Shown here: piece after piece, positions 1-64,000 of the stretch
Position numbering within the stretch: position 1 is the stretch's first letter
How the letters are laid out: the number at the start of each line of letters is the position of its first letter
The notes under the pieces: generated by a model
Databases searched by the model: none
What the model was told of the DNA's origin: nothing
What the model saw: only the letters and a program-made list of their open reading frames with translations
Assembly: GCF_050920415.1 (NCBI RefSeq)
Contig: NZ_CP169309.1
DNA length: 64,000 nt
From: Escherichia coli
Lineage (GTDB): Bacteria > Pseudomonadota > Gammaproteobacteria > Enterobacterales > Enterobacteriaceae
Strand: one strand, 5' to 3'
Translations under genes and position numbers: made by a program

Positions 1-210
1 ACGCGTGTATTTAACATGCTTGTTAACGAAGGCGCTGATCTGCAAATCCGCCGTCAATCGCCCCATACACTATTAATCCACGTCAATCGCTCAGGCGTGA
101 CACTTTGGTTTGAAGCAGATGAAGAACAGTCTGGTGAACCGCAGAATTATATGCTGATGGCATTTGGTTTGACACATCGCGATTACGATGCAAGATTTCA
201 ATATTCATAA
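1..210 (+). CDS. 3' end of a CDS truncated by the window start (stop at 208-210), convergent with ushA; by K-12 synteny this position corresponds to ybaK, identity not confirmed from the fragment
   Basis: Open frame runs from base 1 to a stop at 208-210, 37 bp from the ushA stop; assignment rests on gene order only. Confidence 0.5.
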   Translation, partial: TRVFNMLVNEGADLQIRRQSPHTLLIHVNRSGVTLWFEADEEQSGEPQNYMLMAFGLTHRDYDARFQYS

Positions 211-213
211 ATG

Positions 214-236
214 GCGGCGTCATATCATGACGCCGC
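214..236. terminator. 10-bp perfect inverted repeat (GCGGCGTCAT-ATC-ATGACGCCGC) between the convergent upstream CDS and ushA; no clear T-run
   Basis: Palindrome read directly in the 37-bp convergent intergenic gap. Confidence 0.4.
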
Positions 237-247
237 GACGGGGTTCA

Positions 248-1900
248 TTACTGCCAGCTCACCTCACCTTTCGGTTCATAGACACTCACATCCAGCGGCG
301 AGCTTTTCTGGATATACGCTTTCAGCACTTCGGCATCAATAAAGCCAGTATTCACATAGCCCGGTTTGTTATCCAGACGCGGATAGCCATCACCGCCAGT
401 GGCATTGAAGTTTAATGTCGCCATACGGTAAGTTTTCGCCGGATCGACCGGTTCGCCTTTGATTTTCAGGTCGTTCAGTTTGCCGTCTTTCGCCACAAAG
501 CTAACGTTGGCAAATTGCGGATAGGCACCAGAATCAGGCTTCATTTGTGCGACGGCGGTCAGGTAATCAATCACCTCTTTACCGGTCATGTCGGCATACA
601 CCACCACATTGCCGAATGGCTGCACTTTCAGCACATTTTTATAGCTGATATCACCTGCTTCGATAGAATCACGAATTCCGCCTCCGCTCATCACCGCAAA
701 GTCGGCACCAGTGCGATCCATTTGTGCTGCCAGAATCAACCGCCCCATATTGGTCTGTACAAAACGCACTTTGCTGCGGTCGCCTTCCAGACGACCATTG
801 GTTTCGCCTATTTTCACTTCCAGCTGCGCTTTGCCTTTGTTCTGGAAAGGTGATAACAGCGAAATCATTTGCTGGTTTTCGGCGATTTCAGGGGTGTAAA
901 GCACACGCTCGCTTTTCCCGTCTTCCCAGGTCACTTTCTTCTTCAGGTTTACTGGAATCAACTGGTAGTTGACCATTTTCATTTCGCCGTTGCGAAACTC
1001 AAAGTCGGCCCGACCAACGTACTTGCCCCACTCATGCGCCTGTACAATCCAGATGCCATTTTGTTGATCCGGTTTGCATGGCGTACCAGGAACGTAATCG
1101 ACCTGTTTTTTATTTTCTGCCGCCATACAGACTGGATCTTGCGAGTGACCTCCGACGATCATCGCCAGCGATCCGGCAGGCAGCGCGCGTGCCATCTCCA
1201 CATCGCCCGGTGCATTAGAGCCGTGCTCACCGTTGTCGTAATGCCCCATATGGGTCGCCGCGATAATAATGTCTGGCTTTTCTGTCTGTTGCAGCTCCTG
1301 AATCACCAGCTTCGCTTCATCAGCGGGCTTACGAAATTCGATATCAGTGAAATATTCCGGATTACCAATTTTGGCTGTGTCATCGGTTGTCAGCCCAATA
1401 ACGGCAATTTTCAGATCCTGACGCTTAAACAACGCCCATGGTTTAAACAGGCGCTCACCAGTGCTTTTTTGGTAGATATTGGCGGAAAGCAACGGGAACT
1501 TAGCCCACTTTTCCTGCTGGCGTAATACGGTGAGCGGGTTATCAAATTCATGATTACCGATCGCCATTGCATCATAGCCCACCAGATTCATACCGCGAAA
1601 ATCAGGTTCGGCATCCTGTAAGTCGGACTCGGGCACGCCAGTATTAATGTCGCCACCGGAAAGTAGCAGCACGCTACCACCTTCAGCCGCAACCTCTTTG
1701 CGAATACCGTCCACCAGCGTTTTTTGCGCCGCCAGACCATATTCGCCATATTCATTACGCCAGAAATGACCATGATGATCATTGGTATGCAGAACTGTAA
1801 TTTTGTAGGTTTTATCCTGCTCATAAGCCAGAGCAGTTTCACTCGCCAGTGTAAATGTGGTTAACAGTACTAACGCCACGCCCCGCTGCAATAATTTCAT
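248..1900 (-). CDS. ushA: UDP-sugar hydrolase / 5'-nucleotidase, periplasmic (550 aa)
   Basis: Full-length ORF with N-terminal signal peptide and metallophosphatase motifs (HTNDHHG, GNHEFD); protein recognised as E. coli UshA. Confidence 0.93.
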   Translation of the reverse strand: MKLLQRGVALVLLTTFTLASETALAYEQDKTYKITVLHTNDHHGHFWRNEYGEYGLAAQKTLVDGIRKEVAAEGGSVLLLSGGDINTGVPESDLQDAEPDFRGMNLVGYDAMAIGNHEFDNPLTVLRQQEKWAKFPLLSANIYQKSTGERLFKPWALFKRQDLKIAVIGLTTDDTAKIGNPEYFTDIEFRKPADEAKLVIQELQQTEKPDIIIAATHMGHYDNGEHGSNAPGDVEMARALPAGSLAMIVGGHSQDPVCMAAENKKQVDYVPGTPCKPDQQNGIWIVQAHEWGKYVGRADFEFRNGEMKMVNYQLIPVNLKKKVTWEDGKSERVLYTPEIAENQQMISLLSPFQNKGKAQLEVKIGETNGRLEGDRSKVRFVQTNMGRLILAAQMDRTGADFAVMSGGGIRDSIEAGDISYKNVLKVQPFGNVVVYADMTGKEVIDYLTAVAQMKPDSGAYPQFANVSFVAKDGKLNDLKIKGEPVDPAKTYRMATLNFNATGGDGYPRLDNKPGYVNTGFIDAEVLKAYIQKSSPLDVSVYEPKGEVSWQ

Positions 1901-2117
1901 ACTTCTCTCCCTGATCAGATTTCAACGTGTTGAAAAATAGTATGACGCGACATCAGAGACAAGTCTGCGTCCGGTGAAGATAAATCTGCATCCAGATTAG
2001 AAATTCTGTATTCAGCGTTGAGACTTCCTTCAGGCGGCGCATACAGGTATGTTAGTCGGGTAATAATCACAAATAAGATCATTCTTTACATCGCAACCCT
2101 GAAAAAGTGACTTTCCT

Positions 2118-3338
2118 ATGGCAATGAGTGAACAAACCCAGCCAGTGGCTGGCGCTGCTGCGTCAACGACCAAGGCCCGAACATCGTTTGGTATTTTAGG
2201 TGCTATCAGCCTCTCACATCTGCTGAACGACATGATCCAATCGCTGATTCTGGCGATTTATCCCCTGCTTCAGTCAGAATTTTCTCTGACATTTATGCAA
2301 ATTGGCATGATAACCCTCACCTTCCAGCTCGCCTCTTCACTATTGCAACCGGTGGTCGGCTACTGGACGGATAAATATCCGATGCCGTGGTCGTTGCCGA
2401 TTGGCATGTGCTTTACCTTGAGCGGTCTGGTGCTGCTGGCGCTGGCGGGCAGTTTTGGCGCAGTTCTGCTGGCGGCGGCGTTGGTCGGCACTGGTTCGTC
2501 GGTCTTTCATCCGGAATCCTCACGCGTGGCCCGAATGGCTTCCGGCGGGCGTCATGGCCTGGCGCAATCTATCTTTCAGGTCGGCGGCAACTTTGGCAGT
2601 TCCCTGGGGCCCTTGCTGGCAGCGGTGATTATCGCGCCTTATGGCAAAGGCAACGTGGCCTGGTTTGTGCTTGCAGCACTGCTGGCAATCGTGGTGCTGG
2701 CGCAAATCAGCCGTTGGTACTCGGCACAGCACCGAATGAATAAGGGCAAACCCAAAGCAACGATTATCAATCCACTGCCGCGCAACAAAGTGGTACTGGC
2801 GGTCAGCATTCTGTTAATCCTGATTTTCTCGAAATATTTCTATATGGCGAGCATCAGCAGCTATTACACCTTTTATCTGATGCAAAAATTCGGATTATCT
2901 ATCCAGAATGCCCAGCTTCATCTGTTTGCATTCCTGTTTGCCGTTGCGGCAGGTACGGTGATCGGCGGGCCTGTAGGGGATAAAATTGGACGGAAATATG
3001 TGATTTGGGGCTCTATCCTCGGCGTTGCGCCGTTTACGCTGATTTTACCCTACGCCACCCTGCACTGGACGGGGGTTTTGACGGTGATTATTGGATTTAT
3101 CCTCGCTTCGGCGTTCTCTGCCATTCTGGTCTACGCTCAGGAGCTACTTCCGGGACGTATCGGTATGGTTTCTGGACTCTTTTTCGGTTTTGCTTTCGGC
3201 ATGGGAGGTCTGGGAGCGGCAGTTCTGGGGCTTATCGCCGACCACACCAGCATTGAGTTAGTCTATAAAATCTGTGCTTTCCTGCCACTATTGGGGATGC
3301 TAACCATATTCCTGCCTGATAACCGGCCTAAAGACTGA
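2118..3338 (+). CDS. fsr: Fosmidomycin resistance MFS transporter (406 aa)
   Basis: 406-aa polytopic membrane ORF, position divergent from ushA as in E. coli. Confidence 0.85.
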   Translation: MAMSEQTQPVAGAAASTTKARTSFGILGAISLSHLLNDMIQSLILAIYPLLQSEFSLTFMQIGMITLTFQLASSLLQPVVGYWTDKYPMPWSLPIGMCFTLSGLVLLALAGSFGAVLLAAALVGTGSSVFHPESSRVARMASGGRHGLAQSIFQVGGNFGSSLGPLLAAVIIAPYGKGNVAWFVLAALLAIVVLAQISRWYSAQHRMNKGKPKATIINPLPRNKVVLAVSILLILIFSKYFYMASISSYYTFYLMQKFGLSIQNAQLHLFAFLFAVAAGTVIGGPVGDKIGRKYVIWGSILGVAPFTLILPYATLHWTGVLTVIIGFILASAFSAILVYAQELLPGRIGMVSGLFFGFAFGMGGLGAAVLGLIADHTSIELVYKICAFLPLLGMLTIFLPDNRPKD

Positions 3339-3345
3339 TTTCATC

Positions 3346-3380
3346 GCAGCCAAAGGCAAACTTTGGCTGCATCGTTTTAC
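3346..3380 (+). terminator. Rho-independent terminator after fsr (GCAGCCAAAG-GCAAA-CTTTGGCTGC then T-run)
   Basis: Perfect 10-bp stem followed by CGTTTTAC directly downstream of the fsr stop. Confidence 0.7.
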
Positions 3381-3576
3381 AGTCGCCATAAGCCTTTCCT
3401 CTGTTAAACCGCCTTCTGTTTTCCGATCCGTGCTTTTTTTTGCCGCTAATTCCATTTTTCTGCAAAATTCAACAATTATTCATAAACATCACCAATGAAA
3501 TTGTCATAAACTATTACCTGTAATTTTGGTTTTCCCGGCCAAAAATGGACAATAACCACCAGGAAAAGGAGACGGA

Positions 3577-5253
3577 ATGCATCACGCCACCCCGCTTATC
3601 ACCACCATTGTTGGCGGCCTTGTGCTCGCCTTTATCCTCGGCATGCTGGCCAATAAACTACGCATTTCTCCTCTGGTGGGATATCTGTTAGCGGGTGTGC
3701 TGGCGGGACCATTCACTCCTGGCTTTGTTGCCGATACCAAGCTCGCGCCGGAACTGGCGGAGCTGGGCGTTATTCTGCTGATGTTCGGCGTCGGTTTGCA
3801 CTTTTCGCTGAAGGATTTGATGGCGGTAAAGGCCATCGCCATTCCCGGCGCGATCGCCCAGATAGCCGTGGCGACGCTGCTGGGTATGGCGCTCTCCGCC
3901 GTGCTGGGCTGGTCGTTAATGACCGGTATCGTGTTCGGTTTATGTCTTTCCACCGCCAGTACCGTGGTGTTACTGCGCGCACTTGAAGAACGGCAATTAA
4001 TAGACAGCCAGCGTGGGCAAATCGCCATCGGTTGGTTGATTGTGGAAGACCTGGTCATGGTTCTGACGCTGGTATTGCTGCCCGCAGTAGCAGGAATGAT
4101 GGAACAGGGTGATGTGGGCTTTGCCACTCTTGCAGTCGATATGGGGATCACCATCGGCAAGGTGATCGCATTTATCGCCATTATGATGCTGGTAGGTCGC
4201 CGTCTGGTGCCGTGGATTATGGCACGCAGCGCGGCAACCGGTTCCCGCGAGCTGTTTACCCTGTCGGTGCTGGCGCTGGCGTTAGGGATTGCCTTTGGTG
4301 CGGTAGAGCTGTTTGATGTCTCCTTCGCACTCGGTGCGTTCTTTGCCGGGATGGTACTGAACGAGTCTGAACTGAGTCACCGTGCTGCCCACGATACGCT
4401 GCCATTGCGCGACGCGTTTGCGGTGCTGTTTTTTGTCTCCGTCGGAATGCTGTTTGATCCGTTAATTCTGATTCAGCAACCACTGGCGGTGCTAGCGACG
4501 CTGGCGATTATTCTGTTTGGTAAGTCATTAGCCGCGTTTTTCCTGGTGCGACTGTTTGGTCACTCTCAACGTACGGCATTAACTATCGCCGCCAGCCTGG
4601 CGCAAATTGGTGAGTTCGCTTTTATCCTGGCGGGGCTGGGGATGGCGCTGGATCTGCTGCCGCAGGCCGGGCAGAACCTGGTGCTGGCAGGGGCAATCCT
4701 GTCGATTATGCTTAACCCGGTGCTGTTCGCGCTGCTGGAGAAATATCTGGCGAAGACCGAAACGCTGGAAGAGCAGACGCTGGAAGAGGCAATCGAAGAA
4801 GAGAAGCAGATCCCAGTGGATATTTGCAACCATGCGCTACTCGTTGGCTATGGTCGTGTAGGCAGCCTGCTGGGGGAGAAATTGCTCGCCTCTGATATTC
4901 CTTTAGTGGTGATTGAGACGTCACGTACTCGCGTCGATGAGCTGCGCGAGCGCGGGGTCCGCGCAGTATTGGGCAATGCGGCGAACGAAGAGATCATGCA
5001 ACTGGCGCATCTGGAATGTGCAAAATGGCTGATCCTGACGATTCCCAACGGTTATGAAGCGGGCGAGATTGTGGCGTCTGCCCGCGCGAAAAATCCGGAT
5101 ATTGAGATTATTGCCCGCGCCCATTATGACGATGAAGTGGCGTATATCACCGAACGTGGCGCGAATCAGGTAGTGATGGGTGAGCGTGAAATTGCCCGAA
5201 CTATGCTGGAACTGCTGGAAACGCCACCGGCGGGTGAAGTGGTGACGGGGTAA
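3577..5253 (+). CDS. ybaL: CPA2-family cation/proton antiporter with C-terminal RCK/TrkA-N domain (558 aa)
   Basis: N-terminal polytopic membrane domain plus C-terminal Rossmann motif (GYGRVGS); K-12 synteny. Confidence 0.88.
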   Translation: MHHATPLITTIVGGLVLAFILGMLANKLRISPLVGYLLAGVLAGPFTPGFVADTKLAPELAELGVILLMFGVGLHFSLKDLMAVKAIAIPGAIAQIAVATLLGMALSAVLGWSLMTGIVFGLCLSTASTVVLLRALEERQLIDSQRGQIAIGWLIVEDLVMVLTLVLLPAVAGMMEQGDVGFATLAVDMGITIGKVIAFIAIMMLVGRRLVPWIMARSAATGSRELFTLSVLALALGIAFGAVELFDVSFALGAFFAGMVLNESELSHRAAHDTLPLRDAFAVLFFVSVGMLFDPLILIQQPLAVLATLAIILFGKSLAAFFLVRLFGHSQRTALTIAASLAQIGEFAFILAGLGMALDLLPQAGQNLVLAGAILSIMLNPVLFALLEKYLAKTETLEEQTLEEAIEEEKQIPVDICNHALLVGYGRVGSLLGEKLLASDIPLVVIETSRTRVDELRERGVRAVLGNAANEEIMQLAHLECAKWLILTIPNGYEAGEIVASARAKNPDIEIIARAHYDDEVAYITERGANQVVMGEREIARTMLELLETPPAGEVVTG

Positions 5254-5264
5254 GACATTGATTT

Positions 5265-5446
5265 CATTGCCGGATGCGATGCTGGCGCATCTTATCCGGC
5301 CTACAGGTGCCACCTTCCGAAGGTCGGATAAGGCGTTTATGCCGCATCCGACTGTCATTGCCGGATGCGATGTTGACACATCTTATCCAGCCTACAGGTG
5401 CCATCTTTCGTAGGTCGGATAAGGCGTTTATGCCGCATCCGACTGT
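5265..5446. repeat. Two tandem 91-bp units of REP/BIME-type palindromic repeats between ybaL and gsk
   Basis: Unit beginning CATTGCCGGATGCGATG repeats at 5265 and 5356 with a few substitutions; contains GCCGGATGCG...CGCATCCGGC-type palindromes typical of enterobacterial REP elements. Confidence 0.85.
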
Positions 5447-5461
5447 CATCAGTCCGATAAC

Positions 5462-6766
5462 TTAACGATCCCAGTAAGACTCTTCCAGACTGTCTTCACG
5501 CTCCGGTAAGCCGCGCGTTAAACGAGGTGAATGCTGGTTCAGTACCTGATAGCTCACACGGTTAGCATATTTACACACCTGCGCTAATGACGAATACGTT
5601 AACCAGGTGAATTTATGTTTGCTGGAGTTTGGTACGTTGCTACGGTGGTAGCTGTTGGCGGTAATGTCATGCAGCAATGCTGCCAGTGCGCCATCCCCCG
5701 CTCCGTTAGTGTTCATGATTTTTTCCGGCCCGCCCATGTACGGCGCAATGTGCGAATAGACACGCAACGGATTCTGACAATCCTTGTGGCGCATGGCGCG
5801 GCTAAACTCATACTGGTTAAATTCCGCGATAGCGCCCGGCAGCAGCGGATGCTGGGTTTTGCGTTTCGCTTCGTCTTCGGTAAAGCCCGCCATATACAAG
5901 CCGATTGGTCCGGCGGTACACAGCACCAGATCAACCCAGTCCAGCGCCTTGTCAGATGCCAACAACGGATCGCTTTCTCCGGTCAACGCTTCGGCCTCAT
6001 CTTCGTTCATCGCAAGGATAGAGACGTGATCTTTGAGGAATTGCTGCCACCACTGCGGATTCTCGGCAATGACAAACTTGGTGCCCAGCGTCAGCACCAC
6101 CGGTACGTTATATTTCTTCGCGTACTCAATGGCTTTCATGGTTGCTTCCGGCATGGGTTCACCCGGCTTGCAACGCACCAGATAAGAAGTGAGAACCAGC
6201 GCCGAGGCTCCGGCAATCACATCTTCCGGAATACTTTCAGCCCGCAGCTGGTTCATGTGGCCAGGGCTGATAGCAAAGGTACGTTCCCCGGACTCGCCAA
6301 TCAGCGTAAAGCAACGACCAATCGGGCCATCCACGCCTTGTAGATAGTTAAGATCGGTACGGCTGGAGGTGTTACATAGGTAACGATAGGCATAGCTGCC
6401 AATTTCAATATTGCTGCACATGACGCCCAGCAGCACCGAACGGTCGTCCGCGAGCACCGAGTAGTTGTGCATGGTGTTACCAATAGTGCCACCCGCAAAT
6501 TGATGGGTAATCAGGTTTTTCTGTTTCAGCTCCTGATAAAGTGCTTCGGCAACATCATCCTCAATCACCAGTGAATGCCCGGCGCTTAATCCATAACGCT
6601 CAATGAACTCATCATCCACTTTCGCTTCAATATCGACCAGCGTTTGATCGATACCCACTACCCAGGCAGCGCTGGTTTCGTTTTCTGGCTGGAATTGCTG
6701 AAGCAGCGGATCTCGTGCGTTTACGGGAAAATAATGTTTGGATTTACGTTTGCCGGGAAATTTCAT
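5462..6766 (-). CDS. gsk: Inosine-guanosine kinase (434 aa)
   Basis: Full-length ORF recognised as E. coli Gsk; synteny. Confidence 0.88.
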   Translation of the reverse strand: MKFPGKRKSKHYFPVNARDPLLQQFQPENETSAAWVVGIDQTLVDIEAKVDDEFIERYGLSAGHSLVIEDDVAEALYQELKQKNLITHQFAGGTIGNTMHNYSVLADDRSVLLGVMCSNIEIGSYAYRYLCNTSSRTDLNYLQGVDGPIGRCFTLIGESGERTFAISPGHMNQLRAESIPEDVIAGASALVLTSYLVRCKPGEPMPEATMKAIEYAKKYNVPVVLTLGTKFVIAENPQWWQQFLKDHVSILAMNEDEAEALTGESDPLLASDKALDWVDLVLCTAGPIGLYMAGFTEDEAKRKTQHPLLPGAIAEFNQYEFSRAMRHKDCQNPLRVYSHIAPYMGGPEKIMNTNGAGDGALAALLHDITANSYHRSNVPNSSKHKFTWLTYSSLAQVCKYANRVSYQVLNQHSPRLTRGLPEREDSLEESYWDR

Positions 6767-6917
6767 GGTTGTTTTTACGGGTGGTTAACTGAGCGGCGAA
6801 TGTTAACACAATCTGACGGGAGCGCGCGAGACGCAGCCAGTTTCAATATCAGCAGGCGGGATCGCATTTTCATGGCAGTGGTTCCTTACAATGACGTAAT
6901 TTGAAAGGAGTTTTTGC

Positions 6918-7877
6918 ATGAAGCCGGAAAACAAATTACCCGTTCTGGACCTTATTTCTGCTGAAATGAAGACCGTTGTGAATACTCTTCAGCCGGATTT
7001 ACCGCCCTGGCCCGCAACGGGAACGATTGCAGAGCAACGTCAGTATTACACGCTTGAACGCCGATTCTGGAATGCTGGCGCTCCAGAAATGGCAACCAGC
7101 GCTTACATGGTTCCCACACCTTATGGTCAGGTCGAGACTCGCCTCTACTCACCCAAAAGTCACAGCCCGGCGACACTATTTTATCTGCATGGTGGTGGTT
7201 TTATTCTCGGCAATCTTGATACCCACGATCGGATTATGCGACTGCTGGCAAATTACACCCAATGTACAGTGATTGGTATTGCTTACACTCTTTCGCCGGA
7301 AGCACGTTTTCCGCAGGCAATAGAGGAAATTGTGGCTGCCTGTTGCCACTTCCACCAGCAGGCAGAGGATTATCAAATCATTATGTCCCGCATTGGTTTT
7401 GCCGGTGATTCCGCAGGTGCCATGCTGGCGCTCGCCAGTGCGTTGTGGTTACGTGATAAACAGATAGATTGCGGTGAAGTTGCGGGCGTTTTGCTGTGGT
7501 ATGGGCTTTACGGATTACGGGATTCCGTGACTCGTCGTCTGTTGGGCGGTGTCTGGGATGGCTTAACGCAACAGGATTTACAGATGTATGAAGAGGCGTA
7601 TTTAAGCCACGACGCTGACCGCGAGTCGCCGTATTACTGCCTGTTTAATAATGATCTCACTCGTGAGGTTCCGCCCTGTTTTATTGCCGGAGCGGAGTTC
7701 GATCCGCTGCTGGATGACAGCCGTCTGCTTTACCAGACGTTAGCGGCGCATCAGCAGCCCTGTGAGTTCAAACTCTACCCAGGCACGCTGCACGCCTTTT
7801 TGCATTATTCACGGATGATGAAAACCGCCGACGATGCTCTTCGCGACGGCGCTCAGTTCTTTACCGCTCAGCTTTAG
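6918..7877 (+). CDS. aes: Acetyl esterase, alpha/beta hydrolase (319 aa)
   Basis: HGGGF oxyanion-hole motif and GDSAG nucleophile elbow present; synteny. Confidence 0.9.
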
Positions 7878-8836
7878 CGATACGCAGCAACAAGATTAGC
7901 CATCATTTCGATATGTTCCGGTGTGGCATTAAGCGCCGGAATATATTCGTATTTTTTCCCGCCCGCACCGAGGAAGACCTCACGGTTTTGCTCGGCAATC
8001 TCTTCCAGCGTCTCCAGACAATCTGCAGCAAAGCCCGGGCACATCACCTGAATATGACCTACGCCTTTTTCTCCGAGCATTTTCAGCGTTTCGTCGGTAT
8101 AAGGCATCAGCCAGGGTTCCCGCCCAAAGCGCGACTGAAAGGTCATCATCACTTTTTCCGGTGCCATCCCCAGTACGGAAGCCAGTTCGCGAGTCGTTGT
8201 GCGACAACGTTGCGGGTAATCATCGCCTTCATCGGCATAACGCTGGGGAATACCGTGATAAGAGAGCAGCAGTAGATCCGGTTCGCCATGTTTGGCAAAA
8301 GAAGCACGTACGCTGTTCGCCAGTGCATTAATGTAATCGTGGTTATCGGCGTAATCACGAATAAACGATATCCCCGGAATGCTACGTTTGCGCGCCAGAA
8401 TGCGTGCCAGTTCATCCCATACCGCACCGACCGTTGAACAGGAGTATTGCGGATAAAGCGGCAGCACCACGATATGATCTACATGTTCTGCCAGTAGTTC
8501 ATCTACGGCGCTTTCCAGTGATGGCGAGCCGTAGCTCATTCCCAGCGCCACGGGCGTCTCCGGTAAACGTTGTGCCAGCGCCTGCTGTTGCTGGCGACTG
8601 TAAACCATCAGCGGCGAGCCGCCTTCCATCCAGACCGAGGCGTACAGCTTAGCTACGCGCGGTGAGCGCAGCGGCAAAATTACGCCGCGCAGCAACGGCC
8701 ACCACAACAGCCGTGAGGTATCAACCACGCGTCTGTCGCTTAAAAATTGTTTCAGGTAGCGTTTTACCGCTTCAGGTGTGGGGGCATCGGGCGTACCCAG
8801 GTTTGCCAGCAGAATACCGGTTTTAGTTTGACGCAT
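7874..8836 (-). CDS. hemH: Ferrochelatase (320 aa)
   Basis: Full-length ORF recognised as E. coli HemH; its stop overlaps the aes stop (TTAG shared). Confidence 0.9.
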
Positions 8837-8967
8837 TACCGCCTCTTATCGATTCAACTTGTTGATAATTGTAGCGGAAAAGTGAAGAAGAAGAACTAAT
8901 TGCTGCAAGAGGTATTGCCTGAGGAGAATGAGCAGACCTGCCCGAAAGCAGATCTGCTGCGGCTTGA

Positions 8968-9684
<717 letters not shown>

Positions 9685-9792
9685 TCAAGAAAGGCACCTG
9701 GGGCTGAAACGGTTAATGGCGAGATAATTTGCGGAAAGGACAGATGATGAAAAGAAAAATGCCGGATGACACGAGGGTCATCCGGCATTACA

Positions 9793-11667
9793 TCAGGAAA
9801 CCAGCAGCTGGTTCATACGACGAATAAACAGGTTCGGATCTTCCAGCGTACCGCGCTCTGCCAGCAGCGCCTGATCCAGCAGCAGTTCTACCCACTCGCT
9901 GAACTTCGCTTCATCTTCAGTATCTGCCGCACGTTTCACCAGTACGTGATCCGGGTTCAGTTCGAAGATGTATTTCACTTCTGGTACTTTCTGGCCCGCC
10001 GCAGCGAACAGTTTCGCCATCTGGGTGCTCATTTCGTCCGCGTCGGTCGAAACGATCGCTGGCGTATCGGTCAGACGGTGAGTCAGACGGACATCTTTCA
10101 CGCGCTCGCCGAGCAGGGCTTTCACACGGTCGATGAACGGAGTCAGTGCTTTCTCCGCTTCTTTCGCGCTCTCATCAACTTCGTCAGCCAGTTTTTCCAG
10201 CGACTCGTCAACTTTAGACACAGACTGGAACGGTTTACCGTCGAACTCAGTCAGATAGTTCATCATCCACTCATCAATGCGGTCGGAAAGCAGCAGAACT
10301 TCGATGCCTTTCTTACGCAGCAGCTCCAGGTGCGGGCTGCTCTTCGCTGCCGCGTAGCTGTCTGCGGTGATGTAGTAGATTTTCTCCTGCCCTTCTTTCA
10401 TGCGGGAAACGTAGTCTTCCAGAGACACGGTCTGCGCAGAAGAGTCGGTATGTGTAGAAGCAAACCGCAGCAGTTTGGCGATCGCTTCCTGGTTAGCGAA
10501 ATCTTCCGCCGGACCTTCTTTCAGCACCAGGCCAAACTGTTGCCAGAAGGTCTGATATTTTTCCGCGTCGTCTTTCGCCAGTTTTTCCAGCATTTGCAGC
10601 ACACGCTTAGTCAGCGCATTGCGCAGGTTGCGCGTTACTGTGCTGTCCTGGAGGATTTCACGGGAAACATTCAGCGGCAGATCGCTGGAGTCAATCAGAC
10701 CACGCACGAAGCGCAGATAGTTCGGCATGAACTGTTCTGCGTCGTCCATGATGAACACACGCTGGACGTACAGTTTCAGGCCGTGCTTATGATCGCGGTT
10801 CCACATATCCCACGGTGCCTGCGACGGGATGTACAGCAGGCTGGTGTACTCCTGCTTACCTTCGACACGGTTGTGGCTCCAGGTCAGCGGATCGTTAAAG
10901 TCGTGAGCGATGTGTTTGTAGAACTCTTTGTACTCTTCATCGGTAATTTCCGACTTGTTACGGGTCCACAGCGCCTGCGCTTTGTTGATTTTCTCCCAGG
11001 AGATAACGGTTTCGCCGTCTTTCTCTTCGCGTTTTTCGATCTCTACCGGCAGCGCGATATGGTCGGAGTATTTGCTGATGATGGAACGCACACGCCAGTC
11101 ATCGAGGAACTCGTCTTCGCCTTCACGCAGATGCAGGGTGATTTCAGTACCACGATCTTCTTTGGTGATGTCGGCAACGGTATATTCACCTTCGCCAGCC
11201 GATTCCCAGAAGACGCCGTTTTCTGGTTTTTCGCCTGCCGCGCGAGTACGCACGGTCACTTTGTCGGCCACGATAAACGCAGAGTAGAAACCAACACCAA
11301 ACTGACCGATCAGTTGGCTGTCTTTCGCCTGGTCAGAACCCAGGGATTCGAGGAATGATTTGGTGCCGGATTTAGCGATAGTCCCCAGATGGTCAATCAC
11401 TTCGTCGCGGGTCATCCCCACGCCGTTATCGGAGATGGTCAGCGTACGCTTGTCTTTATCGAAAGAGACACGAACGCGCAGTTCGCCATCACCTTCGTAC
11501 AGGTCCGGGTTAGAGAGCGCGCGGAAACGCAGCTTGTCCGCCGCATCGGAGGCGTTAGAGATAAGCTCACGCAGGAAGATTTCTTTATTGGAATAGAGAG
11601 AATGGATCATCAGGTGCAGAAGTTGTTTCACTTCTGACTGAAAACCACGAGTTTCTTGTCCTTTCAT
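9793..11667 (-). CDS. htpG: Hsp90-family chaperone HtpG (624 aa)
   Basis: Full-length ORF with GHKL ATPase N-terminus; recognised as E. coli HtpG. Confidence 0.95.
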
Positions 11668-11718
11668 GTAGGTCTACCTCAATAATGCCATTTTAAGGTT
11701 AAAAACAGGATGAGGGAG

Positions 11719-11747
11719 AGATGGGGACAAGGGAGAATAATTTCAAG
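11719..11747 (-). promoter_or_regulatory. Sigma32 heat-shock promoter of htpG: -35 CTTGAAA, 14-nt spacer, -10 CCCCATCT
   Basis: Minus-strand reading CTTGAAATTATTCTCCCTTGTCCCCATCT matches the sigma32 consensus (CTTGAAA ... CCCCATnT). Confidence 0.75.
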
Positions 11748-11776
11748 CGAGAGCAGGTGATCCTGCTCTCGTTTGC

Positions 11777-12381
11777 TTAAAAACGAATCTTATGACGCCC
11801 GGCAAGGGAGTGTGACAGCGTGGTGCCATCGACCATTTCCAGCTCGCCGCCAACCGGTACGCCATGAGCGATTCGGCTGGCTTCCACGTCATATTGCGCG
11901 CAAAGCTCGGCAATGTAGTTAGCGGTAGCTTCACCTTCAACCGTGGGGTTGGTGGCGAGGATCACTTCAGTGATTTTTTCCTCTGCCAGACGCTGTTCCA
12001 GACGATCAAGGCCGATATCATCCGGACCGATGCCGTCCAGCGGTGACAGATGTCCCATCAACACAAAATAACGACCTGAAAACTGCCCCGTCTGCTCAAT
12101 GGCGTAAATGTCCGCCGGACTCTCCACCACGCAGATTTGACCGTTTTCCTGACGACGCGGATTCGAACAGATGTTACAGACTTCCTGTTCGGTGAAGGTG
12201 CGGCAATCGGCGCAGTGGCCGATTTCCGACATCGCCCGGGTGAGCGCCTGCGCCAGACGCATCCCGCCGCTACGATCGCGCTGAAGCAGCGTGAACGCCA
12301 TACGCTGCGCCGACTTCGGGCCAACGCCCGGCAGACAGCGCAGTGCTTCCATAAGCTGTGTTAACAGCGGGCTGGTTTGCA

Positions 12382-12382
<1 letters not shown>
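11777..12382 (-). CDS. recR: Recombination protein RecR (201 aa)
   Basis: Cys4 zinc finger (CxxC...CxxC) and Toprim region; dnaX-ybaB-recR order. Confidence 0.92.
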
Positions 12383-12726
<344 letters not shown>

Positions 12727-12763
12727 TCACGTTAAGGATGACGAACGTAAGCTGTGCTTACGA

Positions 12764-14695
12764 TCAAATGGGGCGGATACTTTCTTCATCCAGCTCCGCA
12801 TCGAAGAACCGACGCAGGGTCTGAATATTATTATCCGCAATAATGGACTCGCGCGCCTGCGCAAGTTTTTCTTCGTATATCGCCTGACGCCATTCCAGCG
12901 GCGTACGCACCGCGGGATTATCATCTTCAACGATAGTCAGTTCAACCGTTGAACCTTTTAACGTGCTCAACGCTTCAGCCAGTTTTTGCTGTGCGCCGCT
13001 GTTATTCAGATGACGCTGAGAGGAGCGCAAATGCAGACACACCGTGTTGCCGTTCTCCTCTTTCCAGGCATTTAACGCCACCTGTTCGACCAGTTTTGGT
13101 AGCGAAAGTTGACTCACCTGAGCCGCCCACGGGTCGCGCTCAATGGCTTCTGCCGCCAGCTTCGCCGCCAGTTCCGGCGTTTTTTCATGTTCCAGCGCTT
13201 TTTTTAGCGCCTTCGGCGTGGCGACCACTTCTTTTTGCTGCATCACTGGAGTGGTAGCCTTCCAGCGATACGCTTCTTTTTTGGCTGGTGCTTTTTCCAG
13301 CGCCGATGGCACCGGACGCGCCTGAACGCGATCGGTGACCGAAGCCAGTCTTTCCAGCGCAGCGTTATTCACCGGCCGCGCGCGGGTAGCGGCTGCCGGT
13401 TCACTCTTTTTTGCTTTGGTTGCTCCCTGTGCGCGCTGCAGTTGTTGGCGCGCCGCCAGCACCTGGCTGGTGGTTTCTGAGAGCGGTACAGTCGGTGCCT
13501 GCTGCGGAGCTGATTGCGGTTGCGGCGGCACCTGGGTTGGCGTCATTACTGCCGTTGGCGCGACGGGCGCAAAAGACTGGCGTGGCACTTCTGGCTCAGG
13601 CAGCGGCATACGCGGATGAAACGCCAGTGCGCGCAACAGCGTCATCTCAACGCCCATGCGGCGGTCCGGCGCATACGGTAATTCTTTGCGACCAATCAAC
13701 AGCGTTTGATAGTAAAGCTGAATATCCGTCGGCGGTATGGTGCGCGCCAGTTCACGCATCCGCAGCTCGATGGCGGCCATGTCGTTGCCCAGCGCAGCAG
13801 GGGAAAGTTGCACCATTGCAATGCGGTGCAACAGGCCGAGCATTTCTACCAGCAACGCTTCCCACTCAATACCACGAGCGGCGGCTTCATTAATCAGCGA
13901 CATTACACGCTCGCCGTTGGCTTCAACCATCGCTTCAACCAGCGACAGCGCCTGATCGTCGTCAAGCGTACCCAGCATCGCACTGACCGCCTGAGTTGAA
14001 ACCTGGCCGTCACCGCTGGCAATCGCCTGGTCGGTCAGACTTAAGGCATCTCGCAGGCTGCCTTCAGCGGCGCGCGCCAGCAATTGCAGCGCCCGCGGCT
14101 CGTGAGCGATATGTTCTTCGTTGAGGATGTGCTCAAGCTGATGGCGAATTTGCTCGACATCCAGCGCTTTGAGATGAAATTGCAGACAGCGTGACAAAAT
14201 CGTCACCGGCAATTTCTGCGGATCGGTCGTCGCCAGCAGAAACTTGACGTGCTCCGGCGGTTCTTCAAGGGTTTTTAACAGTGCGTTAAAGCTGTGGCGC
14301 GACAGCATATGCACTTCGTCGATCAGATAAACTTTAAAACGACCACGCGCTGGCGCGTACTGGACGTTATCCAGCAGGTCGCGGGTATCTTCGACTTTGG
14401 TACGCGAGGCGGCGTCGATTTCAATCAGATCGACAAAGCGCCCCTGCTCAATTTCACGACAGTTATCGCACACGCCGCACGGCGTCGCGGTAATGCCGGT
14501 TTCGCAGTTTAGCCCCTTCGCCAGCAGTCGGGCGATAGAGGTTTTTCCGACGCCACGGGTGCCGGAAAAAAGATAAGCATGATGAATACGCCCTAACGAC
14601 AAGCCGTTCGCCAGTGCGGTCAGCACATGTTCCTGGCCGACGACGTCAGCAAAGGTTTGTGGGCGCCATTTTCGGGCTAAGACCTGATAACTCAT
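12764..14695 (-). CDS. dnaX: DNA polymerase III subunits tau/gamma (643 aa tau)
   Basis: AAA+ Walker A (GTRGVGKTS) and Zn-binding cysteines; internal A-AAA-AAG frameshift site. Confidence 0.95.
   Translation of the reverse strand: MSYQVLARKWRPQTFADVVGQEHVLTALANGLSLGRIHHAYLFSGTRGVGKTSIARLLAKGLNCETGITATPCGVCDNCREIEQGRFVDLIEIDAASRTKVEDTRDLLDNVQYAPARGRFKVYLIDEVHMLSRHSFNALLKTLEEPPEHVKFLLATTDPQKLPVTILSRCLQFHLKALDVEQIRHQLEHILNEEHIAHEPRALQLLARAAEGSLRDALSLTDQAIASGDGQVSTQAVSAMLGTLDDDQALSLVEAMVEANGERVMSLINEAAARGIEWEALLVEMLGLLHRIAMVQLSPAALGNDMAAIELRMRELARTIPPTDIQLYYQTLLIGRKELPYAPDRRMGVEMTLLRALAFHPRMPLPEPEVPRQSFAPVAPTAVMTPTQVPPQPQSAPQQAPTVPLSETTSQVLAARQQLQRAQGATKAKKSEPAAATRARPVNNAALERLASVTDRVQARPVPSALEKAPAKKEAYRWKATTPVMQQKEVVATPKALKKALEHEKTPELAAKLAAEAIERDPWAAQVSQLSLPKLVEQVALNAWKEENGNTVCLHLRSSQRHLNNSGAQQKLAEALSTLKGSTVELTIVEDDNPAVRTPLEWRQAIYEEKLAQARESIIADNNIQTLRRFFDAELDEESIRPI
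13406..13412 (-). other. Programmed -1 ribosomal frameshift heptamer A-AAA-AAG in dnaX (codons 428-430); the -1 frame reads GAG then UGA, producing gamma
   Basis: Heptamer located in frame by counting codons from the dnaX start; GC-rich hairpin immediately 3' at about 13372-13400. Confidence 0.85.
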
Positions 14696-14823
14696 TGGCA
14701 GGCTCTGAAACGCTGGAAGGTGGATTCACGAAGGGGTAATGCTAACACAGCCCCGTCAGAACGGCGAGGCTGAATGCACATCTTGTGCTGCCCGTAGCGT
14801 GAGCAGCGCAAGACTGACGATAA

Positions 14824-15375
14824 TTAATGGCCCGGGAACGGAACAAGGCTGTAGCTGGTAATGCCCTGTTTTTCGAGACGCTGTTCGCCGCCGAGATCGA
14901 ACAGGTTGATAATGAACGCAGCATCAGCCACTTCACCACCCAGACGACGGATCAGTTTAACGGTCGCTTCGATAGTGCCGCCGGTTGCCAGCAGGTCGTC
15001 CACCACCAGAACTTTGTCGCCCGGTTTGATGGCATCAACGTGGATTTCCAGCTGATCGGTGCCGTATTCCAGATCGTAAGTTTCACTGATGGTCTCACGC
15101 GGCAGTTTGCCCGGTTTACGGACCGGTACAAAGCCAACGCCCAGACCCAGAGCTACCGGAGCGCCAAACAAGAAGCCACGCGCTTCGGTGCCGACAACTT
15201 TGGTAATGCCCGCATTTTTGTAACGCTCAACCAGCAAGTCGATGCTGAGAGCGTAAGCTTTCGGGTCTTCCAGTAAGCTGGTGACATCACGGAAAAGAAT
15301 GCCGGGTTTTGGGTAGTCCTGAATGCTTTTGATGCTATTTTTGAGATACTCAAGCTGCTGTGCAGTCGCGGTCAT
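14824..15375 (-). CDS. apt: Adenine phosphoribosyltransferase (183 aa)
   Basis: Starts [15 protein letters not shown]; PRPP-binding motif [13 protein letters not shown]. Confidence 0.92.
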
Positions 15376-15527
15376 AAGTGTATGCCTGCTTGTTACGGTG
15401 GTACTCACGGCGCGTTTTAAACGTATCAAAAGTAACAGTTGTTTAACCTTTGACCGCCTGCGCCTGTGCTCGAAAACGCCAGAATGTACTGGCTGTACGC
15501 AATAATTGCAACTGCGATTGTTGTGCT

Positions 15528-15905
15528 TCAGTGCTTTTCTTGCTTTTCATCAATCACCGGAATTCGCCACATATAAAAAAGCAAACAGGCGAGAATTACC
15601 AGCAACATGATGCGCACCCATGGCATCTGGACGAACCACAGAGAAATGGCAAACGTGAGCAAAATAAGCAAAATCGCCCGCGGTTTGACGCCGCGCGGCA
15701 TCGCATGATGTTTCTGCCAGAAACGTAGATAGCTACCAAACCATGAGCGGTACAGCAACCAGGCGTGAAAGCGCGGGGAAGAACGGGCAAAGCACCAGGC
15801 CGCCAGCAGGATAAACGGCGTCGTCGGTAATACCGGTAATACCACGCCCAGCGTACCCAGCACTACCGCCAGCCAGCCAATGATGATTAAAATGATTCGT
15901 TGCAT
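15528..15905 (-). CDS. ybaN: Small inner-membrane protein YbaN (125 aa)
   Basis: Hydrophobic 125-aa ORF divergent from priC, as in K-12. Confidence 0.75.
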
Positions 15906-15974
15906 ATTGAGTGTTGTCAGCTTACAGAGTTGCTACTTTAGCATAACAATTATCATTTTCATTGAGGTCTTATC

Positions 15975-16502
15975 GTGAAAACCGCCCTGCTGCTGGAAAA
16001 ACTGGAAGGACAGCTCGCCACGCTGCGTCAGCGTTGTGCCCCGGTAGCGCAATTTGCCACGCTAAGTGCCCGTTTTGACAGGCACCTTTTTCAGACCCGT
16101 GCGACAACACTACAGGCTTGTCTCGATGAGGCGGGCGATAATCTGGCTGCGCTTCGTCATGCGGTTGAGCAGCAACAGCTGCCGCAAGTGGCCTGGCTGG
16201 CGGAACATCTGGCTGCACAACTGGAAGCCATCGCGCGTGAAGCCTCCGCCTGGTCATTGCGCGAGTGGGACAGTGCGCCACCGAAAATTGCCCGCTGGCA
16301 GCGTAAACGTATTCAGCATCAGGATTTTGAGCGGCGGCTACGTGAGATGGTAGCCGAACGTCGAGCCCGCCTGGCGCGGGTGACCGATCTCGTGGAACAG
16401 CAAACGCTGCATCGTGAAGTGGAAGCCTATGAAGCGCGCCTGGCACGCTGCCGCCATGCGCTGGAAAAAATCGAAAACAGGTTAGCGCGTTTAACCCGCT
16501 AG
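15975..16502 (+). CDS. priC: Primosomal replication protein PriC (175 aa), GTG start
   Basis: 175-aa basic, Arg/Ala-rich ORF at the syntenic position. Confidence 0.8.
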
Positions 16503-16515
16503 CAATGGAGAGAGT

Positions 16516-16677
16516 ATGTCACTGGAAAATGCCCCTGACGATGTCAAACTGGCTGTCGATTTGATTGTGCTGCTGGAAGAAAATCAGATCCCAGCACGCA
16601 CCGTGCTGCGCGCGCTGGATATTGTAAAACGCGATTATGAAAAGAAATTAACGCGCGATGATGAGGCGGAAAAGTGA
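16516..16677 (+). CDS. ybaM: Small protein YbaM (53 aa)
   Basis: ATG 14 bp after the priC stop; 53 codons ([23 protein letters not shown]...). Confidence 0.65.
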
Positions 16678-16730
16678 GAAATAAATGGGGCCGCTAAATG
16701 TCCCCTAAGATTGCGGGCAAACGCAAAACT

Positions 16731-16835
16731 GCCTGATGCGCTACGCTTATCAGGCCTACACCGCTCCTGCAATATATTGAATTCTTGCGGTTTCGTAGGC
16801 CGGAGAAGGCGGTCACGCCGCATCCGGCATGAACA
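16731..16835. repeat. REP element pair between ybaM and mscK, flanked by two copies of a GGGGC..CTAAATGTC..CCCC motif (16687-16705 and 16859-16880)
   Basis: CTGATGCGCTACGCTTATCAGGCCTACA and GTAGGCCGGAGAAGGCG...GCCGCATCCGGCA palindromic units read directly. Confidence 0.8.
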
Positions 16836-16888
16836 ACGCGCACTTTGTCAGTAATCTCGGGGCAACTAAATGTCGCCCCCTTTGGTTA

Positions 16889-19800
16889 TTACCCTACCGC
16901 TGGTGTTGGATCGTCGCCTTTGTAGTCGCGTTTCACTTCCGTCACTTCATCGCCCTTCTCGTTGTGCAGATGCACTTCAAGCTGGTTAAAGGCAATGTTG
17001 ATGTCGTTTTCACGGCACAGCTGATCAATAGTACGGTTCAGCTCATCAACAGTACGACTGCGGTCACGCAGTTCACGCACGTAAAGGCGCAGCTCGTGAT
17101 CCAACGTGCTGGCACCAAACGCCGTAAAGAAGACTTCCGGCATGGGTTCGTGCATCACCCTTGGGTGCTCAGTCGCCGCCTTCAGCAACACTTTACGCAC
17201 TTTTTCCAGATCGGAGCCATAGGCCACGCCCAGGCGGATCACCAGACGCGTGGTGGTGTCGGTTAACGACCAGTTGATCAGACGCTCGGTAACAAACGCT
17301 TTGTTCGGGATGATCACTTCTTTGCGATCGAAATCGGTAATCGTTGTCGCACGAATACGGATCTTACTGACCGTCCCAGAGTAGGTACCAATGGTTACCG
17401 TGTCGCCAATGCGCACCGGACGTTCGAACAGGATAATCAAACCGGAGACGAAGTTACCGAAGATCTCTTGTAAACCAAAACCAAGACCTACGGATAATGC
17501 CGCCGCCAGCCACTGGAGTTTATCCCACGAGACACCCAGCGATCCGAACACCGTCATCGCACCAACGGCAATAATGATGTAGTTAAGGATGGTAGTAATG
17601 GCATACGACGCGCCCTGGCGCATATTCAGTCGCGAGAGCACCAATACTTCCAGCAAACCAGGCAGGTTGCGAATCAACGCCCAAGCTACCATTGAGGCGA
17701 TAATCGCAAACAACAGACTGCCCATGGTGACGTTTTTCACCACCGCAGCGCCAGCTTCAGTGCCGTTGTAATGCCAGAGCGTGATGCTGTCGAGATAGCT
17801 GAAAACGGTGATCAAATCTGACCAAATTGCCCAGAACATGACACCGAACAGCGCAAACATCAGCAACATAGTAATACGCAGCGTCTGTTGGTTAACCTGC
17901 TCCAGTGCAATGGTAGGTTCTTCCGGCGGTTCGGCCCCTTCTGCGCCCTCTTTCACCAGATTCTGTCGACGCGCCAGCGCACGACGCCAGGCGATACGCC
18001 GCGCCGCTACGCTTAAGCCGCGCAATACCGTCTGGTACAGCAGGTTCCAGATAATCACCAGATACACGGTTTCAATCCAACGTCCGGAGAGGCGCAGTGT
18101 GGTGTAGAAATAACCCGTGGCGGTCAGCACCATCAACGCAATCGGGATTATCGACAGTATGGTAATGGTGACAAGTCGCATGGTGTGCGACTCTTTATCA
18201 CGCCAGCTTTCGCGGCACATTGGCCATACCAGGAAGGCAATCAGCAGCAGGTTGAAGAAAATCATCGCCTGCCCCAGCACATCATCCATCAGATGCAGCG
18301 GGGAAAGTTCTGCCACCACAGACCAGAAATGGATAGGCAGCAACGCGAGACTGATGCGGACAATTTGCCGACGCCAGTGGCTGGTCTGCTGTTCCGGCAT
18401 GCCGAAGTGACGCACGGCAACACCGTTTTTCTCCAGTACCTTCCAGCACAGGCCAAACACCAGCCAGAAAATCGCCAGTTTTTTGCTGAACGACCATAGC
18501 AGTTCGCTGATGTTGAGTTGCATGGTCAACAGAATCAGACCAACCGCAAGAATAATCAGACATACTGGCAGTGCGCGAATCAGGTCGATAAGGATCGCTT
18601 TTGGTGTGTTGAGCTGGCTGTCGTTACGCAGGGAGCCCACAGCGGAAGCCAGTTTTTGTTGATACGCTTTCAGCCAGCCCAGACGCCAGTGGATCAGCCC
18701 GGCAATTAATAGCAGTGGTAAACCAGCGAGGAAAGCGATAAAGACGGCAGGCCAGGCTTTTTCCCAGTTTACCGTGATCTTCATCGACTTAAATTCATCT
18801 TTCAGCGTTTGTGGGAACGCTTTGATCCAGTCCCAGTCCATTGGACGGTTACTGTTCACCCAAAAGATTTGCTGAGTCAGGATGGATTTCAGGTTTTTCG
18901 ACACACTCATTAACTGCTGCTGGTTGATTTGCAGGTTAATGGCCATCATCAATTGGTTACCCAACTGTTTGTTAAGCTGATCCAGCAATTCGCGACGCAT
19001 ATCAACCACTTGCAATAATGCATCGTGAACTTCGCTGTTGACTTCGTTGGTGTGACCTTCTTCCAGTTTGTTGACGAACGCATCGCTCTGGAAGAGTGCA
19101 TCACGCTGCTGGTTAACTTCAAACTGTTCGAGACGCAAATCCGCGATGCGGTTGGTCATGTTTTCCAGTTCATCCGCCGAGGGCAGCGTTTGTTGTTGCT
19201 GGTAAAGGATACGAGACAACAGCAGGCTGCCCTTCAGGACGGCAATCTGCTCTTTAATATTTCGTTCCGATTGCAGCGCCCGCTCAAGCCAGTTTTTGAC
19301 TTTAATGTTTTGCTGCATTAGCTGATTACCGTTTTCAGTCGCGGTAATCAGACGCTGACTCAACTGCTGGTTAATTTCCAGTTCCTGTTTCACCAGAGGA
19401 TTAGCCTGAATACGTGCAGCTTCATCCGGAGAGACGGCTTCCTGCGCCGTTTTTTCGGTTAAGGTCAGGCGCTTACTGTTTACCGCTTCTTGCAACAGTT
19501 GCAACTGGTGTTCCAGACGAGCACTGTTCGCCGTCACGTAATCACGCTGCTTTTGCAAGGTATCCTGTAAGACGGTGTTCCCTTCCAGGCTTTTTCGTTG
19601 CTGGTCAATCTCAGCATTCAGCAAAACCTGCTGGGCCTGCATCAACACTTTCTGGCTGGGACGTAAGGCAGTATCGCCAACATCAGTGCCATCCAGGCGG
19701 CTGCGAATTTGTTGCAGCTGCTGCGAAGCGTTATACATCGCATTTTGCACGCGTTCGGGCTGCGTCTGTAACGAAACCAGCTGGCTGTTATAAGACGCCA

Positions 19801-20251
19801 GATCGTTTTGTGCGTTTTGCAAATCGTCCAGCGCCTGGGCAACGCGAGTTTCCAGCTGGCGCAACGAAAGCGTGCTCAGAATTTTGCGCGTTTCTTCGTC
19901 GTTATCGACATCGCTAAGTGCTGTTAACGCCGCGGTCGCCTGACGCATTTTTTCCGGCGCTTCAGCGACTTTTTGCCGTAGCTGAACTGTCTCTTCTTTT
20001 ATGCGATCGATTTTATCGAGGGTGGCTAATGTATCTGTCAGATCCTGCTGCACCAGTTTGTCCTGAGCAGAAAGATCTTTTTGTTTATTCAGTGAGTCAA
20101 GTTGTGCCTGCAGGTCCGCTTTTGTCGGCAGATCACCATTCGATGGCGCCCGCGCAAACGCCGCATTCTGGCATAACAAGACCAAAACAAAAGCAATGAA
20201 TGCTGAAAAAACAAAATGCCGTGATCGTTTGTAATACTGGAACATAGTCAT
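16889..20251 (-). CDS. mscK: Potassium-dependent mechanosensitive channel MscK/KefA (1120 aa)
   Basis: Signal peptide, long coiled-coil periplasmic region, multiple TM helices and C-terminal MscS-like domain. Confidence 0.9.
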   Translation of the reverse strand: MTMFQYYKRSRHFVFSAFIAFVLVLLCQNAAFARAPSNGDLPTKADLQAQLDSLNKQKDLSAQDKLVQQDLTDTLATLDKIDRIKEETVQLRQKVAEAPEKMRQATAALTALSDVDNDEETRKILSTLSLRQLETRVAQALDDLQNAQNDLASYNSQLVSLQTQPERVQNAMYNASQQLQQIRSRLDGTDVGDTALRPSQKVLMQAQQVLLNAEIDQQRKSLEGNTVLQDTLQKQRDYVTANSARLEHQLQLLQEAVNSKRLTLTEKTAQEAVSPDEAARIQANPLVKQELEINQQLSQRLITATENGNQLMQQNIKVKNWLERALQSERNIKEQIAVLKGSLLLSRILYQQQQTLPSADELENMTNRIADLRLEQFEVNQQRDALFQSDAFVNKLEEGHTNEVNSEVHDALLQVVDMRRELLDQLNKQLGNQLMMAINLQINQQQLMSVSKNLKSILTQQIFWVNSNRPMDWDWIKAFPQTLKDEFKSMKITVNWEKAWPAVFIAFLAGLPLLLIAGLIHWRLGWLKAYQQKLASAVGSLRNDSQLNTPKAILIDLIRALPVCLIILAVGLILLTMQLNISELLWSFSKKLAIFWLVFGLCWKVLEKNGVAVRHFGMPEQQTSHWRRQIVRISLALLPIHFWSVVAELSPLHLMDDVLGQAMIFFNLLLIAFLVWPMCRESWRDKESHTMRLVTITILSIIPIALMVLTATGYFYTTLRLSGRWIETVYLVIIWNLLYQTVLRGLSVAARRIAWRRALARRQNLVKEGAEGAEPPEEPTIALEQVNQQTLRITMLLMFALFGVMFWAIWSDLITVFSYLDSITLWHYNGTEAGAAVVKNVTMGSLLFAIIASMVAWALIRNLPGLLEVLVLSRLNMRQGASYAITTILNYIIIAVGAMTVFGSLGVSWDKLQWLAAALSVGLGFGLQEIFGNFVSGLIILFERPVRIGDTVTIGTYSGTVSKIRIRATTITDFDRKEVIIPNKAFVTERLINWSLTDTTTRLVIRLGVAYGSDLEKVRKVLLKAATEHPRVMHEPMPEVFFTAFGASTLDHELRLYVRELRDRSRTVDELNRTIDQLCRENDINIAFNQLEVHLHNEKGDEVTEVKRDYKGDDPTPAVG

Positions 20252-20378
20252 GATGAATGAAGGTTTCTGAACCTGAAGAACGACCTGAAAAAGTCAAACC
20301 GTAAGAATATCACGACGCAATGAACCAGAATAGCAACGGCGAAAATGTCCAGGAAAAATCCTGGAGTCAGATTCAGGG

Positions 20379-21026
20379 TTATTCGTTAGTGGCAGGGTAA
20401 CGAAGCGTGGGGCACAGGAGATACATCTCGAGTAAGATGGCGACGTAATCGCGAGCTTCTTTTTTAAGATCAAAAGATTGCGGGGCAAAGAGCCAGTTTT
20501 CCATCAGGCCGGAAATATAGCCACGCATAATAATTGCTGCGCGACGTGTCATTAAATCCGCAGGCAACATTTTTGCTTCAATACAATGTTTTAACGTTTG
20601 TTCTATACGGTCATAACTTTCCAGACAGAGATTACGTTGTGCCTGTTGCACAACAGCCATTTCTCCGACAAATTCGCATTTGTGGAATATAATCTCCATC
20701 AATAATCGACGCCGTTCTTCTGTCACCGTGGATTCAAGAACATGAATTAATATCTCTCTTAATACTGAGAGTGGATCGCCAGGGAATTTTGCCTGATACT
20801 CAAGCTCTAGTTCACCAATATTGGATTCTGACAGTTCCCAGATCTCACTGAACAAATCCGACTTGTCTTTAAAATGCCAGTAGATTGCACCGCGCGTAAC
20901 GCCAGCTGCTTTTGCAATCTCGCCCAGCGAGGTGGATGATACCCCCTGCTGTGAGAAAAGACGAAGAGCCACATCGAGGATGTGTTGGCGCGTTTCCTGC
21001 GCTTCTTGTTTGGTTTTTCGTGCCAT
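20379..21026 (-). CDS. acrR: TetR-family repressor AcrR (215 aa)
   Basis: N-terminal TetR helix-turn-helix; divergent from acrAB. Confidence 0.93.
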
Positions 21027-21054
21027 ATGTTCGTGAATTTACAGGCGTTAGATT

Positions 21055-21078
21055 TACATACATTTATGAATGTATGTA
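21055..21078. promoter_or_regulatory. 24-bp palindromic AcrR operator in the acrR/acrA divergent promoter region
   Basis: TACATACATTTATGAATGTATGTA, inverted repeat with one central mismatch, between the acrR and acrA starts. Confidence 0.75.
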
Positions 21079-21167
21079 CCATAGCACGACGATAATATAA
21101 ACGCAGCAATGGGTTTATTAACTTTTGACCATTGACCAATTTGAAATCGGACACTCGAGGTTTACAT

Positions 21168-22361
21168 ATGAACAAAAACAGAGGGTTTACGCCTCTGGCG
21201 GTCGTTCTGATGCTCTCAGGCAGCTTAGCCCTAACAGGATGTGACGACAAACAGGCCCAACAAGGTGGCCAGCAGATGCCCGCCGTTGGCGTAGTTACAG
21301 TCAAAACTGAACCTCTGCAGATCACAACCGAGCTTCCGGGTCGCACCAGTGCCTACCGGATCGCAGAAGTTCGTCCTCAAGTTAGCGGGATTATCCTGAA
21401 GCGTAATTTCAAAGAAGGTAGCGACATTGAAGCAGGTGTCTCTCTCTATCAGATTGATCCTGCGACCTATCAGGCGACATACGACAGTGCGAAAGGCGAT
21501 TTAGCGAAAGCCCAGGCTGCAGCCAATATCGCGCAATTGACGGTGAATCGTTATCAGAAATTGCTCGGTACGCAGTACATCAGTAAGCAAGAGTACGATC
21601 AGGCTCTGGCTGATGCGCAACAGGCGAATGCCGCGGTAACTGCGGCGAAAGCTGCCGTTGAAACTGCGCGTATCAATCTGGCTTACACCAAAGTCACCTC
21701 TCCAATTAGCGGCCGCATTGGTAAGTCAAACGTGACGGAAGGTGCCCTGGTGCAAAACGGTCAGGCGACTGCGCTGGCAACCGTGCAGCAACTTGATCCG
21801 ATCTACGTTGATGTGACTCAGTCCAGCAACGATTTCCTGCGCCTGAAACAGGAACTGGCAAATGGCACGCTGAAACAAGAGAACGGCAAAGCCAAAGTGT
21901 CGCTGATCACCAGTGACGGCATTAAGTTCCCACAGGACGGTACGCTGGAGTTCTCTGACGTTACTGTCGATCAGACCACCGGGTCTATCACCCTACGCGC
22001 TATCTTCCCGAACCCGGATCACACTCTGCTGCCGGGTATGTTCGTGCGCGCACGTCTGGAAGAAGGGCTTAATCCAAACGCCATTTTAGTCCCGCAACAA
22101 GGTGTAACCCGTACGCCGCGTGGCGATGCTACCGTCCTGGTGGTAGGCGCGGATGACAAAGTGGAAACCCGTCCGATCGTTGCAAGCCAGGCTATTGGCG
22201 ATAAGTGGCTGGTGACAGAAGGTCTGAAAGCAGGCGATCGCGTAGTAATAAGTGGGCTGCAGAAAGTGCGTCCTGGTGTCCAGGTAAAAGCACAAGAAGT
22301 TACCGCTGATAATAACCAGCAAGCCGCAAGCGGTACTCAGCCTGAACAGTCCAAGTCTTAA
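21168..22361 (+). CDS. acrA: RND efflux periplasmic adaptor AcrA (397 aa), lipoprotein
   Basis: Starts MNKNRGFTPLAVVLMLSGSLALTGC (lipobox); track ORF starting at 21132 is an upstream extension. Confidence 0.95.
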   Translation: MNKNRGFTPLAVVLMLSGSLALTGCDDKQAQQGGQQMPAVGVVTVKTEPLQITTELPGRTSAYRIAEVRPQVSGIILKRNFKEGSDIEAGVSLYQIDPATYQATYDSAKGDLAKAQAAANIAQLTVNRYQKLLGTQYISKQEYDQALADAQQANAAVTAAKAAVETARINLAYTKVTSPISGRIGKSNVTEGALVQNGQATALATVQQLDPIYVDVTQSSNDFLRLKQELANGTLKQENGKAKVSLITSDGIKFPQDGTLEFSDVTVDQTTGSITLRAIFPNPDHTLLPGMFVRARLEEGLNPNAILVPQQGVTRTPRGDATVLVVGADDKVETRPIVASQAIGDKWLVTEGLKAGDRVVISGLQKVRPGVQVKAQEVTADNNQQAASGTQPEQSKS

Positions 22362-22380
22362 CTTAAACAGGAGCCGTTAA

Positions 22381-25533
<3,153 letters not shown>

Positions 25534-25550
25534 TACAACGTGTAATCACT

Positions 25551-25575
25551 AAGGCCGCGCAAGCGGCCTTTTTTA
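25551..25575 (+). terminator. Rho-independent terminator after acrB (AAGGCCGC-GCAA-GCGGCCTT then TTTTT)
   Basis: Perfect 8-bp stem, GNRA-like loop and T-run. Confidence 0.8.
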
Positions 25576-26079
25576 GATGCATAACCTACGAGTTGAATGG
25601 GGAACTGAACAATCAACTCAGAATCTCATATGAAAACCAGTATTAACTTCGCATAAAATTCATAAAAAATACTGATTGTTAGTTAATTTATATTAAGTAG
25701 CGCTAATAGATTTAATAATCCATAATCATTTAGAGGCTTTTCTTAATTATTTGCGGTAATTCTTTATTCATTCATCGGTTATTACGACATATTCAGAGCA
25801 TTCCTGGTATTAGTGTGACCAATTTCATCTGGCGATAATCTTGAAATGTTATGAACAGTTCGAGCAAACTGCTTTTACCTGCAGCGGGTTGGTGCTAGTA
25901 TGAAAAAGTGAGTCCTATCCCGCTTCCTTCCTATTTGTAATTTTTCGTAATAATGCGATGAAAACCTGCAAAGAGTGGCTTATAGTTAAGCTAACAAACG
26001 AGAGGGCAAGTCCAGGTCAGTAAGTTTTTTCCATCCCGAAAGGTGTCCGTTAGTTCAACCGCTAAGAAGGGGACGCGTT

Positions 26080-26454
26080 ATGGATGAATACTCACCCAAA
26101 AGACATGATATCGCACAGCTTAAGTTTCTCTGTGAAACCCTGTATCATGATTGCCTTGCAAACCTTGAAGAAAGCAACCATGGCTGGGTTAACGACCCAA
26201 CCTCGGCGATCAACCTCCAGTTGAATGAACTGATTGAGCATATTGCGACCTTCGCACTTAATTACAAAATTAAGTATAATGAAGACAATAAGCTCATTGA
26301 GCAGATCGACGAATATCTGGATGACACCTTTATGTTGTTCAGTAGTTATGGTATTAATATGCAGGATCTTCAAAAATGGCGGAAGTCAGGTAATCGACTA
26401 TTCCGTTGTTTTGTCAATGCGACGAAAGAGAATCCTGCGAGTTTATCTTGTTAG
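26080..26454 (+). CDS. tomB: Hha toxicity modulator TomB (124 aa)
   Basis: 124-aa ORF immediately upstream of hha. Confidence 0.85.
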
Positions 26455-26479
26455 AATTATTACAACCATGGGTAGAAGT

Positions 26480-26698
26480 ATGTCCGAAAAACCTTTAACG
26501 AAAACCGATTATTTAATGCGTTTGCGTCGTTGCCAGACAATTGACACGCTGGAGCGTGTTATCGAGAAAAATAAATACGAATTATCAGATAATGAACTGG
26601 CGGTATTTTACTCAGCCGCAGATCACCGCCTCGCCGAATTGACTATGAATAAACTGTACGACAAGATCCCTTCCTCAGTATGGAAATTTATTCGCTAA
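26480..26698 (+). CDS. hha: Haemolysin expression modulator Hha (72 aa), H-NS partner
   Basis: Starts [35 protein letters not shown]; track ORF 26234..26698 is an upstream extension. Confidence 0.9.
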
Positions 26699-26869
26699 TA
26701 AATAATTGGCTTTCGGAGCTATAACCAGCTGTTTATTAAGAATTTTATACTTTATCGCCATGAAGGCGCACCCTATGTGATCTTCATCACACAGACGTAA
26801 TGGGAACGTTCTCTTCACTGACTTTTCGTCTTACTGTGTTGCCGCATTTTCAGCAACCGGAGGTCAGTA

Positions 26870-27421
26870 ATGAGCACAGAAAAAGAAAAAATGATTGCTG
26901 GTGAGTTGTATCGCTCGGCAGATGAGACGTTATCTCGCGATCGCCTGCGCGCTCGTCAGCTTATTCACCGATACAATCATTCCCTGGCGGAAGAGCACAC
27001 ATTACGCCAGCAAATTCTCGCTGAATTATTCGGTCAGGTGACAGAGGCTTATATTGAGCCAACGTTTCGCTGTGACTATGGCTATAACATTTTTCTCGGC
27101 AATAATTTTTTCGCCAACTTCGATTGCGTGATGCTTGATGTCTGCCCTATTCGCATCGGTGATAACTGTATGTTAGCGCCAGGTGTTCATATCTACACGG
27201 CAACACATCCCATCGACCCTGTAGCACGTAATAGCGGTGTTGAACTGGGGGAACCCGTCACCATCGGTAATAACGTCTGGATTGGCGGACGCGCAGTCAT
27301 TAACCCTGGTGTGACCATTGGTGATAACGTCGTGGTAGCCTCAGGTGCAGTTGTCACAAAAGATGTCCCGGACAATGTTGTCGTGGGCGGTAATCCAGCC
27401 AGAATCATTAAAAAATTGTAA
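26870..27421 (+). CDS. maa: Maltose O-acetyltransferase (183 aa), hexapeptide-repeat family
   Basis: Left-handed beta-helix hexapeptide repeats near the C-terminus. Confidence 0.9.
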
Positions 27422-27536
27422 CCTGTTTTTCGCAACTGTTATGCAAAATCGTGGCAAATCTGTTACTTTCCCTCTACTATTCCCACGTTAAAATAGGGTG
27501 TTCCCTGGAAAGTTGCAGATACCACGAAGGCAAACG

Positions 27537-28007
27537 ATGACCGAAATACAACGCCTGCTGACCGAAACGATTGAGTCTCTGAATACCCGCGAAAAACGCG
27601 ACAACAAACCCCGCTTTAGTATCAGTTTTATCCGTAAACATCCGGGGCTGTTTATCGGTATGTACGTTGCTTTTTTTGCCACCCTGGCGGTGATGTTACA
27701 GTCCGAAACGCTGTCAGGCTCTGTCTGGCTACTGGTTGTATTATTTATCCTGCTTAATGGTTTCTTCTTTTTCGATGTCTACCCACGCTACCGCTATGAA
27801 GATATCGACGTGCTGGATTTCCGCGTTTGCTATAACGGCGAATGGTACAACACGCGCTTTGTACCTGCCGCGCTGGTTGAAGCCATCTTGAACTCTCCGC
27901 GTGTCGCGGATGTTCATAAAGAACAACTGCAAAAAATGATCGTCCGTAAAGGTGAACTGTCTTTTTACGATATTTTTACCCTCGCTCGCGCCGAATCAAC
28001 ATCTTAA
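27537..28007 (+). CDS. ylaC: Inner membrane protein YlaC (156 aa)
   Basis: Start [15 protein letters not shown] chosen for K-12 length; two hydrophobic segments. Confidence 0.7.
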
Positions 28008-28164
28008 GTTAGGGTTACATACCAGGCGTAAAGCTCTGCGCCTGGTCAAATGACAACGTTCGTTTCCACCCATCTCTTCATGAAATCCCGGCTCTACCTC
28101 CTTATCTCCTGCCAGCCTTTTTCCACAATCAGATATACTTTCCCTACACTGTGTTAATAAGGAT

Positions 28165-29721
28165 ATGCTGGTGAGAACACGACATCTGGTCGGCCTTATT
28201 TCGGGAGTACTGATTCTTTCAGTATTGCTGCCTGTCGGCTTAAGCATCTGGCTGGCCCATCAGCAGGTAGAAACATCATTTATTGAAGAGCTGAATACGT
28301 ATTCCTCCCGCGTCGCTATTCGGGCCAATAAGGTGGCGACACAAGGGAAAGATGCGCTGCAAGAGCTGGAAAGGTGGCAAGGTGCGGCCTGTAGCGCAGC
28401 CCATCTCATGGAAATGCGTCGGGTATCTTACAGTTATCGCTATATTCAGGAAGTGGTTTATATCGATAACAACGTTCCCCAGTGTTCGTCTCTGGAGCAT
28501 GAAAGCCCGCCCGATACCTTCCCCGAGCCAGGTAAAATTTCGAAAGATGGTTATCGTGTCTGGTTAACATCGCATAACGATTTAGGCATTATCCGTTACA
28601 TGGTTGCCATGGGAACGGCACATTATGTCGTCATGATCGACCCCGCTTCCTTTATTGATATCATTCCCTATAGCTCATGGCAAATTGATGCCGCCATTAT
28701 TGGCAATGCCCATAACGTTGTGATAACCAGCAGTGATGAAATTGCTCAGGGAATTATTACCAGGCTACAAAAAACACCCGGTGAGCATATCGAAAATAAT
28801 GGAATTATTTACGATATCCAGCCCTTCCCGGAGATGAATATTTCGATCATCACCTGGGCTTCAACGAAAATGTTGCAGAAAGGCTGGCATCGGCAAGTCT
28901 TTATTTGGTTACCGCTCGGGTTGGTGATTGGCCTGCTGGCAGCGATGTTTGTGCTGCGTATTTTGCGCCGTATCCAGTCACCGCATCATCGGCTGCAGGA
29001 TGCTATCGAAAATCGTGATATTTGCGTGCACTATCAGCCGATTGTCTCCTTAGCCAATGGCAAAATTGTCGGTGCTGAGGCACTGGCGCGCTGGCCGCAG
29101 ACAGACGGTAGTTGGTTGTCACCAGATAGTTTTATTCCGCTGGCACAGCAAACGGGGCTTTCTGAGCCGTTGACGCTACTGATTATAAAAAGTGTCTTTG
29201 AAGATATGGGCGACTGGCTGCGTCAGCATCCGCAGCAGCATATTTCGATCAATCTTGAATCCACCGTACTCACCTCGGAAAAAATCCCGCAATTGCTGCG
29301 TGAAATGATCAATCACTATCAGGTTAATCCCAGACAGATCGCGCTTGAACTCACTGAACGCGAGTTTGCCGATCCGAAAACCAGCGCCCCGATAATTTCT
29401 CGCTACCGGGAGGCGGGCCATGAAATTTATCTCGATGATTTTGGTACGGGGTATTCAAGTTTAAGCTATTTACAGGATCTGGATGTCGACATTCTGAAGA
29501 TCGATAAATCTTTCGTTGATGCGCTGGAATATAAAAATGTCACGCCACATATCATCGAAATGGCAAAAACACTGAAACTGAAAATGGTAGCGGAGGGAAT
29601 CGAAACCAGTAAACAAGAAGAGTGGCTACGCCAGCATGGCGTGCACTACGGCCAGGGCTGGCTCTACAGCAAGGCATTACCGAAAGAGGATTTCTTACGC
29701 TGGGCCGAGCAACATTTGTGA
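28165..29721 (+). CDS. pdeB: c-di-GMP phosphodiesterase PdeB (YlaB): periplasmic sensor domain plus EAL domain
   Basis: N-terminal TM helix, second TM, C-terminal EAL domain (GAEALARW); start may instead be the GTG at 28171. Confidence 0.85.
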   Translation: MLVRTRHLVGLISGVLILSVLLPVGLSIWLAHQQVETSFIEELNTYSSRVAIRANKVATQGKDALQELERWQGAACSAAHLMEMRRVSYSYRYIQEVVYIDNNVPQCSSLEHESPPDTFPEPGKISKDGYRVWLTSHNDLGIIRYMVAMGTAHYVVMIDPASFIDIIPYSSWQIDAAIIGNAHNVVITSSDEIAQGIITRLQKTPGEHIENNGIIYDIQPFPEMNISIITWASTKMLQKGWHRQVFIWLPLGLVIGLLAAMFVLRILRRIQSPHHRLQDAIENRDICVHYQPIVSLANGKIVGAEALARWPQTDGSWLSPDSFIPLAQQTGLSEPLTLLIIKSVFEDMGDWLRQHPQQHISINLESTVLTSEKIPQLLREMINHYQVNPRQIALELTEREFADPKTSAPIISRYREAGHEIYLDDFGTGYSSLSYLQDLDVDILKIDKSFVDALEYKNVTPHIIEMAKTLKLKMVAEGIETSKQEEWLRQHGVHYGQGWLYSKALPKEDFLRWAEQHL

Positions 29722-29762
29722 ATTTTTGGGCTGACGGCACGCCGCACAGCCCGTCACGCTAC

Positions 29763-30116
29763 CTATTCGTCGATGATTGACTCGAATCCGCCATAGATCA
29801 TTCGCTTGCCATCAAACGGCATGGACTCGCCGAACTCCTTCATCCGTGGGTCCGACATCATCTTTTGATTAGCAGCGTCGCGGACCTCTTTTGAAGGGTA
29901 TTCAATCCAGCTAAAGACAACCTCTTCATTCTCTTCCGCTTTCACCGCCATACGAAAATCGGTCACTTTGCCATCCGGTACATCGCTGGCCCAGCATTCG
30001 ACAATACGAAGCGCGCCAAACTCTTTAAACAATGGCGCGGCCTTAGCGGCCATTTCCCGATAGGCATCCTTTTTATCGGCAGGAACGGCAACCACAAAAC
30101 CATCAACATACTTCAT
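29763..30116 (-). CDS. ybaA: Conserved protein YbaA (117 aa)
   Basis: 117-aa ORF at the syntenic position next to ffs. Confidence 0.8.
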   Translation of the reverse strand: MKYVDGFVVAVPADKKDAYREMAAKAAPLFKEFGALRIVECWASDVPDGKVTDFRMAVKAEENEEVVFSWIEYPSKEVRDAANQKMMSDPRMKEFGESMPFDGKRMIYGGFESIIDE

Positions 30117-30226
30117 CAGACATACCTCCGAAGCGTACTGCGCAGCCAGACAATTCTTGCGACGTCAGTTGTGGTTAAAGTTTAGCCATGTTGGGATTTT
30201 TTGACGAAACGGGGGGAGGCAGAAAT

Positions 30227-30340
30227 GGGTGGGGGCCCTGCCAGCTACATCCCGGCACACGCGTCATCTGCCTTGGCTGCTTCCTTCCGGACCTGACCTG
30301 GTAAACAGAGTAGCGTTGCGGGAGAACCAACAGAGCCCCC
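30227..30340 (-). ncRNA. ffs: 4.5S RNA, the RNA component of the signal recognition particle (114 nt)
   Basis: Reverse complement reads GGGGGCUCUGUUGGUUCUCCCGCAACGC...GGCAGGGCCCCCACCC, matching the E. coli 4.5S RNA as recalled from memory, with the conserved GGAA tetraloop region. Confidence 0.93.
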
Positions 30341-30416
30341 ATTGAGAGCGTTGAGAACCAACGCGCAGGCGCATTATCACTGCTGCCCCGGCTAATTGCA
30401 ACCCATTGCGTGCCAG

Positions 30417-30806
30417 ATGCTGGTTTCTTGCGCAATGCGGCTTCACTCGGGCGTTTTTCCAGATTATGCTGAAAAATTACCTCAGGAAGAAAAGATGGAA
30501 AAAGAAGATTCATTTCCCCAACGCGTCTGGCAAATCGTAGCCGCTATTCCCGAAGGCTATGTCACCACTTACGGTGATGTGGCGAAACTGGCGGGATCGC
30601 CCCGCGCCGCGCGCCAGGTGGGTGGTGTGTTAAAGCGTCTCCCGGAAGGCAGCACCTTGCCCTGGCATCGGGTGGTTAATCGCCACGGCACCATTTCGCT
30701 AACCGGACCGGATTTACAGCGTCAGCGACAGGCATTACTGGCAGAAGGTGTGATGGTGTCAGGAAGAGGGCAAATCGACTTGCAGCGTTATCGCTGGAAC
30801 TACTAA
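30417..30806 (+). CDS. atl: Alkyltransferase-like protein Atl/YbaZ (129 aa)
   Basis: MGMT-like fold with PWHRV replacing the catalytic PCHRV (Cys to Trp). Confidence 0.85.
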   Translation: MLVSCAMRLHSGVFPDYAEKLPQEEKMEKEDSFPQRVWQIVAAIPEGYVTTYGDVAKLAGSPRAARQVGGVLKRLPEGSTLPWHRVVNRHGTISLTGPDLQRQRQALLAEGVMVSGRGQIDLQRYRWNY

Positions 30807-30836
30807 CCCTCTCCGGGCGGAGAGGGTTAACTTCGC

Positions 30837-31409
30837 TTAATATTGCGTAGGAGCCGGAACTGCCGAAGACGGATTCACCTGGGTTGGTGAGGTCGAAGGT
30901 ACGGTAGTCGTTGCGCCACCGCTGGCCTGAACCGGCACGGCGGTTTGCTGCACCGGCACTAATGTCAGGTCCGCTTTGGTCCCGCCCTGGTTGATCACCG
31001 GCTGAACGGTATCGGTGATAAATACCAGTTTGTCATTCACGGTAATCGCCGCACTCAACAGAATACGCGCGTTCGGCTGAACGTCTGCCGGGTTAAATGG
31101 CAGAACAAAGCTGAATGGTGACTGTTTACCTTCAGTACGCACCGCTTTTTGCGCCAGCACTTTTGACGGTGCATCGGCTAATGATGCGTCAGAAAGTGTC
31201 ACGGTCAGCACGGCATCAGGCGGCAGTGCGACTTTCTGACGGATCCAGACGGTACCGGAAACATTCGGTTGCTGGATAGCAGGTTGCTGTGTTGCTGAAA
31301 TAGACGTATTTGCAGCCGGTGCTGGCGTCTGAATATCCGCGCTTTTATCTGCGCAAGCCGCCAACGCAATCGCAACCGCTAAACCACTGGCCATGTGCAC
31401 GAGTTTCAT
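30837..31409 (-). CDS. ybaY: Lipoprotein YbaY (190 aa)
   Basis: Signal peptide with lipobox (LAACA); syntenic position. Confidence 0.8.
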   Translation of the reverse strand: MKLVHMASGLAVAIALAACADKSADIQTPAPAANTSISATQQPAIQQPNVSGTVWIRQKVALPPDAVLTVTLSDASLADAPSKVLAQKAVRTEGKQSPFSFVLPFNPADVQPNARILLSAAITVNDKLVFITDTVQPVINQGGTKADLTLVPVQQTAVPVQASGGATTTVPSTSPTQVNPSSAVPAPTQY

Positions 31410-31626
31410 TTACTTCTCCTTATTATCAATGCACCAGCGGGCTAACTTTCCTCGCCGGAAGAGTGGTTAACAAAATAGTAACGTCAACAAGTGTGGCACA
31501 CATCACGCATTTCTGCCTGTAATTGGCTAGTAATTCAGACTATTGCACCCATCGGACCAGTGGCAAATTTGCGTTATACTCAACTCACTTTGGCTTGCTG
31601 CGGCAGCTTTGTTACTGGAGAGTTAT

Positions 31627-32487
31627 ATGAGTCAGGCGCTAAAAAATTTACTGACATTGTTAAATCTGGAAAAAATTGAGGAAGGACTCTTTCGCGGCCA
31701 GAGTGAAGATTTAGGTTTACGTCAGGTGTTTGGCGGCCAGGTCGTGGGTCAGGCCTTGTATGCTGCAAAAGAGACCGTCCCTGAAGAGCGGCTGGTACAT
31801 TCGTTTCACAGCTACTTTCTTCGCCCAGGCGACAGTAAGAAGCCGATTATTTATGATGTCGAAACGTTGCGTGACGGTAACAGCTTCAGCGCCCGCCGGG
31901 TTGCTGCTATTCAAAACGGTAAACCGATTTTCTATATGACAGCCTCTTTCCAGGCTCCGGAAGCGGGTTTCGAACATCAAAAAGCTATGCCACCCGCACC
32001 CGCACCTGATGGCCTGCCTTCAGAAACGCAAATCGCCCAATCGCTGGCGCACCTGCTGCCGCCAGTGCTGAAAGATAAATTCATCTGCGATCGTCCGCTG
32101 GAAGTCCGTCCGGTGGAGTTTCATAACCCACTGAAAGGGCATGTCGCAGAACCGCATCGTCAGGTATGGATCCGCGCAAATGGTAGCGTGCCGGATGATC
32201 TGCGCGTTCATCAGTATCTGCTCGGTTACGCTTCTGATCTTAACTTCCTGCCGGTAGCTTTACAGCCGCACGGCATCGGTTTTCTCGAACCAGGGATTCA
32301 GATAGCGACCATCGACCATTCCATGTGGTTCCATCGCCCGTTTAATTTGAATGAATGGCTGCTGTATAGCGTGGAGAGCACCTCGGCGTCCAGCGCACGC
32401 GGCTTTGTACGCGGTGAGTTTTATACTCAGGACGGCGTGCTGGTTGCCTCGACCGTTCAGGAAGGGGTAATGCGTAATCACAATTAA
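31627..32487 (+). CDS. tesB: Acyl-CoA thioesterase II (286 aa)
   Basis: Starts [31 protein letters not shown]; track ORF is an upstream extension. Confidence 0.9.
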
Positions 32488-32493
32488 AAAAAT

Positions 32494-32525
32494 AGCCGGA
32501 GGTGAAAACCGTCCGGCTGTTTTTT
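32494..32525. terminator. Bidirectional rho-independent terminator between convergent tesB and amtB
   Basis: AGCCGGA...TCCGGCT stem flanked by an A-run upstream and a T-run downstream. Confidence 0.75.
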
Positions 32526-32535
32526 GCAGTGCTTA

Positions 32536-33822
32536 TTACGCGTTATAGGCATTTTCGCCGTGGCTGTTGACGTCCAACCCTTCTCGCTCCTGTTCTTCCG
32601 GTACACGCAGACCAACCGTCAGATCCGCCAGTTTGTAGCCAATAAACGCCACCACACCGGACCAGACAATCGTAATGGCAATGCTTTCCAGCTGTACCAG
32701 CAACTGATGGCCCATCGTCACACCTTCAGCGAAGCCCACGCCGCCCAGCGAGCTGGCGGCAAAAATCCCGGTCATGATACAGCCGACAATGCCACAAACG
32801 CCGTGCACACCGAAAACATCGCAGGGATCATCCACCCGCAGCAAGCGTTTGAGCATGGTAACGCCCCACAAGCCCGCCAGACCAGCTACCACGCCGATAA
32901 TCAACGCGCCGCCAACACCAATGTAGCCACAGGCTGGCGTCACGCCGACCAGACCGGCAATCGCGCCTGAACACGCTCCCAGCAGTGAAGGCTTACCACG
33001 CAGCGCCCATTCACCGAAGATCCAGCCAAGAATTGCCGCCGCCGTTGCGACCACAGTATTCACAAATGCCAGTGCTGCGATTTCATTCGCCGTGCCCGCT
33101 GACCCGGCGTTAAAGCCAAACCAACCGATATAGAGAATGGCAGTACCGGTAAAGACCATCGGCAGGTTGTGCGGTTTAAACGCCTCTTTGCCGAAGCCCA
33201 CGCGTTTGCCAATTAGATATGCGCCCACCAGACCTGCAATTGCGGCGTTAATGTGCACCACCGTGCCACCCGCAAAATCCAGCGCACCGTGAGAAGCCAG
33301 CAAACCGCCGCCCCAGACCATATGCGCAATCGGAATGTAAGAGAGCGTCAGCCACACCACCACGAAAATCAGCACAGCTGAGAAGCGGATCCGTTCCGCC
33401 AGCGCCCCGACGATCAAGCCTACGGTAATGCAGGCAAACGATCCCTGAAACGCCACGTGGATATACTGATAAATGCTGCCCATCACCGCCGTCAGTTCGA
33501 TGTTTTTCAGCATCAACCAGTTAATGTTGCCAAAGAAGTTGTTGCCCTCACCAAACGCCAGCGAGTAACCGTAAACCACCCAGAGAATACAGACCAGTGC
33601 AAACGTCACCGTCACCTGCGTCAGCATCGACAGCACGTTTTTGCCGCGAATTAACCCACCGTAAAACAGGGCAATCCCCGGAATAGTCATAAACAGCACC
33701 AGCGCAGTACAAATCATCATAAACGCATTGTCGGCTTTATCGGCCACCGCAGGTGCAGCCATTACCAGTCCCGGCAGCATCGCCAGTGAAGCAAGCCCAG
33801 TTTTTATCGTCGCTATCTTCAT
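32536..33822 (-). CDS. amtB: Ammonium channel AmtB (428 aa)
   Basis: Signal peptide plus 11-TM Amt fold; downstream of glnK. Confidence 0.95.
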   Translation of the reverse strand: MKIATIKTGLASLAMLPGLVMAAPAVADKADNAFMMICTALVLFMTIPGIALFYGGLIRGKNVLSMLTQVTVTFALVCILWVVYGYSLAFGEGNNFFGNINWLMLKNIELTAVMGSIYQYIHVAFQGSFACITVGLIVGALAERIRFSAVLIFVVVWLTLSYIPIAHMVWGGGLLASHGALDFAGGTVVHINAAIAGLVGAYLIGKRVGFGKEAFKPHNLPMVFTGTAILYIGWFGFNAGSAGTANEIAALAFVNTVVATAAAILGWIFGEWALRGKPSLLGACSGAIAGLVGVTPACGYIGVGGALIIGVVAGLAGLWGVTMLKRLLRVDDPCDVFGVHGVCGIVGCIMTGIFAASSLGGVGFAEGVTMGHQLLVQLESIAITIVWSGVVAFIGYKLADLTVGLRVPEEQEREGLDVNSHGENAYNA

Positions 33823-33851
33823 TTTTCGTTCCTGTTGCTGTGTGCCAGAGA

Positions 33852-34190
33852 TTACAGCGCCGCTTCGTCGGCTTCGCCGGTACGAATACGAATGACGCGT
33901 TGCAATTCAGCGACGAAGATTTTGCCGTCGCCAATTTTTCCGGTGTAAGCCGCTTTGCTGACGATATCGATCACTTCATCGAGTTGGTCATCAGCAATCG
34001 CCACATCAATTTTTACTTTTGGCAGAAAGTTGACGCTGTATTCCGCCCCCCGGTACAGCTCGGCATGCCCTTTCTGACGCCCGAAACCTTTCACTTCGGT
34101 GACGGTCAGGCCCTGAATACCAATGGAAGATAACGCTTCACGAACGTCTTCCAGCTTGAATGGTTTGATTATCACGGTCACCAGCTTCAT
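33852..34190 (-). CDS. glnK: PII nitrogen regulatory protein GlnK (112 aa)
   Basis: Starts MKLVTVIIKPFKLEDVREAL; T-loop RGAEY with the uridylylation Tyr. Confidence 0.95.
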   Translation of the reverse strand: MKLVTVIIKPFKLEDVREALSSIGIQGLTVTEVKGFGRQKGHAELYRGAEYSVNFLPKVKIDVAIADDQLDEVIDIVSKAAYTGKIGDGKIFVAELQRVIRIRTGEADEAAL

Positions 34191-34242
34191 AGATCCCCTC
34201 CGGTCAGAATTCGGTAATGGTTCTGCTACACGAATAAGGTAT

Positions 34243-34258
34243 TGCAAGCGGTGTGCCA
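34243..34258 (-). promoter_or_regulatory. Sigma54 promoter of glnK-amtB (TGGCAC-N5-TTGCA)
   Basis: Minus strand reads TGGCACACCGCTTGCA, an exact -24 GG / -12 GC match, about 53 bp upstream of the glnK ATG. Confidence 0.85.
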
Positions 34259-34311
34259 GAAATGAAAAACGAGAAAGAGAGCAGGAAGTTAAGAAGATTG
34301 AAAACAAAAAC

Positions 34312-34351
34312 GCACTATGACAGTGCACAGTGCGTTACATTTTTGCACCAA
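34312..34351 (-). promoter_or_regulatory. Probable NtrC enhancer sites upstream of the glnK sigma54 promoter
   Basis: GCAC-N7-GTGC palindrome at 34312-34326 and TGCACCA at 34344-34350; resembles the NtrC site TGCACC-N5-GGTGCA. Confidence 0.45.
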
Positions 34352-34370
34352 CGATGAAATATTGCGCTAT

Positions 34371-37917
<3,547 letters not shown>

Positions 37918-37946
37918 GCGTAGTGTCCTGACCTGATTCTGGATAT

Positions 37947-38405
37947 TTATTCGATGGGTAAAGAAGTGGTGTATTTAATCTGTTCCATCGCGAAGCTGGA
38001 AGTGACGTCCGACAGCCCCGGCACGCTGTTTACCAGACGCTTATAAAACTCGTCGTAGCGTTTCATGTCGGCAACCTGGACGCGCATCAGATAATCGTAT
38101 TCCCCGGCCATGCGCCAGAACCCCAGCACTTCTGGCATTTCAGTAACCACCGTCACAAAGCGGCAATACCATTCGCTGCTGTGATGTTGCGTTTTTATCA
38201 GCACAAAGGCGGTCAGACCGAGGCCAATTTTTTCCGGGTCCAACAGGGCGACTTTGCCGATAAGGATACCGTCATCCTCCAACCGTTTCAGTCGCTTCCA
38301 GCAAGGCGTGGTTGTCAGATTAACGGCTTCAGCCAATGCCTGCAAAGAGAGGGTGCAATCCTGCTGTAGTAAGGCCAGCAGCTTACGGTCAATTTTATCT
38401 AACAT
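37947..38405 (-). CDS. decR: Lrp/AsnC-family transcriptional regulator DecR/YbaO (152 aa)
   Basis: Starts [16 protein letters not shown] with HTH and RAM domain; track ORF is an upstream extension. Confidence 0.85.
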
Positions 38406-38557
38406 AACCCTTCCACAGAGAATTTTTTTCTCTTTTAATTCTATTTTAAAGGTGAAATCGCGACAATTTATTCTGTGCGGTTTAAACATCACGGCACAAA
38501 ATGACAAATTCAACGCAAAAAAAACCGGGCAATTGCCCGGTGCTGGAAGGGATCTCG

Positions 38558-39376
38558 TTATTCGGGGGAATAAGGTAGATGTGGATAGTCCAGCCAGTGC
38601 GTCAAATAGTGAGAGACCGCCTGATTTCGGCAATGTCCAATCACCGGTAAATGCGGGAGCTCCGCGCGCAGTTGCGGCATCGCATTGCCCATAATAAAGC
38701 CACTACCGACGCTGCCTAACATTTCGCGATCGTTCATCGCATCACCAAAGGCCATGCATTCGCGCAACGATAAACCTAAATGTTGGGTCAGCACCGTCAA
38801 TGCAGCGCCTTTATTGCAGCCCACCGGGAGCACTTCGAGGCAATCCGTCGCGGAAAAACACAAATGTGCACGCTCGCCTAATGCTTCGTGTAGTTGGATC
38901 TGCAAGCGTGTAAGATCGTCGTGATCGCCACAGAAGCAGATCTTGGTGACGCTGCCGAGTGGCATTTTTTTAACATCGATTATCTGATAACGAAAACCGC
39001 TATAGACAAATGCCTGCAACAACGCAGGGATCTCTTTTCCGGTAAACCAACCATCGTCATTGAAAATATGCATGCTGGCTCGGGTATCCCATTGCTGATA
39101 CAGCACCAGCTCTGCCACATCCGCAGGTAAATCATCACGATGTAAAAGTTCACCTTCCAGAGAATGCACGCGCGTTCCGTTGCCGGTAATCAAATACGCA
39201 TCCAGCGATAGCGCCCCGAGAATATGCTGCATCTCCAGCGCATGACGACCTGTGGCGAAAGTGAGGGTAATGTCGCGTTCACGCAGTCGTGCCAAAGTAG
39301 AGAGTGTTTTCTCACCTAAATGATGGTCAGGCATCAATAAAGTGCCGTCCATATCAAATGCTGCCAGACGAGCCAT
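38558..39376 (-). CDS. cof: HAD-family phosphatase Cof (HMP-PP phosphatase, 272 aa)
   Basis: Starts [14 protein letters not shown] (HAD motif I DxDGT). Confidence 0.85.
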
Positions 39377-39475
39377 TTCTTTCTCCACTCTGTGACACGG
39401 TTAATAGTGATTGAGTATCACCTGATATATACGGAAGTAATAGTGAATAGTTAAATAATATTGTTCCGGGTTTAT

Positions 39476-41176
39476 ATGCGACTGCTCAACCGTCTTAACC
39501 AGTATCAACGTCTGTGGCAACCTTCCGCCGGAAAGCCGCAAACCGTCACCGTCAGCGAACTGGCCGAACGCTGTTTTTGCAGCGAACGCCATGTTCGTAC
39601 TCTGTTACGCCAGGCACAGGAGGCGGGATGGCTGGAGTGGCAGGCGCAGTCAGGACGCGGAAAGCGCGGTCAACTACGCTTTCTGGTCACGCCGAAATCG
39701 CTACGCAATGCGATGATGGAACAGGCGCTGGAAACCGGAAAGCAGCAAGATGTGCTGGAGCTGGCGCAACTGGCCCCAGGTGAGCTGCGCACTCTGTTAC
39801 AGCCGTTTATGGGCGGACAATGGCAAAACGACACGCCAACGTTGCGTATTCCCTACTATCGCCCGCTCGAACCGTTACAACCGGGCTTTTTGCCCGGCCG
39901 TGCCGAGCAGCATCTCGCCGGGCAAATATTTTCCGGCCTGACCCGCTTCGATAATCATACCCAGCGCCCGATTGGCGATTTAGCGCATCACTGGGAAACC
40001 TCTACTGACGGGTTACGCTGGGACTTTTATATTCGCTCAACCCTACACTGGCATAACGGCGATGCAGTAAAAGCCACACAGTTACACCAGCGGTTAATGA
40101 TGCTGTTACAGCTGCCGGCACTGCATCAATTATTTATTAGCGTGAAGCGTATTGAAGTCACCCATCCGCAGTGTCTGACCTTCTTTTTACATCGCCCTGA
40201 TTACTGGCTTGCGCACCGGCTGGCGAGCTATTGCAGCCATCTGGCGCATCCGCAATTCCCCCTGATCGGCACTGGTCCTTTTCGCTTAACACAATTCACA
40301 GCGGAACTGGTGCGCCTGGAGAGTCATGATTATTACCATTTACGTCATCCGCTGCTTAAAGCGGTTGAGTACTGGATAACTCCGCCGCTTTTCGAAAAAG
40401 ATTTGGGAACCAGTTGTCGGCATCCCGTGCAAATCACTATCGGCAAACCTGAGGAGCTGCAACGGGTCAGCCAGGTCAGTAGTGGCATCAGTTTAGGTTT
40501 TTGCTATTTAACGTTGCGCAAAAGTCCCCGACTGTCCCTCTGGCAGGCGCGAAAAGTGATCTCCATTATTCATCAATCCGGTTTATTACAAACGTTAGAA
40601 GTCGGAGAAAACCTGATCACCGCCAGTCATGCATTACTGCCTGGCTGGACTATTCCACAATGGCAAGTACCGGATGAAGTCAAACTACCGAAAACCTTGA
40701 CGCTGGTTTACCACCTGCCGATAGAACTTCATACCATGGCAGAACGCTTACAGGCGACGCTGGCCGCGGAAGGCTGTGAACTTACAATTATTTTTCATAA
40801 CGCAAAAAACTGGGACGACACGACCCTACTGGCACACGCAGACCTCATGATGGGCGACAGGTTAATTGGCGAAGCGCCGGAATATACCCTGGAGCAATGG
40901 CTGCGATGCGATCCGCTGTGGCCACATGTTTTCGACGCTCCAGCATTTTCACATCTGCAATCGACACTGAACGCAGTGCAAGTAATGCCTGATGAGGAAA
41001 ACCGATTTAATGCCCTGAAAACGGTCTTTAGCCAGTTAATGGCAGACGCGACACTGACGCCGCTGTTCAACTATCACTATCGCATTAGCGCTCCACCCGG
41101 CGTGAATGGTGTGCGACTGACTCCGCGCGGCTGGTTTGAATTTACCGAAGCCTGGCTTCCCGCACCGTCACAATGA
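39476..41176 (+). CDS. ybaE: Conserved protein YbaE (566 aa), solute-binding-protein-like fold, function unknown
   Basis: Start MRLLNRLNQYQ chosen for K-12 length; syntenic position. Confidence 0.75.
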   Translation: MRLLNRLNQYQRLWQPSAGKPQTVTVSELAERCFCSERHVRTLLRQAQEAGWLEWQAQSGRGKRGQLRFLVTPKSLRNAMMEQALETGKQQDVLELAQLAPGELRTLLQPFMGGQWQNDTPTLRIPYYRPLEPLQPGFLPGRAEQHLAGQIFSGLTRFDNHTQRPIGDLAHHWETSTDGLRWDFYIRSTLHWHNGDAVKATQLHQRLMMLLQLPALHQLFISVKRIEVTHPQCLTFFLHRPDYWLAHRLASYCSHLAHPQFPLIGTGPFRLTQFTAELVRLESHDYYHLRHPLLKAVEYWITPPLFEKDLGTSCRHPVQITIGKPEELQRVSQVSSGISLGFCYLTLRKSPRLSLWQARKVISIIHQSGLLQTLEVGENLITASHALLPGWTIPQWQVPDEVKLPKTLTLVYHLPIELHTMAERLQATLAAEGCELTIIFHNAKNWDDTTLLAHADLMMGDRLIGEAPEYTLEQWLRCDPLWPHVFDAPAFSHLQSTLNAVQVMPDEENRFNALKTVFSQLMADATLTPLFNYHYRISAPPGVNGVRLTPRGWFEFTEAWLPAPSQ

Positions 41177-41240
41177 ATAGCTGGTCCGGGTTAATCGCAG
41201 GCGTTACCATAACGCTTTTATTGTTCAAGCAGGATTATCT

Positions 41241-41936
41241 ATGAAACGTGCTGTCGTTGTGTTCAGTGGAGGCCAGGATTCCTCCACCTGTCTGGTGCAG
41301 GCATTACAACAATATGATGAAGTCCATTGCGTGACGTTCGATTACGGTCAGCGACATCGCGCGGAAATCGACGTGGCACGCGAACTGGCGCTGAAACTGG
41401 GGGCACGCGCGCATAAGGTTCTTGATGTAACGCTGCTCAACGAGCTGGCGGTCAGCAGCCTGACGCGTGACAGCATTCCGGTGCCTGATTATGAACCTGA
41501 AGCTGATGGCATCCCGAATACGTTTGTCCCTGGACGTAATATTTTGTTCCTGACACTGGCGGCAATATATGCGTATCAGGTAAAAGCAGAAGCCGTAATT
41601 ACCGGCGTCTGCGAAACGGATTTCTCCGGTTACCCGGATTGCCGCGATGAGTTTGTGAAAGCACTAAACCATGCCGTCAGTTTAGGCATGGCGAAAGATA
41701 TTCGTTTTGAAACGCCGCTGATGTGGATTGATAAAGCGGAAACCTGGGCGCTGGCTGATTATTACGGCAAACTAGATTTAGTCCGTAACGAAACGTTGAC
41801 CTGTTATAACGGCATTAAAGGCGACGGTTGCGGTCATTGTGCGGCGTGTAATTTACGCTCCAACGGTTTGCATCATTATCTGGCCGATAAACCGACGGTG
41901 ATGGCAGCGATGAAGCAGAAAACCGGGTTGAAGTAA
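41241..41936 (+). CDS. queC: 7-cyano-7-deazaguanine synthase QueC (231 aa)
   Basis: PP-loop SGGQDS and C-terminal Zn-binding cysteines (CGHCAAC). Confidence 0.9.
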
Positions 41937-41950
41937 TTATTCCGGGTGTC

Positions 41951-41975
41951 GCCGGATGCGGCTTGAGCATCCGGC
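41951..41975. repeat. REP-like 9-bp-stem hairpin between convergent queC and fadM
   Basis: GCCGGATGC-GGCTTGA-GCATCCGGC. Confidence 0.6.
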
Positions 41976-41987
41976 ACCACAAAACGT

Positions 41988-42386
41988 TTACTTAACCATC
42001 TGCTCCAGCTTTTCGCGCAATTCCCCTTCCAGAGCTAATGCTTTCTGCGTTTTAAGATCAATACAAACAAACGTAATAAGCGCATCCGCGACCACCTGCC
42101 CTTCCGGCTCCAGTGTAATGACCTGGCTTAAGATGCCGCTTTTACCGTTTAATTGCTGCAACTGACTGGTAATGGTTAACAGGTCGCTTAATACCGCCGG
42201 GCGACGATAATTAATATTGATATTGACCACGATGAAGGCAATGTTATGGGCGGTCATCCACTGGAAACTTTCGCTATTTTCTAGTCCATCCCAGCGGGCT
42301 TCTTCCAGAAATTCAAGGTAGCGGGCATTGTTAACGTGCTGGTAGACATCGAGATGATATCCACGAACTTTGATTTGTGTTTGCAT
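41988..42386 (-). CDS. fadM: Long-chain acyl-CoA thioesterase III FadM (132 aa)
   Basis: Hotdog-fold 132-aa ORF at the syntenic position. Confidence 0.85.
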   Translation of the reverse strand: MQTQIKVRGYHLDVYQHVNNARYLEFLEEARWDGLENSESFQWMTAHNIAFIVVNININYRRPAVLSDLLTITSQLQQLNGKSGILSQVITLEPEGQVVADALITFVCIDLKTQKALALEGELREKLEQMVK

Positions 42387-42439
42387 AGCGCAATAACCTT
42401 ACGTTGTTGTTATAAGAACTGTTATAAGTACAGAGGTCA

Positions 42440-42471
<32 letters not shown>

Positions 42472-42472
42472 T

Positions 42473-42905
<433 letters not shown>

Positions 42906-42919
42906 ACAGTGAAAACAGG

Positions 42920-44885
<1,966 letters not shown>

Positions 44886-45076
44886 GGTGTAACAACACTC
44901 CGCTGTAGATGACTGTGTACCTCACGCAACGTATCGATGCGCGCAAAGGCCTATTGTGACAAGAAACGGGGGCAATTGTCAGCCCACAAGACGCAGAAAG
45001 TCACCGAATACAAATAAAAAAGGCACATCAGTAGATGCGCCCTTGAACTTCGTCACATCCCCACTGGGGACAACGC

Positions 45077-45349
45077 TTAGTTTACCGCGTCTTTCAGTGC
45101 TTTACCTGCACGGAAGCTCGGTACTTTAGCGGCAGCGATGGTGATCTCTTTACCGGTCTGCGGGTTGCGGCCAGTACGGGCAGCACGCTCTTTAACGGCA
45201 AAAGTACCAAAACCTACCAGTGCTACATCATCCCCTTCTTTCAGAGATTCAGTTACGGAAGCAATAATAGCATCTAACGCACGGCCAGCCGCAGCTTTAG
45301 AGATATCAGCCCCTGCAGCAATCTTGTCGATCAATTGAGATTTATTCAC
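45077..45349 (-). CDS. hupB: DNA-binding protein HU-beta (90 aa)
   Basis: [27 protein letters not shown]...; HU signature. Confidence 0.95.
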
Positions 45350-45487
45350 TCTTCTCTTCCTCTTTATAATTTATATCGCACTTGAATCCTTCAAGGTACG
45401 AACGCGCAGCAGTTATATCAGGCCAGCCATCCCCTTACAACACCCCTTAATAAGGGCAAGCCCAATCCGCCATCTAACTTAGCGAGA

Positions 45488-45525
45488 CAAAAAAAGGCTG
45501 GCAAGTCCGAATTAGCCTGCCAGCC
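45488..45525 (-). terminator. Rho-independent terminator after lon
   Basis: GGCTGGCA...TGCCAGCC 8-bp stem with a T-run on the minus strand (A-run 45488-45495 on plus). Confidence 0.7.
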
Positions 45526-45557
45526 CTGTTTTTATTAGTGCATTTTGCGCGAGGTCA

Positions 45558-47912
45558 CTATTTTGCAGTCACAACCTGCATGCCAGACGGTTCATTTTGC
45601 AGCGCCAGAGTCAGAACTTCCTCAATGCGTTTCACAGGATGAATGTCCAGATCAGCAATTACGTTGTCAGGAATCTCTTCCAGATCGCGTTTATTTTCGA
45701 ACGGAATTAACACTGTTTTAATCCCGCCGCGATGCGCTGCCAGTAGTTTTTCTTTCAAACCACCGATCGGCAGTACCTGACCACGCAGAGTGATCTCACC
45801 GGTCATTGCCACATCGGCACGAACCGGGTTACCGGTCAGGCAAGAAACCAGCGCGGTGCACATAGCAATACCGGCACTCGGACCATCTTTCGGCGTCGCA
45901 CCTTCCGGTACGTGGACGTGGATGTCGCGTTTTTCGTAAAAATCAGGGTTGATCCCCAGTTTTTCCGCACGCGCACGAACCACCGTTAACGCCGCCTGAA
46001 TGGACTCTTGCATTACTTCGCCGAGCGAACCGGTATAGGTCAGTTTGCCTTTACCCGGAACGCACGCGGTTTCAATGGTCAGCAAGTCACCGCCCACTTC
46101 CGTCCACGCCAGACCAGTTACCTGACCGACACGGTTTTCGTTATCCGCGCGACCATAGTCGAAACGCTGAACACCGAGATAGTCGTGCAGGTTATCGCCG
46201 TTAATTTCGATATGTTTTAAAGACTTATCGAGCAACAACTGCTTAACCGCTTTACGGCACAGTTTGGAGATTTCACGCTCCAGGCCACGCACGCCCGCCT
46301 CACGGGTGTAGTAACGAATAATGCCGATAATGGCGCTATCGTCGACGGTCAGTTCACCTTTTTTCAGTGCATTACGTTCAATCTGCTTCGGCAGCAGGTG
46401 ACGTTTGGCGATGTTCAGTTTTTCATCTTCGGTATAACCGGAGAGGCGAATCACTTCCATACGATCCAGCAGCGGTGCCGGAATGTTCATGGAATTCGAC
46501 GTCGCGACAAACATCACGTCGCTGAGATCGTAATCCACTTCCAGGTAGTGGTCGCTGAACGCTACGTTCTGCTCTGGATCCAGCACTTCAAGCAGTGCGG
46601 AAGCCGGATCGCCTCGCATGTCAGAAGACATTTTGTCGATCTCATCGAGCAGGAACAGCGGGTTTTTCACGCCCACTTTCGCCATTTTCTGGATCAGTTT
46701 ACCCGGCATAGAACCGATGTAAGTACGGCGGTGACCACGGATTTCCGCTTCGTCACGCACGCCGCCCAGCGCCATACGAACATATTTACGTCCGGTAGCT
46801 TTGGCGATGGACTGACCAAGAGAAGTTTTACCTACCCCCGGCGGCCCTACCAGGCAGAGGATCGGTCCCTTGATTTTGTTGACACGGCTTTGAACCGCAA
46901 GATACTCAAGGATGCGATCTTTCACGCGCTCCAGACCATAATGGTCGGTATCAAGGATTTCCTGCGCCTGACGCAGGTCTTTTTTGACCTTGCTACGCGC
47001 ATTCCACGGTACCTGTACCATCCAGTCGATATAACCACGCACTACGGTCGCTTCTGCCGACATCGGAGACATCATTTTCAGCTTCTGCAACTCTGCTTCC
47101 GCTTTCTCTTTTGCCTCTTTCGGCATTTTCGCCGCGTCGATTTTGCGCTTCAGTGCTTCGTTTTCGTCCGGCGCATCGTCCATTTCGCCGAGTTCTTTCT
47201 GAATAGCTTTCATTTGCTCGTTCAGATAGTACTCACGCTGGGATTTCTCCATCTGCTTTTTAACGCGGTTGCGAATGCGTTTCTCAACCTGCAGCAGATC
47301 GATTTCCGATTCCATCATCGCCATCAGATATTCCAGACGTTCGTTGACGTCGGACATCTCAAGCACGGACTGTTTGTCAGCCAGTTTCAGCGGCATATGC
47401 GCAGCAATGGTATCCGCCAGACGCGCCGGATCGTCGATGCTGTTCAGCGACGTCAGCACTTCTGGTGGAATTTTTTTGTTCAGCTTGATGTAGCCTTCGA
47501 ACTGGCTGATTGCAGTACGCACCAGCACTTCCTGTTCCCGCTCATCAATGGTCGGCGACTCCAGATACTCCGCCTTCGCAGAAAAGTGTTCGCCATTGTC
47601 AGAGAGCGCAGAAATACGCGCGCGCTGTAACCCCTCGACCAGCACTTTGACGGTGCCGTCAGGCAGTTTCAGCATCTGCAATATAGAGGCCACGGTCCCG
47701 ACGGTGAAAAGATCGTTTACACCCGGCTCATCCGTTGAAGCTTCTTTCTGCGCGACCAGCATAATTTTTTTATCATGGTCCATCGCCGCTTCCAGACAAC
47801 GGATAGATTTTTCCCGCCCGACAAATAAGGGGATGACCATGTGCGGATAAACCACCACATCGCGCAGCGGCAATACGGGGATTTCAATGCGTTCAGAACG
47901 CTCAGGATTCAT
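45558..47912 (-). CDS. lon: ATP-dependent Lon protease (784 aa)
   Basis: Starts [37 protein letters not shown]; Walker [10 protein letters not shown]; catalytic Ser in PKDGPSAG. Confidence 0.95.
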
Positions 47913-47995
47913 AGAGCTCTCTCTTAGTTTAATTTCCGCCAGGTAATCAGATGACACGACTGTGCTTCACGCCATCTATTAACATGTACGTCAGT

Positions 47996-48024
47996 ATATG
48001 GGGATGTTTCCCCCACATTCAACG
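47996..48024 (-). promoter_or_regulatory. Sigma32 heat-shock promoter of lon: -35 GTTGAATG, 14-nt spacer, -10 CCCCATAT
   Basis: Minus strand reads GGCGTTGAATGTGGGGGAAACATCCCCATATACTGACG. Confidence 0.75.
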
Positions 48025-48037
48025 CCGAGAATAGAGG

Positions 48038-48071
48038 AAAAATTAAAGGGGAGATAAAATCCCCCCTTTTT
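48038..48071 (-). terminator. Hairpin terminator between clpX and lon
   Basis: GGGGAGA-TAAAA-TCCCCCC stem with T-rich flanks on both strands. Confidence 0.6.
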
Positions 48072-48099
48072 GGTTAACTAATTGTATGGGAATGGTTAA

Positions 48100-49374
48100 T
48101 TATTCACCAGATGCCTGTTGCGCTTCCGGCTTGCCATAAATCAGCAACGGTTTGCTTTGACCATCAATTACCGACTCGTCGATAACCACTTTCTCGACAT
48201 CTTCCATGGACGGCAGATCGTACATGGTATCGAGCAGTGCGGCTTCTACGATGGAACGCAGGCCACGGGCACCGGTTTTACGCGCCATCGCTTTCTTAGC
48301 GATAGCATCCAGCGCCTCGTCACGGAATTCCAGATCCACGCCTTCCAGATTAAACAGCGCCTGATACTGCTTGGTCAGGGCGTTTTTCGGCTCTTTGAGG
48401 ATCTGAATCAGAGCTTCTTCGCTCAGTTCATTCAACGTTGCGACAACCGGCAGACGACCAATGAACTCAGGGATCAGACCAAACTTGATCAGATCTTCCG
48501 GTTCAACCTGCGCCAGCAGCTCGCCTTCACTTGCTTTGTCAGATTTCGCTTTTACCGTCGCGCCAAAACCAATGCCGGAGCCTGTTTCTACACGATGGGA
48601 AATCACTTTATCCAGACCGGCAAACGCACCGCCACAGATAAACAGGATCTTAGAAGTATCAACCTGCAAGAATTCCTGCTGCGGATGTTTACGCCCACCT
48701 TGCGGCGGAACAGCAGCTACCGTACCTTCGATCAGTTTCAACAGTGCCTGCTGTACGCCTTCACCGGAAACGTCTCGGGTAATGGACGGGTTGTCTGACT
48801 TACGAGAAATCTTGTCGATTTCATCGATGTAGACAATCCCGCGCTGCGCTTTCTGTACGTCGTAATCGCACTTTTGCAACAGCTTCTGAATGATGTTTTC
48901 AACGTCTTCGCCCACATAACCGGCTTCGGTCAGCGTGGTTGCATCGGCCATGGTGAACGGGACGTCCAGCAGGCGCGCCAGCGTTTCGGCCAGCAGCGTT
49001 TTACCGGAACCGGTCGGACCGATCAGCAGAATGTTACTTTTGCCCAACTCGACACCATTGCTGGTATCTCCGTTGCGCAGACGTTTGTAGTGGTTGTATA
49101 CCGCGACCGCCAGCACTTTTTTCGCCTGTTCCTGACCGATAACGTAATCGTCCAGGTGGTTGCGAATTTCATGCGGCGTCGGTAGCGCACTGCGTTCACG
49201 ATGCGGTGCAACTTCTTTAATCTCTTCGCGAATGATGTCGTTACATAAATCAACACATTCGTCGCAGATATACACGGATGGACCGGCAATCAGCTTGCGC
49301 ACTTCATGCTGGCTTTTGCCGCAAAAAGAGCAATACAGCAATTTGCCTGAGCCATCTTTGCGTTTATCTGTCAT
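48100..49374 (-). CDS. clpX: ATP-dependent Clp protease ATPase subunit ClpX (424 aa)
   Basis: N-terminal C4 zinc finger (CSFCGK...CDEC) and Walker A GPTGSGKT. Confidence 0.95.
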
Positions 49375-49500
49375 GGGTCAAAACCTCTTCTTTGTTCTTT
49401 GTGCCGCACACGACGACGCAAATGCCATTCTCAGGCGCAAGCCGCTTTATAGCGTTGTGCCGCCCTGGATAAGTATAGCGGCACAGTTGCGCCTCTGGCA

Positions 49501-50124
49501 TCAATTACGATGGGTCAGAATCGAATCGACCAGACCGTATTCCACCGCTTCAGGGGCGGAAAGGAAGCGATCGCGCTCGGTGTCACGTTCAATCTGTTCT
49601 AATGATTGACCCGTATGAAGCGCCATAAGTTCATTCATACGCCCTTTAACTTTCAGAATTTCACGGGCATGAATTTCGATATCGGTCGCCTGGCCCTGGT
49701 AGCCGCCCAACGGCTGGTGAATCATCACGCGCGAATTCGGCAGGCAGAAACGTTTACCTTTTGCCCCTGCAGTCAGCAAGAAAGCGCCCATCGAAGCCGC
49801 CTGGCCCATACAGATGGTGCTGACATCAGGCTTGATAAACTGCATGGTGTCATAGATAGACATCCCGGCAGTGATCACCCCGCCTGGGGAGTTAATGTAC
49901 AGATAGATATCTTTTTCTGGGTTTTCTGCTTCCAGGAACAGCATCTGCGCCACAATCAAGTTAGCCATGTGGTCTTCAACCTGGCCAGTCAGAAAAATGA
50001 CGCGTTCCTTAAGTAGACGAGAATAGATATCAAAAGAGCGCTCACCACGTGAGGTCTGTTCAATGACCATCGGCACCAGCGCCATATGGGGTGCAAAGTT
50101 ATCTCGTTCGCCGCTGTATGACAT
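49501..50124 (-). CDS. clpP: ATP-dependent Clp protease proteolytic subunit ClpP (207 aa)
   Basis: Full-length ORF with Ser-His-Asp protease motifs (GQAASMGA). Confidence 0.95.
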
Positions 50125-50303
50125 TTCCGTCTCCTGGATAAAATTGAAAAAACCTGCTGTACCGATTGTAACCTTATGGACGGATTATCAGCTAGTCCCT
50201 GTGTTATGGGTACGGCATCACCATATTTCAAGCATAACAATCTTTTGTTGTTACGCTAACACCGAAAGAGGCTTTTCGCACGGTTCCATGCAAAATTCAT
50301 GAC

Positions 50304-50336
50304 AAAAAAAGGCCCACCACCTGGCGGTGATGGGCC
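50304..50336 (-). terminator. Rho-independent terminator after tig
   Basis: GGCCCA...TGGGCC stem followed on the minus strand by a T-run (plus-strand A-run 50304-50310). Confidence 0.75.
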
Positions 50337-50369
50337 TTTGTGCGAATTTAGCGCGTTATGCTGCGAAAA

Positions 50370-51677
<1,308 letters not shown>

Positions 51678-51930
51678 TCAAAAAATCACAGTGCTCGGTC
51701 AACTCTTACCCCGCAAGCACAGGTTGTTGGCTTCGCGGAACCGGGATGTTCTTATAATCAATCACATTCCCTGTTACCAGAATCATCCCGAAAGCATTCA
51801 AATAGGACGCGGCATTATAGCGGCATCACTTTTATGAGTCGAGAACGGTTATTGCGCGCTGTCGCGTATTTTTTCACAATTCCCGGGCAATTTTCGTCTG
51901 AATGCTGGGCAAAAAGCGCAAAATCCAGAC

Positions 51931-51958
51931 AAAACAAAACGGCCCGCAGGCCGTTTTT
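51931..51958. terminator. Bidirectional terminator downstream of bolA (CGGCC-CGCA-GGCCG flanked by A-run and T-run)
   Basis: Hairpin with runs on both sides. Confidence 0.65.
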
Positions 51959-52011
51959 CATAAAATCTTTAGCAACATACTGGAAAAGCGCCGACAGTTG
52001 CAAATGCGTTT

Positions 52012-52329
52012 TTACGCGATGCTTCCTGCTCCACGACAGGGAGGAGAGGCAAAGACGGTGTCCTGCAACCCTTCCCACTCCTTAATAGTGTAAGTATGCA
52101 GAGCCAGCGCATGAACGGTAGTAGAGAGTTCCTCCGCTAAAGTACTGTAAATCATTCGATGACGATTCAGAAAACGTTCACCCGTAAAACGATCGCTGAC
52201 CAGCACAACTTTAAAATGGCTTTCAGAGCCGGCTGGGACATTGTGACGATAGCTTTCATCCACTACTTCGAGGAATACGGGTTGGAACGCCGCCCTTAAT
52301 TTTTCTTCTATCCGCTCACGTATCATCAT
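52012..52329 (-). CDS. bolA: Stress-response morphogene regulator BolA (105 aa)
   Basis: Starts [31 protein letters not shown]. Confidence 0.9.
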
Positions 52330-52633
52330 GAAATATCTCCTCCGACAACGCTGAGATGTCATCCATCCCTTTAAATACTAGCCGCTTTTACCGTTTCCAT
52401 TGCAGCTTAACAACAAATATTTAGGTTTCGTCCTGGTTTTTCCGTCAAGCGTATGAAGTTTACTGATTTAAAGATTGAAACACAGGCCTCGCATCAGCGT
52501 TTCTTTTACCAGGGGCGATTATTTCGTCAACATGATGAATTTACATGCCTTACCCACTTCCCCTCGCCGTTGGCAATGTTATGATGGCGGGAATTTTTAC
52601 CAAACACGCTTAAGAGTCTCTGAGAGCCCGAAC

Positions 52634-53212
52634 ATGTTCAAAAAAATCCTCTTCCCGTTAGTTGCTCTGTTTATGCTTGCAGGATGCGCAAAACCGCCAA
52701 CAACTATTGAAGTTTCTCCGACGATAACGCTGCCACAACAAGATCCAAGTCTGATGGGCGTCACCGTCAGCATTAATGGTGCTGATCAGCGTACCGATCA
52801 GGCGCTGGCAAAAGTTACCCGCGATAATCAAATCGTTACCCTGACAGCCTCCCGCGATCTGCGTTTCCTGCTGCAAGAAGTGCTGGAAAAACAGATGACC
52901 GCGCGTGGTTACATGGTTGGTCCGAATGGCCCGGTTAATCTGCAAATCATCGTTAGCCAACTGTATGCTGACGTGTCCCAGGGCAACGTGCGCTATAACA
53001 TCGCCACCAAAGCGGATATCGCTATCATCGCTACCGCGCAGAATGGCAACAAAATGACCAAAAACTATCGTGCCAGCTACAACGTTGAAGGTGCGTTCCA
53101 GGCCTCCAACAAAAATATCGCCGATGCGGTTAACAGTGTGCTGACCGATACCATCGCTGATATGTCTCAGGACACCAGCATCCACGAATTCATCAAGCAG
53201 AACGCGCGTTAA
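52634..53212 (+). CDS. yajG: Lipoprotein YajG (192 aa)
   Basis: Starts MFKKILFPLVALFMLAGC (lipobox); track ORF is an upstream extension. Confidence 0.8.
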   Translation: MFKKILFPLVALFMLAGCAKPPTTIEVSPTITLPQQDPSLMGVTVSINGADQRTDQALAKVTRDNQIVTLTASRDLRFLLQEVLEKQMTARGYMVGPNGPVNLQIIVSQLYADVSQGNVRYNIATKADIAIIATAQNGNKMTKNYRASYNVEGAFQASNKNIADAVNSVLTDTIADMSQDTSIHEFIKQNAR

Positions 53213-53255
53213 TTTCTGCCCTCTGGCCCGGTGCAAGCCGGGCCTGTAGACGCCC

Positions 53256-54731
53256 ATGTCCAGTCAATATTTACGTATTTTTCAACAGCCACGTTCAGCC
53301 ATATTGCTGATTCTGGGTTTTGCTTCCGGGCTACCGCTCGCCCTGACATCCGGCACCTTACAGGCCTGGATGACGGTCGAGAATATCGATCTTAAAACCA
53401 TTGGTTTCTTCTCTCTGGTAGGCCAGGCTTACGTTTTTAAATTCCTCTGGTCACCGCTGATGGACCGCTACACGCCCCCATTTTTCGGGCGGCGGCGCGG
53501 TTGGTTGCTCGCCACACAAATCCTGTTATTAGTCGCTATTGCGGCGATGGGGTTTCTCGAACCTGGCACCCAACTCCGCTGGATGGCGGCGCTGGCAGTA
53601 GTGATTGCTTTTTGCTCTGCATCCCAGGATATCGTCTTCGATGCGTGGAAAACCGATGTGCTCCCGGCAGAAGAGCGTGGTGCGGGCGCGGCAATCAGCG
53701 TGCTGGGGTATCGTCTGGGGATGCTGGTTTCCGGCGGGTTAGCCCTGTGGCTGGCAGATAAATGGCTGGGCTGGCAGGGCATGTACTGGTTGATGGCGGC
53801 GCTGTTGATCCCCTGTATTATCGCGACGTTGCTTGCACCAGAACCAACCGACACCATTCCTGTGCCAAAAACGCTGGAACAAGCGGTTGTTGCACCTCTG
53901 CGCGATTTCTTTGGTCGCAATAACGCGTGGCTTATTTTGCTTCTTATCGTGCTGTATAAGCTGGGCGACGCATTCGCCATGAGCCTGACAACCACGTTTT
54001 TGATTCGCGGCGTCGGGTTTGATGCAGGTGAAGTAGGCGTGGTTAACAAAACGCTTGGCTTGCTGGCGACCATTGTTGGCGCGTTGTACGGTGGGATTTT
54101 GATGCAGCGCCTGTCACTGTTCCGGGCACTGCTGATTTTCGGCATTTTACAAGGTGCATCTAACGCCGGTTACTGGCTGCTGTCGGTTACTGATAAGCAT
54201 CTCTACAGCATGGGCGCAGCCGTCTTTTTCGAAAACCTCTGTGGCGGGATGGGTACATCAGCCTTTGTCGCGCTGTTAATGACGCTGTGTAATAAGTCCT
54301 TTTCTGCGACGCAGTTTGCCTTGCTCTCAGCGCTTTCTGCTGTAGGGCGAGTTTATGTCGGCCCCGTGGCAGGTTGGTTTGTTGAATCACACGGTTGGTC
54401 GACGTTCTATCTTTTTTCCGTCGCCGCCGCCGTACCAGGGCTTATTTTATTGCTGGTTTGCCGCCAGACGCTTGAATATACACGGGTAAATGACAACTTT
54501 ATCTCCCGCACCGAGTATCCGTCAGGTTATGCCTTTGCCATGTGGACACTGGCGGCGGGCGTCAGCCTGTTGACCGTGTGGTTACTGCTGTTGACGATGG
54601 ACGCGCTGGATTTGACGCACTTCTCTTTTCTGCCTGCTCTGCTGGAAGTCGGGGTTTTAGTCGCCCTTTCTGGCGTCGTGCTTGGTGGTTTGCTGGATTA
54701 TCTGGCGCTACGAAAAACGCATCTGACGTAA
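53256..54731 (+). CDS. ampG: Muropeptide (anhydromuropeptide) MFS permease AmpG (491 aa)
   Basis: Polytopic MFS ORF at the syntenic position upstream of the cyo operon. Confidence 0.9.
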   Translation: MSSQYLRIFQQPRSAILLILGFASGLPLALTSGTLQAWMTVENIDLKTIGFFSLVGQAYVFKFLWSPLMDRYTPPFFGRRRGWLLATQILLLVAIAAMGFLEPGTQLRWMAALAVVIAFCSASQDIVFDAWKTDVLPAEERGAGAAISVLGYRLGMLVSGGLALWLADKWLGWQGMYWLMAALLIPCIIATLLAPEPTDTIPVPKTLEQAVVAPLRDFFGRNNAWLILLLIVLYKLGDAFAMSLTTTFLIRGVGFDAGEVGVVNKTLGLLATIVGALYGGILMQRLSLFRALLIFGILQGASNAGYWLLSVTDKHLYSMGAAVFFENLCGGMGTSAFVALLMTLCNKSFSATQFALLSALSAVGRVYVGPVAGWFVESHGWSTFYLFSVAAAVPGLILLLVCRQTLEYTRVNDNFISRTEYPSGYAFAMWTLAAGVSLLTVWLLLLTMDALDLTHFSFLPALLEVGVLVALSGVVLGGLLDYLALRKTHLT

Positions 54732-55191
54732 TCTGTAAATATTATTTAGCTGTAGTAATCACTCGCCGTAATTATTACGGCTAAATAAACATCAGCATCG
54801 CTTATTAATATTTGTTCTTTTGTGCGGCTTAGTGTTTGGAAATTATTGACGCCATTTATGAATTCTATTTTTTCTTACACGATTCAGCTAATGAGACTTT
54901 ATTTCCCCACCACCCAATTGTCACCTTAATGATAATTATTTGTTAAATAAATGTTTTATTTAGCATTGATTATACCAATTGCCCGCTCAGACTCCTTCTG
55001 CACTCCCCTTTCGTTATAACGCCCTTTTGCAACAGCTTCTTAAAATCAACTTGATATGTTTTGCAACATATGTGACCTGGCAGCCAAATCCAAGTAACAG
55101 GAATTTAATCATGTTTACAGTAATGTAACCTTCCCGTAAAATGCCCACACACTTTAAACGCCACCAGATCCCGTGGAATTGAGGTCGTTAA

Positions 55192-56139
<948 letters not shown>

Positions 56140-56148
56140 AGGGGTTGA

Positions 56149-59085
<2,937 letters not shown>

Positions 59086-59096
59086 GAGCGGCGGTT

Positions 59097-59987
59097 ATGA
59101 TGTTTAAGCAATACCTGCAAGTAACGAAACCAGGCATCATCTTTGGCAACCTGATCTCGGTGATTGGGGGATTCCTGCTGGCCTCAAAGGGCAGCATTGA
59201 TTATCCCCTGTTTATCTACACGCTGGTTGGGGTGTCACTGGTTGTGGCGTCGGGTTGTGTGTTTAACAACTACATCGACAGGGATATCGACAGAAAGATG
59301 GAAAGGACGAAGAATCGGGTGCTGGTTAAAGGCCTGATCTCTCCTGCTGTCTCGCTGGTGTACGCCACCTTGCTGGGTATTGCTGGCTTTATGCTGCTGT
59401 GGTTTGGCGCGAATCCGCTGGCCTGCTGGCTGGGGGTGATGGGCTTTGTGGTTTATGTCGGCGTTTACAGCCTGTACATGAAACGCCACTCGGTCTACGG
59501 CACGTTGATTGGTTCGCTCTCCGGCGCAGCGCCGCCGGTGATTGGCTACTGTGCAGTGACAGGCGAGTTCGATAGCGGCGCAGCAATCCTGTTGGCTATC
59601 TTCAGCCTGTGGCAGATGCCTCATTCTTATGCCATCGCCATTTTCCGCTTTAAGGATTATCAGGCGGCAAACATTCCGGTACTGCCGGTGGTGAAAGGCA
59701 TTTCGGTAGCGAAAAACCACATCACGCTGTATATCATCGCCTTTGCTGTTGCCACACTGATGCTCTCTCTTGGCGGTTACGCAGGATATAAATATCTGGT
59801 GGTCGCCGCGGCGGTTAGCGTCTGGTGGTTAGGTATGGCCCTGCGTGGTTATAAAGTTGCTGATGATCGAATCTGGGCACGCAAGCTGTTCGGCTTCTCG
59901 ATCATCGCCATCACTGCCCTCTCGGTAATGATGTCCGTTGATTTTATGGTGCCGGACTCACATACGCTGCTGGCTGCTGTGTGGTAA
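59097..59987 (+). CDS. cyoE: Protohaem IX farnesyltransferase (haem O synthase, 296 aa)
   Basis: Starts [18 protein letters not shown]; UbiA-family motif [15 protein letters not shown]. Confidence 0.92.
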
Positions 59988-60001
59988 CACAACCTCTCTA
60001 T

Positions 60002-60029
60002 AAAAAAGGTGCTACGGCACCTTTTTTAT
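60002..60029 (+). terminator. Rho-independent terminator of the cyo operon (AAGGTGC-TACG-GCACCTT then T-run)
   Basis: Perfect 7-bp stem, 4-nt loop, T-run, 15 bp after the cyoE stop. Confidence 0.8.
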
Positions 60030-60040
60030 TGTCTGAGAAC

Positions 60041-60067
60041 AGAGATACGGCTAATAACCGTATCTCT
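60041..60067. promoter_or_regulatory. Operator-like palindrome 1 (AGAGATACGG-CTAATAA-CCGTATCTCT) abutting the -35 of the toxin-antitoxin promoter
   Basis: Perfect 10-bp arms with a 7-bp spacer; shares the ATACGG/CCGTAT core with palindrome 2. Confidence 0.6.
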
Positions 60068-60095
60068 TGACAGAGTGAGTATATGAACATAAATT
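60067..60095 (+). promoter_or_regulatory. Putative sigma70 promoter of the toxin-antitoxin operon: -35 TTGACA (60067-60072), 17-bp spacer, -10 TAAATT (60090-60095)
   Basis: Consensus -35 hexamer and optimal spacing read directly; about 75 bp upstream of the antitoxin ATG. Confidence 0.6.
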
Positions 60096-60099
60096 AATC

Positions 60100-60118
60100 A
60101 TACGGTTGATAGCCGTAT
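60100..60118. promoter_or_regulatory. Operator-like palindrome 2 (ATACGG-TTGATAG-CCGTAT) just downstream of the -10, over the predicted transcription start
   Basis: 6-bp arms with a 7-bp spacer, same half-site as palindrome 1. Confidence 0.6.
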
Positions 60119-60171
60119 TATGCATGAGATCGACTCCCTACGATTTCATTCAGTTAATCAAAGAGGTCATA

Positions 60172-60483
60172 ATGCCTGGAAAAACAGTCGCTCTACCCGA
60201 TATCGATAAAACGCTGAAAAATGCGCGGGTTGAACTCAAAACCAGTCCCGACGCCAAAAACAAACTTCGTGAAGCTGCGCAAGCCGTTGGGGTAGATTTA
60301 AGCGCTTTTATTTTGAGCGCAGCTATGGAACGCGCCGAAAGTGTGCTTGATAACCAACGTCGCCGTGAGCTTTCGAATCAAAGCTGGGAACTGATGAACC
60401 AACTCATCGCTGAACCTGCTCAACCGACGCTCGCCCTCAAGGCGTTAATGAAAAGGAAAAACAGCGATGGTCGACAAGCATGA
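60172..60483 (+). CDS. DUF1778-family ribbon-helix-helix antitoxin (TacA/AtaR/ItaR/KacA-like), 103 aa
   Basis: AAGAGG ribosome-binding site 6 nt upstream of the ATG; sequence fits the family pattern (VELKTSPDAKNKLREAAQAVGVDLSAFILSAAMERAESVLDNQRRRELSNQSWELM); overlaps the toxin start by 17 nt. The track ORF at 60106 is an upstream extension. Confidence 0.8.
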   Translation: MPGKTVALPDIDKTLKNARVELKTSPDAKNKLREAAQAVGVDLSAFILSAAMERAESVLDNQRRRELSNQSWELMNQLIAEPAQPTLALKALMKRKNSDGRQA

Positions 60484-61009
60484 AGAGATTACTCTGCCCA
60501 TAGTCCTCTCCTGTAATTATCAGTCTGATATTACTTATCCTGGGCAAAAACAGTTTGATTGCGGTAACCCTGTTATCGATAAATTTGTACGCGCATCGCT
60601 AAAGAAAAGTGTGCGTAATAGCGACTGTGCTGCTAAAGCACTTATTGACAGACAAAGTGGTGAACTGATTGGCATCTGTACTTTTACGGCATATTCGCTG
60701 GAAAAACAACGCGTTTCTGGCGTCCTTCAGGGTTCACAACCTTCAGAGATTGGTGTTGTCAGATTAGTCATGTTAGGGGTAGCGCGGAAATATCAAAAGC
60801 GGGGCTTTGGTCAGGACCTACTATGTGATTTTTTTGAACATGTAAAAATAATTCACCGGGCATTACCAATTAAAGGGGTTTATCTTGATGCTGACCCTGC
60901 CGCCATTAACTTTTATACTCGTCTCGGCTTTGTTCAGCTTTCAGCGAGGCCCAATGTTTTCGGTGCTGTACCGATGTTTTTAGCGATTCAGCATATTCTC
61001 GCGGCTTAG
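60467..61009 (+). CDS. GNAT-family acetyltransferase toxin (TacT/AtaT/ItaT/KacT-like), 180 aa; predicted aminoacyl-tRNA acetyltransferase
   Basis: N-terminal FDCG motif typical of these toxins, acetyl-CoA motif A (QKRGFGQ), C-terminal YxxLGF; ATG overlaps the antitoxin 3' end. Confidence 0.8.
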   Translation: MVDKHEEITLPIVLSCNYQSDITYPGQKQFDCGNPVIDKFVRASLKKSVRNSDCAAKALIDRQSGELIGICTFTAYSLEKQRVSGVLQGSQPSEIGVVRLVMLGVARKYQKRGFGQDLLCDFFEHVKIIHRALPIKGVYLDADPAAINFYTRLGFVQLSARPNVFGAVPMFLAIQHILAA

Positions 61010-61253
61010 ATTTTTATCGCCTCCGGCCATGGCAAGTTTTGCCTCAGCCGGAGACTGAACAGCGTTACCACTTTTGTTCAATTGCCCCCGCTTTCATCAG
61101 GTCCACATCCTTGCCTTTAATGGTTGCCGTTGCGGCAACGATCGTGGTCCTTATAGCTGCACAAGATTTTCGTTCAAATTCCGGTTTATAAAGAATAAGC
61201 AACGAATTACTGGTAAATGAATCAAGCCGGTAATCTGTAAAGTTAATATCCAG

Positions 61254-62000
61254 TCAGTTTAAGCCGAAAGGTGCAAAGCCGACCGTTTGAATAGTTTCCT
61301 TACCTGACGGACTCTTGATGTTGTACGTAACACGAAGATTGGCCACTTCGCCTAATTTATTGGTTTTGGCAAAGAGGCTATCCATGCAGGAAAAACCTTT
61401 ATCTAAAAAATTATCCCGCATTCCAGAACGGGTAATCGTGATCACCGGTAACGTATCGTCAACCGTTTTTCTGTCAATCATATCTTTTCGACAGGCGGCC
61501 ATAAAGTCTTCCGGACCAGCATAAATGTGAACACCCTTATCAAGATATTCTTTCGCTTTACTACAATCCACCTCGACATACTGACCATTGGCGTACATCA
61601 TGCCCAACCTGGACCATGCTAAATTCACACCGCGTTGCGTAGCCTGATTAAATAACGCATACGCTTTGGCATAATCCACCCGCACCTGTTCACCTTCGTA
61701 GTAGATATCCCCCAGCGCTAACGGAGCTTCTTCATCACCTTGTTTAGCGGCTAACTCGAACCATTTAATGGCTTCCGGAACGTTGGGTTTGGTATCGTAG
61801 CGGGGCTGATAATATTCCCAGCCTAACAGGCTTTGCGCGTCGACATCCCCCGACTCAGCCATTTTATGCAGTGTCCTTATCACATCGGGGGCAGGCTTTT
61901 CACTGTATATGCTGTCATACAATTCATGCGCTTTCTCGCTTGCCAGTGAACCTTGTGAGGCAATTAATAAAATAGCCAATAAACTCTTTTTATTTAACAT
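61254..62000 (-). CDS. Secreted Sel1-repeat (TPR-like) protein with an unassigned C-terminal domain of about 85 aa (248 aa)
   Basis: N-terminal signal peptide (MLNKKSLLAILLIASQGSLA|SE), about three Sel1-like repeats (e.g. LGDIYYEGEQVRVDYAKAYALFNQATQRG, LGMMYANGQYVEVDCSKAKEYLDKG); the C-terminal 85 aa has no motif I recognise. Confidence 0.75.
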   Translation of the reverse strand: MLNKKSLLAILLIASQGSLASEKAHELYDSIYSEKPAPDVIRTLHKMAESGDVDAQSLLGWEYYQPRYDTKPNVPEAIKWFELAAKQGDEEAPLALGDIYYEGEQVRVDYAKAYALFNQATQRGVNLAWSRLGMMYANGQYVEVDCSKAKEYLDKGVHIYAGPEDFMAACRKDMIDRKTVDDTLPVITITRSGMRDNFLDKGFSCMDSLFAKTNKLGEVANLRVTYNIKSPSGKETIQTVGFAPFGLN

Positions 62001-62416
62001 AAATAACCTTTATGCATCCATCACTGTATTTTTCAATATACCTAACCACCAAACATCCACTTCATGAATAAATACACAGCCATAACAACCTCAGGTAATA
62101 AGCAAACATTTAAGCTGAAGCAGAATAACCAGCACCGCCAACACCTCTATTTATTGCGATAAAATAACACCATCCTTTAATAAAAAATCACACGCTCATC
62201 AACAAATCCGAAAATAATATCATTCGTGGCAGGATAAAATCAGGCGAGCTTTTCATTTGTTATATTTAACGCGCAAAGTATTAATGGCAAGAATACGAGA
62301 GAAGCGCATGCCTGACGTAAAAATCACGCTCTTATGTAATATTTACTCATTAACACTCTGTTTACCCAACATGCGCTCCGCACTACACTATGTGGGCAAT
62401 TTTTTAAGAGGTGGTA

Positions 62417-63781
62417 ATGAACGATTATAAAATGACGCCAGGTGAGCGGCGCGCGACCTGGGGTTTAGGGACCGTATTTTCATTGCGCATGCTGGGCATG
62501 TTTATGGTACTGCCGGTTCTAACTACGTACGGTATGGCACTGCAAGGTGCCAGTGAAGCATTAATCGGTATTGCCATTGGTATTTATGGCCTGACTCAGG
62601 CCGTTTTTCAGATTCCGTTTGGCCTGCTCTCAGACCGTATTGGTCGCAAACCATTAATTGTCGGCGGGCTGGCGGTGTTTGCTGCCGGTAGTGTTATCGC
62701 TGCGCTTTCCGACTCAATCTGGGGAATTATTCTGGGCCGGGCGTTACAAGGTTCTGGAGCGATTGCCGCTGCCGTTATGGCGCTACTTTCTGATCTCACG
62801 CGCGAACAGAACCGTACCAAAGCGATGGCGTTTATCGGCGTGAGTTTTGGTATTACCTTCGCCATTGCGATGGTGCTTGGCCCAATCATCACTCACAAAC
62901 TTGGGCTGCATGCGCTGTTCTGGATGATCGCTATTCTGGCAACAACCGGCATTGCGTTGACCATTTGGGTGGTGCCCAACAGCAGCACGCACGTACTTAA
63001 TCGTGAGTCCGGGATGGTGAAAGGCAGTTTCAATAAAGTGCTGGCGGAACCGCGGCTGCTGAAACTCAACTTCGGCATTATGTGTCTGCACATGCTGCTG
63101 ATGTCGACGTTTGTTGCCCTGCCCGGACAGTTGGCTGATGCGGGATTCCCGGCGGCTGAGCACTGGAAGGTCTATCTGGCGACGATGTTAATCGCCTTTG
63201 GCTCGGTTGTGCCTTTCATTATCTACGCGGAAGTTAAGCGCAAAATGAAGCAAGTCTTTGTCTTCTGCGTCGGGCTGATCGTCGTTGCGGAAATTGTGTT
63301 GTGGAACGCACAAACGCAGTTCTGGCAACTGGTGGTCGGCGTGCAGCTTTTCTTTGTGGCGTTTAATTTGATGGAAGCCCTCCTCCCCTCGCTTATCAGT
63401 AAAGAGTCGCCAGCCGGTTACAAAGGTACGGCGATGGGCGTTTACTCCACCAGCCAGTTTCTTGGCGTGGCCATTGGCGGTTCGCTGGGTGGCTGGATTG
63501 ACGGCATGTTTGACGGTCAGGGCGTATTTCTCGCTGGCGCAATGCTGGCCGCAGTGTGGCTGGCAGTCGCCAGTACCATGAAAGAACCGCCGTATGTCAG
63601 CAGCTTGCGCATTGAAATCCCATCGGACATTGCCGCAAACGAGACGTTAAAAGTGCGTTTGATGGAAACTGCGGGTGTCAAAGAAGTGTTGATTGCAGAA
63701 GAAGAACATTCAGCTTATGTGAAAATCGACAGCAAAGTGACGAATCGCTTTGAGGTTGAACAGGCAATTCGTCAGGCATAA
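62417..63781 (+). CDS. yajR: MFS transporter YajR with C-terminal cytoplasmic domain (454 aa)
   Basis: Starts MNDYKMTPGERRATWGLGTVFSLRMLGMF; MFS motif GLLSDRIGRKP; the GTG at 62411 is an alternative start. Confidence 0.88.
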   Translation: MNDYKMTPGERRATWGLGTVFSLRMLGMFMVLPVLTTYGMALQGASEALIGIAIGIYGLTQAVFQIPFGLLSDRIGRKPLIVGGLAVFAAGSVIAALSDSIWGIILGRALQGSGAIAAAVMALLSDLTREQNRTKAMAFIGVSFGITFAIAMVLGPIITHKLGLHALFWMIAILATTGIALTIWVVPNSSTHVLNRESGMVKGSFNKVLAEPRLLKLNFGIMCLHMLLMSTFVALPGQLADAGFPAAEHWKVYLATMLIAFGSVVPFIIYAEVKRKMKQVFVFCVGLIVVAEIVLWNAQTQFWQLVVGVQLFFVAFNLMEALLPSLISKESPAGYKGTAMGVYSTSQFLGVAIGGSLGGWIDGMFDGQGVFLAGAMLAAVWLAVASTMKEPPYVSSLRIEIPSDIAANETLKVRLMETAGVKEVLIAEEEHSAYVKIDSKVTNRFEVEQAIRQA

Positions 63782-63795
63782 AAAACGAGGCGAAT

Positions 63796-63890
63796 TGCCT
63801 GTTGCGCTACGCTTTTCAGGCCTACAAAGTTCCTGAGTGACAAATCTTTGTAGGCCGAATCAGACGTTCATGCCGCATCTGACATGAACA
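63796..63890. repeat. REP-type palindromic repeats between yajR and the downstream convergent gene
   Basis: TGCGCTACGCTTTTCAGGCCTACA and CTTTGTAGGCC...GCCGCATCTGACATGAAC units, including a 10-bp inverted repeat GCCTACAAAG/CTTTGTAGGC. Confidence 0.8.
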
Positions 63891-63908
63891 AAGCGCAGGT
63901 TGTCGCGA

Positions 63909-64000
63909 TTAATCGCGGAAGTTTTTGAACTGGAACGGCTGACCCAGATCGCCACCACGTACCATCGCCATGACAGCCTGCAAATCATCACGAGATTTGC
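63909..64000 (-). CDS. 3' end of a convergent CDS truncated by the window end; by K-12 synteny the position of yajQ
   Basis: Minus-strand frame ends ...DLQAVMAMVRGGDLGQPFQFKNFRD then stop at 63909-63911; only about 30 codons visible. Confidence 0.5.
   Translation of the reverse strand, partial: KSRDDLQAVMAMVRGGDLGQPFQFKNFRD

Follow-up and report, generated by a model that had tools for sequence, protein, structure and literature searches.

REPs are imperfect palindromes of 30 to 40 nt with an internal mismatch in the stem (Ton-Hoang et al. 2012, PMC3333891). In the Gilson/Bachellier classes, as reviewed in the same paper, a BIME-2 is built of y and z2 REPs in tandem copies with short linkers, in numbers that vary between strains. 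A short S linker stands between the REP and the inverted REP, and an s, l, or r motif on the other side. In vitro, BIMEs are cleaved and recombined by TnpA_REP, and models for the addition of units exist (PMC3333891). Gyrase cleavage is enriched in BIME-2, with y REPs preferred (Sutormin et al. 2019, PMC6379681). The array REP325 (naRNA1-6) of Escherichia coli K-12 lies between yjdM and yjdN, and its units were labelled Z2-l-Y by Qian et al. (2015, PMC4550694). A 2026 preprint describes REP325 as a partly Rho-dependent terminator and a stabilizer of the upstream mRNA, and reports an association between REPs in convergent intergenic regions and higher expression of both neighbors (Harris et al. 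2026, doi 10.64898/2026.03.23.713779). According to the same preprint, REP effects are context-dependent, and terminal REPs do not uniformly lengthen half-lives.

We analyzed a 64-kb stretch of E. coli DNA (the window), in which TRF found only one tandem repeat with a score of at least 50. This array (5264-5449) has a period of 91, 2.0 copies, 92% matches, 0% indels, and a score of 323. A repeat search returned two head-to-tail copies, 5264-5354 and 5355-5445, which are identical at 84 of 91 positions and align without indels. The array lies wholly between the stop codons of two convergent genes and is therefore extragenic. We took the gene names, ybaL and gsk, from the RefSeq annotation of a 100%-identical record (NZ_CP169399.1, E. 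coli MFDS1022581). The spacer between the genes is 208 bp long and is almost completely filled by the array. From the ybaL stop codon (5251-5253), it is 11 nt to the start of the array and 15 nt to the first REP stem. At the other end, 18 nt separate the last REP stem from the gsk stop codon (5462-5464, complement). When the 208-nt spacer was compared with itself, 84 positions matched at lag 91; in 200 shuffles, the best 91-nt match had a mean of 35.5 and a maximum of 41.

An earlier note on this DNA had proposed that a 91-bp REP/BIME unit is duplicated in tandem between ybaL and gsk, and TRF, the repeat search, and the RefSeq gene names bear this out. The interval it gave, 5265-5446, denotes the same array within 1 to 3 nt of 5264-5445, the phase of a tandem repeat being arbitrary, and the self-comparison confirmed the periodicity it had wanted checked. 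The "handful" of differences it saw between the copies comes to seven positions (5282/5373, 5285/5376, 5287/5378, 5298/5389, 5313/5404, 5317/5408, and 5320/5411). It also held that the units contain REP-type palindromes, and each has two: those at 5269-5300 and 5360-5391 share one orientation, and those at 5323-5352 and 5414-5443 are inverted. We considered an assembly artifact as the source of the duplication and ruled it out, as 15 complete genomes independently show two units at this site.

Within each unit, the parts follow the order Y REP (32 nt), CTAC, 14-nt linker, G(A/T)AG, inverted Z2 REP (30 nt), and 7-nt linker (Table 1). Three of the four REPs carry the conserved REP tetranucleotide at the base of the palindrome, which reads GTAG or CTAC depending on the strand (CTAC at 5301-5304 and 5392-5395, GTAG at 5410-5413), and the fourth has GAAG at 5319-5322. 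The Y palindrome of unit 1 reads GCCGGATGCGATGCTGGCGCATCTTATCCGGC, of which the palindrome in unit 2 is a variant; the inverted Z2 palindrome, GTCGGATAAGGCGTTTATGCCGCATCCGAC, is identical in both units. Y REP 2 differs from Y REP 1 by a compensatory change from C-G to T-A at stem pair 14-19, a loop change from G to A, and a change from G to A at 5389, which produces a C.A on the + strand and a G.U on the - strand. Beyond the Y REPs, the two units differ by three linker changes.

Table 1. Coordinates of the array, its parts, and its surroundings in the window.
Feature	Position	Strand	Basis or remark
ybaL, 558 aa	3577-5253	+	ORF list and annotation of the identical record; 3' UTR runs into the array
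Shared haplotype block, ~0.5 kb (ybaL -54 to gsk +237)	5200-5698		Bounded by recombination breakpoints; common to two-unit E. coli
Repeat unit 1, 91 bp	5264-5354		TRF, repeat search, unit dissection; Y REP to start of tail linker
Y-type REP 1	5269-5304		32-nt palindrome 5269-5300 plus CTAC 5301-5304
14-nt head linker of unit 1, AGGTGCCACCTTCC	5305-5318		Between CTAC and GAAG; REP325 equivalent has 17 nt
Z2-type REP 1, inverted	5319-5352		GAAG 5319-5322 (non-canonical GTAG) plus 30-nt palindrome 5323-5352
Rfam RF02564 naRNA4 match, 63.1 bits (gathering 59.5)	5322-5392	+	Z2 REP 1, tail linker, and Y REP 2 (the unit junction)
7-nt tail linker TGTCATT	5353-5359		Joins Z2 of unit 1 to Y of unit 2; ~13 nt in REP325; 6-nt deletion in Rfam alignment
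Repeat unit 2, 91 bp, matching unit 1 at 84/91 positions	5355-5445		TRF, repeat search, copy comparison
Y-type REP 2	5360-5395		Palindrome 5360-5391 plus CTAC 5392-5395
14-nt head linker of unit 2, AGGTGCCATCTTTC	5396-5409
Z2-type REP 2, inverted	5410-5443		Canonical GTAG 5410-5413 plus palindrome 5414-5443
Terminal tail linker TGTCATC	5444-5450		First part of a third period; the array reaches 5449 in TRF
gsk, 434 aa	5462-6766	-	ORF list and annotation of the identical record; convergent, 3' UTR reaches the array from the opposite end

In REP325, the parts follow one another as in the array (Y, CTAC, linker, GTAG, Z2, linker). The array's Y and Z2 REPs are identical to those of REP325 at 27 of 32 and 27 of 30 positions, and most of the differences fall in compensating stem pairs; two of the differences between Y REP 1 and the REP325 Y form such pairs. 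In other respects the arrays diverge: REP325 has 5.8 copies of a 100-bp unit between co-oriented genes, whereas the ybaL-gsk array has 2.0 copies of a 91-bp unit between convergent genes, at a different locus and with linkers of 14 and 7 nt instead of 17 and ~13 nt. Both ybaL-gsk linkers are short, and the 7-nt one is unlike the l linker of REP325. Because the RefSeq record of MG1655 lists no repeat features at gsk-ybaL, the Y/Z2 classification rests on REP325, and by this comparison we assign 5264-5445 as a two-unit BIME-2-type array. Like BIME-2 arrays of E. coli in general, it consists of alternating inverted Y and Z2 REPs with short linkers, in head-to-tail units, outside genes. The copy number at its locus varies between strains, and units within a locus resemble each other more than units from different loci. 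It is atypical in having only two units and in the replacement of GTAG by GAAG in one REP. Its REP stems show compensatory variants that are typical of the lineage (GCCGGATGCGATGC... for Y and GTCGG...CCGAC for Z2). With the 182-bp array as megablast query, the median number of matched places in an E. coli genome was 5.

All four palindromes (32, 30, 32, and 30 nt) fold at -12 to -21 kcal/mol on either strand, and the internal mismatch is conserved. The hairpin of Y REP 1 reaches -20.7 kcal/mol on the + strand and -20.6 kcal/mol on the - strand, and that of Z2 REP 1 reaches -15.6/-16.6 kcal/mol. The hairpin of Y REP 2 has -12.0 (+) and -16.4 (-) kcal/mol, the + strand being weakened by the change at 5389. 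Compared to shuffles, the folding of the whole spacer gave z scores of -5.9 (+ strand) and -6.4 (- strand). We then looked at covariation in small alignments of the distinct Y and Z2 variants from all the loci that we had collected. In the Y stem, 96.6% of cells were paired and three pairs were altered on both sides; in the Z2 stem, 100% were paired and two pairs were altered on both sides. When the partner was slid by one to three columns, pairing fell to 23 to 44% for Y and to 23 to 47% over Y and Z2. One of the Y compensations, C-G to U-A at pair 14-19, is a difference between unit 1 and unit 2 of the array. The hairpins are kept by compensatory substitutions. This conservation of the palindromes fits selection on RNA hairpins, DNA cruciforms, or single-stranded DNA substrates of a transposase alike.

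The closest E. coli paralogs are the arrays at caiF-caiE and loiP-speB, with 83 to 89% identity, both of which also lie between convergent genes. They share the 32-nt Y core with the ybaL-gsk array, and their Z2 cores are identical or nearly so; at caiF-caiE, ST131 has one unit, whereas AMSCJX03 has two, with a period of 90 bp. The linkers at these two loci are unrelated to those at ybaL-gsk, and the array in the window is therefore not a recent copy of either. Elsewhere in the window, a second REP pair lies at 16731-16830 and consists of a short Y-type REP (GCCTGATGCGCTACGCTTATCAGGCCTAC), a linker of ~36 nt, and then GTAGGCCGGAGAAGGCGGTCACGCCGCATCCGGCA; this BIME stands alone, is not repeated in tandem, and has a long linker. 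Isolated matches to REP half-sites occur at 41951, 54718, and 63874.

To follow the site across strains, we took a census of ybaL-gsk alleles in 5,426 complete E. coli genomes at a query coverage of at least 80%, where the counts are lower bounds and ~170 genomes are unclassified. Most genomes (~4,654) carry the K-12 type, in which GTAG-Y, a 14-nt linker, and Z-CTAC form an element of opposite polarity that is not tandem. A single Y REP (the EC31/ST648 type, with an 83-nt spacer) was found in 583 genomes and the two-unit form in 15. One 91-bp unit was present in a single genome (AR_0077), and three genomes had a diverged single unit beside an inserted cassette. For other lineages, genome contigs were scanned with a degenerate pattern for the gsk C terminus. 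Escherichia albertii has a lone Y REP, "E. coli" E69 one unit, and "E. coli" SCPM-O-B-8794 two units, and Escherichia whittamii has three units in a 299-nt spacer with a 91-bp period. Escherichia sp. MOD1-EC7003 carries the K-12 type, and Citrobacter amalonaticus carries an unrelated three-unit BIME array. The earlier note had expected such arrays to vary between strains and had suggested comparing copy numbers. That expectation held: the site contains a single REP or one, two, or three units, and most E. coli strains have a different BIME there.

The K-12-type element occupies the same intergenic site as the array and likewise pairs a Y with a Z. Unlike the array, it runs from GTAG-Y to Z-CTAC, so that the polarity is opposite and the tetranucleotides are outermost. 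Its Y is of the GCCTGATGCG type and its Z has a GTGAAC-type loop, with 14 nt between them and no tandem arrangement, and it can be aligned to the window's array at the REP cores only. Judged from these sequences, the Y(+Z2) family is widespread in the genus Escherichia at ybaL-gsk, and we infer that the K-12 type is the derived state.

Other insertions and REPs were seen at the same site. Three E. coli strains, including 2013C-4282 (NZ_CP027579.1, locus 7912-8880), have a cassette of ~1 kb between ybaL and gsk, whose two small hypothetical genes (150 aa and 98 aa) overlap and have no Pfam match above the cutoff. The cassette interrupts the first Y REP in its 5' arm (…TAAGACATTGATTTCATT / TCCGGATG / ATTACCC…) and is followed by a duplicated, diverged remnant of the ybaL 3' end and a diverged one-unit BIME. 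A junction similar to that of the cassette occurs in Escherichia sp. E1V33. The Y REP appears to have served as the insertion target of the cassette. The three-unit array in the ybaL-gsk spacer of C. amalonaticus has a period of ~100 bp (GTAGGCCGGATAAGGCGTTTACGCCGCCATCCGGCA … GCCTGATGGCGCTTCGCTTATCAGGCCTAC), and other Citrobacter and Enterobacter species have single REP-like palindromes in this spacer. The ybaL-gsk site is a recurrent landing place of REPs across the Enterobacteriaceae.

The differences between the two units allowed us to consider the age of the duplication. Among two-unit E. coli strains, the copies of unit 1 differ by 0 to 3 positions and those of unit 2 by 0 to 1, whereas unit 1 differs from unit 2 by 7 to 11. 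Across strains, the unit-1 copies group together, and so do the unit-2 copies. Since the differences between the units are common to the two-unit strains, the duplication predates those strains; by this comparison it is old and not a fresh local event. The earlier note had found the differences between the copies consistent with local duplication or gene conversion. Duplication stands, albeit as an old event whose differences are fixed across independent two-unit strains, whereas we found no positive evidence for conversion. The window departs from the other two-unit strains at 5264 and 5342, in both cases in the state of unit 2, and this does not make a case for conversion between units. The C at 5342 is also what all other units that we examined from outside the clade of two-unit E. 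coli have, and it is probably, in the simplest reading, ancestral and not converted; 5264 is a single change. The duplications in E. coli, SCPM-O-B-8794, and E. whittamii may go back to one event or to several; the comparison covers 91 nt with 5 to 13 differences. Units 2 and 3 of E. whittamii share a GCGTGC linker signature, which suggests an independent step.

The array and its flanks differ in how closely they match other strains. The array has 3 to 4 positions that differ from the other two-unit strains, whereas the ybaL 3' ends are 6 to 9% divergent. We considered this discordance, with flanks differing by up to 9%, as a peculiarity of the array and resolved it as a block of ~0.5 kb (Table 1) that is shared among these strains and has breakpoints on both sides. 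Compared to strain 2020CK-00188, the block contains three differences, all within the array; outside the block, the strains depart from the window solely at third codon positions, and these differences fall into clustered blocks. The flank pattern is an ordinary mosaic of homologous recombination and not a property of the array. Over the last 450 nt of ybaL (4804-5253), divergence among the E. coli strains compared reaches 9 to 10%; the 3' end of gsk (5462-5911) was also compared. Several of the strains compared share the YbaL protein accession WP_000546224.1.

Several two-unit strains have a ybaL 3' end that is 95.6% identical to that of E. whittamii, against 90.4% to K-12. At 30500-33500 of the window, 25 kb away, the nearest relatives are RMDEC465 (99.2%), 2013C-4282 and WL297 (98.8%), and E200086 and others (98.6%). 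These relatives carry the ybaL-gsk alleles described here, and all other genomes are at 95 to 99%. If, as the pattern suggests, the carriers belong together in a rare, deep lineage, the rarity of the allele in the collection would follow. Strains E200086, E400634, and E600003 (NZ_CM128605.1, NZ_CM128600.1, and NZ_CM128598.1) have an insertion of an IS200/IS605-family tnpA in the amtB-tesB-ybaY region that the window lacks.

Because ybaL and gsk are convergent, the array is the 3' UTR of both genes and not just of the upstream one: its + strand belongs to the ybaL transcript and its - strand to the gsk transcript. For an influence on the mRNA stability of the upstream gene, which the earlier note had ascribed to such arrays, the support comes from the literature (Harris et al. 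2026, doi 10.64898/2026.03.23.713779). A unit may have been seeded and amplified by RAYT/TnpA_REP activity, by slippage or unequal exchange between the direct repeats, or by both. Transcripts from both sides would run into the array, where four stable hairpins could block 3'-to-5' exonucleases and so protect both, and could also act as leaky, partly Rho-dependent signals of termination or insulation. The copy number could then tune the mRNA levels of ybaL and gsk. On DNA, the Y REPs are probable sites of DNA gyrase binding and cleavage. By analogy with other BIMEs, the functional steps at ybaL-gsk (mRNA protection, gyrase, and RAYT) are likely. Two features of the array depart from the standard pattern: the GAAG of one REP (5319-5322) differs from the GTAG needed by TnpA_REP, and Y REP 2 has a stem mismatch on the + strand. 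Taken as a whole, the reading as a BIME-2-type array that originated by RAYT activity or slippage, forms hairpins on both convergent transcripts, and holds probable gyrase sites is one that we regard as very likely. Liang and Deutscher reportedly observed that ribosomes can stall at termination, with tmRNA tagging as a result, when a REP lies within ~15 nt of a stop codon. At ybaL, the distance from the stop codon to the first REP stem is exactly 15 nt (window 5254-5268).

An Rfam search gave only four gathering-level matches in the window, and one of them is to naRNA4 at the junction of the two units. Taken at face value, it would make the array a gene for a naRNA4-like, nucleoid-associated RNA that binds HU, bridges DNA cruciforms, and condenses the chromosome. 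The score of 63.1 bits exceeds the gathering threshold of 59.5, and the match covers the full length of the model (1-77). HU binding and DNA condensation have been reported for naRNA4 itself (Qian et al. 2015, PMC4550694), which is a discrete RNA processed from REP325. The model, however, is built on one Z2-l-Y unit of REP325, and any BIME-2 junction resembles it for that reason. The alignment of 5322-5392 requires a 6-nt deletion in the linker, the same interval scores 49.2 bits on the - strand, and partial units score 33 to 35 bits. A scan found no promoter-like site near the array, and the locus is not yjdM-yjdN. Furthermore, REP325/naRNA4 was reported to cause no measurable nucleoid compaction and to act locally as a 3'-UTR element, by a group that includes Adhya, the senior author of the 2015 naRNA4 paper (2026 preprint, doi 10.64898/2026.03.23.713779). 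The match is a family resemblance and not evidence of a small-RNA gene, and we consider such a gene improbable here. The other gathering-level matches are to the sraA sRNA (47984-48079, +), the dnaX ribosomal frameshift element (13367-13431, -), and the small SRP (4.5S) RNA (30236-30332, -). Together with ybaL and gsk, the order of these features presumably places the window at ~0.45 to 0.51 Mb of the K-12 map, in reverse orientation.

Stable GC-rich hairpins directly downstream of both stop codons could also be expected of an intrinsic (Rho-independent) terminator of the classical kind that serves ybaL and gsk in both directions, and 78 REPs fall within earlier-predicted bidirectional terminators between convergent genes (2026 preprint, doi 10.64898/2026.03.23.713779). 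A terminator scan nevertheless found no hairpin followed by a T-run on either strand of 5254-5461, and over 4900-5900 it returned only 5834-5857, inside gsk. The stems of the array are followed by TGTCAT and CTACAG and not by U-tracts, which makes an intrinsic terminator distinctly improbable; any termination at the array would be leaky or Rho-assisted and is already part of the BIME-2 reading. The pairing of a Y REP with an inverted Z-type REP is likewise a trait of BIME-1 (PMC3333891), and the array might on this basis be a BIME-1/RIP-type element for IHF binding. BIME-1, however, is present in single copy and has a long conserved L linker with an IHF site (PMC3333891), whereas the ybaL-gsk unit is tandem and has linkers of 14 and 7 nt. 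Neither strand of the ybaL-gsk spacer has a match to the IHF consensus WATCAANNNNTTR, and the array's Z REP agrees with the REP325 Z2 at 27 of 30 positions, against BIME-1. We exclude BIME-1 because of the missing IHF consensus, the tandem arrangement, and the short linkers, and give it very little weight. Least credible, to the point of being negligible, is a small protein encoded by the ORFs of 51, 61, and 63 codons listed at 5258-5413 (+, 51 aa, TTG), 5264-5449 (-, 61 aa, ATG), and 5274-5465 (+, 63 aa, ATG). The period of 91 equals 3 x 30 + 1, which means that the copies are read in different frames, and one-unit and three-unit alleles would therefore encode unrelated tails. The substitutions preserve base pairing rather than reading frame, and the RefSeq annotation of the identical record does not include the three ORFs.

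The BIME-2-type array between ybaL and gsk is an ordinary feature of a well-known kind, and K-12 carries a different element at the same site. It is a further example of REP/BIME turnover at a fixed intergenic site and leaves the current understanding unchallenged. What is added here is the assignment of Y and Z2, an explanation of the naRNA4 match, the allele census, and a series of 0.5, 1, 2, and 3 units across Escherichia. For annotation, the value lies in showing that neither the Rfam naRNA4 call nor the spurious ORFs of 51 to 63 codons should be taken as a gene. Tentatively, and with doubt prevailing, ybaL-gsk may be a stepwise natural series across Escherichia (lone Y, one, two, and three units, and the opposite replacement) in which copy number sets the stability or read-through of the ybaL and gsk mRNAs, or in which the steps bear junction signatures of RAYT amplification. 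If so, ybaL-gsk would offer an in vivo test, already provided by nature, of BIME growth and of the effect of each additional unit. The 0.5-, 1-, 2-, and 3-unit alleles and the replacement allele could serve as a natural dosage series with which to test a recent proposal, namely that REPs act as tunable dials in the 3' UTRs of convergent genes.

Follow-up and report, generated by a model that had tools for sequence, protein, structure and literature searches.

How do two genes that face each other without a single nucleotide between their stop codons bring their transcription to an end? The question is raised by aes and hemH, which meet in a 64-kb stretch of Escherichia coli DNA (hereafter the window, to which all positions refer unless another genome is named). 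The plus strand carries aes at 6918-7877, the coding sequence of an acetyl esterase of 319 amino acids (ORF list, RefSeq annotation and family NF007547), and the minus strand carries hemH at 7874-8836, encoding the ferrochelatase of 320 amino acids (ORF list, RefSeq annotation and TIGR00109). Read directly, aes ends in CAG CTT TAG, with CTT (Leu319) at 7872-7874 and the TAG stop at 7875-7877 (+), and hemH ends in TAT CGC TAA, where CGC (Arg320) is the reverse complement of 7877-7879 and the TAA stop that of 7874-7876 (-). Sequence and ORF list give an overlap of 4 nt between the two coding sequences, the tetramer TTAG at 7874-7877 (CTAA in the hemH sense), whose central TA is common to both stops. 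The third base of each stop faces, on the other strand, the wobble position of its partner's last sense codon, Leu319 CTT in Aes and Arg320 CGC in HemH. A first-pass annotation of this DNA had described the aes TAG and the hemH TAA as overlapping in TTAG, with no intergenic space for a terminator, and the sequence and the ORF coordinates agree with it on both points. Its further claim, that the 3′ ends of the two transcripts must overlap, is borne out by data from strain K-12, where the pair is a published convergent excludon (PMC12288877) and a Rho termination region is found in antisense aes (PMC7815308). Our answer to the question, which we regard as probable, is that aes and hemH form an ordinary tail-to-tail overlap of 4 nt between two real genes, the first of which would end its transcript at a predicted intrinsic terminator and the second by means of Rho.

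A wrong stop, whether from an error of sequencing or from a frame called wrongly, could also have given such a compact junction, with no true overlap, which was the circumstance that the first-pass annotation itself had named as fatal to its reading. This explanation can be dismissed for practical purposes. Aes matches the acetyl esterase equivalog model NF007547 of NCBIfam with 616 bits over residues 1-319, and HemH matches the equivalog TIGR00109 with 447 bits over residues 1-319; since the two matches span the family models from one end to the other, both stops are genuine. In RefSeq, the identical 4-nt overlap is annotated in three independent records, those of MFDS1022581, a K-12-type strain and MG1655 (hemH 498055..499017, aes 499014..499973). 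Besides, at least 4868 of 5426 complete E. coli genomes match a 46-nt probe of the junction with an identity of 99% or more, and both C-termini are conserved across genera in the loci that carry aes. On the full-length family matches and the conservation of the junction, we rejected the reading as a sequencing error or frameshift.

The locus itself is present in 5424 of the 5426 complete genomes. Identity over positions 7400-8400 is 100% with MFDS1022581 and about 97% with most E. coli, and a single base separates the first 28 kb of the window from MFDS1022581. In the closest public record, NZ_CP169399.1, there is an IS2 insertion of 1336 bp (L076 28167-29395) that the window does not have at the corresponding site (about 28000-28113, ylaC/pdeB). 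As the first 28 kb otherwise show one mismatch, the window would represent either a very close relative of that strain or its state before the insertion.

An overlap of this kind is a common arrangement. The modal overlap length of prokaryotic genes is 4 bp, and CTAA, TTAA, CTAG and TTAG represent the only tetramers that can end two convergent genes (Lillo & Krakauer 2007, PMC2174442). The same study counted 58 convergent overlaps in E. coli, and another listed 75 convergent overlapping pairs (Huvet and Stumpf, PMC4161906). The pair aes-hemH is a plain member of the class, with genes on opposite strands, facing 3′ ends, a shared TTAG of exactly 4 nt and no spacer, and we find no difference from it. 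Even the TAG stop of aes fits the class, in which TAG is in excess among convergently overlapping E. coli genes (19% versus 8%, PMC2174442). Within the 64-kb window, one of the nine convergent pairs overlaps. The overlap is not beyond what chance or neutral processes produce, and it is already known: it stands in the reference annotation, belongs to a common class, and the pair has been catalogued as an excludon.

Other facing genes in the window can be noted in passing. Two convergent pairs with spacers, pdeB/ybaA (29721-29763, 41-nt spacer) and the ybaZ-like MGMT gene/ybaY (30806-30837, 30-nt spacer), appear in the published MG1655 excludon list as ybaA-pdeB and ybaY-ybaZ, respectively. Farther along, in the region of 60172-61009 and 61065-62000, a DUF1778 gene and a GNAT-acetyltransferase gene overlap by 17 nt in a layout like that of the TacA/TacT toxin-antitoxin; they face a tetratricopeptide-repeat gene, listed in the closest record as a pseudogene that contains an internal stop.

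The distribution of the junction was followed through a scan for HemH with one genome per species, which yielded 72 loci, Klebsiella and Enterobacter proper not being among them. Wherever an Escherichia, Salmonella or Citrobacter locus bears aes, this gene lies tail to tail against hemH, and 20 of the 27 such loci share a 4-nt stop overlap, either TTAG or TTAA. Other spacings are a gap of 2 nt (L011 and L039), a gap of 0 nt (L038) and an overlap of 10 nt (L015, L017 and L060); in Trabulsiella (L033), a 52%-identical aes homologue overlaps hemH by 11 nt. The type of the aes stop follows exactly the wobble base of the last sense codon of hemH: with C (CGC) aes ends in TAG, and with T (CGT, or the Leu codon CTT in locus L021) it ends in TAA. 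The geometry of the code offers a simple origin for this arrangement, where a gene ending in Y-TAA or Y-TAG automatically offers the opposite strand, in one of its frames, a TAG or a TAA, at which an abutting convergent ORF can end. Once it exists, the tetramer is locked, with its central TA required by both stops and its outer bases free to toggle only between T and C or between G and A. The conservation of the tetramer can be put down to purifying selection on two protein ends, and selection for regulation need not be invoked.

In the window, a mutated aes stop would add 58 residues to the protein (the mutated codon itself plus 57 further codons, up to the next stop at 8049-8051), and hemH has a back-up stop, TGA, at 7868-7870. 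Two Escherichia lineages depart from the common pattern. In Escherichia sp. E1V33 (L009 1400-1990) only residues 1-83 of Aes are matched, and the hemH stop has changed to CAA, which adds two residues; in E. albertii NBRC 107761 (L008 3960-4240) a 13-nt deletion adjoins the junction and the aes match ends at residue 211. Judged from these sequences, aes looks inactivated in both strains.

The genera without aes give a glimpse of what the locus may have looked like before. In Pantoea, Mixta, Pluralibacter, Superficieibacter and others, the gene gsk comes next to hemH in the same direction, at a distance of 16-107 nt, and the spacer between them often contains a strong hairpin with a T-run. This comparison, which rests on a scan without Klebsiella or Enterobacter proper, suggests that aes may have been inserted, in inverted orientation, into the hemH-gsk spacer, displacing the original terminator of hemH. 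Several of the aes-less loci (L048 3964-4000, L026 3985-4015 and others) have a conserved hairpin with the core GAGAATGTG.TATCATTCTC and a T-run about 20 nt before the ATG of gsk; there is no such hairpin upstream of E. coli gsk (window 6767-6917).

Where no spacer exists, neither mRNA can end before it has entered the other gene. This is a general property of the class: a Rho-independent terminator of a convergently overlapping gene has to sit in the coding sequence of its partner, and 23 of 116 such genes have one (PMC2174442). For aes, a terminator scan together with RNA folding points to a candidate intrinsic terminator at 7909-7957 (+), inside hemH codons 294-310 and 32-80 nt past the aes stop. 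The hairpin has a 16-bp stem with one bulge (7909-7924 paired with 7933-7949) and an 8-nt loop, and it is followed by UAUUUUUU at 7950-7957; the scan itself calls the stem-loop at 7910-7947, followed by a T-run. Folded alone, the 41-nt hairpin reaches -21.4 kcal/mol. Positions 7909-7957 have the make-up of an intrinsic terminator, a stable stem-loop directly followed by a U-tract, and this is so in Escherichia and Salmonella; in the Citrobacter freundii complex the U-tract is broken (K295Q, TATTGCTT).

A hairpin inside a coding sequence may simply reflect the protein that is encoded there. We recoded synonymously the last 42 codons of HemH and took, in each recoding, the strongest terminator-like hairpin at any position up to 126 nt from the aes stop. 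The observed value of -20.8 kcal/mol is equalled by only 1.7% of the recodings (mean -11.5, standard deviation 4.6). An earlier form of the test at a fixed position, which gave about 1% for the hairpins of both sides, was discounted and replaced by this one, because the position had been chosen post hoc. Conserved HemH residues do dictate much of the hairpin, which keeps a mean of -12.6 kcal/mol after recoding. The structure occurs in all 27 aes-bearing loci, with energies of -17 to -23 kcal/mol, and most aes-less loci have -4 to -12 kcal/mol, with the exception of two aes-less Trabulsiella genomes that keep an equally strong hairpin. We do not count this difference as evidence of selection, owing to phylogeny, to differences in Pro and Ala residues and to the two Trabulsiella exceptions. 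A covariation test on the 27 sequences found no compensatory changes in any of the 16 pairs, a result indistinguishable from that of shuffles. The signs of selection on this hairpin thus point both ways.

Published transcript ends of K-12 speak against the hairpin as a terminator of aes. Neither hemH nor aes contains a 3′ end in the Term-seq tables of PMC7815308, and none is listed close to the end of either predicted hairpin; the tables have no entry near 498934(-), where expression is possibly too low for a curated 3′ end. The SMRT-Cappable-seq supplements (PMC6131387) have no entry for hemH or aes. Taken together, 7909-7957 is a plausible, though unproven, intrinsic terminator of aes. As for other elements, Rfam gave nothing at the junction, either with gathering thresholds over the whole window or with E≤1 over 7300-8500, and a sigma-70 promoter scan of 6500-9800 returned no site. 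Elsewhere in the window, Rfam matches above gathering scores at 5322-5392, 13367-13431, 30236-30332 and 47984-48079 correspond to naRNA4 (an element of the REP type that lies between ybaL and gsk), the frameshift element of dnaX, ffs (the SRP RNA) and sraA; each of the four is expected in this part of the E. coli chromosome.

On the opposite strand the situation is of another kind. The hemH-sense RNA has a weak hairpin running from 7852 to 7826 (-10.6 kcal/mol) and followed by GUUUUCAU, which together occupy 7818-7852 (-), 22-56 nt past the hemH stop. In the same best-anywhere test, 33% of the synonymous recodings of Aes do as well, and since one third of them equal it, this hairpin carries no weight; it is probably not a dedicated terminator of hemH. 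There is no convincing intrinsic terminator for this gene. What the hemH-sense RNA does contain, antisense to aes and 261-468 nt past the hemH stop, is a rut-like stretch at 7406-7613 (-), with 32-41% C and 14-19% G, a C-rich and G-poor composition that would be expected where Rho loads on untranslated RNA.

A published Rho map of K-12 supports this pathway. Adams et al. (2021, PMC7815308, supplementary file 2) report for MG1655 a Rho termination region at 499332(+), labelled as “antisense aes”, where the coverage upstream and downstream is 79 and 24 without bicyclomycin (BCM) and 422 and 522 with it (Rho score 4.07, p 6.2e-10). Read-through at this site of K-12 is raised by the drug, as is the case for Rho-dependent termination. 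Transferred through the MG1655 coordinates of hemH (498055..499017), the position falls 315 nt past the hemH stop, at about 7559 of the window and inside the rut-like stretch; the figure of 315 nt is approximate, because the Rho score uses windows of 800 nt. These measurements were made in K-12 and are carried over to the present strain by an identity of 97%. Within the class of Rho read-through described in that study, the hemH strand would be a regular case, with a BCM-sensitive drop after untranslated RNA, at a C-rich and G-poor stretch, but one measured in K-12 at a resolution of 800 nt.

The other end of hemH shows features of its own. The same authors list a second Rho region in K-12 at 498060(+), corresponding to about 8831 (-) of the window and 5 nt into the hemH ORF (score 4.02, p 1e-17), which suggests that Rho limits the read-through from adk into hemH. 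The adk-hemH spacer has 131 bp in the window (8837-8967) and 235 bp in K-12 (L003 1821-2055), where about 104 extra bases include a GGGG/CCCC-rich repeat and a GCCGGAT hairpin with a T-run. A K-12 Term-seq 3′ end at 497939(+), 116 nt upstream of hemH, falls in this K-12-specific segment, so that the termination of adk probably differs between strains.

Termination at the aes/hemH junction looks asymmetric, intrinsic for aes and Rho-dependent for hemH. Transcription of aes would end at the predicted terminator of 7909-7957, written into the last 27 codons of hemH. For hemH, the ribosome would leave at the stop codon and RNA polymerase would run on through antisense aes, until Rho stops it some 300 nt later at the C-rich, G-poor stretch, a step supported in K-12 by its sensitivity to bicyclomycin and transferred here. 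Between about 7559 and 7957, over some 400 nt, the two transcripts would be complementary to each other, in agreement with the published listing of the pair as a convergent excludon. The complementary region would reach both coding sequences, and not the 3′ untranslated regions alone.

Would such a duplex mean that the two genes regulate each other? In the classical excludons of Listeria and Staphylococcus aureus, reciprocal expression has been demonstrated, whereas hemH-aes is documented by coverage overlap only. The gene hemH is induced by OxyR, and one can imagine a functional excludon in which the overlap has been selected, for example because the read-through of OxyR-induced hemH lowers aes through polymerase collision or RNase III. 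In its more elaborate version, the pair would be a regulatory switch, where stress-induced hemH reads about 300 nt of antisense aes and lowers the esterase by collision or by RNase III acting on the duplex of about 400 nt, and where selection has favoured the hairpin inside hemH as a terminator of aes that determines how far the duplex extends. Several facts speak in this direction: transcription of the hemH strand does extend into antisense aes, the tail-to-tail arrangement, with spacings from -10 to +2 nt, is kept across Escherichia, Salmonella and Citrobacter, and excludon pairs as a class have higher synteny. Moreover, hemH-aes is in Table 1 among the 165 convergent excludons that ExcludonFinder reports for MG1655 (Sanmartin et al. 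2025, PMC12288877), 146 of which have termination signals predicted inside the transcription unit of the neighbour; in the present pair the signals would likewise lie inside the neighbour. That a signal lies inside the partner unit is, however, a logical necessity when there is no spacer, with the Rho region of hemH being supported and the hairpin of aes predicted. The excludon call itself means that the RNA-seq coverage of the two genes overlaps in half or more of 58 samples, in vivo data that concern only the 97%-identical K-12 locus, and such a call is nearly automatic for an expressed pair whose coding sequences already overlap. The validation of double-stranded RNA with p19 was not feasible for convergent pairs (PMC12288877). 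The constraint on the two stops accounts in full for the conserved tetramer, an esterase and a ferrochelatase have no functional link, and with so few reads on the hemH strand (79 and 24 per 800 nt) collisions and duplexes would be rare. A selected, functional excludon is in our opinion unlikely, and so is the full regulatory switch, with its selected hairpin; the antisense interference between the two transcripts that the first-pass annotation had raised is a possibility permitted by the data.

Polymerases could also stop each other in a different manner. Overlapping bidirectional terminators, driven by head-on collision and independent of Rho, have been attributed to hundreds of E. coli genes (Ju et al. 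2019, as recounted in the preprint 10.1101/2022.10.23.513370), and hemH-aes resembles that system, to the extent that the preprint describes it, in being a convergent pair with a stable stem-loop (7909-7949) near the junction. In the hemH-aes locus, however, the U-tract is found on the plus strand only, and the drop of the hemH strand in K-12 is sensitive to BCM and sits about 315 nt past the junction, away from the hairpin, so it contrasts with the Rho-independent ends that the preprint ascribes to such terminators. The low expression of the hemH strand would also make head-on encounters infrequent. A single stem-loop that ends both strands without Rho is not what the locus shows, and we deem mutual, collision-driven termination very unlikely here. 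The asymmetric arrangement, with a predicted intrinsic end for aes and a Rho-dependent one for hemH, is the reading we prefer over both alternatives.

Taken alone, the junction of aes and hemH matters little, but it is a clean and well-conserved example of how genes without any spacer still end their transcription, and it could serve to test what regulatory effect, if any, follows from the many convergent excludons that coverage data define. To what was already known of the pair, the present analysis adds the asymmetric model of termination and the observation that a synonymous position in hemH determines which stop codon aes has. Two forms of coupling between the facing genes come to light: the wobble base of hemH codon 320 dictates how aes stops, with C giving TAG and T giving TAA, and a terminator-like hairpin can be carried within the conserved coding sequence of the opposite strand.

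Follow-up and report, generated by a model that had tools for sequence, protein, structure and literature searches.

A Conserved Terminal Stem-Loop of the recR mRNA Adjoins the Sigma32 Promoter of htpG in Escherichia coli

Introduction

The dependence of the htpG promoter on sigma32 and its induction by heat or misfolded protein are established in the literature. In E. coli, it is said to have been recognized as a sigma32 (RpoH) heat-shock promoter by Cowing et al. in 1985 and by Nonaka et al. in 2006. The sigma32 consensus is quoted as CTTGAAA and CCCCAT separated by 13 or 15 nt (PMC3168786). Passages of Ceroni et al. describe both the genomic and the cloned htpG promoters as induced by protein-expression burden.

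The end of the upstream gene, recR, can be compared with three known arrangements. A canonical intrinsic terminator has a stable GC-rich stem-loop shortly past the last gene, a U-tract, i.e., approximately five or more U in 8 nt, and an RNA 3' end approximately 7-9 nt past the stem within that tract. A different class was described among Rho-dependent E. coli transcripts by Dar and Sorek in 2018 (PMC6061677). These transcripts have a precise end after a stable stem-loop without a U-rich tail, C exceeds G downstream, and the tails are trimmed by PNPase and RNase II. The third arrangement is the clpX-lon junction, where an operon-terminal hairpin is followed by a close co-directional heat-shock promoter.

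The literature search found no discussion of a recR/htpG terminator, and the TERMITe supplements had no entry for recR or htpG. The mentions of recR/htpG in a circuit paper of the Voigt lab and the passages of Ceroni et al. contained nothing bearing on this boundary.

Genes and Promoter

Coordinates refer to the window, i.e., the whole 64,000-nt stretch of DNA that was analysed, and all features of the junction lie on its minus strand. The site belongs to Escherichia coli, and a 301-nt query across the recR/htpG junction matched 5424 of 5426 complete E. coli genomes. The matched junction is annotated as recR and htpG in RefSeq (BLAST matches, MG1655). Positions were converted to MG1655 as NC_000913.3 = 495120 + (11667 - window). 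Over the 190 nt aligned with MG1655, two differences were found, i.e., a synonymous-looking C/T change in recR and one intergenic base. The latter, at 11713(-), is T here and A in K-12 (CTCCCTCAT vs CTCCCACAT) and adjoins the htpG start at 11712. The A of K-12 looks derived, because T is present at this position in E. albertii, another E. coli and most other genera.

By the ORF list, dnaX was located at 12764-14695(-), ybaB at 12382-12726(-) and recR, the last gene of the dnaX-ybaB-recR unit, at 11777-12382(-), the last in accordance with the RefSeq annotation. The TAA stop of recR occupies 11779-11777. The htpG gene, encoding 624 aa, was found at 9793-11667(-) by the ORF list and annotation. 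Its 5' UTR was assigned to 11668-11711(-) from the sequence and the mapped start, with the Shine-Dalgarno GAGG at 11680-11677. A block of this UTR that includes the Shine-Dalgarno, AAAUGGCAUU(A/G)UUGAGGU at 11676-11694(-), is nearly invariant across Enterobacteriaceae. Judging from the letters, an upstream ACCUU might pair with GAGGU of the UTR, which makes it a candidate for translational control or thermosensing.

The sigma32 -35 element CTTGAAA (11741-11747, minus strand) and the -10 element CCCCATCT (11719-11726, minus strand), separated by a 14-nt spacer at 11740-11727, are exact consensus matches, and the heat-shock promoter that the earlier note had placed at 11719-11747 was thus borne out. 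The pattern CTTGAAA-N13-15-CCCCATNT was matched exactly at 11719-11747(-), and nowhere else in the 64 kb, where 0.00 matches were expected. All 32 aligned species have an unchanged -35 element, and a sigma32-like -35/-10 pair with at most 2 mismatches per element was found upstream of htpG in 57/57 scanned intergenic regions (up to 400 nt). The transcription start mapped by SMRT-Cappable-seq (Yan et al. 2018) is at 11712(-), i.e., NC_000913.3 495075. This is the same promoter as in textbooks, with consensus -35 and -10, the 14-nt spacer, a start 7 nt past the -10 and conservation across Enterobacterales. The detail added here is that its -35 also supplies the nucleotides directly following the terminal stem-loop of the upstream mRNA, and may contribute to the bottom pairs of that stem. 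The consensus promoter and terminator scan, which models sigma70 and requires a U-tract, called neither this promoter nor the hairpin.

A second sigma32-like match, with 2 mismatches (CTTGAAATATGGTGATGCCGTACCCATAA), was found at 50204-50232(-), upstream of clpP. The clpPX start of SMRT-Cappable-seq, 456642 (window 50145), lies approximately 59 nt downstream of this match.

Stem-Loop Downstream of recR

The 3'-terminal stem-loop of the recR mRNA, CGAGAGCAGG-AUCA-CCUGCUCUCG, was located at 11748-11771(-) by folding, inverted repeat search and covariation. Its stem of 10 bp closes a 4-nt loop (11761-11758), and the structure begins 5 nt past the recR stop. The 9-bp core, GAGAGCAGG-AUCA-CCUGCUCUC, occupies 11770-11749, and C11771:G11748 forms the tenth pair. 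The hairpin that the earlier note had reported at 11748-11770 is therefore present, but with one side off by one, since the structure including the tenth pair spans 11771-11748. The recR stop reported at 11777 and the elements on the minus strand all lay at, or within 1 nt of, the positions first given for them. The last stem base is 11748 and the -35 begins at 11747, i.e., the gap is 0 nt.

The 31-nt core folds at -18.9 kcal/mol (z = -6.7, 0/200 shuffles) and the 51-nt segment at -22.6 kcal/mol (z = -5.7). Non-overlapping hairpins with arms of at least 10 nt and a short loop number only four in 64 kb, the recR hairpin included. The inverted-repeat search extended the arms to 14 nt (11775-11762 with 11757-11744; 93% complementarity), which brings the bottom of the stem inside the -35 element.

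The RNAfold MFE of the 51 nt also gave a possible extended lower stem at 11741-11782(-), in which UUUUAAGC (11782-11775, spanning the recR stop) pairs with GCUUGAAA (11748-11741, including the -35) with a 4-nt bulge. This extension was rejected as a conserved feature. In the alignment, pairs C8-G42 and A9-U41 were kept, but the third pair was often broken, the extension was absent where the C-terminal codons of recR differ, and the comparative support was weak.

On the antisense strand, 11744-11775(+) forms a perfect 14-bp stem of -24.4 kcal/mol, in which the A-C mismatch of the sense strand becomes G-U. This stem also lacks a U-tract (tail CUUAAAAACG), and the counts of G-U and A-C suggest no antisense role. 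A search of 11000-12500 against Rfam 15 with permissive thresholds returned only a chance-level hit to sau-63 (18.1 bits vs a gathering score of 100, E = 2.1).

Transcript Ends and Termination

The steady-state 3' end of the recR mRNA, ...CUCUCGCUU-3', is at 11745(-), i.e., NC_000913.3 495042. This end was recorded as 'primary' for recR in the Term-seq data of Adams et al. 2021 in eLife (PMC7815308), in MG1655 grown in LB to OD 0.4, with an average of 1798 reads. The signal is modest, and it was over the Term-seq threshold in one of three growth conditions (PMC7815308). When placed on the sequence, 495042 is the second U of ...CUCUCGCUU, a base of the -35 that lies 3 nt beyond the 10-bp stem. 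The htpG start at 11712, 7 nt past the -10, is 33 nt past this end, with coordinates checked on the MG1655 sequence. The expectation of the earlier note that the upstream transcript ends beside the heat-shock promoter agrees with the end at 11745 and with the separate transcription units, except that the end falls inside the -35 hexamer and not before the promoter.

A further 3' end of Adams et al., the 'internal' 494017, corresponds to 12770(-), four nt before the dnaX stop and immediately ahead of ybaB, and may mark a processing site or a pause inside the operon.

The recR hairpin was compared with terminators of the same window by a d'Aubenton-Carafa-type score computed with modern energies. 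Its T-score is 1.08 and its d is -25.6, whereas bona fide terminators in the window have T-scores of 2.9-4.4 and positive d. The canonical intrinsic terminator of htpG, a 13-bp stem followed by UUUCUUUU at 9758-9789(-), has d = +12.3 and a T-score of 3.52, and its position matches the published transcript end 497033 (PMC6131387) and the annotated terminator. Five other terminator-like hairpins in the window have d from +4.7 to +34.1. The U-tract hairpins of highest d are at 38524-38541(-), 50308-50339(-), 25551-25570(+), 45019-45044(-) and 58427-58446(-). At 60000-60029, a 13-nt perfect palindrome lies between A- and T-runs and looks bidirectional.

The recR hairpin shares with the canonical terminators of htpG (9758-9789) and clpX (48048-48066) a GC-rich stem, a short loop, a position past the last stop of the operon and an adjoining RNA end, and a stable stem-loop just downstream of the last gene is indeed present. 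It differs from them in that the 8 nt past the stem, CUUGAAAU, contain only 3 U and do not form a U-tract, the T-score is 1.08 compared with approximately 3-4, and the RNA ends at +3 and not 7-9 nt past the stem in a U-run. The absence of a U-tract and the end at +3 indicate that it is not a canonical intrinsic terminator. With the low d and no call in the consensus scan, the simple reading of the hairpin as an intrinsic terminator became doubtful. An end 3 nt from the stem is too close to be the release point, which argues for trimming from a longer precursor.

Downstream of the stem, a C-rich, G-poor tract at 11698-11747(-) has 18 C and 3 G in 50 nt and is a candidate rut-like region. The excess of C over G, i.e., 15, is reached by only 0.12% of 50-nt windows on either strand. 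The sigma32 consensus (CCCCAT) itself dictates some of this C-richness. Because 35 of these 50 nt (11747-11713) precede the htpG start, read-through RNA alone contains this part.

The recR end thus resembles the class of Dar and Sorek in its stable stem-loop, precise 3' end, absence of a U-rich tail and excess of C over G downstream. Rho dependence and exonuclease trimming were established for that class, whereas for the recR end they are presumed from the likeness. Another difference is that the C-rich tract between recR and htpG is also a working promoter and is mostly absent from the mRNA of the downstream gene. The Rho-region table of Adams et al. has no entry at 4948xx-4953xx, where the strong htpG promoter would mask their ratio of upstream to downstream reads.

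The reading that we prefer, and whose chances of being right or wrong we judge to be evenly balanced, is that the apt/dnaX/ybaB-recR mRNAs carry this hairpin as a conserved 3'-terminal stem-loop, with Rho-type release downstream and trimming back to the stem. RNA polymerase would probably not be released at the hairpin by the canonical intrinsic mechanism. It may run on into the promoter region, whose RNA copy is untranslated, C-rich and G-poor, and we infer that Rho would release it there. PNPase or RNase II would then trim the tail to the stem-loop, which would protect the recR message. The net effect would be that read-through yields no full-length htpG mRNA, and the htpG message proper would be made without the hairpin and without most of the C-rich tract. 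Read-through RNA would also carry the htpG ribosome-binding site approximately 70 nt downstream, and its translation could hinder Rho.

An alternative that we consider possible, although rather doubtful, is a non-canonical intrinsic terminator, i.e., the model of the earlier note. The hairpin would release polymerase a few nt on, the -35 and T-rich spacer (CUUGAAAUUAUU) would serve as a degenerate U-tract, and 4-6 nt would be nibbled from the released end. The strong 10-bp GC-rich stem with a tetraloop just past the stop of the last gene, the mapped 3' end beside it and the absence of any listed read-through unit are consistent with this. If the extended lower stem forms, the tail reads UUAUUCU and contains 5 U in 8 nt. 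U-tracts in several relatives whose hairpin is not packed against the promoter further indicate that intrinsic termination may be ancestral. The extended stem, however, is not conserved, and with 3 U in 8 nt, no call in the consensus scan, d = -25.6 and T = 1.08, the hairpin itself scores poorly, while the end at +3 is an implausible release site. In addition, because the hairpin starts 5 nt past the stop, a terminating ribosome would be expected from known ribosome footprints to cover its 5' arm. A weak intrinsic terminator followed by trimming of 4-6 nt would nevertheless give the same steady-state end, and it is a serious rival to Rho-type release.

The transcription units of SMRT-Cappable-seq reported by Yan et al. 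2018 (PMC6131387) are apt-dnaX-ybaB-recR, dnaX-ybaB-recR, two of ybaB-recR, htpG and htpG-adk. Read-through from recR into htpG, which the earlier note had named beforehand as evidence against its model, is not listed among them, i.e., no unit in PMC6131387 joins the two genes, although the upstream units are scarce and this observation therefore has limited power. The same data do contain htpG-adk read-through over a canonical terminator, so the silence at recR-htpG is meaningful despite the rarer upstream units. The locus behaves as two separate transcription units.

These units bear on the view that no real termination takes place, i.e., that recR and htpG are meaningfully co-transcribed and the hairpin is a processing or stabilising end of read-through RNA that has been cut and trimmed. 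Such a view accords with a hairpin without a U-tract, with a 3' end that abuts the stem as trimmed ends do, and with a modest Term-seq signal listed in a single condition. We consider it improbable, since four units end with recR and none includes htpG in data that detect htpG-adk, and htpG has its own strong conserved promoter with a single mapped start.

A roadblock by promoter-bound polymerase was rejected on geometric grounds. An open complex covering approximately -55 to +20 would be expected to stall the oncoming polymerase near -70 and not at -33.

Conservation of the Junction

A RecR-based scan with one genome per species returned 80 loci. htpG was downstream of recR in 59 of them, and the misses were 19 Vibrionaceae, Rosenbergiella epipactidis and one truncated locus. 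In Vibrionaceae (Vibrio, Photobacterium, Grimontia; L063, L065-L081), htpG was not within 1.5 kb downstream of recR in 19/19 loci, so the adjacency appears to be specific to Enterobacterales in this sample. In two species of Budvicia (L051:2107-3144, L056:2107-3226), recR and htpG are separated by an insertion of approximately 1.0-1.1 kb.

In 34 species of Enterobacteriaceae and Erwiniaceae, the recR-htpG intergenic region is 98-146 nt and the hairpin starts 5-7 nt past the stop in nearly all. The distance from the hairpin end to CTTGAAA is 0 nt in most of them and within 2 nt either way in the others, with an overlap of 1-2 nt in some. The stem sequences diverge widely, e.g., CGGAGGCCGC/GCGGCUUCCG, CAGAAGCCCUG/CAGGGUUUCUG and GCUGAUGUUCU/GGAACAUCAGC. 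When 16 species were folded singly, all 16 showed the hairpin at the same position, with -12.3 to -22.9 kcal/mol and z = -3.2 to -7.7.

RNAalifold found no structure on the 32-species MAFFT alignment, in which the Erwiniaceae stems are offset by one column from those of Enterobacteriaceae. The problem disappeared once each family was treated separately and the structure was specified. Covariation was counted on plain MAFFT alignments split by family. In Enterobacteriaceae, 90.4% of cells were paired and 9/10 pairs had changed on both sides, with 0/500 shuffles as good and slid controls at 44-55%. In Erwiniaceae, 92.3% of cells were paired and 7/9 pairs had changed on both sides, with 0/500 shuffles for both cells paired and covariation score and slid controls at 24-49%. 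G-U outnumbered A-C by 27 to 8 among the stem cells of the Enterobacteriaceae alignment. This excess points to a structure on the sense-strand RNA, i.e., the recR message, and makes a protein operator, cruciform or antisense RNA less likely. The comparison of sequences thus shows that the hairpin is a sense-strand RNA structure maintained by compensatory change. Since the hairpin lies upstream of the htpG start, it is present only in transcripts coming from upstream.

The arrangement is different in more distant Enterobacterales. In Serratia, Yersinia, Dickeya, Pectobacterium, Rahnella, Photorhabdus, Hafnia, Edwardsiella, Morganella and others, 29-110 nt separate the hairpin from the promoter. 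The strongest hairpin of these unpacked relatives is usually near the recR stop, within approximately 20 nt in the clearer cases. The exceptions are Photorhabdus, with a hairpin approximately 85-95 nt downstream of the stop, and Yersinia, for which the stem search was uninformative. A proper U-tract follows the equivalent hairpin in several unpacked relatives, e.g., loci L054, L058, L060 and L040. As distant Enterobacterales are unpacked, the flush arrangement looks like a derived state of the Enterobacteriaceae-Erwiniaceae lineage. The zero-nt packing would have arisen in the common ancestor of Enterobacteriaceae and Erwiniaceae and been kept since.

In Yersinia, the recR-htpG spacer (L053:2135-2225, L055, L062) contains a long GC-clamped inverted repeat, GGGCGAUUG ... 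AAUCGCCCC. The AT-rich core within this repeat, TTATTGATTATCATATGAATAAT, resembles a Fur-type box.

The distance from the stop codon to the -35 is 28-31 nt in 33/34 species, although the stems turned over completely, and 40-88 nt separate the -10 from the ATG in the packed clade. Such fixed spacing, and a position where the alpha subunit or other upstream contacts of promoter-bound polymerase occur, are what would be seen if the palindrome acted as DNA, i.e., as the operator of a dimeric regulator, an upstream promoter element or a cruciform modulating the sigma32 promoter from -36 to -59. We regard this as very improbable. The pairing is conserved but the sequence is not, the loop varies from 3 to 8 nt, G-U, which is a mismatch on the other strand and in a cruciform, exceeds A-C as counted above, and the relatives keep the hairpin near the recR stop and not near the promoter. 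That the palindrome is a functionless chance feature has a negligible probability, since the general frequency of short inverted repeats is all that favours it and it is refuted by covariation across the two families, besides the folding z-score, the shuffles and the mapped RNA end at the hairpin base.

Promoter Packing and the Upstream End

The C content of the promoter region is 32-46% in the packed clade compared with 16-38% in most unpacked relatives. The preferred reading can be carried further. The promoter DNA may double as RNA, in that the transcribed -35, spacer and -10 would be a Rho loading site against read-through, the stem-loop would stabilise the trimmed recR message, and in Enterobacteriaceae and Erwiniaceae the zero spacing, the lost U-tract and the higher C content would be co-adapted. 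Because the htpG mRNA starts past 35 of the 50 nt of the tract, Rho would remove read-through RNA selectively and spare RNA initiated at the promoter. We hold this extension to be plausible but unlikely on the whole. Packing and C-richness represent a single phylogenetic event and are therefore weak evidence of co-adaptation.

At the clpX-lon junction, 47996-48066(-), a hairpin GGGGGGAU-UUUA-UCUCCCC (48066-48048) is followed by a U-tract at 48047-48038. The lon heat-shock promoter, TTGAAT ... CCCCATAT, lies within 48024-47996(-). This junction resembles recR-htpG in having an operon-terminal hairpin and then a close co-directional heat-shock promoter. It differs in that it has a U-tract and approximately 25 nt from the hairpin (48066-48048) to the -35 (48022), whereas at htpG the distance is 0 nt and no U-tract is present. 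The unpacked relatives and clpX-lon keep the boundary, so packing is not required for it. A putative insulation of htpG, which the earlier note had ascribed to the tight packing, is plausible.

Significance

The boundary between recR and htpG is real and ordinary. The promoter is a textbook one and public tables list both the 3' end and the start site, and the junction is unusual only in its tight packing. A terminal stem-loop beside the next promoter is ordinary in a compact bacterial genome. What is added here is the covariation proof of a sense-strand RNA element, its failure in the intrinsic-terminator test, the match to the Rho-type class of protected ends and the conserved zero-nt spacing.

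The value of these results is mostly in annotation, as they fix the boundary of the dnaX-ybaB-recR units against htpG. They mark the recR-proximal hairpin as a selected RNA structure and not a regulator binding site, and give a clear case in which a mapped 3' end with a conserved stem-loop is not by default an intrinsic terminator. Cloned htpG promoter fragments, e.g., the ones that serve as burden sensors, may include the hairpin or lack it, which could alter their shielding from upstream transcription. If the promoter does double as a site where Rho loads, it would be a neat instance of codes overlapping within a compact intergenic region, and not a new principle.

Follow-up and report, generated by a model that had tools for sequence, protein, structure and literature searches.

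An intact programmed −1 frameshift cassette in a rare dnaX allele of Escherichia coli

In Escherichia coli K-12, −1 frameshifting within dnaX to yield the gamma subunit has been established experimentally (reviewed in PMC5009743; its three signals were dissected in PMC5389563). One gene thereby supplies two clamp-loader subunits of DNA polymerase III, the long tau and the short gamma. The signals are 1) a slippery heptamer, A_AAA_AAG, read by tRNA-Lys; 2) an upstream SD-like element pairing with 16S rRNA; and 3) a downstream hairpin that impedes EF-G-driven translocation (PMC5009743, PMC5389563). Approximately 50% of the K-12 ribosomes move into the −1 frame and end translation one codon on, and mutation of the SD-like element, the hairpin or the heptamer in a purified system lowered the efficiency to approximately 50%, 20% and 2%, respectively (PMC5009743, PMC5389563). 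In this study, a stretch of 64,000 nt of E. coli DNA (contig NZ_CP169309.1; hereafter the window) was analysed. With a probability of approximately 0.97, it contains the canonical programmed −1 ribosomal frameshift cassette of E. coli dnaX in fully intact form. The site is already known and belongs to textbook biology; the present case is real but ordinary.

The gene carrying the site is dnaX, encoding DNA polymerase III subunit gamma/tau. Its product matched NCBIfam equivalog NF005942 as a full-length DnaX protein, with a score of 980 bits (cut-off 613). Pfam matches (PF13177, PF22608, PF12169, PF12168, and PF12170) covered the clamp-loader ATPase, the lid and domain III, followed by tau domains IV and V, of which domain IV binds DnaB and domain V binds alpha. 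The gene lies in the canonical neighbourhood apt-dnaX-ybaB-recR-htpG, as annotated in the identical record NZ_CP169399.1, and the order apt-dnaX-ybaB-recR is also that of K-12. Full-length equivalog, AAA+ domains I-III plus IV and V, and gene context all agree on this assignment. The features of the window are collected in Table 1.

Table 1. Features of the dnaX locus and of the remainder of the window
Feature	Position	Strand	Basis or remark
dnaX CDS, 0 frame (tau, 643 aa, 71.0 kDa)	12764..14695	-	ORF list, NCBIfam, Pfam
tau_4 (tau domain IV)	DnaX residues 417-498		Pfam
tau_5 (tau domain V)	DnaX residues 500-640		Pfam
Gamma-encoding region (431 aa, 47.5 kDa)	13401..14695	-	Codons 1-430 in 0 frame, −1 slip at 13406, GAG, UGA
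SD-like stimulator AGGGAG	13428..13423	-	10 nt 5′ of heptamer, read from sequence
Slippery heptamer A_AAA_AAG	13412..13406	-	CDS nt 1284-1290, phase A, AAA, AAG
−1 frame codons GAG (Glu) and UGA (stop), closing gamma	GAG 13406..13404, UGA 13403..13401	-	Same as K-12
3′ stimulatory stem-loop, GC-rich, 11 bp	13400..13371	-	Begins 5 nt after heptamer
Rfam RF00382, DnaX ribosomal frameshifting element	13431..13367	-	94.6 bits, model positions 1-65 of 65
naRNA4	5322-5392	+	Rfam
4.5S SRP RNA ffs	30236-30332	-	Rfam
sRNA sraA	47984-48079	+	Rfam
DUF1778 protein	60172-60483	+	Mapped from nearest record's annotation
GNAT acetyltransferase, overlaps DUF1778 gene	60467-61009	+	Mapped from nearest record's annotation
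TPR-protein pseudogene, internal stop	61065-62000	-	Mapped from nearest record's annotation

At the site, the coding strand of dnaX reads ...CAG GGA GCA ACC AAA GCA AAA AAG AGU GAA CCG GCA GCC GCU ACC CGC GCG CGG CCG GUG... The heptamer opens with the A that ends codon 428 (GCA) and continues through codons 429 (AAA) and 430 (AAG), and it has the form X_XXY_YYZ in the dnaX 0 frame. The first-pass annotation had placed it at codons 428-430, with GAG and UGA read next in the −1 frame and a GC-rich hairpin following. All three were found as described, and its coordinates also stood, their end at 13372 coinciding with the final G in the hairpin's 3′ arm. It had left the minus strand unstated and had missed AGGGAG, which lies outside the interval it gave.

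The stop follows directly after the shift in the −1 frame, making the shifted product a truncated gamma. An in-silico −1 slip gave a protein ending in ...QGATKAKKE*, and K-12 gamma (YP_009518751.1) ends alike. The alignment to E. coli dnaX proposed earlier as a check was run against K-12 and displayed an unsubstituted heptamer and a −1 stop in place. Upstream, at the expected distance of approximately 10 nt, AGGGAG was predicted to form a duplex of −7.4 kcal/mol with the 16S rRNA 3′ end, equal to that in K-12; the anti-SD sequence entered in this prediction was assumed from established knowledge and not taken from the window. The whole cassette matched RF00382 (gathering score 35; E = 2.2e-19), and PGAP places its frameshifting element feature at the same site in NZ_CP169399.1. 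This match and the identity of the cassette to that of K-12 support the earlier assignment to the known tau/gamma mechanism, by which gamma would be produced from this gene.

The stem-loop lies 5-6 nt 3′ of the heptamer, with conserved pairing, and its structure is the consensus structure of RF00382. The lower stem consists of 6 bp, from A13400-U13371 to C13395-G13376, and is followed by a bulged A13394; the upper stem consists of 5 bp, broken by an unpaired C13380, and is closed by a 5-nt loop, UACCC. Two bases of the 3′ arm, G13377 and C13380, are unpaired. The minimum free energy was −18.0 to −19.1 kcal/mol (z approximately −2.1), with 8 of 200 shuffles equally stable, so that the hairpin is only moderately unusual in stability for its base composition. 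The fold of the 101-nt context could not be distinguished from shuffles (z = −0.91) and is uninformative because the region is GC-rich. A long-range helix pairing the two flanks of the cassette in that 101-nt fold was set aside, since a ribosome at the site would have unwound it; its upstream arm is not conserved in Pantoea-type sequences.

The bare heptamer AAAAAAG occurred 23 times in the window, compared with 15.1 ± 4.0 in shuffles, and 3 copies lie within dnaX itself. As the heptamer alone is not significant, the case for the site depends on its features taken together. When all 23 copies were scored, only the one at 13412 combined all four, lying in frame within a long ORF of 653 open codons, with a −1 stop one codon on, AGGGAG at exactly 10 nt upstream and a hairpin of approximately −20 kcal/mol downstream; the SD-like motif at that spacing accompanied this one copy of the 23. 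A search of the window for tRNA-Lys genes, made in view of the single-isoacceptor requirement, detected none.

To extend the comparison beyond E. coli, one genome per species was scanned for AGGGAG-N10-AAAAAAGAGTGA, and at least 120 loci were obtained. Among the 120 matches listed, 77 were identified by tblastn as Enterobacterales dnaX, from Citrobacter, Enterobacter, Kosakonia, Pantoea, Erwinia, Serratia, Mixta, Buttiauxella, and other genera. The other 43 were not dnaX by tblastn context and were dropped; they were mostly Collinsella sigma-70 gene starts, with a few scattered chance matches. Because the species set was chosen by this fixed pattern, it tests conservation of the hairpin only, the heptamer being invariant by construction. 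Among the matches listed, 62 of the 63 unique enterobacterial variants had a hairpin (−18 to −30 kcal/mol) beginning at an unchanged distance from the heptamer, and upper stem and loop varied among them.

When 60 distinct enterobacterial sequences were aligned, 87-91% of cells paired, compared with 25-54% with slid partners, and the shuffle control overstates the significance since the sequences are related. The closing pair of the hairpin was A-U in 40 sequences, G-C in 18 and unpaired in 2, and the switch between the two pairs joins a synonymous GAA/GAG change to a Val/Ala replacement. Further compensatory replacements of G-C by A-U were observed in the lower stem in Mixta and in the upper stem in an Enterobacter. 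A single upper-stem structure did not fit all species and two registers were needed, an E. coli type (approximately 25 sequences) and a GCGC/GCGC type (approximately 35). In these sequences, the hairpin is maintained through compensatory changes, and the cassette of the divergent window allele is intact and constrained as in other Enterobacterales.

One enterobacterial sequence departs from this structure. In dnaX of Candidatus Pantoea persica (locus L057 2968-3033, minus strand), AGGGAG, the heptamer and GAG UGA are kept and the canonical hairpin has lost its 3′ arm; among the matches listed, it is the only one of the 63 unique variants lacking a hairpin at the standard position.

The Collinsella loci (L039 9769-9796, minus strand, and approximately 35 others) carry the same 28-nt pattern, AGGGAG-N10-AAAAAAGAGTGA, in another setting. 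There, AGGGAG is a real initiation SD, followed 5 nt on by the GTG of a sigma-70 (RpoD-like) gene, codons 2-4 (CCA AAA AAG) supply an A_AAA_AAG in phase, and the −1 frame reads GAG UGA. No downstream hairpin was found in this pattern (−7.4 kcal/mol). The layout matches that of minimal constructs of dnaX studied in vitro, and its recurrence is probably a coincidence.

This coincidence, and the abundance of AAAAAAG in the window and in dnaX, are what would speak for a functionless chance motif in the present locus; cleavage of tau by proteolysis, the route to gamma in Caulobacter crescentus (PMC5009743), would be another way to the same product. Both are scarcely credible here in the face of the Rfam match (E = 2e-19), the hairpin covariation across Enterobacterales and the direct experiments on the identical K-12 sequence (PMC5009743, PMC5389563), and the near-total invariance over 5423 E. 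coli genomes effectively refutes them.

This invariance is seen in the 58-nt core, from AGGGAG through the hairpin, which 5372 of 5423 complete E. coli genomes carried with 100% identity, the whole-gene identity to the window dnaX being 95-99% in all but one. Compared with K-12 MG1655, dnaX of the window differed at 63 nucleotides (96.7% identity) and 8 amino acids, and none of the nucleotide differences fell in CDS nt 1267-1406, a 140-nt stretch that holds the whole cassette and for which 4.6 were expected (P approximately 0.01). It is the second-longest K-12-identical run in the gene. From AGGGAG through the hairpin, spacers included, the two sequences are equal base for base; in the 65-nt RF00382 element only the first two bases differ, UG being changed to CA (V422A), 2-3 nt 5′ of AGGGAG and outside the predicted anti-SD duplex.

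The allele itself is rare. Of 5424 complete E. coli genomes, only 1 had a dnaX at least 99% identical to it, with the next best at 98.6%; dnaX of NZ_CP169399.1 is 100% identical to that of the window.

With so unusual an allele, differing from K-12 at 8 residues and carrying the UG to CA change 2-3 nt from the SD-like element, the cassette could be present and yet work at an altered efficiency, owing to V422A or other allele differences, and so shift the tau:gamma ratio. This is very unlikely, as neither the three stimulators nor the two spacers differ from those of K-12, the predicted anti-SD duplex is unchanged and the bases 5′ of AGGGAG are freely variable in other Enterobacterales. The related idea that V422A and the 7 other substitutions give a tau:gamma ratio measurably unlike that of K-12, making the allele a natural variant tuning the clamp loader, is only slightly less doubtful. 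The intact, K-12-like cassette remains the preferred reading.

Two other E. coli strains have changes at or beside the cassette. In strain VTB96935v (NZ_CP178662.1, locus L128 101-161), AAG is inserted directly after the heptamer (A_AAA_AAG_AAG_AGU_GAA), lengthening the spacer between heptamer and hairpin by 3 nt, and the shifted product would end in KKEE; the insertion might lower gamma synthesis. In E. coli O157:H7 Z1833 (NZ_CP062705.1, locus L127 1501-1571), dnaX is 1872 nt long, with a 60-nt in-frame deletion that starts immediately 3′ of the 3′ arm of the hairpin, between two CCGGTG repeats, and leaves the cassette intact.

As every element and spacer is identical to K-12, the same behaviour would be expected of the window cassette, with tau and gamma of the masses given in Table 1. 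A ribosome at A_AAA_AAG would hold two tRNA-Lys, one on AAA in the P site and one on AAG in the A site, while AGGGAG, 10 nt upstream, would pair with the 16S rRNA 3′ end and, 5 nt downstream, the GC-rich hairpin would stand at the mRNA entrance channel and hinder translocation. Approximately half of the ribosomes would then slip back by one base, with both tRNA-Lys pairing anew on AAA AAA, and would give gamma after reading GAG and terminating at UGA. The remaining ribosomes would stay in frame to give the 643-aa tau, which adds domains IV and V. Slippage in this strain, its efficiency of approximately 50% and the tau:gamma ratio are extrapolated from the published E. coli experiments on the identical K-12 cassette.

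Slippage could instead occur during transcription, RNA polymerase slipping on the run of A residues, which is the documented route to gamma for dnaX of Thermus thermophilus (PMC5009743), and the site does have a run of six A. Efficient transcriptional slippage in bacteria involves runs of approximately 9 A or T (PMC5009743), and polymerase slippage needs neither a conserved SD-like element at 10 nt nor a covarying hairpin at 5 nt. Furthermore, mutating either of these reduces frameshifting in purified translation systems (PMC5389563). A transcriptional origin is thus highly improbable, and ribosomal frameshifting is retained as the source of the predicted gamma.

The predicted gamma comprises domains I-III and 14 residues from the start of the Pfam domain IV match, and it ends in a Glu. 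With the shift at codon 430, nearly all of domain IV and the whole of domain V are lost, as expected of gamma. The first-pass annotation had remarked that an ORF caller reports one product, and this was the case, since the ORF listing of the window gave the 643-aa dnaX ORF alone and no gamma. For the identical record NZ_CP169399.1, PGAP gives a single 'gamma/tau' CDS with a 'DnaX frameshifting element' feature; the curated K-12 RefSeq record has both tau and a gamma CDS (431 aa) written as a two-piece join. The value of the case is in annotation completeness only, in that a plain ORF caller or the PGAP CDS gives one product where the cell would make two. With two products predicted from one dnaX, the 431-aa gamma belongs in proteome lists for the strain. 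Understanding of dnaX recoding is unchanged.

As a whole, the window was 99.996% identical to E. coli MFDS1022581 (NZ_CP169399.1). An IS2 insertion between ylaC and pdeB in that strain (1336 bp including a 5-bp target duplication) is absent in the window at 28071-28075, indicating that the window comes from a very close relative with an empty site. Identity to K-12 was 93.4-97.5% by segment. Approximately 2.3 kb in the cyoE-yajR interval (60031-62337) is not in K-12, and the layout of the DUF1778 and GNAT genes there resembles a type II toxin-antitoxin pair. Positions 1-246 had no K-12 alignment; K-12 has ybaK downstream of ushA, and the nearest record has a different hypothetical protein. The naRNA4 match sits in two overlapping copies of approximately 95 nt that are 92.6% alike (5264-5449).

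Among known systems, the closest is the K-12 dnaX −1 element (RF00382), with which the window shares AGGGAG, the 10-nt spacer, A_AAA_AAG, GAG UGA, the stem-loop, the position at codons 428-430 and a predicted 431-aa gamma; it differs by UG to CA (V422A) 5′ of the C that precedes AGGGAG and, in the rest of the gene, by 61 further nucleotides and 7 further residues. In Thermus thermophilus and Caulobacter crescentus, too, one dnaX gene yields both a long tau and a short gamma (PMC5009743). In T. thermophilus, however, an A9 run is slipped by RNA polymerase, whereas in the window the run is A6 and is accompanied by ribosomal stimulators, and in C. crescentus gamma arises through ClpXP-type processing. 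Transposases of the IS3 family (IS2, IS911) also use an A_AAA_AAG-type heptamer, accompanied by a 3′ structure and frequently by a 5′ SD-like stimulator (PMC5009743), and an IS2 of this type with an annotated programmed frameshift is carried by the nearest genome, NZ_CP169399.1. There the shift fuses two ORFs into a longer transposase at low to moderate efficiency, whereas the dnaX shift truncates the product one codon later at approximately 50%.

Follow-up and report, generated by a model that had tools for sequence, protein, structure and literature searches.

The two hairpin motifs that flank a BIME-1 element between the convergent genes rsmS and mscK of Escherichia coli are likely copies of one ancestral bidirectional terminator, which would have been duplicated as a whole when BIME-1 inserted through staggered breaks at the feet of the hairpin. 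The two copies directly abut the ends of a complete BIME-1, E. coli genomes without the element carry a single hairpin at the same position, and comparable duplications surround most of the independent BIME-1 loci that we analyzed. The breaks themselves may have been made by TnpA-REP or by a host activity.

A hairpin motif is repeated in the spacer between rsmS and mscK

We analyzed a 64-kb stretch of E. coli DNA (the window, to which all coordinates refer unless stated otherwise), in which rsmS (also called ybaM; + strand) and mscK (- strand) are separated by a 211-bp spacer that holds both copies of the motif. The rsmS coding sequence (16516..16677, 53 amino acids, with its TGA stop codon at 16675-16677) was assigned from the list of open reading frames and from the RefSeq annotation of identical or near-identical loci, and the Pfam domain DUF2496 was found on its homologues. 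The mscK coding sequence (1120 amino acids) occupies 16889..20251 on the - strand, its TAA stop codon being the complement of 16889-16891. These positions and strands confirm the convergent arrangement of the two genes given in a preliminary description of the locus. The 601-bp stretch around the motif pair is 100% identical to that of E. coli strain MFDS1022581.

Read from the left, the spacer opens with an A-rich tract, GAAATAAAT (16678..16686, no strand assigned), homologous to AAAAATAAA of the one-hairpin allele described below. It is followed by the left hairpin copy, H1 (GGGGCCGCTAAATGTCCCC, 19 nt, 16687..16705, no strand assigned), which was delineated from its sequence, repeat comparison and shuffles. 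On the far side of BIME-1 lies the right copy, H2 (GGGGCAACTAAATGTCGCCCC, 21 nt, 16859..16879, + strand), which was delineated from its sequence, its folding and Term-seq data of strain K-12, and the spacer closes with a T-rich tail, CTTTGGTTA (16880..16888, + strand), which is homologous to TTTATTGTCC of the one-hairpin allele and reaches the mscK stop codon. H1 and H2 are direct repeats with a start-to-start distance of 172 and an ungapped identity of 84%, the 3' arm of H2 having 2 bases more than that of H1. Theirs are the only two places in the 64-kb window where the core GGGGCNNCTAAATGTC is found; shuffled sequences led us to expect 0.01 occurrences and reached 2 matches in none of 100 trials. 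The preliminary description had placed the two copies in direct orientation around the REP elements, and indeed both strings are present and flank two inverted REPs; its coordinates were correct for the left copy, and for the right copy they ran one C too far, to 16880 instead of 16879.

The segment between the copies has the features of a complete BIME-1

The 153 nt at 16706-16858 make up one complete BIME-1, composed of a REP-Y, an IHF-type linker and a REP-Z1 between two outer motifs. The left outer motif, TAAGATTGCGGGCAAACGCAAAAC (16706..16729, + strand), was bounded to within 1-2 nt by paralogue alignment and by junction counts over 44 loci, and the family consensus at this edge reads T outside the boundary and GAGACTGATGACAAACGCAAAAC inside it. 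Next comes the Y-type REP, TGCCTGATGCGCTACGCTTATCAGGCCTAC (16730..16759, + strand), which is invariant in four paralogues and forms an inverted repeat with the second REP. The L linker (16760..16794, + strand) contains an IHF-site-like core, TGCAATATATTGAATT, at 16768-16783, which is predicted from the sequence and identical in all compared paralogues; binding of IHF to the BIME-1 L linker has been reported (PMC3333891). The Z1-type REP (16795..16829, - strand), identified by inverted-repeat and paralogue comparison, is inverted relative to the Y REP and reads GTAGGCCGGAGAAGGCGGTCACGCCGCATCCGGCA on the + strand. The right outer motif, TGAACAACGCGCACTTTGTCAGTAATCTC (16830..16858, + strand), again bounded to within 1-2 nt by paralogue alignment and junction counts, repeats the left one imperfectly and in inverted orientation. 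Both REPs are near-identical to those of three paralogous BIME-1 copies.

All the defining features that we looked for were found, namely inverted Y and Z1 REPs, an L linker with an IHF-site-like core, a 153-bp element between convergent stop codons, and presence or absence of the element as a whole among E. coli genomes. Judged by its sequence, the element is an ordinary BIME-1. Both its polymorphism and its position have precedents: presence/absence polymorphism of BIME-1 is already known from a statement that cites Bachellier 1997, and the title of Boccard & Prentki 1993 places BIME-1-type elements at the 3' ends of transcription units. The names RIB and RIP are also used for BIME-1, which is an enterobacterial Y-L-Z1 REP doublet and a REPIN in the terminology of Bertels and Rainey.

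In the alignment with the BIME-1 copies at srmB/yfiE, tkt and fepA/entD, similarity ends at the inner edges of H1 and H2, and the motif copies are therefore flanking DNA that lies outside the repeat family. A scan against Rfam gave only sub-threshold, REP-derived matches (naRNA4 scored 29 bits, where the gathering score is 59.5), so that no known RNA family accounts for the motifs either. Since the copies directly abut the element, one could also suppose that the motif is an extended terminal part of BIME-1 that travels with it. We give this supposition practically no credence, because other BIME-1 copies are flanked by different, locus-specific hairpins and the motif is absent elsewhere in the 64-kb window; together with the retention of the hairpin at empty sites, described below, the locus-specific hairpins already refute it.

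Genomes without BIME-1 carry a single, bidirectional terminator

The long allele of the spacer, with BIME-1, is present in 3880 of 5425 E. coli genomes, and the spacers of the remaining ~28% (about 1545) are ~170 bp shorter, rare IS-disrupted alleles excepted. In the genomes without BIME-1 at this locus, the best match to the 153-nt segment is a paralogous BIME-1, aligned over positions ~1-152 at ~88% identity. The alleles were inspected in an even 40-row sample of 5462 records, in which no genome carried both motif copies without BIME-1. Three short alleles (those of O157:H7 8368, OV24 and EcPF18) have a 38-nt spacer with a single hairpin, in the order AAAAATAAA-GGGCGGCATCACTGTCGCCC-TTTATTGTCC, whose folding energies are -21 (+ strand, z -7.2) and -17 kcal/mol (- strand, z -5.1). 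An A-tract to its left and a T-tract to its right make this hairpin a bidirectional intrinsic terminator. The window retains the A-tract to the left of H1 and the T-tract to the right of H2; in other words, the terminator has been split, giving the order A-tract, hairpin, BIME-1, hairpin, T-tract. The A-rich tract at 16678..16686 and the T-rich tail at 16880..16888 thus appear, from their sequences, to be the left and right halves of the former bidirectional terminator.

A duplication scar left by insertion of the REPs was one of two readings put forward in the preliminary description, which proposed to compare genomes that lack the REP pair. Such genomes have one hairpin, with the left flank of H1 and the right flank of H2, and none of those sampled has both copies, which supports the scar. 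Further support comes from the segment between the copies, which is exactly one BIME-1, and from other loci, as 27 of 44 show the same signature and two polymorphic ones besides rsmS/mscK provide exact empty sites (see below).

The flanks of the short allele are 95-97% identical to those of the long allele, and the two have diverged in the hairpin loop (ATCAC in the short allele, TAAAT in the long one) and over the final ~12 rsmS codons (ending in …QSDETSQSE and …TRDDEAEK, respectively, each followed by the stop). The short allele is therefore an old or imported one, and neither the literal precursor of the long allele nor its recent excision product. We considered recent excision separately and rejected it, as a crossover between H1 and H2 can yield neither the loop nor the rsmS tail of the short allele. 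Because the empty allele is not the literal precursor, the polarity of the event at rsmS/mscK rests on the general pattern among BIME-1 loci and on an outgroup hairpin. BIME-1 and both hairpin copies are also found in E. albertii, E. whittamii, Escherichia sp. E1V33 and Escherichia sp. MOD1-EC7003, which indicates that the insertion is old, and the position of H1 is conserved in four other Escherichia species. An rpn (Transposase_31) gene separates rsmS from mscK in Salmonella, Citrobacter and Klebsiella, which for that reason are not directly usable as empty sites. The sole informative outgroup feature is a single related hairpin, GGGGCGGAATCTCCGCCGCCCC, located 8 nt from the mscK stop codon in Klebsiella.

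Only the right copy acts as a terminator in K-12

The stem of H2 consists of a 5-bp G/C core and 2 inner pairs around one A.C mismatch, and its folding in context gave -15.4 and -16.2 kcal/mol (z -3.1 and -3.5); the former value is that of the + strand, on which H2 is followed by CUUUGGUUA. H2 has the stem-loop and U-tract of an intrinsic terminator, and a transcript end has been mapped to it in the K-12 strain MG1655. There, Term-seq placed 3' ends at 489902/489903 (-), with scores of 336140 and 226826 (Adams et al. 2021, PMC7815308, Supplementary file 1). These ends lie 6 nt past the H2 stem, in the T-tract, under two growth conditions, and the listed sequence is …AATCTCGGGGCAACTAAATGTTGCCCCCTTTCG. 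As the 3' end is located just past H2, a transcript running in the rsmS direction must cross H1 and BIME-1 and stop at H2. Owing to its distance of more than 50 nt from the rsmS stop codon, this end was classified by the published pipeline as "antisense to mscK" (PMC7815308).

When the window was scanned for terminators by a simple method, neither H1 nor H2 was flagged. H2 was missed because of its one stem mismatch: the K-12 allele, with a perfect 8-bp stem, a 5-nt loop and the tail CTTTCGTTTT, passed the same scan as terminator-like. In the window strain, the rsmS transcript presumably ends at H2 and its U-tract as it does in K-12; we say presumably because the A.C mismatch and the slightly different tail of the window H2 stand between the two alleles. 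Covariation among six Escherichia alleles of H2 comprised two pairs with a GC/AU exchange (pair states GG/CC, AA/CC, AA/TC and AA/TT), a level that 206 of 500 shuffles attained and that is suggestive but not significant.

H1 lacks 2 nt of its 3' arm, which leaves a stem of 4-5 bp, and it folds at -6.7 and -6.9 kcal/mol, energies that shuffled sequences attain just as readily (z 0.01 and -0.37). Read on the - strand, the A-rich tract supplies the U-rich stretch AUUUAUUUC after the hairpin, as mscK would need; the hairpin before it is weak, and no 3' end was mapped there. H1 is a decayed hairpin and no effective mscK terminator. In K-12, no 3' end in the mscK direction (+ strand) is listed between 480636 and 497940 (PMC7815308), and a Rho termination region antisense to ybaM was reported at 490200 (+), with a Rho score of 3.18 and p 1.1e-5 (PMC7815308, Supplementary file 2). 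Taken together, these two observations mean that in K-12 transcription of mscK reads through both hairpins and BIME-1 and runs on antisense to rsmS, where Rho stops it.

The preliminary description had offered paired terminators for the convergent genes as its other reading, and had also named RNA 3'-end mapping as a check. The published K-12 Term-seq data bear the reading out for H2, at which the rsmS-direction transcript ends, and speak against it for H1, which folds weakly and has no mapped 3' end. Taken further, the idea would make H1 and H2 independent terminators, one for each gene, whose likeness is convergent or due to chance. Both are indeed GC-stem hairpins located 9 nt from the neighboring stop codon, and H2 coincides with the mapped K-12 end. 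Nevertheless, H1 is not credible as a terminator, each T-tract lies across BIME-1 from the gene that it serves, and the two copies have in common the unpaired loop sequence CTAAATGT, which the structure does not require, with only 0.01 chance matches to be expected. The one-hairpin alleles refute independent origins in practice, and we consider them hardly credible. What matters for annotation is that the rsmS mRNA has a ~200-nt 3' UTR that contains BIME-1, and that mscK lacks an efficient intrinsic terminator in strains that bear the element.

Hairpin duplications flank most BIME-1 loci

To see how general the arrangement is, one genome per species was scanned for the linker core, which yielded 110 BIME-1 stretches, chiefly from Escherichia species and Pseudocitrobacter, the copies in the latter being near-identical and apparently young. 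After orienting the copies, we set their ends by aligning them to the arm consensus and compared the two outer 32-nt flanks with each other. As a threshold, we required a local alignment score between the two flanks above the 99th percentile (8.0) of 4080 flank pairs taken from different loci, for which the mean score was 4.9 and the maximum 11. This threshold was passed by 27 of 44 complete and independent BIME-1 loci (Escherichia and Pseudocitrobacter), where ~0.4 loci were expected. The flanking repeats at these 27 loci are 11-28 nt long (median 20) and form hairpins whose folding energy averages -11.6 kcal/mol, compared with -2.9 kcal/mol for shuffles. They abut the element closely: the left gap is 0 in 19 loci and at most 2 in 26, and the right offset is 0 in 23. 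An A-tract outside the left copy and/or a T-tract outside the right copy accompanies 23 of the 27 duplications. When extended by identity, the duplicated segment coincides with the palindrome in 23 of 26 loci, its limits falling within 0-2 nt of the two feet. The hairpins are specific to their loci, and those around one BIME-1 copy are wholly different from those around another.

The ends of BIME-1 are sharply conserved over the 44 loci, running from GAGACTGATGACAAAC on the left to TTTGTCAACAATCTGA on the right (GAGACTG...AATCTGA, with a T just outside the left boundary), and the base adjoining the left end is T in 34 of the 44. The hairpins showed no visible homology to the BIME-1 ends. A clear duplication was absent from 17 of the 44 loci; a strong hairpin directly abuts one end of BIME-1 in ~10 of these 17, and some loci have repeats of only 3-6 nt or a one-sided hairpin.

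Two further loci are polymorphic for the element. At srmB/yfiE, where BIME-1 is flanked by AATGCCGGGTTTAAGCCTGGTATT on the left and AATGCCGGGTTTAATCCCGACATT on the right, 2524 genomes have the filled site, and the others are 176 bp shorter. The empty allele, …CTCAATGCCGGGTTTAAGCCCGGCATTATTTTTATCC, has one perfect hairpin, from which both hairpin copies of the filled E. coli allele differ by two mutations each. The copies at this locus appear to drift after duplication. Because one crossover between the mutated copies cannot restore the perfect hairpin, the empty allele does not derive from this filled allele. At the prohibitin/tkt locus, where AAGGGCCGCTTTCGCGGCCCTT stands on both sides of BIME-1, there are alleles with 0, 1 and 2 copies of the element (H, H-B-H and H-B-H-B-H, where H is the hairpin and B is BIME-1), and the same hairpin is present in all of them. 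The empty alleles of all three polymorphic loci, rsmS/mscK included, have one hairpin and never two.

These empty alleles weigh upon another order of events, in which the terminator was tandemly duplicated beforehand and BIME-1 later inserted between the copies, the two events being unrelated. Event order cannot be read from the sequence at a single old locus, and for rsmS/mscK by itself such a history would look the same. A prior tandem duplication would, however, leave empty alleles with two hairpins, where all three polymorphic loci have one, and unrelated events are not expected to produce exact abutment in 27 of 44 loci. We therefore hold this order of events to be very improbable, and favor a duplication that arose together with the insertion.

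A model for insertion at terminator hairpins

The comparisons above show that the duplication goes with BIME-1, is specific to each locus and is bounded by the target stem-loop. It could have arisen on insertion as follows. Breaks would be made at equivalent positions of the hairpin on both strands, one per strand, and would therefore be staggered by the length of the palindrome in the duplex. BIME-1 would then be joined to the broken ends, and fill-in of the single-stranded gaps would duplicate the whole hairpin. In geometry this would resemble an ordinary target-site duplication, except that hairpin structure, and not the enzyme, would set the stagger and with it the length of the duplication. 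Recombination between the flanking repeats could later remove BIME-1 or amplify it in tandem, which fits the series of 0, 1 and 2 copies at tkt.

TnpA-REP, an HUH nuclease linked to REPs, is the obvious candidate for making the breaks. Enzymes of its family, the IS200/IS605 type, produce no target duplication, and in vitro the attacking 3' base must be a C for TnpA-REP. Direct strand transfer by TnpA-REP found no support as an explanation, since the 3'-C rule conflicts with the T found at the left junction in 34 of 44 loci.

The main rival to staggered breaks is an error of replication, in which the fork or nascent strand stalls at the hairpin, switches to a BIME-1 template (itself a long palindrome), returns upstream and recopies the hairpin, so that the same architecture arises with no staggered cleavage. 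The length of the duplication is variable (11-28 nt) and tracks the hairpin, unlike that left by a transposase with a fixed stagger, some loci have only the 3-6 nt repeats or one-sided hairpins mentioned above, and the chemistry of TnpA-REP is mismatched to the junctions, all of which would suit such an error. However, the ends of BIME-1 are sharp and the same in all 44 loci, as expected of end-specific processing and not of microhomology-driven switching, and hairpins and BIME-1 ends lack visible homology. On balance, replication error strikes us as rather unlikely, though it deserves more weight than any of the other alternatives, and breaks at the hairpin feet remain our preferred account of the rsmS/mscK duplication.

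In a broader and more tentative proposal, to which we would give somewhat less than an even chance, BIME-1 spreads in general by integrating at intrinsic-terminator hairpins through breaks at their feet, thereby duplicating the whole terminator, and so departs from the no-duplication mode of IS200/IS605. REP/BIME elements make up about 1% of the E. coli genome. The mechanism of their dissemination was still called unresolved in 2021, and population models treat REP insertion as untargeted, such that an element copied into a gene destroys that gene. A reproducible signature, a terminator stem-loop as target and a duplication that equals the stem-loop, would make the spread of BIME-1 testable: if the proposal is true, a cloned terminator should attract insertions, and the length of the duplication should follow the engineered length of the stem. 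It would also explain why BIME-1 is found at 3' ends without harm to termination and is transcribed into 3' UTRs, and how the flanking repeats allow its clean loss and its tandem amplification. The process would then differ from the no-duplication IS200/IS605 paradigm assumed for REPs mobilized by RAYTs.

The rsmS/mscK locus itself is ordinary, and its interest lies in the target duplication, measured by structure, that surrounds most BIME-1 copies. The element is known, and the flanking duplication of its target hairpin may not have been described before: we found no description of a hairpin-length target duplication flanking BIME-1 in the REP/RAYT literature, in a search whose scope did not extend to key papers of the 1990s, so that the claim of novelty is provisional.

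Comparison with known systems

Within the BIME-1 family, the element in the window is the same as other members, and what is additional is the duplicated target hairpin at its flanks. As a bidirectional intrinsic terminator, the one-hairpin allele is a textbook case: its two stop codons, 38 nt apart, enclose an A-tract, a GC-rich stem-loop and a T-tract. In the window, by contrast, the terminator is split into unidirectional halves, each located across BIME-1 from the gene that it serves and only H2 being functional; BIME-1 thereby becomes part of the 3' UTR.

Among mobile elements, MITEs and DDE transposons resemble BIME-1 in that they have abutting direct repeats as target-site duplications, imperfect terminal inverted repeats and an empty site with a single copy. 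The duplications around BIME-1 differ from theirs in having no fixed length, as they range from 11 to 28 nt and equal the target palindrome, the target being a structure and not a sequence. The IS200/IS605 family has subterminal hairpins that resemble REP hairpins, and TnpA-REP cleaves next to REPs. Nonetheless, members of that family insert 3' of a short target without duplication, a property not shared by BIME-1, of which 27 of 44 loci have long flanking duplications.

In geometry, the nearest precedent for staggered integration that leaves a duplication exceeding the usual target-site length can be seen in CRISPR arrays. In Cas1-Cas2 spacer integration, opposite strands are attacked at the two ends of the palindromic CRISPR repeat, and filling of the gaps leaves a complete repeat on each side of the insert. 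The resulting geometry of hairpin, insert and hairpin would be the same as that around BIME-1. The enzymes and the inserted DNA are unrelated, and the likeness is offered as an analogy only, without implying a link between Cas proteins and BIME-1.

Hairpin decay and transcript 3' ends

At srmB/yfiE, where alleles with and without BIME-1 can be compared within E. coli (L009 versus L124), the filled allele carries two stem-weakening substitutions in each of its two hairpin copies, whereas the empty allele retains a perfect palindrome. This difference suggests that the constraint on each hairpin copy was relaxed once the hairpin had been duplicated. The same decay is seen in H1, the left copy of the duplicated terminator hairpin beside the rsmS-mscK BIME-1 (window 16687-16705).

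For the right copy, H2 (16859-16879), published Term-seq data of K-12 MG1655 place a 3' end at 489902/489903 (-), equivalent to window position ~16885, with a score of 336140 (PMC7815308). This score is several-fold to more than 200-fold above the neighbouring Term-seq entries shown, which could point to a stable RNA derived from the 3' UTR, including BIME-1 and with its 3' end at H2. Rfam returned nothing for the BIME-1/H2 region beyond weak matches to the REP-derived naRNA4. Elsewhere in K-12, downstream of adk (497820-497950; L132 320-450), a boxC-like repeat is followed by a fragment resembling the right outer motif of BIME-1 (…CTTATCAGCAATCTCA) and then by the hairpin GGCCGGATATTCATTCGGCC and a T-run, at which the same data set lists an “orphan” 3' end (497940, +; PMC7815308). 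This sequence is absent from the window and from the window's strain.

Gene order and allele divergence at rsmS-mscK

The direct adjacency of rsmS and mscK appears to be specific to Escherichia, since in Salmonella, Citrobacter and Klebsiella (L127-L130) the 2 genes are separated by an rpn-type gene (Pfam Transposase_31 / HTH_Rpn_C), either intact or as a remnant. Within E. coli, the window and the short alleles with one hairpin and no BIME-1 (L001-L003) diverge by about one-third over a stretch made up of the final ~12 rsmS codons and the terminator (window 16640-16677 versus 490-531), while the flanks of this patch are 95-97% identical. The encoded proteins differ accordingly in their C-terminal ends, with 53 aa ending in ...TRDDEAEK* in the window and 54 aa ending in ...QSDETSQSE* in the short allele, the latter tail being similar to those of Salmonella and Citrobacter (...SQTE*, ...SQTD*). 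The divergent patch may stem from an ancient polymorphism or from import.

The 3' coding ends of rsmS (16655-16671) and mscK (16937-16953) also share a 17-nt inverted repeat with 82% complementarity (GCGATGATGAGGCGGAA / TTCCGTCACTTCATCGC), and a further inverted repeat joins 16624-16637 and 16923-16936; both may be chance matches.

REP arrays and linker cores at other loci

Elsewhere in the window, a BIME-2-like array at 5262-5450, directly 3' of a + strand stop codon, is built of four REPs that alternate in orientation and recur every ~91 bp. In a degenerate REP doublet at 63785-63925, the linker is shortened and lacks the IHF core, and the left outer motif is truncated. The hairpin CGCGATTAATCGCG lies in the right flank with a T-run after it, and no flank duplication was visible around this doublet.

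In other assemblies, Escherichia sp. MOD1-EC7003 (L109, L112, L113, L115, L122) and E. sp. E1V33 (L071, L078) carry tandem arrays in which the BIME-1 linker core repeats at intervals of roughly 115, 119, 162-169 or 238 bp. Such arrays could represent atypical BIMEs or amplifications of the hairpin-BIME-1-hairpin arrangement (H-B-H-B-H), and they were left out of the flank statistics where their arms were incomplete. E. coli-type BIME-1 sequence also occurs on short contigs of assemblies labelled Bacteroides MAG, Desulfosporosinus, Methylobacterium and Collinsella MAG (L030, L061, L081, L123); the simplest explanation is contamination with enterobacterial DNA or mis-binning.

An insertion sequence within BIME-1

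In E. coli O111:H8 strain 9662, the rsmS-mscK BIME-1 is interrupted within its left (Y) REP by an IS110-family element (L004 1800-3308), with the junction ...TTATCAGGCCT|TGTATTATCCC. An IS3-family element follows, and the mscK side no longer adjoins. IS110-family elements are already known to use REPs as targets.

Follow-up and report, generated by a model that had tools for sequence, protein, structure and literature searches.

The divergent control region of acrR and acrAB in Escherichia coli raises the question of whether a single-base change at the center of the AcrR operator alters the control of efflux. E. coli relies on AcrAB-TolC as its main intrinsic multidrug efflux pump, and local changes in the control region of the pump can raise resistance. 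In the 64-kb stretch of DNA analyzed here (hereafter the window), a first-pass annotation described a near-perfect inverted repeat between the two start codons, took it for the AcrR operator, and suggested that its central bases may differ by one nucleotide from those of K-12, a difference that would matter for efflux regulation if real. Our comparisons point, with a probability of about 80%, to an ordinary AcrR operator that carries a natural and essentially neutral spacer allele.

The operator and its setting

The region corresponded to the mscK-acrR-acrA-acrB locus of E. coli, with matches in 5,423 of 5,426 complete genomes and with RefSeq annotation in agreement. The features on which the analysis depended were the following.

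20379–21026, minus strand: acrR, intact TetR-family repressor of 215 aa (RefSeq annotation of the identical MFDS1022581 locus)
21007–21026, minus strand: marbox, the MarA/SoxS/Rob site (location from PMC11642870; sequence identical to K-12)
21053–21082, plus strand: predicted sigma-70 acrAB promoter (consensus scan)
21055–21064: left 10-bp AcrR operator arm, TACATACATT (perfect inverted repeat with 21069–21078; identical to the published site)
21065–21068: operator spacer TATG, 4 bp, TGTG in K-12 (MG1655 alignment; variant base 21066, A for G)
21069–21078: right 10-bp AcrR operator arm, AATGTATGTA (repeat and pattern search; identical to the published site)
21168–22361, plus strand: acrA, periplasmic adaptor of 397 aa (RefSeq annotation of matching loci)
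22384–25533, plus strand: acrB, RND permease of 1049 aa, intact (ORF list, matching-locus annotation, and length check)

The inverted repeat was found where it had been placed, at 21055–21078, within the 141-bp intergenic region that runs from the acrR start codon (21026, minus strand) to the acrA start codon (21168, plus strand). This 24-bp palindrome, TACATACATTTATGAATGTATGTA, reads TACATACATT-TATG-AATGTATGTA, and a repeat search recovered its two arms as fully complementary 10-nt stretches separated by 4 nt. With the center left free, the arm pattern occurred only once in the window, even with a tolerance of three mismatches, and 100 dinucleotide-preserving shuffles all lacked it.

For the acrAB promoter, the 24-bp AcrR site in the literature, 5'-TACATACATTTGTGAATGTATGTA, is composed of two 10-bp inverted repeats and a 4-bp spacer, according to PMC10597343 and PMC9769551, which quote Su, Rutherford & Yu 2007. 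The window site matched it at 23 of 24 bases, both arms were identical, and the neighboring gene encoded an AcrR equivalog, in support of the earlier assignment; the palindrome is the canonical AcrR operator between acrR and acrAB, an already known element. The same papers state that AcrR binds a K-12 acrAB promoter fragment directly and give a pair of AcrR dimers as the proposed binding mode (citing Su 2007 and Li 2007), and PMC6790063 reports EnvR at the same site as AcrR.

The suspected difference from K-12 proved to be real. Alignment of 21000–21200 to MG1655 left a single differing column, 21066, with A in the window and G in K-12; this change falls at spacer position 2 and was the sole difference across the entire intergenic region. 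The alignment that had been proposed as a check thus returned an operator that was not identical to the reference, yet the difference appears benign. The K-12 operator shares with the window its locus, 10-bp arms, 4-bp spacing, flanking intergenic sequence (bar 21066), and repressor (bar N210Y), whereas it differs in its TGTG spacer and in its dyad symmetry, which comprised 10 of 12 pairs in K-12, 11 of 12 in the window, and 12 of 12 in strain N96.

The repressor, the promoter, and the leader

The AcrR open reading frame scored 417.8 bits against the NCBIfam AcrR equivalog NF007949 (cutoff 271), carried the Pfam domains TetR_N and TetR_C_2, and matched the AcrR crystal structures PDB 2qop/3bcg with E = 2e-140. 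The repressor was full length and identical to K-12 AcrR at 214 of 215 residues. Its sole change, N210Y, lies in a hypervariable tail, where homologues carry N, Y, T, A, V, E, S, K, R, Q, or C at residue 210. The search for derepressing acrR mutations that the first-pass annotation had proposed yielded none, as L34 and R45 were intact and the known inactivating changes looked for (R45C, L34Q, frameshift, stop, and IS insertion, a non-exhaustive list) were absent from window AcrR. Strains 2013C-4282 and 2020CK-00188 combine the same Y210 form of AcrR (WP_000101739.1) with a G-type operator, indicating that N210Y and the operator allele are not coupled. In the window, AcrA and AcrB were intact, and AcrA residue 390 was T where K-12 has A.

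A consensus scan predicted an acrAB promoter with a −35 hexamer TTTACA at 21053–21058, an 18-nt spacer, and a −10 hexamer TACCAT at 21077–21082, identical in the window and K-12 under both alleles. The operator filled the spacer of this predicted promoter and overlapped both hexamers, so that the variant base lay inside the promoter spacer. No mapped transcription start site for acrA or acrR was found in the literature searched, and the promoter placement is a prediction; RegulonDB/EcoCyc presumably place the acrA −10 at the same TACCAT hexamer. According to PMC11642870, the marbox for MarA, SoxS, and Rob lies at the very start of the acrR coding sequence and takes up its first 20 nt.

This arrangement suggested a conventional mode of control, in which AcrR would bind both 10-bp arms through its N-terminal helix-turn-helix. 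Since the operator lies between the predicted −35 and −10 hexamers, bound AcrR would block RNA polymerase at the acrAB promoter, and a ligand on the AcrR C-terminal domain would cause the repressor to be released. MarA, SoxS, and Rob act as activators at the marbox, which lies 29 bp left of the operator.

Alternatively, the palindrome might act mainly as a hairpin, in RNA (such as an acrR leader transcript) or in DNA, with a structure changed by the variant. A minus-strand promoter-like site (TTAATA ... TATATT/TATTAT, 21121 to 21092) would transcribe through the palindrome, and the 44-nt RNA was predicted to fold at −10.9 kcal/mol, with a z-score of about −2.6. However, the predicted fold and energy were the same for the K-12, window, and N96 alleles, as the variant is a loop base; the AT-rich stem is weak, no Rfam family was matched, and what has been published for the acrAB promoter fragment is binding by AcrR. 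A hairpin role is therefore very improbable.

A second, imperfect inverted repeat was noted at 21097–21118 (ATAAACGCA / TGGGTTTAT, 9 nt, 89% complementary), downstream of the predicted acrA −10 and hence in the presumptive acrA leader. An action of CsrA on acrAB leader structure has been reported.

Frequency and haplotypes of the allele in E. coli

The K-12 62-mer centered on the operator was present exactly in 5,277 of 5,423 complete E. coli genomes, while 146 differed from it somewhere. The corresponding window 62-mer was exact in 19 genomes, and 127 other genomes carried some other variant within the same 62 bp. The A allele occurred in at least 20 genomes (the 19 exact matches and N96), or approximately 0.4% of the 5,423, a figure that is a lower bound only, as N96 carries A and yet has no exact match.

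Over 8,062 bp, the A-allele genomes formed three backgrounds. Group 1 consisted of nine genomes with three sub-haplotypes among them; it falls inside a large clade, 898 genomes at no less than 99% identity, whose nearest sampled members carry G. Group 2 consisted of nine genomes 0–2 SNPs apart; no other genomes reached 99% identity to its haplotype, indicating that the A allele is fixed in this group. Group 3 was made up of the window, MFDS1022581 (at a distance of 1 SNP), and N96 (at 8 SNPs), all carrying A, and over 24 kb the latter two were the only genomes of the 5,426 to reach at least 99% identity with the window. In the ±1 kb around the operator, the groups were 20–52 SNPs apart, and the nearest G-allele neighbor lay at 4 SNPs for group 1, 8–9 for group 2, and 11 for group 3. 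Groups 2 and 3 were identical across roughly 460 bp around the operator, which makes short-tract recombination or retained polymorphism possible between those two.

The N96 spacer, TATA, contained a second G-to-A change at the base equivalent to 21068 (L022 4020–4043), producing a perfect 24-bp palindrome. This operator allele was unique to N96 among the 5,423 complete E. coli genomes, and the base that it changes was G in 110 of 115 species among the matches listed. N96 had been considered as a G-allele sister of the window, being 99.9% identical over acrR; its TATA spacer led to rejection of that reading, and the interpretation of the A allele as a very recent mutation fell once N96 was found to carry A.

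An error of sequencing or assembly at 21066 has next to no probability. Nothing specific favored an error, apart from the A being a single base that is rare in the species, and different laboratories have found the same base in 20 independent complete genomes, among them those of the two strains closest to the window; four Escherichia outgroups have it as well.

Several further observations concerned these lineages. The window lineage was rare in E. coli, the next-best genomes reaching 98.7–98.9% over 9000–33000. MFDS1022581 carried an IS2 insertion between ylaC and pdeB that was absent from the window (window about 26500–28500; L149 19168–20396), and its AcrA had the substitution R335H, with A where window position 22171 is G. 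Several group-2 genomes had approximately 0.7 kb of extra sequence within the span corresponding to window 9000–33000, where their matches fell in two pieces. In E. coli E500002, a group-2 strain with the A allele, acrR was annotated as a pseudogene with an internal stop (L013 3344–3991), which, unlike the window, is a genuine candidate for derepression.

Ancestral state of the spacer

A neighbor-joining tree was built from ±2 kb around the operator, with the spacer columns removed. All four Escherichia outgroups (E. albertii, two divergent GTDB species representatives labeled 'E. coli', and Escherichia sp. ESNIH1) carried TATG, which makes A the ancestral state for the genus, and Fitch parsimony on the local tree placed A at the root with at least four changes needed. 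It is G that came close to fixation in E. coli, where the rare A alleles are reversions, introgressions, or relics.

Variation of the spacer across species

One genome per species was scanned for exact arms with a free center, in a sample that did not include Salmonella, Shigella, E. fergusonii, or the main E. coli representative, and at least 120 loci were recovered. An AcrR homologue (35–98% identity) lay within 400 bp of the site at 115 of 120 loci among the matches listed. Read towards acrA, the spacers of the 115 species listed were TGTG in 36, TATG in 28, CGCG in 14, TGCG in 7, CTTG in 6, and CATG in 4, with rarer others making up the remainder. By position, these 115 species had T in 76 and C in 37 at position 1; G in 63, A in 41, T in 9, and C in 2 at position 2; T in 80 and C in 29 at position 3; and G in 110 at position 4. 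The invariance of the arms was built into the search pattern; the keeping of exact arms beside regulators only 35% identical nevertheless amounts to a strong footprint. The spacer itself was non-random, following a loose Y-R-Y-G pattern with a pyrimidine at position 1 in 113 of 115 species and the G at position 4 among the matches listed, and this pattern makes the operator intrinsically asymmetric between its acrR and acrA sides.

Among the matches listed, the AcrR recognition helix was invariant in all spacer classes, and three identical 36-aa helix-turn-helix segments were each found with both TGTG and TATG. The segment shared by the window and K-12 occurred with TATG at three Escherichia outgroup loci, and Citrobacter youngae has both TATG and TGTG (L050 vs L059). 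The pairing of identical helix-turn-helix segments with both spacers indicated that the same reading head serves TGTG and TATG in nature. The complete 24-mer of the window, including TATG, was also found in Escherichia albertii NBRC 107761, Enterobacter cloacae/asburiae, Citrobacter youngae ATCC 29220, Pseudescherichia vulneris, Kluyvera, and Aeromonas spp., in each case with an adjoining AcrR homologue whose recognition helix was the same as that of the window. TATG is the usual state in those species, whereas in E. coli it is a minority allele.

These comparisons indicated that spacer position 2 is probably under little or no sequence constraint. The claim that the central difference matters for efflux regulation was left unsupported, as the spacer varied freely in 115 species with identical arms.

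Exact arms also occurred beside AcrR-like regulators of 35–45% identity in Betaproteobacteria (Acidovorax, Comamonas, Ottowia, Polaromonas, and Silvimonas) and in Aeromonas; these deep-arm loci include L024, L031, L033, L051, L067, L088, L096, and L097. Such arms reflect unusually deep conservation of the operator, or possibly horizontal spread of a regulator-operator-pump module. At five loci (L035, L074, L093, L102, and L130) the exact arms were present and an AcrR homologue was not detected within 400 bp. These arm-only loci include Thomasclavelia cocleata, Clostridium neonatale, and Pseudidiomarina sediminum, and they may be chance AT-rich matches or sites of unrelated regulators.

Possible effect of the allele on repression

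A single-base operator change in a natural isolate has a precedent in K. pneumoniae KP27, where a T-to-C change at position 5 of TACATACATT was associated with AcrAB overproduction, and bioRxiv 10.1101/138248 gives acrAB derepression as its authors' prediction. The KP27 change, however, affects a conserved arm base, whereas the window change lies in the variable spacer with the arms intact. A changed arm base of the kind expected of a derepressing operator mutation was absent from the window, where both arms were identical to those of K-12. There was no sign of derepression in the sequence, with arms, marbox, predicted promoter hexamers, and repressor all intact. PMC10597343 and PMC9769551 describe gel shifts in which AcrR binds promoter fragments whose predicted sites are mismatched at 9–11 of 24 positions; next to this, a single spacer change is small.

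The operators of related repressors allow a further comparison. QacR IR1 and the TtgR and MtrR operators are, like that of AcrR, long palindromes that overlap the promoter of a divergent efflux operon. QacR, TtgR, and MtrR are TetR-family multidrug repressors for which pair-of-dimers binding has been reported, the same model that is quoted for AcrR, although their sequences and proteins differ from those of AcrR (E-values 1e-44 to 1e-32). TtgR and MtrR were the nearest AcrR homologues with solved structures, and no AcrR-DNA complex was among the solved structures found for AcrR and its homologues. The MtrR-operator structure paper offered no usable statement on contacts to the central operator bases, and the TtgR/AcrR sensor paper contained no operator mutagenesis. 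Under the pair-of-dimers model, the central bases could be contacted.

The change at 21066 might instead be a functional cis-regulatory variant, in which greater symmetry alters the affinity or cooperativity of AcrR or EnvR and sets the basal expression of acrAB and acrR to a new level, and which particular E. coli lineages have repeatedly acquired under selection. The recurrence of the A allele fits such a reading, as it occurs on three backgrounds well separated from one another, each closer to a G-allele genome, with a Fitch minimum of four changes on the local tree and with fixation in 9 of 9 group-2 genomes and 3 of 3 genomes of the window lineage. The rise in dyad symmetry from K-12 to the window, and on to the perfect palindrome of N96, is likewise compatible with it, as are the constraint on spacer positions 1 and 4 and the fact that E. 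coli has become nearly fixed for G. For TtgR, better operator palindromy reportedly enhances binding cooperativity, according to the title of Krell et al. 2007. However, species whose reading heads are identical carry TATG or TGTG in free alternation, including within Citrobacter youngae, and three recurrences of a transition in approximately 5,400 genomes are unremarkable without a neutral baseline; 127 other genomes also vary somewhere in the same 62 bp. The identity of groups 2 and 3 across roughly 460 bp would moreover let recombination or ancestral polymorphism explain part of the recurrence. We consider a functional effect of this kind unlikely. A stronger form of the same idea is more doubtful still, namely that spacer position 2 acts as a tuning knob, such that reversion from G to A (and on to TATA in N96) shifts AcrR/EnvR cooperativity and basal AcrAB efflux and has been selected in at least three lineages.

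The reading as an ordinary operator with a neutral spacer allele thus remains the preferred one, with the A at 21066 seen as a natural allele that is rare in E. coli, ancestral in Escherichia, and common in other Enterobacterales. The change most likely leaves repression essentially unchanged, and we infer that AcrR affinity and acrAB expression are likewise unaltered. Some observations count against neutrality. The rarity of A in E. coli could mean that G is mildly favored there; the presence of A on three backgrounds, each with a closer G neighbor, makes recurrence under selection possible; and the spacer does not appear to be entirely free, given the G at position 4 and the pyrimidine at position 1.

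Implications for efflux control

Most likely, the rare TATG allele is benign, and genome-based prediction of resistance should not count it as a marker. The juxtaposition of invariant arms with a loose Y-R-Y-G spacer in the 115 species listed may help to interpret other variants of the acrR-acrA intergenic region. If it were true that the allele alters repression, E. coli would offer a small natural case of tuning by way of the operator spacer.

Follow-up and report, generated by a model that had tools for sequence, protein, structure and literature searches.

The AT-rich acrB-tomB spacer as probable control region of the tomB-hha operon in Escherichia coli

Genes, terminator and composition of the spacer

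The window discussed here, a stretch of 64 kb of Escherichia coli DNA analysed as a whole, carries acrB and, downstream of it, the two small genes tomB and hha. The acrB stop at 25533 and the tomB start at 26080 are separated by a spacer of 546 bp, for which RefSeq shows no annotated feature in K-12 and none in the closest genome. In K-12 coordinates the spacer occupies 480,709-481,253. The stretch of interest, 25576-26079, fits exactly between the end of the acrB terminator and the tomB ATG, and the long gap that a preliminary description of this DNA had placed between these two landmarks is borne out to the nucleotide (stop 25533, hairpin 25551-25570, ATG 26080). The following features delimit and subdivide the spacer:

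25551 to 25576, plus strand: intrinsic terminator of acrB, an 8-bp GC-rich hairpin (25551-25570) followed by a T run, found by terminator scan
25577 to 25655, no strand: variable segment restricted to Escherichia; of 18 other genera aligned, 17 have a gap here
25656 to 25860, no strand: AT-rich core of about 30% GC upstream of the promoter, inside the lowest-GC 260 bp; a putative H-NS/Hha platform
26080 to 26454, plus strand: tomB (Hha toxicity modulator), 124 amino acids, 40.3% GC, from the list of open reading frames and the RefSeq annotation
26480 to 26698, plus strand: hha (the partner of H-NS and the autoregulator), 72 amino acids, 40.6% GC, from the sequence and the RefSeq annotation

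The genes tomB and hha lie 25 bp apart (26455-26479).

The region upstream of tomB had been described as strongly AT-rich, and the windowed GC profile agrees: positions 25576-26079 contain 36.7% GC versus 51.2% for the 64-kb window, a difference far past chance since just 0.5% of all 504-bp windows are equally low. The GC minimum of the whole 64 kb is a 260-bp window beginning at 25569, with 29.2% GC or about 4.4 standard deviations under the mean. Within the spacer the composition is uneven, with 29.5% GC in 25600-25860 and 44.5% in the promoter-proximal 220 bp adjoining tomB (25860-26079). TpA steps are enriched 2.1-2.6 times over the window in the region and reach 11.1 per 100 bp in the AT-rich core, compared with 4.3 in the window. 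The accompanying statement that the region holds many A/T tracts is true in a weaker sense: tracts of at least four bases are about 1.85 times denser than in the window (17.9 versus 9.7 per kb), but this amounts to nine tracts only. Curvature, predicted with a wedge model, is ordinary but for a single moderate peak near 25663, which ranks 12th in the window; the regional mean in this prediction is 12.3 degrees versus 9.8 +/- 5.6 degrees.

The low GC content does not end at the tomB ATG. An AT-rich island of 1.3 kb (25571-26869, 38.8% GC) encloses tomB, hha and the spacer between hha and maa, and is flanked by acrB at 53.8% GC and maa at 47.8%. Elsewhere in the window, the 460-bp gap between the end of ampG (54731) and the start of cyoA (55192) has 35.9% GC and holds the lowest 504-bp GC value of all, which confirms the preliminary description in its claim that the DNA upstream of cyoA (54732-55191) is similar in composition. 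The cyo promoter is under the control of several regulators. A third AT-rich spacer of 416 bp, with 36.5% GC, separates divergently oriented open reading frames at 62001-62416; with it, the window has just three GC troughs this deep.

One genome per species was scanned for loci encoding TomB at an identity of at least 89%, which yielded 80 loci. In 76 of these, spread over about 20 genera, acrB lies directly upstream of tomB; together with the window they form a set of 77 spacers used throughout the comparisons below. Among the 76 loci, the spacer measures 435-559 bp and has 35-40% GC, even where the flanking DNA stands at 53-55% GC; length and composition are thus conserved over about 20 genera, and the sequence itself largely is not. 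The parts of the spacer differ in this respect. The acrB terminator hairpin is kept across 20 genera (identity 0.89). The AT-rich core is moderately conserved, with identities of 0.3-0.6 across genera, and its AT-richness is maintained in genera whose flanking DNA has 53-55% GC. The 79-bp segment 25577-25655 is the fastest-changing part of the spacer, and the one genus of the 18 aligned that is not gapped there, Raoultella, carries a short unrelated insert at this position.

The same segment accounts for much of the divergence between this strain and K-12. The window and K-12 MG1655 are 97.7% identical over acrB-tomB-hha-maa-ylaC, in an orientation opposite to that of the K-12 record, and the spacers are about 94-95% identical overall. 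Fifteen of the 29 spacer differences fall within 25577-25655, where identity drops to 81%. At the other end, the last 143 bp before the tomB ATG show no difference, and the K-12 ybaJ(tomB)-hha promoter of the literature (PMC2408971, PMC3946193) is the same locus with the same ATGAAA-17-TATAGT. Owing to the fast-changing segment, a spacer at least 99% identical to the present one occurs in just 18 of 5423 complete E. coli genomes, and 5391 genomes match at 90-95%; for the equally AT-rich cyoA spacer, identities of 95-99% are found in 5406 of 5424 genomes. The differences from K-12 in this strain's spacer imply no functional difference. The closest complete genome is that of strain MFDS1022581 (NZ_CP169399.1), which is 100% identical to the window over 22534-28075. 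Its match to the window ends at about 28076, just past ylaC, where NZ_CP169399.1 carries an IS2 element (5634-6546 in its own coordinates), and the strain of the window appears to be without that insertion.

Promoter, candidate operators and 5' untranslated region

The elements that may govern transcription of tomB-hha lie downstream of the variable segment, as listed here:

25793 to 25806, plus strand: putative RcsAB-box-like element TCAGAGCATTCCTG (consensus TaAGaatatTCcta), with 10 of 14 positions matched and the five core bases all kept
25893 to 25901, plus strand: candidate extended -10 element TGCTAGTAT, a possible upstream promoter P1, read by eye and of low confidence
25937 to 25951, plus strand: CpxR-box-like direct repeat GTAAT-TTTTC-GTAAT (GTAATTTTTCGTAAT), with two mismatches to GTAAA-N5-GTAAA
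25958 to 25986, plus strand: sigma-70 promoter of tomB-hha, ATGAAA-17-TATAGT, found by promoter scan, with a predicted start near 25993
25993 to 26079, plus strand: predicted 5' untranslated region (UTR) of about 87 nt with conserved blocks, including CAUCCC at 26032-26037

The hexamers of this promoter are identical to those given for tomB-hha in a genomic SELEX study, where the promoter was termed 'constitutive' in the sense of being bound by the RpoD holoenzyme alone (PMC3946193); the RpoS holoenzyme too binds the acrB-tomB spacer (PMC5493296). Both the -35 and the -10 hexamers are conserved among the compared spacers, TATAGT being present in all 77 at 93-113 bp upstream of the ATG, and the promoter lies within the fragment from -198 to -1 for which promoter activity has been published (PMC2408971). 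Given this conserved promoter at 25958-25986, transcription is predicted to start near 25993, about 480,795 in K-12, and the 5' UTR to measure about 87 nt. With the predicted start, some 400 of the 504 bp fall ahead of the promoter, and the designation of the stretch as a 500-bp leader is not borne out for most of its length, which would be upstream DNA preceding a short 5' UTR.

Two further promoter candidates were considered in a spacer where promoter-like sites are about as frequent as in shuffled sequence (5 versus 4.0 +/- 1.9). The extended -10 at 25893-25901 recurs in the form TGNTANNNT, 44-54 bp ahead of the CpxR-like box. E. coli has it, as do most Citrobacter loci and one of two Salmonella loci; among the compared spacers the remaining Escherichia species and almost every other genus are without it. 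The variants read TGCTATAAT, TGCTAAAAT or TGTTAAAAT in Citrobacter and TGTTAACAT in one Salmonella locus. A start from this element, at 25908, would give a leader of about 172 nt. Two starts, at -188 and -106, have been mapped in the orthologous ymoBA operon of Yersinia (PMC13353760), compared with the single one predicted here at about -87, and the extended -10 may be the counterpart of the upstream Yersinia start site. As a promoter of tomB-hha it was nevertheless rejected, being limited to one clade. The other candidate, ATGAAA-18-TAAAAT at 25630-25659, was rejected as well: part of it falls in the segment confined to Escherichia, and such sites are no more numerous than expected by chance.

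Upstream of the -35 hexamer, the tandem CpxR-like box is identical in 75 of the 77 spacers and is contained in the conserved block TTGTAATTTTTCGTAAT. Matches of this quality to GTAAA-N5-GTAAA are common by chance, with 67 in the window, and the weight of the box comes from its identity in 75 of 77 spacers combined with its position: it begins 56 bp ahead of the predicted transcription start, which would be the very offset of the CpxR site in Yersinia ymoBA. There, the site 56 bp upstream of the second transcription start (TSS2) is shifted by CpxR~P in electrophoretic mobility shift assays (EMSA) and reporter data are available too (PMC13353760). For E. coli, RegulonDB counts both tomB and hha among the targets of CpxR, and the CpxR iModulon includes tomB; tomB is not among the direct targets found by CpxR ChIP-exo (PMC7657598). 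By conservation and by analogy with Yersinia, CpxR would act on tomB-hha at this box.

The RcsAB-like box stands further upstream, inside the AT-rich core. Its consensus TaAGaatatTCcta is confirmed in the literature, where the functional hmsC box of Yersinia matches at 9 of 14 positions (PMC4325325). Across the comparison set, a palindrome TAAGAATATTCCTG/A (of the TAAGAATATTCCTA type) is found with at most two mismatches in 53 of the 77 spacers, at 306-335 bp upstream of the ATG (in three short spacers, at 237 bp); of shuffled spacers, just 0.6% do as well. The box is near-perfect in Enterobacter and perfect in Kluyvera. The site in the window went undetected in a search allowing up to three mismatches to the consensus, and the alignment suggests a box whose distance is constant in most genera and whose sequence has decayed in Escherichia (10 of 14 in E. 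coli). RcsAB possibly acts at 25793-25806. Our literature search found no link of Rcs to tomB/ybaJ, its results being largely noise and the structural paper on RcsB being silent on this locus, nor did it find a report of an RcsAB-type operator for tomB-hha.

Downstream of the promoter, in the predicted 5' UTR, the CAUCCC block complements the tomB ribosome-binding site at 26070-26075, which reads GGGACG in Escherichia and GGGAUG in most genera. CAUCCC is nearly invariant. A register of 6 bp, CAUCCC:GGGAUG, could form in 95% of cells, without covariation, and the pairing is uninformative on covariation either way because both sides are nearly invariant. RNAalifold, run on 17 and on 72 sequences, returned a consensus fold of -5.6 kcal/mol whose sole pairing joins UCCC to GGGG of the ribosome-binding site over 4 bp, with essentially no covariation, and two local hairpins in the 5' UTR have marginal support. 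The UTRs of E. coli, Salmonella and Enterobacter fold no more stably than their shuffles (z of +0.07, -0.55 and +0.30, respectively). The CAUCCC block may mask the tomB ribosome-binding site. A structured RNA leader, be it a riboswitch, a thermometer or an attenuator, was rejected on the grounds of these shuffle-like folds, the missing covariation and the absence of any Rfam match near threshold. Nearby, Rfam gives only STnc180, a minus-strand match covering the terminator that scores 19.5 bits where the family's gathering score is 50. It was dismissed as resting on the terminator hairpin and AU-rich sequence; in Salmonella this RNA maps between acnA and cysB, where it was judged to be a processed mRNA fragment, and the match is therefore attributed to chance. 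Six small open reading frames of 20-38 amino acids in the spacer were likewise discarded, none of them being conserved and one starting inside the -35 hexamer.

H-NS, Hha and feedback on tomB-hha

Autoregulation of the operon by Hha, or by its counterpart in Yersinia, has been documented. In K-12, ybaJ(tomB) was induced in all hha-deletion arrays (Garcia-Contreras 2008, PMC2408971). The same work reported that a ybaJ-hha promoter-gfp fusion is up in an hha mutant and down when Hha is overproduced, with qRT-PCR in agreement, and that Hha is found at its own promoter in vivo by nickel-enrichment array (PMC2408971). The acrB-tomB spacer, entered as 'tomB < HNS < acrB', carries an H-NS site mark from genomic SELEX in K-12 W3110 (Shimada 2014, PMC3946193). 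By our count in the tables of that paper, just 24% of the spacers of the same class bear this mark, which stands for in vitro binding at the resolution of the whole spacer. Hha gets to the chromosome essentially only via H-NS or StpA (Ueda, PMC3686432). In Yersinia pseudotuberculosis, whose ymoB-ymoA operon is orthologous to tomB-hha, ymoB rises 81-fold in the absence of ymoA, the gene of the Hha-family protein, and the authors read this as a negative autoregulatory loop (PMC8369931). Derepression without the silencer is thus on record for the K-12 hha mutant and the Yersinia ymoA mutant; Salmonella shows the opposite sign, promoter activity being down, not up, in hha and tomB single mutants (PMC5133643).

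Other published observations call for caution. In Salmonella, it is TomB rather than Hha that was reported to bind the promoter, and TomB shifts the fragment in EMSA (PMC5133643). Ueda and colleagues explained the signal that their own ChIP gave at hha by contaminating hha plasmid (PMC3686432), and the same doubt may touch the nickel-enrichment result since hha was plasmid-borne there too. The extent of the Hha-responsive DNA is also relevant. The gfp fusion spans -198 to -1, i.e. 25882-26079 in the window (PMC2408971), which means that the 70%-AT core is unneeded for the Hha effect, at least on a plasmid. The responsive fragment, at 44.5% GC, is the less AT-rich part of the spacer, and the link between the core and autoregulation consequently stays an inference.

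The motif TCGATAAATT was reportedly identified by Lang et al. in 2007 as a high-affinity nucleation motif of H-NS. Allowing up to two mismatches, it is not enriched in the spacer and does not occur in the AT-rich core; its one spacer match, at 25939-25948 on the minus strand, falls inside the CpxR-like box.

From its AT-richness, and from Hha being a partner of H-NS, the preliminary description had deduced that this DNA is of a kind bound by proteins of the H-NS/Hha type and that the operon regulates itself. The second deduction is right in substance and had already been published, from 2008 onward; behind both stand the published repression by Hha, the H-NS mark and the Yersinia feedback. What they leave aside is that the fragment shown to respond is not the most AT-rich one.

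Interpretation and related systems

It is established by published work that Hha represses the tomB-hha promoter and is enriched there in vivo, and that the spacer binds H-NS in vitro as well as RNA polymerase holoenzyme. The reading that we favour, with a probability of roughly three in four, is that transcription of tomB-hha is controlled from the acrB-tomB spacer, in which H-NS and Hha on AT-rich DNA lower the activity of the promoter and thereby provide negative feedback. Along the plus strand, such a region would run from the acrB terminator through the Escherichia variable segment into some 200-300 bp of about 70%-AT DNA, then to the RcsAB-like box, the CpxR-like box, the sigma-70 promoter and the 5' UTR of about 87 nt. 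H-NS would bind the AT-rich spacer DNA and Hha would join it as a partner; together they would reduce transcription from the promoter, and the operon would feed back negatively on itself. The 70%-AT core and the 1.3-kb island extending through tomB-hha would be the platform where the H-NS/Hha complex starts and spreads.

The AT-richness could instead be generic to long promoter-bearing spacers, made up of a terminator tail, UP-like DNA and factor sites, in which case the core would have no specific part in autoregulation and feedback would pass through the promoter-proximal 200 bp only, or through TomB bound to palindromes between the -10 and the start, in the manner of type II systems. The sufficiency of the -198 to -1 fragment for the Hha response (PMC2408971) fits this explanation, as do the shift of the Salmonella promoter fragment by TomB (PMC5133643), the two other spacers of the window that equal it in AT content (54732-55191 with 35.9% and 62001-62416 with 36.5% GC) and the lack of enrichment of the H-NS high-affinity motif. 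We nevertheless regard it as unlikely, considering that the core belongs to the lowest-GC 260 bp in 64 kb, that AT-richness and spacer length were kept over about 20 genera despite sequence turnover, and that the H-NS mark found here is carried by only 24% of comparable spacers.

An explanation at the RNA level appears more improbable still. A true long leader would originate from at least one upstream promoter (candidates at 25893-25901 and 25630-25659) and control would be mainly post-transcriptional, through Hfq and small RNAs or through masking by CAUCCC. The Yersinia starts at -188 and -106 and the promoter-like sites upstream would be compatible with it, although these sites occur at shuffle frequency, the extended -10 is confined to one clade and even a transcript from 25908 would have a leader of about 172 nt, not 500. 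The near invariance of CAUCCC and its complementarity to the ribosome-binding site point in the same direction, as does the enrichment of ybaJ(tomB) mRNA with Hfq in Salmonella, where it is about 2.9-fold down in an hfq mutant; set against them are the shuffle-like folding energies, the want of covariation and the lack of an Rfam family. That the spacer conceals an unannotated gene for a small protein or a small RNA we hold to be highly improbable. Short open reading frames such as 25958-26023 (21 amino acids) and 25841-25903 (20 amino acids) exist, but they cross indel-rich, unconserved columns and one begins inside the -35 hexamer; the weak minus-strand match to STnc180, at 19.5 bits, concerns an RNA of the acnA/cysB locus of Salmonella and is far below the 50-bit gathering score, and RefSeq annotates nothing in the spacer.

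A more elaborate version of the control region can be proposed only tentatively. The CpxR-like and RcsAB-like boxes, combined with H-NS/Hha feedback and a possible masking by CAUCCC, might tie two envelope-stress phosphorelays to the operon and make the tomB-hha region a multi-input switch controlling the amount of the H-NS co-repressor, more than mere AT-rich filler; judged from the sequence elements, we think this rather less likely than not to be how the region operates. How the level of tomB-hha is set is of some interest because Hha tunes the silencing by H-NS of horizontally acquired and virulence genes, and because tomB-hha affects biofilm and persister formation. The feature itself is real, ordinary and already known: experiments published in 2008 had demonstrated that Hha feeds back on the AT-rich region holding its promoter, a point to which the present analysis adds nothing new. 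Its comparative anatomy, namely the conserved length and AT content, the CpxR-like box, the RcsAB-like box and the block in the 5' UTR, offers targets for dissecting the promoter and leaves the overall picture unchanged.

Control of this type has well-known relatives. Like tomB-hha, hns, stpA and similar genes encode small nucleoid-associated regulators that repress their own promoter through AT-rich upstream DNA, and the parallel of Hha autoregulation with IHF, H-NS and HU has already been drawn (PMC2408971). Unlike autoregulators of the hns/stpA type, Hha does not itself bind DNA specifically and relies on H-NS or StpA (PMC3686432), which makes its feedback indirect, with a second protein required. 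Type II toxin-antitoxin operons offer another comparison, as they too consist of a small gene pair behind a promoter responsive to its own products. Antitoxins of that type bind palindromes in their own promoter, and binding of TomB to the promoter has been reported in Salmonella (PMC5133643). E. coli departs from this scheme in two ways: TomB acts by promoting the oxidation of Hha, with no stable complex between the two (PMC5155140), and the repressor demonstrated there is the 'toxin' Hha, not the antitoxin (PMC2408971).

Follow-up and report, generated by a model that had tools for sequence, protein, structure and literature searches.

The Escherichia coli 4.5S RNA gene ffs and a probably spurious 112-residue reading frame that covers it

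The minus strand at 30340..30227 of the window (the whole 64-kb stretch of Escherichia coli DNA that was analysed) is almost certainly the canonical E. coli ffs gene, which encodes the 4.5S RNA of the signal recognition particle (SRP), and the open reading frame (ORF) lying over ffs is, on the same sequence comparisons, almost certainly no gene. The identity of ffs is already known and ordinary. The first-pass annotation had placed a 114-nt SRP RNA at 30227..30340 inside a minus-strand ORF of 112 aa at 30175..30513. The ORF is present in the program-made ORF list, and the RNA coordinates are exactly those of the curated mature RNA. The strand shared by the RNA and the ORF had been left unstated. 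The features of the locus are as follows.

30227..30340, minus strand: ffs, mature 4.5S RNA (SRP RNA), 114 nt; from the identity to K-12 b0455 and the one-hairpin fold
30236..30332, minus strand: RF00169 core of ffs, the extent annotated by PGAP as SRP_RNA; from the Rfam match
30341..30366, minus strand: 5' leader of the 4.5S precursor, with a small hairpin GCGUUG...CAACGC; from the published 5' end and the fold
30373..30401, minus strand: putative sigma-70-type ffs promoter, TTGCAA, a 17-nt spacer and GATAAT, then a G+C-rich stretch; from a consensus scan
30175..30513, minus strand: ORF of 112 aa with an ATG start, probably spurious; from the program-made ORF list
28165..29721, plus strand: pdeB, the same neighbour as in K-12
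29763..30116, minus strand: ybaA (DUF1428), downstream of ffs on the same strand; Pfam PF07237, E = 2.3e-48, and RefSeq ybaA
30495..30806, plus strand: atl/ybaZ (MGMT-family DNA base-flipping protein), divergent from ffs; Pfam PF01035, E = 2.1e-27, and RefSeq 'MGMT family protein'
30837..31409, minus strand: ybaY, neighbour as in K-12

Read on the minus strand, 30227..30340 gives 114 nt (GGGGGCUCUG...GGGCCCCCACCC). Alignment to E. coli ffs, one of two checks proposed in the first-pass annotation, showed that 114/114 bases are identical to ffs of E. coli K-12 MG1655 (b0455, 476448..476561), with no mismatch. The other check, against the Rfam small SRP RNA model (RF00169, Bacteria_small_SRP), gave a match at 30332..30236 (-) with 68.1 bits and, for the whole window, E = 5.5e-13; the gathering score is 40. 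The match spans the full model (positions 1-97 of 97) and is far beyond chance. The assignment to the family rests on this score and on the identity to the characterised K-12 gene. The ffs feature marked in PGAP records is 97 nt long, the span of the Rfam model, compared with 114 nt for the curated mature RNA. The Rfam scan covered the whole window at gathering thresholds and returned four matches in total, a single one of them to RF00169. The other three are the sraA sRNA at 47984..48079 (+) with 106.7 bits, the dnaX programmed-frameshift element at 13367..13431 (-) with 94.6 bits, and naRNA4 at 5322..5392 (+) with 63.1 bits, slightly over its threshold of 59.5.

Comparison with K-12 showed two base differences in 271 aligned bases, both outside the mature RNA. 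The mature RNA, the flanking genes, their orientation, and the promoter and leader sequence are all shared with the K-12 locus, and the gene order pdeB, ybaA, ffs, atl/ybaZ, ybaY, tesB is that of K-12. The window comes from another E. coli strain and is in the reverse-complement orientation, neither of which is a difference of substance. A 501-base query spanning ffs found a match of at least 95% identity in 5424 of the 5426 complete E. coli genomes, with two genomes matching the window at 100% over all 501 bases. Among the matches listed, every row carries 'ffs: signal recognition particle sRNA small type', an MGMT-family protein and ybaA. Two of the 5426 'complete' genomes have no megablast match to the ffs region, though ffs is essential.

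Some E. coli genomes have two places matching the query, and two matching places are on plasmids, as could be the case if the window match were not the working ffs but a pseudogene or an additional, inactive copy. However, such a copy is extremely unlikely here, because the window ffs lies in its canonical chromosomal context with a mature sequence identical to that of K-12 and an intact promoter and leader, and is the only RF00169 match in the window. Moreover, the split in the one two-place genome examined results from an IS3 insertion upstream of ffs and not from a second gene. In E. coli M7424, an IS3-family transposase is located between atl and ffs (246..1459 of the fetched locus, corresponding to ~30457 of the window), ~56 nt upstream of the ffs -35 hexamer, with ffs and ybaA intact and annotated. 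This insertion explains at least one genome showing two matching places.

The start of atl/ybaZ differs between annotations, with 129 aa in K-12 (from window 30417) and 103 aa in PGAP (from 30495). In Kluyvera a stop codon is positioned one to two codons ahead of the conserved Met of the short form, and thus the short start alone is conserved outside Escherichia. The long form, which adds 30417..30494 (+), would run antisense across the ffs promoter.

At minimum free energy, the mature 114 nt fold into one long hairpin (-57 kcal/mol; z-score vs. shuffles, -3.15), with a GGAA tetraloop at ffs nt 53-56. This single extended hairpin carries the apical GGAA tetraloop between conserved internal loops (GGUCAGGUCCGGAAGGAAGCAGCC), as is characteristic of domain IV, and the conserved GUCAGG...GGAA...AGCAGC columns were matched in the cmscan alignment to RF00169. 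Comparisons of the RNA were made among Enterobacteriaceae loci picked by an exact 34-nt core, and the covariation sample consists therefore of close relatives only. At the pair 27-80, Escherichia has G-C and the Citrobacter group A-U, with G-U as an intermediate in Pluralibacter and Intestinirhabdus. Variation is also seen at four more stem positions, three of which keep a standard pair: U7C and U11C turn G-U pairs into G-C and C20U turns C-G into U-G, whereas pairing is lost with U18C in E. whittamii. Position 75, which varies too, is outside the predicted stems. Across seven distinct but very similar ffs sequences, 99.7% of the cells are paired, with one compensatory pair, and 195 of 500 shuffles do equally well, so that covariation among such close relatives is a weak signal. 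E. coli 00_3230 lacks one base at U7 of the mature RNA, in a G-U pair near the hairpin base (window 30334). The deletion sits at about 481..577 of the fetched locus and may be a true variant or an assembly error.

The promoter-like site upstream of ffs matches the consensus at 9 of 12 positions, and its -10 hexamer ends 7 nt ahead of the published -26 start (window 30366). Judged by its sequence and position, the segment 30401..30373 probably drives ffs transcription. The RNA-seq 5' ends of the ffs precursor are mostly at -26, with minor ends at ~-127 and ~-153, and an older report cited in the same paper gives a leader of 22 nt (PMC5499578). Removal of the leader by RNase P was confirmed there, and the precursor was found to build up when RNase P is limiting (PMC5499578). 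The small leader hairpin is present in the fold of the precursor plus downstream sequence, and over 30 related loci the promoter and leader, taken as one segment, show 92% conservation.

A consensus scan showed no intrinsic terminator downstream of ffs. Folding of the precursor with the sequence beyond it likewise gave nothing 3' of ffs that would pass as a convincing terminator hairpin and U-tract. The single terminator-like match, at 30349..30335, was rejected: it spans the junction of the leader and ffs and is within chance expectation. Conservation across the relatives ends ~10 nt past the mature 3' end. This sharp drop suggests the end of the functional unit, where transcription probably ends.

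These observations are consistent with a conventional course of expression. The gene would be transcribed from the sigma-70 promoter at 30401..30373, chiefly from ~30366; RNase P would take off a leader of roughly 22-26 nt, and a few extra 3' bases would be trimmed. The 114-nt hairpin, through its GGAA-tetraloop domain IV, would then bind Ffh to form the SRP, which would direct nascent membrane proteins via FtsY. The K-12 4.5S RNA, to which that of the window is identical, binds Ffh and is essential for co-translational targeting (summarised in PMC5499578).

The 112-aa ORF at 30175..30513 is on the same strand (-) as ffs and is thus a sense read-through of the RNA gene. From its start, it crosses the first 19 nt of atl in antisense, the ffs promoter and leader, the mature RNA and 50 bases of the 3' flank. 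The first nucleotide of ffs is nt 174 of the ORF, a third codon position, and the mature RNA encodes aa 58-96. The last 17 codons are in the 3' flank, and the stop codon is at 30177..30175. The stretch MNLLFPSFLPEVIFQHNLEK belongs to the product of this ORF.

Searches of Pfam and NCBIfam at E <= 1 gave no family for the ORF product. Scored by codon log-odds trained on the 27 longest non-overlapped ORFs of the window, the ORF has -0.136 per codon vs. 0.341 ± 0.155 for the non-overlapped ORFs of at least 150 aa in the window, ~3 s.d. lower, and its segment within ffs has -0.421. The GC fractions at codon positions 1, 2 and 3 are 0.56, 0.51 and 0.52 in the ORF, compared with 0.60, 0.40 and 0.59 in the training ORFs. 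The ATG, at window 30513 (K-12 476275) and thus at -173 from the mature ffs, lies upstream of every published 5' end (-26, ~-127 and ~-153; PMC5499578) and falls inside the atl coding sequence of the opposite strand. A GGGGAA abuts this ATG directly, leaving a spacer too short for a good ribosome-binding (Shine-Dalgarno) site. No CDS over ffs is found in the curated K-12 record or among the RefSeq E. coli rows listed.

The reading frame was followed in 29 Enterobacteriaceae ffs loci fetched by the exact 34-nt core pattern and also in five annotated E. coli loci. The length of the same frame ranges from 44 to 211 aa across the 29 Enterobacteriaceae records. E. albertii has a frame of 59 aa and Escherichia sp. 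MOD1-EC7003 one of 57 aa. In Salmonella the length is 44-53 aa, the locus with 44 aa being truncated on its upstream side; in Kluyvera it is 49-63 aa, and in Citrobacter it reaches 211 aa. Within E. coli, the one-base deletion in 00_3230 reduces the ORF to 61 aa and the IS3 insertion in M7424 reduces it to 86 aa; ffs is still annotated in both. The mean identity of the related loci to the window is 0.99 for the mature ffs, 0.92 for the promoter and leader, 0.77-0.78 further upstream, and 0.58 for the 3' flank that holds the last 17 codons of the ORF. The length of this flank differs by +2, +1 or -1 in 14 of 30 loci, that is, by frame-breaking indels.

Could the ORF nevertheless be a real, Escherichia-restricted protein gene that overlaps ffs in sense, forming a dual-function locus? 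The frame has an ATG start and is intact in K-12, in the strain of the window, in most of the E. coli sampled and in records of several other Escherichia species, and a few public records carry near-identical 'hypothetical proteins'. However, neither the intact frame nor these deposited proteins show translation, because near-identical DNA within a species keeps any frame open. The absence of a protein family match, a codon score in the non-coding range and the frames broken in E. albertii, Escherichia sp. MOD1-EC7003 and the two E. coli strains all speak against such a gene, as do the frame-breaking indels outside the RNA and the position of the ATG, upstream of the reported 5' ends and inside the antisense atl. 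The stop is 50 nt past the 3' end of the mature RNA, in unconserved sequence, and the ORF is absent from the curated K-12 annotation and from the PGAP rows listed. A protein gene of this kind is hence scarcely credible.

Thus, as far as the sequence comparisons can tell, the ORF at 30175..30513 is an accident of sequence and not a protein gene, and its translation is excluded by inference. The ORF would be open since the conserved RNA and the promoter region happen to lack stops in its frame in this lineage. The advice of the first-pass annotation to drop the protein call in favour of the RNA gene is borne out by the missing family match, the non-coding codon score and the unconserved frame.

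A shorter frame of 55 aa begins at the junction of the leader and the mature RNA, with an ATG composed of leader nt -2 and -1 and ffs nt +1, and could be translated as a peptide from an unprocessed or read-through precursor. The frame is open in most relatives, most of the 34 loci have the junction ATG (the first in-frame ATG being at core -41), and the precursor accumulates under limiting RNase P (PMC5499578). However, the junction ATG is conserved as part of the RNase P cleavage site and as the first base of the RNA. It has no Shine-Dalgarno sequence ahead (CGCUCUCA, then AUG), is buried at the base of the -57 kcal/mol hairpin and is destroyed by RNase P cleavage. The C terminus of the 55-aa frame lies in the unconserved 3' flank, with stops ranging from +88 to +514. 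The chance that this peptide exists is considered minute. Equally slight is the chance that a precursor or read-through ffs transcript is occasionally translated, from either the -173 ATG or the junction ATG, into an Escherichia-specific micro-protein; if true, such translation would make ffs a dual-function RNA locus.

An exact look-up among ~15 billion proteins did not return the 112-aa product. The notion that the ORF had never been called anywhere was rejected, as a homology search gave 37 near relatives. A 98%-identical 'hypothetical protein WRSd3_03293' of 112 aa was deposited for Shigella dysenteriae WRSd3, and the other named entries are likewise 'hypothetical protein'. The 37 entries are 63-193 aa long. 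Save for a few near-full-length matches, their similarity is confined to aa 19-105 of the ORF, commonly ~27-103 or 55-103, and aa 19-105 are the translated promoter, leader and ffs. Similarity limited to these elements is the signature of translated conserved non-coding DNA. The locus had been described as a typical pitfall for ORF-only pipelines, and the 37 database entries that translate it, a few of them named 'hypothetical protein', agree with that description.

Among these translations, the first 23 residues of a 143-aa DUF1428 database protein match aa 83-105 of the ORF. This protein resembles a ybaA call drawn too far upstream, into ffs, on some ENA contig. An 86-aa translation of the ffs locus is labelled 'Caudoviricetes sp.', which points to an ffs-like sequence on a contig binned as phage.

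AntiFam was built against ORFs that overlap non-coding RNA genes (PMC3308159, PMC9710616). The 112-aa ORF resembles spurious ORFs of this type in that it is called over a structured RNA, its 'homologues' are conserved only over the RNA and its promoter, and a few of them have been deposited as hypothetical. The AntiFam papers PMC3308159 and PMC9710616 make no mention of SRP. AlphaFold confidence fails to separate short spurious proteins from real ones (PMC13294457).

Shadow ORFs are abundant in the window: of its 110 ORFs with 100 aa or more, 56 overlap with a longer ORF. The mean codon score of these 56 is -0.032, near that of the 112-aa ORF. Some shadow ORFs reach 410-530 aa, and length alone is thus a poor filter in this genome. 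What the 112-aa ORF mainly overlaps, unlike the shadow ORFs, is an RNA gene with its intergenic promoter, not a protein gene. Because it overlaps an RNA gene and not a longer ORF, an ORF-only pipeline has no competitor with which to suppress it.

The consequence is one of annotation hygiene only, in that an ORF-only track puts a 112-aa 'protein' on an essential RNA gene. The ORF result has no bearing on SRP biology, and masking of RNA genes with Rfam ahead of ORF calling removes the error.
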